A DNA stretch of 14,336 bases from Tubiluchus corallicola (Eukaryota > Animalia > Priapulida). The stretch covers positions 1 through 14,336 of the forward strand of contig JAQGDQ010002119.1 in the NCBI GenBank assembly GCA_030141605.1. The letters run 5' to 3'. The position numbers and the translations under genes are program-made. The notes below the pieces were generated by a model that was not told the DNA's origin, made no database searches, and saw nothing but the letters and a program-made list of their open reading frames with translations. Within the stretch, counting starts at the first letter, position 1. Each line of letters starts with the position of its first letter. Below are positions 1-14,336 of the stretch, piece after piece.

Positions 1-336
1 CAATACAGCACATTAAGCAGATACAGTTAACTATGCAAGAGCAAACTCTACCGACAAAGCAGAAAATAGCAGAATATTAAGCTTATCAATTATGCAATCA
101 CACAAAGCAACGTCTAAAAGTCTAGAATTACTAAGCTTTTCTAGTTGTTCACATATCCTGAATCTCCATTTCGTGAGGATAATTTTGATACCAAGTTCAT
201 CACTCTATGTTATTTCTAAGCTGAGATAATCCACGTTGAAGTTGAGGTGCAGGCTGGAGAAAATGACCGTTAAAGTCAGCCATTGTTTTTTGTCGCGTTT
301 CTACAAAATGCTTACCAACTGCACAAATGTTGATTG

Positions 337-500
337 TAGTGGCCATTTTAATTATCTTTAAAGCATCTCGCTGTTGTTTATAGCGGCCATCTTAATGATC
401 TTTAAAGTATGCCGTTTTTCTAGCGGCCATTTTAAATGATCTTCAAACTATTTTGCTGTTTTTTTCAGCCGCCATCTTAATGATCTTCAATGTATTTTGA
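337..500. repeat. Four degenerate tandem copies of a 40-45 bp unit (core AGCGGCCATYTTAATGATCTT)
   Basis: GGCCAT/CGCCAT cores at 341, 385, 425 and 470, each followed by (T/C)TTAA..ATCTT. Confidence 0.8.
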
Positions 501-1016
501 TCTTTTAGCAAAATTCTCTAAAGGCAGCAACTCGATATTATCAGAACTTTATTTAACTAATAATCGAATGATCTCTCAAAGTTTATTAAAGGAAAACAGT
601 TCAATAAAAAATGCCAAGTGAAACAAATTACAACCATCGCATAAGTATGTAGCAGTAGTAACAACATTAATAATAACAACATAACAGCATTTTGGAATGG
701 ATATAAAATACACCACGCGAATATTTTTCCACTTTGTTTACAAAATATTTCTGCAAATTATATATAATAAAATATTGTTGTTATACGTTTAGTTCGCCAT
801 TAGATGTGTATATATGCAAGCGGTCGACTTTTGTCCTTATTTACAAGATCAACCGTTAGGACGTATTGGTTCAACCATTACAATACAGTACATCACTTGT
901 ACAATATTATACATCGTAAAACATTATATAATGTGTTCTGGTGTTTGAGGAGTTGCATTATTACAATGACAGCAATCTGTATTTTGTTCGCCTATTCTAT
1001 ACCGAAATGATTTAGA

Positions 1017-1147
1017 GGCAGAAAGAGAGAGAGAAAGAGAGCGAGAAAGAGAGAGAGAGAGAGAAAGGCAGAGAGAGAAAGAGAAAGAAAAAGAGCGGAG
1101 AGAGAGGGAGAGAGCGAAAAACAGGGAATAATTTTAATTTATTAATT

Positions 1148-1246
<99 letters not shown>

Positions 1247-1249
1247 GGG
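1017..1249. repeat. (GA)n microsatellite; degenerate 5' part, pure 3' part, AT-rich interruption at about 1118-1150
   Basis: Directly visible. Confidence 0.97.
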
Positions 1250-1376
1250 GCAGTTTAAACACAGCGAAATGGTTCAACCATTAGGTACAATACAGCGAAA
1301 TAGCAACAGGTTTATGCTATAATACAAATTTTCTACTCTCTCTCGTCTTCAGCTTTTGTATAGACGGAAACTTTAA

Positions 1377-1936
1377 AGGAAAGATCAACCCTTTTGGAAA
1401 GCTAGGTTTGCTTCAATTGCCGTGCAAAATGTTAGAAGGATTTAGTAACAAAAGTGTGATAAACGCCTCGTGTAATTAGTAAAATCGCTTTACAGTCGCG
1501 ATCACTTCATACTTGAACGTCCATTCTTCTTCCAGTGACGTCACTGGTCCTGAAGAAAAGCAGCGCATTATTCCTCAAAAGTATAATAATTTTGTAATAT
1601 TTTGCGTGAACATTAGGTAAGCTGCAGAAGTTTGAATTAGTTTAAGCTGCACGCGCTTACGGAAAGCCACGATGCAGTTACGAAAAGTCACGAAGTCCCC
1701 CGGTTATGTCATAATTTTCAAACTAATGGCGGCAACCACCACACCTGAAAATTTCTGTTCAGAGACAGTATATTTTAAATTTATGCTTTATAGAGTTTTT
1801 TGCAAATTTCTTTATTATATTTTTCTAAGTTTAAGTTATAACAGTAAAATAAACCCAACATACTGCGTGACTTGTTCTTTCCTTTGATAAACAGTTAAAG
1901 GTCAACAGTTTGATCAATTTTTGGCTAACTTGTCCT
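1377..1936. mobile_element. Non-autonomous DNA transposon (MITE), Kolobok-like, 560 bp
   Basis: TTAA at 1373-1376 and 1937-1940. Termini AGGAAAGATCAACC and, reverse-complemented, AGGACAAGTTAGCC (9/14 identical; purine-purine start, as in Kolobok). Internal perfect palindrome CCAGTGACGTCACTGG at 1532-1547. Its right half recurs at 6635-7995, showing that it is a dispersed repeat. Confidence 0.6.
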
Positions 1937-2145
1937 TTAAATTGGCATCTCGGAACGAGCTGTGTGAAGCAACAATTTTGTGATTCCCAGACACAATTTG
2001 ACACATGACTATTATCGAGAAATAGAAAAGGTTACATTTCTTGGCAATAGATGGCGCAACGCTGAACGTAACCACTTAGGAGCTGCTAGTAGATAAGACA
2101 TGTACTAACACGCTTCAATGGTTTTGTATAACAATGAGTATTTTG

Positions 2146-2520
2146 TAGACGATATAGGCTTATTAAGTGTCTATATATACAAGCTTTTTAAAAATGAAAA
2201 GTTAAATATATTGGCGATAGATGGCACAACGTGGAAACTAGAACCTTCGGTTTAGCAGCAGCCAACAGAAACACCGCAGCACAGTCAACAGCTAGAAAAT
2301 GACGCAGTTGTTACGTCATCTTCAAAATTTAAACTTTTTTGTCTTTTTGCAAATGTAGAAAGAGCGTCAAATGACAGGAAACACACGATGCTGTTGTCTC
2401 AACATAGACGATATAGGCTTATCAAGTGTCTATATATACAAGCATTTTTAAAAATGAAAAGTTAAATATATTGGCGATAGATGGCACAACGTGGAAACTA
2501 GAACCTTCAGTTCAGCAGTG
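2146..2520. repeat. Near-identical direct duplication of about 113 bp (2146-2258 and 2405-2518), plus an older partial copy at about 2020-2070
   Basis: TAGACGATATAGGCTTAT.AAGTGTCTATATATACAAGC...GGAAACTAGAACCTTC.GTT.AGCAG occurs twice at an offset of 259-260. TTGGCRATAGATGGCRCAAC occurs at 2041, 2211 and 2471. Confidence 0.9.
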
Positions 2521-3146
2521 GGTAACAGAAAACAGCACACACAGCACGTGCTAACATGTTTGAAAATCCTTGTAATATTATGCTGACAATACATTAGGCA
2601 TTTAGAATAAAAATATCTGGAATGAAACATCTATATTATTTAAATTAAATAAATATCATACAATCATGATATATAAACATTATTGGACATTCATTGAGAG
2701 ATGACAACTTCGTAAACAAAAGGCATTAACTTTATTATACAAGTAACAAAAAAAAAAACTTTTATGCGTCAAAGCGACTGCATTCGTCAGTGTTAAGGGC
2801 AAGTAATATAACCGAGTGGTCACAACATGTGTCTTGGTTAAGAAAGGCAAGCAGTGTTGAACCTGGTTAGTAAATGAAAGTGTGACCATCACGATCATCT
2901 AAATGTGGCATTAATATGCAACGTGCATAATTTTTCGACGTTTTAAATAACGTGATTTTGTTTATTTTTATCATTTGTTACAATAATCATGTATTACTGT
3001 AGGTAAAGGGTGAAGAAACTCTTGCAGTTTTCACAGGGTATTTTTGCAGGCTTCTTTGCATTATTAATTTAGAATGCATTTGGGTATTTTATGAGGCGAA
3101 ACCTTAAAAAACGAAATGAAAATTGAAAGTCTTGAAAGAAAACGGG

Positions 3147-4195
3147 AGTCACTCGCAAGCGTGTTCATACCAGGGAGCAAAACTTGTTGCGAGTTACTCT
3201 CCGAAAGAAAGCCTGAGCTGATGCTCACTTTTCTATTCACTGCGAGAAGTGTCGAGAGTAACTCACCAAGTAACTCAGAACCGTGTTCAGACTAGAGAGC
3301 AAAAGTTGTTGCGAGTTACTCTCCGAAAGAAAGCCAGAGCTGATGCTCACTCTTCTACTCACTCAAGTGCTGAGAGTAACTCGCCGCTGCGTTCACATTA
3401 AATAGTAACTCGCAAGCGTGTTCATACCCGGGAGCAAAACTTGTTGCGAGTTACTCTCCGAAAGAAAGCCCGAGCTGATGCTCACTCTTCTACTCACTCA
3501 AGTGCCGAGAGTAACTCGCCGCTGCATTCACATTAAATAGTAACTCTCAAGCGTGTTCATACCAGGGAGCAAAACTTGCTGCGAGTTACTCTCCGAAAGA
3601 AAGCGCGAGCTGATGCTCACTCTTCTATTCACTCAAGTGCCGAGAGTAACTCGCCGCTGCGTTCACATTAAATAGTAACTCGCAAGTGTGTTCATACCAG
3701 GGAGCAAAACTTGTTGCGAGTTACTCTCCGAAAGAAAGCCCGAGCTGATGCTCACTCTTCTACTCACTTAAGTGCCGAGAGTAACTCGCCGCTGCATTCA
3801 CATTAAATAGTAACTCTCAAGCGTGTTCATACCAGAGAGCAAAAGTTGTTGCGAGTTACTCTACGAAAAAAAGCCCCAGCTGATGCTCACTCTTCTATTC
3901 ACTCAAGTGCCGAGAGTAACTCGCCGCTGCGTTCACATTAAATAGTAACTCACAAGTGTGTTCATACCAGGGAGCAAAACTTGTTGCGAGTTACTCTCCG
4001 AAAGAAAGCCCGAGCTGATGCTCACTTTTCTATTCACTGCGAGAAGTGTCGAGAGTAACTCACCAAGTAACTCAGAACCGTGTTCAGACTAGAGAGCAAA
4101 AGTTGTTGCGAGTTACTCTCCGAAAAAAAGCCCCAGCTGATACTCACGCTTCTATTCACTCAAGTGCCGAGAGTAACTCGCCGCTGCGTTCACAC
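3147..4195. repeat. Tandem array of 8 units (135-bp and 122-bp variants) with internal inverted repeats
   Basis: GTGTTCA anchors at 3161, 3283, 3418, 3553, 3688, 3823, 3958 and 4080 (spacings 122, 135, 135, 135, 135, 135, 122). The 135-bp units contain GCGAGTTACTCTC and its reverse complement GAGAGTAACTCGC. Confidence 0.97.
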
Positions 4196-4445
4196 TAGAC
4201 AGCAACTAACAGGAAATCAACTCGCAGCAACTGTCGGCGAGTTTGCAATAACCTCATTAATGCCGTCAGCAACTTAGAAAGCAGTTCACACTTGCCTGTT
4301 TGCTGTCAGAGAAAAAACTCACCGTGTGAACGCGAATTTAGACCGTAGTTCAAAATAACATAAAGTATAAATATAGAAGGAAAATGTCGGTTTTTTAAAA
4401 AGATTTGCAAAAAATGATTACTGTAGCTGATTTCTTTTGACAATA

Positions 4446-4451
4446 TTTATT
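4446..4451 (-). terminator. Candidate polyadenylation signal (AATAAA) for the GPCR
   Basis: First AATAAA I found on the minus strand downstream of the stop codon, about 210 nt away. The hexamer is common in AT-rich DNA, so this is only a candidate. Confidence 0.3.
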
Positions 4452-4661
4452 TAGATGGGCAACAGTGCCTGCTTCACAGATGCTGTTATGTTTGAAAATT
4501 GGTGGTGGTGTTGTGCTTGAAAACTTGGAAATTTTTCCTTATTTTTGAAGACGCAGAATGTATATTCTAGATTGTTAAAACAAGTTATGGCTTAAAAGAT
4601 CTCCCTGCTTTCCTTTAAATGAAACAGACGTTTTTAGAGGTCCCGAATTTGGTGTTTAATA

Positions 4662-6029
4662 TCACAAGTCCGCATTGACCGAGCCGTTGCCCATCAAGCT
4701 ACTGATTTCGGTGGTCCGCGTCGGATGGCACGAACTTGGAACGGTGAGAAAGTTGCCGTAGTTCTTCATCTCCGTGTGGGTTACATCACCATTCGTGCTG
4801 GAAGGCCATTCGTCCGGTTGTCGATTCGACACAGCCGATGGCGTCACCGACAACTCGTTGAACCGATACGACCGATACGCGTCGGCAATGATGACCACGT
4901 CCGTGTCCCAGGGGAGACAGGGAAGGAGCCTTTTGCACAACAATGTGATCTCCGCTTTCATTGTGGAGTTCAGCCACCCGTAGAGGAGTGGATTCCAGCA
5001 GGCGGAGCTCATGGCGATGGCGTGGCACACCGCAAACGCCAGGTACGCCGCCTGGATCACGTTGCCGCTCTTATCACCGTTCGTCAAAAGTTCGTAGTTA
5101 AAATCGGCTATGAGATTATAAATATTTAAAGGCAACCAACTTATTACAAATATGGCGGCTATTGCCACCAGCACGTTAGTGGTGCGCTGAGTCCGCCTGC
5201 GGGCTTTTTCCAACTTAATCGGGTTCACCGTGGTCTTGGCCGCATTCGTGTTCATCGAGAGACGGTGATATTTTAGGAAAAGAGTGATTTTCGCATAGCA
5301 CACGGATACGATGATCACAGGCGCCACATACTGAATTAACATCACAGACACAGTATATGCCCTGCTCATGGTATAGGACGGCCATTGCTGGAGACATTTT
5401 CTGTACAGGTCGATACCCATGAATTCCACGTGCTTGACGTCCGTGTATAGCGTCATCGGAATAGCGAACAGGAGGGCCAGAATCCAGATAGACGTGATCA
5501 CCAGGAAGCTTCCCGCTATCTGACTTGGCTTCTTGATGTGGTAGACGATCACCTTGTACCTGTCGATGGCGATGGCCGAGTAACTGAACGTGGACACGAA
5601 GACGTTCGTGGCTTGGAACGTCGGTACCATCTTGCAGACCACCATCCCAAACTGCCAGTCTCTCTTGATGAGCTGGAGCAGCGTGAAGGGCATGCATATT
5701 ACGCACAGGGTCAAGTCGGACACGGCCAGATTAGCGATGTAGATGTTCCTGGCCGTGCGAAGGTTGGGCGACTTTGCGATGAGGAACACCAGCAGGATGT
5801 TACCGACGACGCCGATGATGCCGATGAGAACATAGACCGCGATGAGCAGCGTCTCCGCGCGACGGTCCAACCACTTCTCGGAGTTGGCGTTCCTTAACTC
5901 GTTGACAAAATCTTCTAGGCTGAAGTTGACGATGTCTAGCAGAGTCTCGTTGCTGACATTGAACATTCTGAGGATGACACTCACTGGCACGTCGAGGCCA
6001 TCGTCCCGGATTGGATACACCTCGTACAT
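4662..6029 (-). CDS. NPFR: Rhodopsin-like (class A) GPCR, neuropeptide F / neuropeptide Y receptor-like; 455 aa, intronless coding region
   Basis: Seven hydrophobic segments with class A motifs: TM1 GVVGN, TM2 NLAVSD, ECL1 WQFGMVVCK, TM3 AIAIDRY, TM4 W, ECL2 Cys (KCLQQWPS), TM5 QYVAP..CY, TM6 FVISWLPL, TM7 SSACWNPLLYGWLN. The segments LRTARN.YI.NLAVSD..LC..CMP.TL and CH...MSSAC.NPLLYGWLN match what I recall of invertebrate NPF receptors. N-terminal N-glycosylation sequons NVS, NET, NFS. GPCR identity is near certain; the NPFR symbol rests on recognition and needs a phylogeny. Confidence 0.93.
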   Translation of the reverse strand: MYEVYPIRDDGLDVPVSVILRMFNVSNETLLDIVNFSLEDFVNELRNANSEKWLDRRAETLLIAVYVLIGIIGVVGNILLVFLIAKSPNLRTARNIYIANLAVSDLTLCVICMPFTLLQLIKRDWQFGMVVCKMVPTFQATNVFVSTFSYSAIAIDRYKVIVYHIKKPSQIAGSFLVITSIWILALLFAIPMTLYTDVKHVEFMGIDLYRKCLQQWPSYTMSRAYTVSVMLIQYVAPVIIVSVCYAKITLFLKYHRLSMNTNAAKTTVNPIKLEKARRRTQRTTNVLVAIAAIFVISWLPLNIYNLIADFNYELLTNGDKSGNVIQAAYLAFAVCHAIAMSSACWNPLLYGWLNSTMKAEITLLCKRLLPCLPWDTDVVIIADAYRSYRFNELSVTPSAVSNRQPDEWPSSTNGDVTHTEMKNYGNFLTVPSSCHPTRTTEISSLMGNGSVNADL

Positions 6030-6082
6030 GGTGGCAGATTATCAAGGTCTGCCCTGCAAATATAAAAGAACAACGATTAGTA
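6030..6082 (-). promoter_or_regulatory. Branch point, polypyrimidine tract and 3' splice acceptor of a 5'-UTR intron, followed by a perfect Kozak sequence
   Basis: Minus strand reads TACTAAT cgttg TTCTTTTATATTTGCAG|ggc aga cct TGA TAA tct GCCACC ATG. The acceptor AG is at 6055-6054 and the exon would start at 6053. Two in-frame stops precede the ATG at 6029, so it is the true start. Confidence 0.75.
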
Positions 6083-6117
6083 TGCTATGGTATTGTTTAA
6101 TCTTTTGTATCTTTTGG

Positions 6118-6183
6118 ACAGCGCATATGGAATCGGGTTAACCCTTTCATACAGCGCATATGGAATCGGGTTAACTCTTTCAT
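6118..6183. repeat. 33-bp tandem duplication spanning the left junction of the piggyBac-like MITE
   Basis: ACAGCGCATATGGAATCGGGTTAAC(C/T)CTTTCAT at 6118-6150 and 6151-6183, one mismatch. Confidence 0.95.
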
Positions 6184-6630
6184 ACCCGTTGTATCCCGTG
6201 GGATACGAGAATATTTTCTGCCTTTAAAATTAATAAAATTTTAAAACTGACAGTTATTTGATCTGTTAATAGTTATTATGATTTAAGCCAATAACAATAG
6301 ACTAAAAATGGTGATAAAATGGCAAACTAGAAAATCTACATAGCATAAAAAACTGCGCAAGGTACAGTACTTTAGAGACGACTTTGTACAGATCAGCATA
6401 GCATGCATACTAAATGTCTTAAATACTTTAAAAAATTATCAGCAGTTGCAAAATGAAGCACATTTTATGCTTCCATTGAATCCCAATGTATCCCGTGGGA
6501 TACAGGCTATATTTAGCACGCGGGCACAGGTAGAAAAAATAATTATTATGTGTAAACAAGATGGACATACTGAACAAAAGTAACAAATCAAAAAAAATTC
6601 TTATTAAAAAATAATTTGGGACTGAAAGTG
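6175..6630. mobile_element. piggyBac-like MITE, 456 bp
   Basis: TTAA at 6171-6174 and 6631-6634. TIRs CTCTTTCATACCC and, reverse-complemented, CACTTTCAGTCCC (10/13). The duplicated left end reads TTAA CCCTTTCAT, the canonical piggyBac CCC start. The internal hairpin GTATCCC-GT-GGGATAC occurs twice (6191-6206, 6488-6503). Confidence 0.7.
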
Positions 6631-6749
6631 TTAAACAGCGAGCGTACGGAAAGCCACGACGCGCTTACGAAATGTCACAAGTGTCCCAGTTAAGTCACGA
6701 TTTTCACTTGAAAAGCTGCAACCACCAAGCCTGAAAATTTCTATACAGA

Positions 6750-7210
6750 CAAAGACAAATACAAGATTTATTGGCTAGAGCTCATTAACAGCTATTTAGT
6801 GACTTACACTTATGTGTTACACATCTGTTACTTATGTATTTTGAGAGAAATGAAAACGTGGGTGATTAAGCATAAAGAAACCACTACTGAAGCCAAACAG
6901 ATTATTTTTCTCGTTCACCTTTCTGATTTAGCAGTCCAGTGGAGATTTCCAGTTATTATGGAACATGTCCATGGTTATAAGCAATATAGAAACATGCATC
7001 ACATGCAAATCAATACTTGTTGCAGTTTACCAGGTTAACTACATGGCTGATTAGAATATTGTCACATAGTTAAAGACAACAATACGGGTAAAGAAGCAAC
7101 GAATAACATGTCGGCTATATGCCCAGGCGTTTGCAGGCAGTAGTCTCGAACTCAAGACTGCATGGTTGCAATTCGAAATCCAGACCACTCGACCACCTAA
7201 CTCAAGACCT
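6750..7210 (-). mobile_element. tRNA-derived SINE, about 460 bp
   Basis: The block is absent from the homologous copy at about 1763. The minus-strand head has an A-box-like TGGTCGAGTGG (7195-7185) and a B-box-like GAGTTCGAGAC (7153-7143), 31 nt apart, which is tRNA-like spacing. The 3' end has AATAAA (6772-6767) followed by the short-repeat tail TCTTGTATTTGTCTTTGTCTGT. Confidence 0.75.
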
Positions 7211-7278
7211 GAGGTAGTATATTTTAAATTTATATTATGTAAACCTTTTTCTGCAGATTTATTTGTTACATTTTTATT

Positions 7279-7976
7279 AGTTTAAGCGATAACTTAAAAT
7301 AAATGCAACATATTGAGTGACTTGTTCTTTCCTTTAGCACACCACAAACAGTTCAAGCGATAACAGTAAAATAAACCCAATATACGAGTGACTTGCTCTT
7401 TCCTTTAGCACACCACAAACAGTTCAAGCGATAACAGTAAAATAAACCCAACATACGAGTGACTTGTTCTTTCCTTTAGCACACCACGAACAGTTTAAGT
7501 GATAACAGTAAAATAAACCCAACATACGAGTGACTTGTTCTTTCGTTTAGCACACCACAAACAGTTTAAGTGATAACAGTAAAATAAACCGAACATACGA
7601 GTGACTTTTCTTTCCTTTAGCACACCACAAACAGTTTAAGTGATAACAGTAAAATAAACCCAACAGACGAGTGACTTGTTCTTTCCTTTAGAACACCACA
7701 AACAGTTTAAGTGATAACAGTAAAATAAACCCAACATACGAGTGACTTGCTCTTTCCTTTAGCACACCACAAACAGTTCAAGCGATAACAGTAAAATAAA
7801 CCCAACATACGAGTGACTTGCTCTTTCCTTTAGCACACCACAAACAGTTCAAGCGATAACAGTAAAATAAACCCAACGTACTGAGTGACTTGTTCTTTCC
7901 TTTAGCACACCACAAACAGTTTAAGTGATAACAGTAAAATGAACCCAACGTACTGAGTGACTTGTTCTTTTCTTTA
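7279..7976. repeat. Tandem array of about 10 units of 71 bp
   Basis: GTGACTT anchors at 7317, 7388, 7459, 7530, 7601, 7671, 7742, 7813, 7885 and 7957 (spacing 70-72). Confidence 0.97.
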
Positions 7977-8524
7977 AGTTTTTGCTCAATTTTGGTTCAA
8001 ATCACGTGATCAAGATGGCGAATATGAATACACATCTGCGAAGCTGGAAAGTGATTAGTTGCTCACTCAGACCTTTATGACCAACTCGCTAACCACTACA
8101 ATACGGCGCAACTGCAATTCCGCAAACATTTCTTGCTTTTTAACTGCCAACGTCGGCAAACCGAGTGACTTCTATGCTCGCAAGCTCGCTGTTTTTGCCT
8201 ATAAACAAACGCGCATTGACATTTCGCTACGTAAAAGAACGCAGTTTTTGCGGCGGAAATGGCTTCCACAAGCAACTTATTAAGGGCAGCCCGGCTGATG
8301 AAATGTTAATGGATTTACAAAGAGGAGAAGAAAATGACCAAGAGGTAGTGTTGGGGGGGGAGTAGAAGTGCCTGGATAATCCGTAAGTACAAGTAAACTG
8401 AAACAGTAGGAGTCCTGTATTAAAGGAAAACCGGATGATTGTGTAGATATTAGTTCAAAATAGAGTATTATCAAAAATACTGAAAACTACAAAAGCTTTT
8501 TTTAAATCAAAGTTTGGATTAAAT

Positions 8525-8883
8525 AATAATTATCTTGGACAGTCAAATTTTATTAAACTTTGTTAAAATAAACCAATGCTGTGCGTGGCTTACCAGATCC
8601 ACCAAGACTGGTAATAGCGCCCTTTTGTCACATTCTCGTGGCCGACAAATAGGCGCGGTACCGTGATAAGCGCGATCATGAACTGCAGTGTTCGTCTGTG
8701 ACGTCAGCGTGACCTGTAGCTCATTTTTGTGACTTAGCATCAGCGTCTTATAGCAATGTTCGCTTACGCAAACATGTTTGACGTGCAGTGAAGATGTCTA
8801 CTATTGCACGAACTGTAGTTGGTTTGTGACGTAAGCGATAGTTGTGTTCGGTTGCCGTTAATCAAGTTTCCAGGGTAATTATT
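8525..8883. mobile_element. Possible old MITE of about 360 bp
   Basis: AATAATTATCTTGGACAGT (8525-8543) versus the reverse complement of 8865-8883, AATAATTACCCTGGAAACT (15/19). The interior is more GC-rich than the flanks and has three degenerate GAACTGYAG...TGTGACGT.AGC repeats (about 8680, 8711, 8810). Confidence 0.35.
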
Positions 8884-9176
8884 CAAATATTAGGAACAAC
8901 TGCTAACTTTTATAAGCAAGGAAATGCATATTTTGAACAGTAATTAAAATGAGATTGAGTCTAATCAAACACTTCTTCACACTTATTATCATTATTCTAA
9001 TTTACCTGCTCAAAGCTTCCCCCTCTTTCTCTTTCCACTGTTTCACTTAATTCCTCCCTCCTTCATACTTGGACTCCTATCTATGTCATCATGGCCAATT
9101 ATATTATCATGATAAGTAACTAATGCAGATGCAAATTAGTTGGTCGGTGTGTTAGTCAGTTATTCAGTTGAACAAC

Positions 9177-9237
9177 TAGTCAATGTTAGTCAGTCAGTCA
9201 GTCAGTCCGCCCATCGGTCGGCCAGTCAGTCAGTCGG
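9177..9237. repeat. Degenerate (CAGT)n microsatellite
   Basis: tagtcagtcagtcagtcagtc...ccagtcagtcagtcgg. Confidence 0.8.
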
Positions 9238-9534
9238 TTACTCATTCGCTTGGTCAGCCATGCAAATTATCAGTCAGGCTGCTAATCCAACGCCTGGCCA
9301 GGCGGCCTGTGAGCAGCCAGTGAAACAGGTAGTGGCACAATGGGCTATGACCATCGGTCAAGCAAACAGGTACATTATATAATTAGATGCTAGCATAGAG
9401 TATGAGATGAAGAGGATGGGGAGCCTGGCGAATCAGTTGGGTCAATTTAGCAGTGATGACGTAAGGAAAAATGACGCACGGAATTACTGTCAGATAATCA
9501 GAAAATTTTCGATTTTTCTCGAAATCCCATGTGA

Positions 9535-10442
9535 AGTTCATTTCACAGTGAAACCACGTGTTCTAGTTAGTTGCAGCTACTTTGCGAGTTTTATACTTCA
9601 TACCCAAGTCTAAGTTAAGTTATACTTGCTGTATTTCTCATATACAAAGTACAATTAATAATGTTAGTCAATGTAATATCAGACCTGTTTGTTGTTTTTT
9701 TGTAAAAGTTCTACTAACCATTTCAAAATCTGAAAATGTACATATATAAAATAAATATATGTGTGCGTTATTTTTCTTTTTCACGAATATGGCCCTCGAT
9801 GTTGTATTAATAAAACATAAAATCAGTTTGTTAAAAGAGAGATTAAGTCTTGTAATTTTATGCTGAAATGCGTTATTTGTTGTTCTTTGAATAAGAGAGA
9901 AATTTAAGGCTGAATTCCTCGAGGATTCCTCACGAAAGCGGAACATGCAGTATTCTTGACAGGTGGCAAAATTCCTCACGAGGGGGACGCATAGCTTCTA
10001 GTTGGTGGCAAAATTCCTCACGAGGGGGACGCATAGCTTCTAGTTGGTGGCAGAATTCCTCACGAGGAGGACACAGCTTCTAGTTGGCGGCAGATTTCCT
10101 TACAACGAGGACGCACAGCTTCTAGTTGGTGGCAGAATTCCTCACGAGGGGGACGCATAGCTTCTAGTTGGTGGCAGAATTCCTCACGAGGAGGACGCAC
10201 AGCTTCCAGTTGGCGGCAGAATTCCTCACGAGGAGGACACAGCTTCTAGTTGGCGGCAGATTTCCTTACAACGAGGACGCACAGCTTCTAGTTGGTGGCA
10301 GAATTCCTCACGAGGAGGACGCACAGCTTCTAGTTGGCGGCAGAATTCCTCACGAGGAGGACGCTTAGCTTCTAGCTGAGGACAGAATTTCTCACGAGGA
10401 GCTGCACAAGGAATTTTGCGAGTCCTCACTGTGAAATGGACA
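9535..10442. mobile_element. Possible PIF/Harbinger-like non-autonomous element enclosing the 42-bp array
   Basis: GTTCATTTCACAGTGA (9536-9551) versus the reverse complement of 10426-10441, GTCCATTTCACAGTGA (15/16). The flanks TGA and TTA are compatible with a decayed TWA target duplication. Confidence 0.4.
9962..10400. repeat. Minisatellite, about 10.5 units of 42 bp (two of 40 bp)
   Basis: Unit GGYGGCAGAATTCCTCACGAGGAGGACGCACAGCTTCTAGTT starts at 9962, 10004, 10046, 10086, 10128, 10170, 10212, 10252, 10294, 10336 and 10378. Confidence 0.97.
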
Positions 10443-11138
10443 TTAGGCAGACCTTAGGACATCAGCAGCTACTGACAAAAACACATCATTGAACCTGGAC
10501 GCGTGCCAACATTATAAACGCACGTAGCATCTGGTTGAGGCTTACGAGAGGTATTAAACTGGATTTAGAGAAGCCAATCTACCTAAGTACAATTTGTAAG
10601 TCAGTTACATAATTGAGTGGTGGCTCACAACATGACAGCCAGCTTTGGTTTAGACTGCGTTAGACGTTCGCGTCACTAGTTCTTTGCTGTTGCATGCATT
10701 TCACTATTCGCTAGTTAGACGGGCACTACCGCCTGCATTTCGGAAACGCATTGCACAAAAAACAGGTGTTGTACCTCTCAGTTCAGACGTGTTAGCTTGT
10801 GACGAACTACACACGTTATTATTTATTTTATTATTATATATTTCATAACTTTTTCTTTTAAAACTTGCCTAGTTTTAGTACAATATACTGAATCTTTTAC
10901 AGAAGTACTGTACTTCAATTTTCACTTTCAAAAACACCTGCAACATGCTCGTAGAATGTTTTTACTGCTGAAAATTATGTTAGTTTGTGATGTCATCAAT
11001 AGTTAGGCTCGACCACCGTTAAGTTTGCAATCTATTATCTAATTATCAAAATCGCTTTTGCAGTATTAATTGTGTCAAAATGTGTACTTTTTTATCGCAT
11101 TTGAAGTTGGGGTAGTATATGAAAAATTATAAAATAAT

Positions 11139-12315
11139 TGTAACAACAACAATAATAGTAAACAGGAGCAATGACAGTAACAGTCACGCTGCAAAAGCAA
11201 CAGCAGTAACAACAATAACAGTAACTGTAATAAGTAGCAGTAACAGTTACACTAATGGTAAAAGTAACAGCAGTAACAACAACAACAGTAACAGTAAGAA
11301 GTAGCAGTAACAGTTACACTAATGGTAAAAGTAACAGCAGTAACAACAGTAACGGGAACAGTAAGAAGTAGCAGTAACAGTTACACTAATGGTAAAAATA
11401 ACAGCAGTAACAACAATAACAGTAACACAAGAAGTAGCAGTAACAGTTACACTAATGGTAAAGGTAACAGCAGTAACAACAAAAACAGTAACAGTAACAG
11501 TAACATTTACACTAATGGTAAAAGTAACAGCAGTAACAACAACAACAGTAACAGTAAGAAGTAGCAGTAACATTTACACTAATGGTAAAAGTAACAGCAG
11601 AAGAACAGTAACAGTAACAGTAAGAAGTAGCAGTAACAGTTACACTAATGGTAAAAGTAACAGCAGTAACAACAACAACAGTAACAATAAGAAGAAGCAG
11701 TAACAGTTACACTAATGGTAAAAGTAACAGCAGTAACAACAAAAACAGTAACAGTAAGAAGCAGCAGTAACATTTACACTAATGGTAAAAGTAACAGCAG
11801 AAGAACAGTAACAGTAACAGTAAGAAGTAGCAGTAACAGTTACACTAATGGTAAAAGTAACAGCAGAAGAACAGTAACAGGAACAGTAAGAAGTAGCAGT
11901 AACAGTTACACTAATGGTAAAAATAACAGCAGTAACAACAATAACAGTAACACAAGAAGTAGCAGTAACAGTTACACTAATGGTAAAGGTAACAGCAGTA
12001 ACAACAAAAACAGTAACAGTAACAGTAACATTTACACTAATGGTAAAAGTAACAGCAGAAAACAAAAAGTAACAGCAGTAACAACAACAACAGTAACAAT
12101 AAGAAGAAGCAGTAACAGTTACACTAATGGTAAAAGTAACAGCAGTAACAACAGTAACGGGAACAGTAAGAAGTAGCAGTAACAGTTACACTAATGGTAA
12201 AAGTAACAGCAGAAGAACAGTAACAGTAACAGTAAGAAGTAGCAGTAACAGTTACACTAATGGTAAAAGTAACAGCAGTAACAACAAAAACAGTAACAGT
12301 AACAGCAGTAGTAAC
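11139..12315. repeat. Minisatellite of 16 units of about 66-67 bp built from AGTAAC/AAC/AGC sub-repeats
   Basis: ACTAATGGTAA anchors at 11251, 11318, 11385, 11451, 11511, 11578, 11644, 11711, 11778, 11844, 11910, 11976, 12036, 12123, 12190 and 12256. Confidence 0.97.
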
Positions 12316-12777
12316 CGTTTTTGCGTTCTATAGAGATTTAAGCGCTAAATCCACGCATGTCTACGTGACGAAATGCAATAAATTATCACAGCCTACTATT
12401 ACAAAATAAAATTAATTACTACAATACTAAAAATACTTTATTTCGAAACATTTTGAACGTGGGTATAATCTGCCCTTCATTGAGAAGATATTGAAATTGG
12501 ACGAGTTCATTATTTGTTACTAATCACAGTTTTAAATTCTTGGTTATTACATGAGGTGACACGGAGAGAGTTGCATGGCTTCTACTGGATGAATTTGAAA
12601 CAGTTTAGCACAGTTGTGGATAATGTTACTAGTCGAAATGCTGCGCTTGGACATTATTGAGGTCAGTTGTGCAATACGGAGGTCTGATTGCTCAGTAATT
12701 TATAAGCTAATGTCAGATTTTAAGATGGATTCGAAATTTCCCAGCTAACCAAATATTTGCAGTTTGACCAAATATGT

Positions 12778-13388
<611 letters not shown>

Positions 13389-13671
13389 AATAATAATAAT
13401 AATTATTATTATTATTCTTTATTTAAAATTTAAAATTGAACGCATATACAAATATTTACATAAAATACATACAGGGACCCTCTATTTGCAGGGTATGGTT
13501 AAAAAAACTTTGTAAATAAAATAGCTGTTATATTCGCAAGACTTTTAAATACCAATAAATCAATATACCAATAAAAGAACAACTAAAATCAAATAGTACC
13601 AATTTACACAATTTACACAAAACGACCTGTATAATATAAAAGTGACAGATATAATATAAAAGTTCAATATT

Positions 13672-14004
13672 TTATACTAAAGTTTGTAAAAACGAATCAC
13701 AAACTAACTCAGAGAAAGCAACTAGCAGGTTTTTGTCTCGAGAGGTATAAATTTTACTAATGTTTTGAAATTGTAGGATATTTGCGAGCGCTAATCTTTT
13801 ATTTTCGTCGACCAAAGTACAATTAAAAAGCAAATGTTCAACTGTTTGTGCTTCCTCTGAGCATATACAGGCATTTTCGTGTATGTATCCAATTTTAAAA
13901 AGAAAATCTTTAAAGTTACCTTGCCCTAATAAAATACTACAAGATAGTTTTTCTAGCCTTCTGCTATTTGTATGAAAAGGAAGGTCTAGCGGAGTTAAAA
14001 ATAC
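13672..14004 (-). pseudogene. LINE ORF2 C-terminal fragment, about 110 codons, no start codon, absent from the ORF track
   Basis: Manual translation: VFLTPLDLPFHTNSRRLEKLSCSILLGQGNFKDFLFKIGYIHENACICSEEAQTVEHLLFNCTLVDENKRLALANILQFQNISKIYTSRDKNLLVAFSELVCDSFLQTLV*. The segment LLGQGNF..FL.KIG......C.C.....TVEHLLFNC matches the LTGHG.F..YL.R.G......C.CG...ET..H....C signature of R1/I-group ORF2 proteins. Confidence 0.85.
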
Positions 14005-14088
14005 ATTAGACCTTCCTTTTCATACAAATAGCAGAAGGCTAGAAAAACTATCTTGTAGTATTTTATTAGGGCAAGGTAACTTTAAAGA
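13907..14088. repeat. Perfect inverted repeat: 82-bp arms (13907-13988 and 14007-14088) with an 18-bp spacer
   Basis: Base-by-base comparison found no mismatch between the left arm and the reverse complement of the right arm. Confidence 0.98.
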
Positions 14089-14120
14089 GGGTGAGAGAGC
14101 GAGAGAGAGAGAGAGGGAGA

Positions 14121-14167
<47 letters not shown>

Positions 14168-14172
14168 AAGAG

Positions 14173-14240
<68 letters not shown>

Positions 14241-14301
14241 AGAGTGAGAGAGAGTGAGTGAGAGAGAGGGAGAGTGAGAGAGAGGGAGAGAGACAGAGAG
14301 A

Positions 14302-14336
<35 letters not shown>
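14089..14336. repeat. (GA)n microsatellite running to the end of the window
   Basis: Directly visible. Confidence 0.98.

What the first reader, a model, noticed from the sequence alone, without database searches (positions are those of the whole stretch)
13907..14088. Perfect 82-bp fold-back at the LINE 5' truncation point, consistent with cDNA snap-back during integration
Seen: the left arm and the 18-bp spacer belong to the continuous ORF2 frame. The right arm is an exact inverted copy of sequence already present and joins the (GA)n flank through ...AAAGA. Known: classic twin-priming inversions bring in upstream element sequence, whereas here only already-copied sequence is duplicated. Inference: the plus strand is the first-strand cDNA. 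It was primed in the left (GA)n tract, stopped near 14006-14010, folded back on itself (TAGA pairing with TCTA at 13985-13988), copied 82 nt, then joined the target via AGA microhomology. Zero mismatches point to a very recent event.
Basis: partly seen in the sequence, partly recalled or inferred. Interest (0 to 1): 0.7.

Follow-up and report, generated by a model that had tools for sequence, protein, structure and literature searches.

The report
Fold-back scars on a truncated LINE
A short, front-truncated jumping-gene copy inside a GA repeat of an invertebrate genome carries a perfect 82-base mirror copy of itself at its front end and a 16-base one at its tail; the front one is likely a scar left when the new DNA folded back and copied itself before being joined in, a kind of scar already known from other retrotransposons and not confirmed here by independent sequencing.

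Summary
The 82-bp perfect inverted repeat is in the sequence as described. It caps a ~600-bp 5'-truncated LINE (CCHC knuckle, (TAA)n tail) inside a (GA)n tract of an invertebrate. Contigs of four public runs show the family runs on past 14007 without the repeat, so the hairpin is copy-specific. With the commoner family letter at 13990, a 4-bp stem forms in exactly this register, best of 97. No contig of the four runs bridges the loop, so the junction is unconfirmed (artefact about 0.18). cDNA snap-back followed by microhomology joining is the best reading; it is a described junction class for R2 insertions (PMC11371274, PMC11204384) and matches snap-back SD-MMEJ (PMC5728401). This scan has noted similar fold-back scars in other genomes. 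Most novel reading left open: both ends folded back and a free LINE DNA was captured at a break (0.15). Interest 0.22.

The parts
12779..13388 (+). Left (GA)n tract; target DNA on the element's 3' side
   Evidence: TRF period 2, 305 copies, 91% matches
13387..13418 (.). Perfect zero-spacer palindrome, 16+16 nt: inverted copy of the element's last 16 nt, tail to tail with the tail itself; (AAT)5 and (ATT)5 share AT at 13402-13403
   Evidence: the only (AAT)/(ATT) runs of 4 or more units in the window
13402..13416 (-). LINE 3' tail, (AAT)5 on the sense strand
   Evidence: other copies show the same kind of tail (loose end at 13443 in X2)
13417..13671 (-). LINE 3' UTR, with AATAAA at 13418-13423 and a 9-bp tandem duplication at 13600-13620 that a family contig of X4 lacks
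   Evidence: table 4
13672..14007 (-). Last ~110 codons of ORF2, open to the stop; C-X-C-X8-H-X4-C knuckle at 13819-13869
   Evidence: Pfam zf-RVT E 4.9e-4, 21.1 bits, under the 27.5 cut-off; 30 relatives at E up to 1e-3, some with RT plus APE or RNase H
13907..13988 (+). Left arm: native ORF2 sequence, the inferred template of the fold-back
13989..14006 (+). 18-nt spacer: native ORF2 sequence; inferred primer stem 13988-13991 with 14004-14007
14007..14088 (+). Right arm: exact inverted duplicate of the left arm; 14007 is the last base shared with the family
14086..14088 (+). AGA, inferred microhomology with the (GA)n target
   Evidence: empty site not seen
14089..14336 (+). Right (GA)n tract, same orientation as the left; runs to the window end

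Best explanation
A 5'-truncated LINE copy sits in a (GA)n microsatellite with an exact 82-nt inverted duplicate of its own front end, which likely formed when the first-strand cDNA folded back, primed on itself and was then joined to the target. Steps: (1) shown: the + strand equals the cDNA strand and departs from the family after 14007. (2) Inferred: reverse transcription stopped at 14006-14007. (3) Inferred: the free 3' end (CATT) paired with 13988-13991 through a weak stem of 1 to 4 bp, which would need a protein to hold it (predicted +2.9 kcal/mol at best). (4) Inferred: a DNA polymerase (Pol theta-like, or the element's RT) copied 82 nt until the new end read AGA. (5) Inferred: the hairpin was unwound, AGA annealed to the (TC)n strand of the right target end, and fill-in fixed the repeat. 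It is a one-off repair scar on a dead fragment, with no sign of function. The 16-nt palindrome at the tail is left unexplained by this reading (an (AAT)n island already in the target, or a second small template switch).
For: Exact arms, inverted piece wholly within copied sequence. Family continues without the repeat in X1-X4. Both arms carry C at 13924 where most family depth has T (7308 of 9890 in X1, 143 of 143 in X4), as expected for self-copying. With the commoner family letter at 13990 (loose ends: 3 contigs in X1, 1 in X2, 1 in X3) the observed register gives 4 contiguous pairs, the only one of 97 registers within 100 nt and 4 of 597 overall; background 2%. Stop at AGA: 4 of the first 82 and 13 of 586 positions would give a 3-nt match. 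The flank after the arm returns to the orientation of the left tract, which needs two switches. Precedent: snap-back junction class in R2 insertions, template most often the cDNA itself (PMC11371274, PMC11204384; passages); snap-back SD-MMEJ with primers down to 1 nt and up to 25 nt apart (PMC5728401; passages); 52-220 bp fold-back synthesis at L1 sites (PMC10191854; passage).
Against: No contig in 4 runs (2 samples at most) bridges loop and right arm; the loop is covered at the flat depth of one family contig per run, each running on as family sequence. With the window's own letter at 13990 the stem is 2 bp, matched or beaten by 23 of 97 registers, and that letter also exists in another copy (record 1), so the 4-bp stem rests on an inferred source letter and was noticed after the fact. 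The arm's exact sequence is shared by a multi-copy subfamily (contigs at depth 2412-3256 against 68-197 for diverged copies in X1), so identity of the arms does not prove self-copying. No empty site and no clear target-site duplication. One locus only.
Confidence: 0.5

Rival explanations
1. Library or assembly artefact: a fold-back chimera from whole-genome amplification or long-read preparation, or a mis-join between (GA)n tracts.
For: No contig of X1-X4 bridges the loop; the best run holds only 0.75 of the element's sampled words; library type unknown; inverted chimeras are the dominant MDA artefact (PMC9984789; passages); the element is walled in by long GA tracts.
Against: After 82 nt the sequence returns to the original orientation, so two switches are needed; MDA inverted chimeras typically show 5-8 nt overlap and a distance peak at 250-300 nt, against 1-4 nt and 18 nt here; the fold sits at the point where the element ends; a share of 0.64-0.75 suggests (inference) that these runs are other individuals, where a polymorphic insertion would be absent anyway.
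Confidence: 0.18
2. Double-ended capture: a free, double-stranded LINE DNA fragment had both 3' ends fold back and self-prime until each made a 3-nt match to (GA)n/(TC)n, and was then patched into a break in the microsatellite by SD-MMEJ-type joining, without ordinary target priming at the tail.
For: Both ends are perfect palindromes or hairpins; the tail-side copy stops at the first position (16) that gives TCT, the front-side copy at a position giving AGA; no other (AAT)/(ATT) run of 4 or more units in the window; no clear target-site duplication; ordinary priming would give a direct, not inverted, continuation of the tail (inference).
Against: The tail palindrome is low-complexity; an (AAT)5 island already in the target, cut and primed through the shared AT at 13402-13403, gives the same letters; AT-rich islands occur in GA tracts here (1115-1150). 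The runs could not test this end (13372-13427 skipped as repeat).
Confidence: 0.15
3. Twin priming with complete overlap: the second target end primed on the RNA at 13907-13909 (TCT on AGA), made 82 nt of cDNA, the first cDNA ran 100 nt past that point, and the two cDNA ends annealed. The final sequence is the same.
For: AGA/TCT match at the flank junction; internal duplications occur in 283 of 1703 human L1 5' inversions (10.1101/2024.08.27.596794; passage); the same weak stem could join two cDNA ends.
Against: Those duplications are short (median 22 bp) and the inverted pieces much longer (median 0.54 kb); here no upstream sequence is brought in and the first RT would have to displace the whole second cDNA. 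In cell assays 5' inversions were nearly confined to L1 in human cells and came with 10-20 bp target-site duplications (PMC4245944; passages), which are absent here.
Confidence: 0.1
4. A later break-repair or replication template switch inside an older, longer copy: the 5' part was deleted and a snap-back patch joined the rest to a GA tract.
For: Short inverted duplications with 1-15 bp microhomology are a common variant class unrelated to transposition (277 events, median 284 bp, in PMC12350158; passages); no target-site duplication; the copy differs from family contigs at several places.
Against: Needs a deletion that ends by chance in GA repeat of the same orientation; truncation near the 3' end is the ordinary outcome of LINE insertion (established knowledge).
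Confidence: 0.07

Closest known systems
Snap-back 5' junctions of R2-protein insertions (PRINT; PMC11371274, PMC11204384; passages and figure legends read)
   Same: cDNA 3' end primes further synthesis on the cDNA itself, then antisense sequence joins the upstream target.
   Different: Those are engineered insertions in human cells at rDNA; this is a natural fragment of a different LINE group in a (GA)n tract, with both junctions in one assembled sequence and a second palindrome at the tail.
Snap-back SD-MMEJ in Drosophila (PMC5728401; passages read)
   Same: Short inverted primer repeat, synthesis that creates a microhomology, result is a longer inverted repeat; 1-nt primers and spacings up to 25 nt are reported.
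   Different: Described at nuclease cuts with limited synthesis and favoured primers of 3-4 nt under 10 nt apart; here 82 nt and an 18-nt spacer at a retrotransposon end; polymerase not identified.
Fold-back inverted duplications at human L1 sites (PMC10191854; 10.1101/2024.12.14.628481; passages read)
   Same: 52-220 bp of extra synthesis, about 2-bp primers, small hairpins, rare (3 events, 0.3%, in PMC10191854).
   Different: There the flanking genomic DNA folds back; here the element's own sequence does.
Twin-priming 5' inversion with internal duplication (10.1101/2024.08.27.596794; passages read)
   Same: Inverted element sequence at the 5' end with microhomology at both joints.
   Different: Duplications are short and the inverted part is far longer; here it is fully nested in copied sequence.

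Membership tests
Non-LTR retrotransposon (LINE), 5'-truncated copy | ORF2 C-terminal CCHC knuckle | tested here: met
   C-X-C-X8-H-X4-C, aligned in relatives; zf-RVT E 4.9e-4, under the curated cut-off
Non-LTR retrotransposon (LINE), 5'-truncated copy | Relatives carry reverse transcriptase with APE or RNase H | tested here: met
   Of 12 relatives scanned (of 30 found), 4 hit RVT_1, 2 of them with APE, and 3 hit RNase H; the 5 closest or shortest had no family. Matches to the long ones are weak (E 1e-5 to 1e-4)
Non-LTR retrotransposon (LINE), 5'-truncated copy | Simple-repeat 3' tail; multi-copy family with depth falling toward the 5' side | tested here: met
   (AAT)5 tail after AATAAA; 504, 509, 492 and 68 contigs laid in X1-X4
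Non-LTR retrotransposon (LINE), 5'-truncated copy | Target-site duplication | tested here: inconclusive
   Best candidate 5 nt, AAGAG at 13382-13386 and 14085-14089, in low-complexity DNA
A named LINE clade (R1, I, Loa, Ingi, Nimb) | RT-domain phylogeny | not testable with these tools
   The copy holds no RT domain; no genome is held; relatives include both R1-like and RNase H-bearing proteins (the clade labels are recalled)
Snap-back 5' junction (R2 PRINT definition) | [quoted passage not shown] | tested here: met
Snap-back 5' junction (R2 PRINT definition) | Antisense piece is joined to upstream target DNA | tested here: inconclusive
   Joined to (GA)n in target orientation; empty site not seen; 14084-14128 skipped as repeat
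Snap-back 5' junction (R2 PRINT definition) | Junction exists in genomic molecules | tested here: inconclusive
   0 of 4 runs bridge the loop; contigs only, likely other individuals
Snap-back SD-MMEJ | Inverted primer repeat near the end | tested here: inconclusive
   1 Watson-Crick pair plus G.T with the window's letters; 4 pairs with the commoner family letter
Snap-back SD-MMEJ | Synthesis ends in a microhomology with the other end | tested here: met
   AGA, 13 of 586 positions, assuming the target was (GA)n there
Snap-back SD-MMEJ | Dependence on Pol theta | not testable with these tools
   Needs genetics
Twin-priming 5' inversion | Inverted part brings in element sequence upstream of the non-inverted part | tested here: not met
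   Inverted part is nested in 13403-14007; upstream family sequence is absent
Twin-priming 5' inversion | 10-20 bp target-site duplication | tested here: not met
   Longest candidate 5 nt; expectation from PMC4245944
MDA inverted chimera | Amplified library; single switch with 5-8 nt overlap | tested here: inconclusive
   Library not on record; two switches and 1-4 nt overlap here
(GA)n-targeting LINE family | Most copies flanked by (GA)n | tested here: inconclusive
   None of the 24 loose ends shown (of 142) is a GA tract, but repeats are skipped or filtered

The most novel reading that the evidence does not exclude
Both ends of this LINE fragment are fold-back scars: a free LINE DNA duplex self-primed at both 3' ends until each produced the AGA/TCT needed to pair with a broken (GA)n tract, and was captured there with no target priming at the tail. 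That would be a fossil of a dumbbell-like, primer-independent route of LINE insertion into microsatellite breaks, recognisable genome-wide by tail-to-tail (AAT)n(ATT)n palindromes paired with 5' hairpins and no target-site duplication.
Probability: 0.15. Interest if true: 0.5.

Novelty: new member of a known kind. Interest (0 to 1): 0.22.

Why it matters
How the 5' end of a LINE is joined is still debated, and cDNA snap-back has been described mainly in engineered R2 insertions. A natural germline example in an invertebrate would show that the same repair route acts on wild elements, but one unconfirmed locus adds little. It would matter more if a genome-wide count showed that fold-backs at both ends go together, since that would point to capture of free LINE DNA at microsatellite breaks instead of target-primed insertion.

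Tried and rejected
Whole genome: none held, so no count of junctions in other copies and no empty site. Homologue search with the ORF2 piece among longer proteins: 0 of 359 candidates. Metagenome scans for other copies: 212 pattern matches, none confirmed; 0 exact matches. Fold-back joints in other copies: one search lists 2 joints (both skips) and 4 rows with letters between; the three rows that go back (13728 to 13696 twice, 13709 to 13689) read as direct tandem duplications because the letters between match 13692-13694 and 13679-13687 on the + strand; no strand change is listed, but contigs drop rare variants and only the last 600 nt were probed, so this shows no rate. Idea that the family itself holds the repeat: rejected. 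TAGA primer: rejected. Idea that the right tract is a copy of the left one (similar interruptions GG, CG, GG, GG at 13224-13266 and 14090-14124): permutation p = 0.084, not accepted. Literature: 'twin switching' 0 papers; inverted tail or palindrome at LINE 3' ends 0 papers with 3 of 5 terms; some searches found snap-back and fold-back at 5' ends or flanks only. These searches cover an open-access library and narrow terms, so they do not show that double fold-backs are unreported. PMC2718515, PMC13580325 and 10.1101/2025.09.17.676864 had no passage on snap-back. McIntyre 2025, Ostertag and Kazazian 2001 and Gilbert 2005 were not held and were seen only as citations. No supplements were opened; length and primer data for R2 snap-backs (Extended Data Fig. 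7 of PMC11371274, legend only) may bear on how typical 82 nt is. Earlier findings by place and by sequence: none.

Full report
Observation. The repeat is as described: arms 13907-13988 and 14007-14088, 82 nt, fully complementary, 18 nt apart. The finished hairpin folds at -91.6 kcal/mol as DNA. The next longest perfect hairpin arm in the window is 16 nt, at 13387-13418, with no spacer, and it lies at the other end of the same element.

The element. On the - strand an open frame runs 13672-14019 and holds a C-X-C-X8-H-X4-C knuckle (Pfam zf-RVT E 4.9e-4, under cut-off). A full-library search gave 30 relatives at E up to 1e-3; of 12 scanned, 4 hit RVT_1 (2 with an APE domain) and 3 hit RNase H. 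After the stop come a 255-nt 3' UTR, AATAAA and an (AAT)5 tail. This is the last 600 nt of a LINE; no clade can be given without an RT domain. It lies between two (GA)n tracts of the same orientation. An intronless neuropeptide F receptor-like gene at 4662-6038 has its best named hits among protostome animals, so the host is an invertebrate. No genome is held.

What the family looks like. Four public runs (three of one sample, one of another study; contigs only) hold 0.64-0.75 of the element's sampled words. Laid on 13372-14112, they gave 504, 509, 492 and 68 contigs, with depth falling toward the 5' side: a multi-copy family. Contigs exact to the arm have depth 2412-3256 in X1 against 68-197 for the eight diverged pieces listed; depth is a rough guide only, but the arm sequence belongs to a young multi-copy subfamily. 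At 14007 family contigs leave the window and continue TTCAGG (X2, X3, X4) or, in one diverged copy, TCAAGG (X1-X3). So the spacer is native, the family has no inverted repeat, and the cDNA ended at 14006-14007.

A better primer. Contigs in X1 (3), X2 (1) and X3 (1) show T at 13990 where the window has C; the listed one has depth 3256. With T, the end at 14007 pairs A-T, G.T, T-A, G-C with 13988-13991, the only register of 97 within 100 nt that reaches 4 pairs (4 of 597 over the element; background 2%). With the window's C it reaches 2 pairs, as do 23 of 97. The stem is unstable on its own (+2.9 kcal/mol). This was noticed after the fact, and C also occurs in another copy (record 1), so it is a lead in favour of priming by annealing, and it fits twin priming as well as snap-back.

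The outer joint. The arm ends in AGA. A strand copied back from the loop would end in a 3-nt match to (GA)n at 4 of the first 82 and 13 of 586 positions. That favours microhomology joining, provided the target was GA repeat there. No convincing target-site duplication exists; the best candidate is 5 nt.

Is it real? In one search (63 contigs laid, 25 pieces listed) the loop is covered at flat depth 175.6, 17, 16.4 and 52.7, one contig per run, each with a loose end at 14007 that continues as family sequence. No contig bridges loop and right arm. Both outer junctions were skipped as repeats. Since the deepest run lacks a quarter of the element's words, these are probably other individuals (inference), and a polymorphic insertion would be missing there. 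Against a chimera: orientation is restored after 82 nt, and overlap and distance differ from typical MDA chimeras (PMC9984789; passages). The artefact reading stays at about 0.18. 'Very recent' is not established: 0 of 82 bounds arm divergence only below 3.6%.

The tail palindrome. On the + strand the left tract is followed by (AAT)5 and then the tail's (ATT)5, sharing AT at 13402-13403; the palindrome extends to AGA/TCT on both sides. Target priming would continue the tail directly, not inverted (inference). Either the target already held an (AAT)5 island and primed through AT, or the sense strand's 3' end also folded back; in that case it stopped at the first position giving TCT (position 16). 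These are the only (AAT)/(ATT) runs of 4 or more units in the window, but an AT-rich island sits in the GA tract at 1115-1150. One low-complexity end cannot decide this.

Mechanism. Best reading (0.5): RT stops, the cDNA end snaps back, 82 nt are copied, AGA pairs with the target, fill-in follows. Rivals: artefact (0.18), double-ended capture of free LINE DNA (0.15), twin priming with full overlap (0.10), later repair (0.07). Twin priming gives the same letters but its duplications have a median of 22 bp (10.1101/2024.08.27.596794; passage) and come with 10-20 bp duplications of the target (PMC4245944; passages).

What is known. 'Snap-back' is a named 5' junction class for R2-protein insertions, with the cDNA as the commonest template and later joining to upstream target (PMC11371274; PMC11204384; passages). 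Its reference list cites Pol theta work beside twin priming for it. Snap-back SD-MMEJ explains 1-4 nt primers and synthesis that makes a microhomology (PMC5728401; passages). Fold-backs of flanking DNA at L1 sites are rare but described (PMC10191854; 10.1101/2024.12.14.628481). Earlier notes of this scan record similar scars of flanking DNA at LINE, CR1 and Penelope junctions in other genomes (unchecked). I found no paper on fold-backs at both ends of one insertion (open-access library, narrow terms).

Verdict. New member of a known kind; interest 0.22.

Noticed in passing
window 4662-6038 (-): Intronless neuropeptide F receptor-like GPCR, 458-aa frame (7tm_1 E 1.4e-49); closest unnamed relative 61% identical, best named hits 35-46% (Ixodes, Priapulus).
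   Followed up: partly
window 3147-4230: Array of 135-bp units (92% alike) with 13-bp internal inverted repeats 48 nt apart in each unit, bounded by 122-bp variants; resembles a transposon-derived minisatellite (recalled resemblance).
   Followed up: no
window 7279-7976 and 1828-1885: 71-bp tandem array (about 10 copies) with one dispersed unit 5.4 kb away; 1693-1801 also resembles 6679-6754 and 7211-7250, suggesting two copies of one repeat element on either side of the GPCR gene.
   Followed up: no
window 9962-10401 and 11193-12305: 42-bp minisatellite with a 124/166-bp higher-order pattern, and a 67-bp minisatellite built from AACAGT-like units.
   Followed up: no
window 1020-1247: A third (GA)n tract with a 35-nt AT-rich island at 1115-1150 that holds short palindromes; could be a remnant like the tail palindrome.
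   Followed up: no
window 13224-13266 and 14090-14124: Similar order of interruptions (GG, CG, GG, GG) in the left tract and at the start of the right tract; permutation p = 0.084.
   Followed up: yes
window 13679-13728 (family contigs): Other copies of the LINE carry short direct tandem duplications around the ORF2 stop, seen in X1, X3 and X4.
   Followed up: partly
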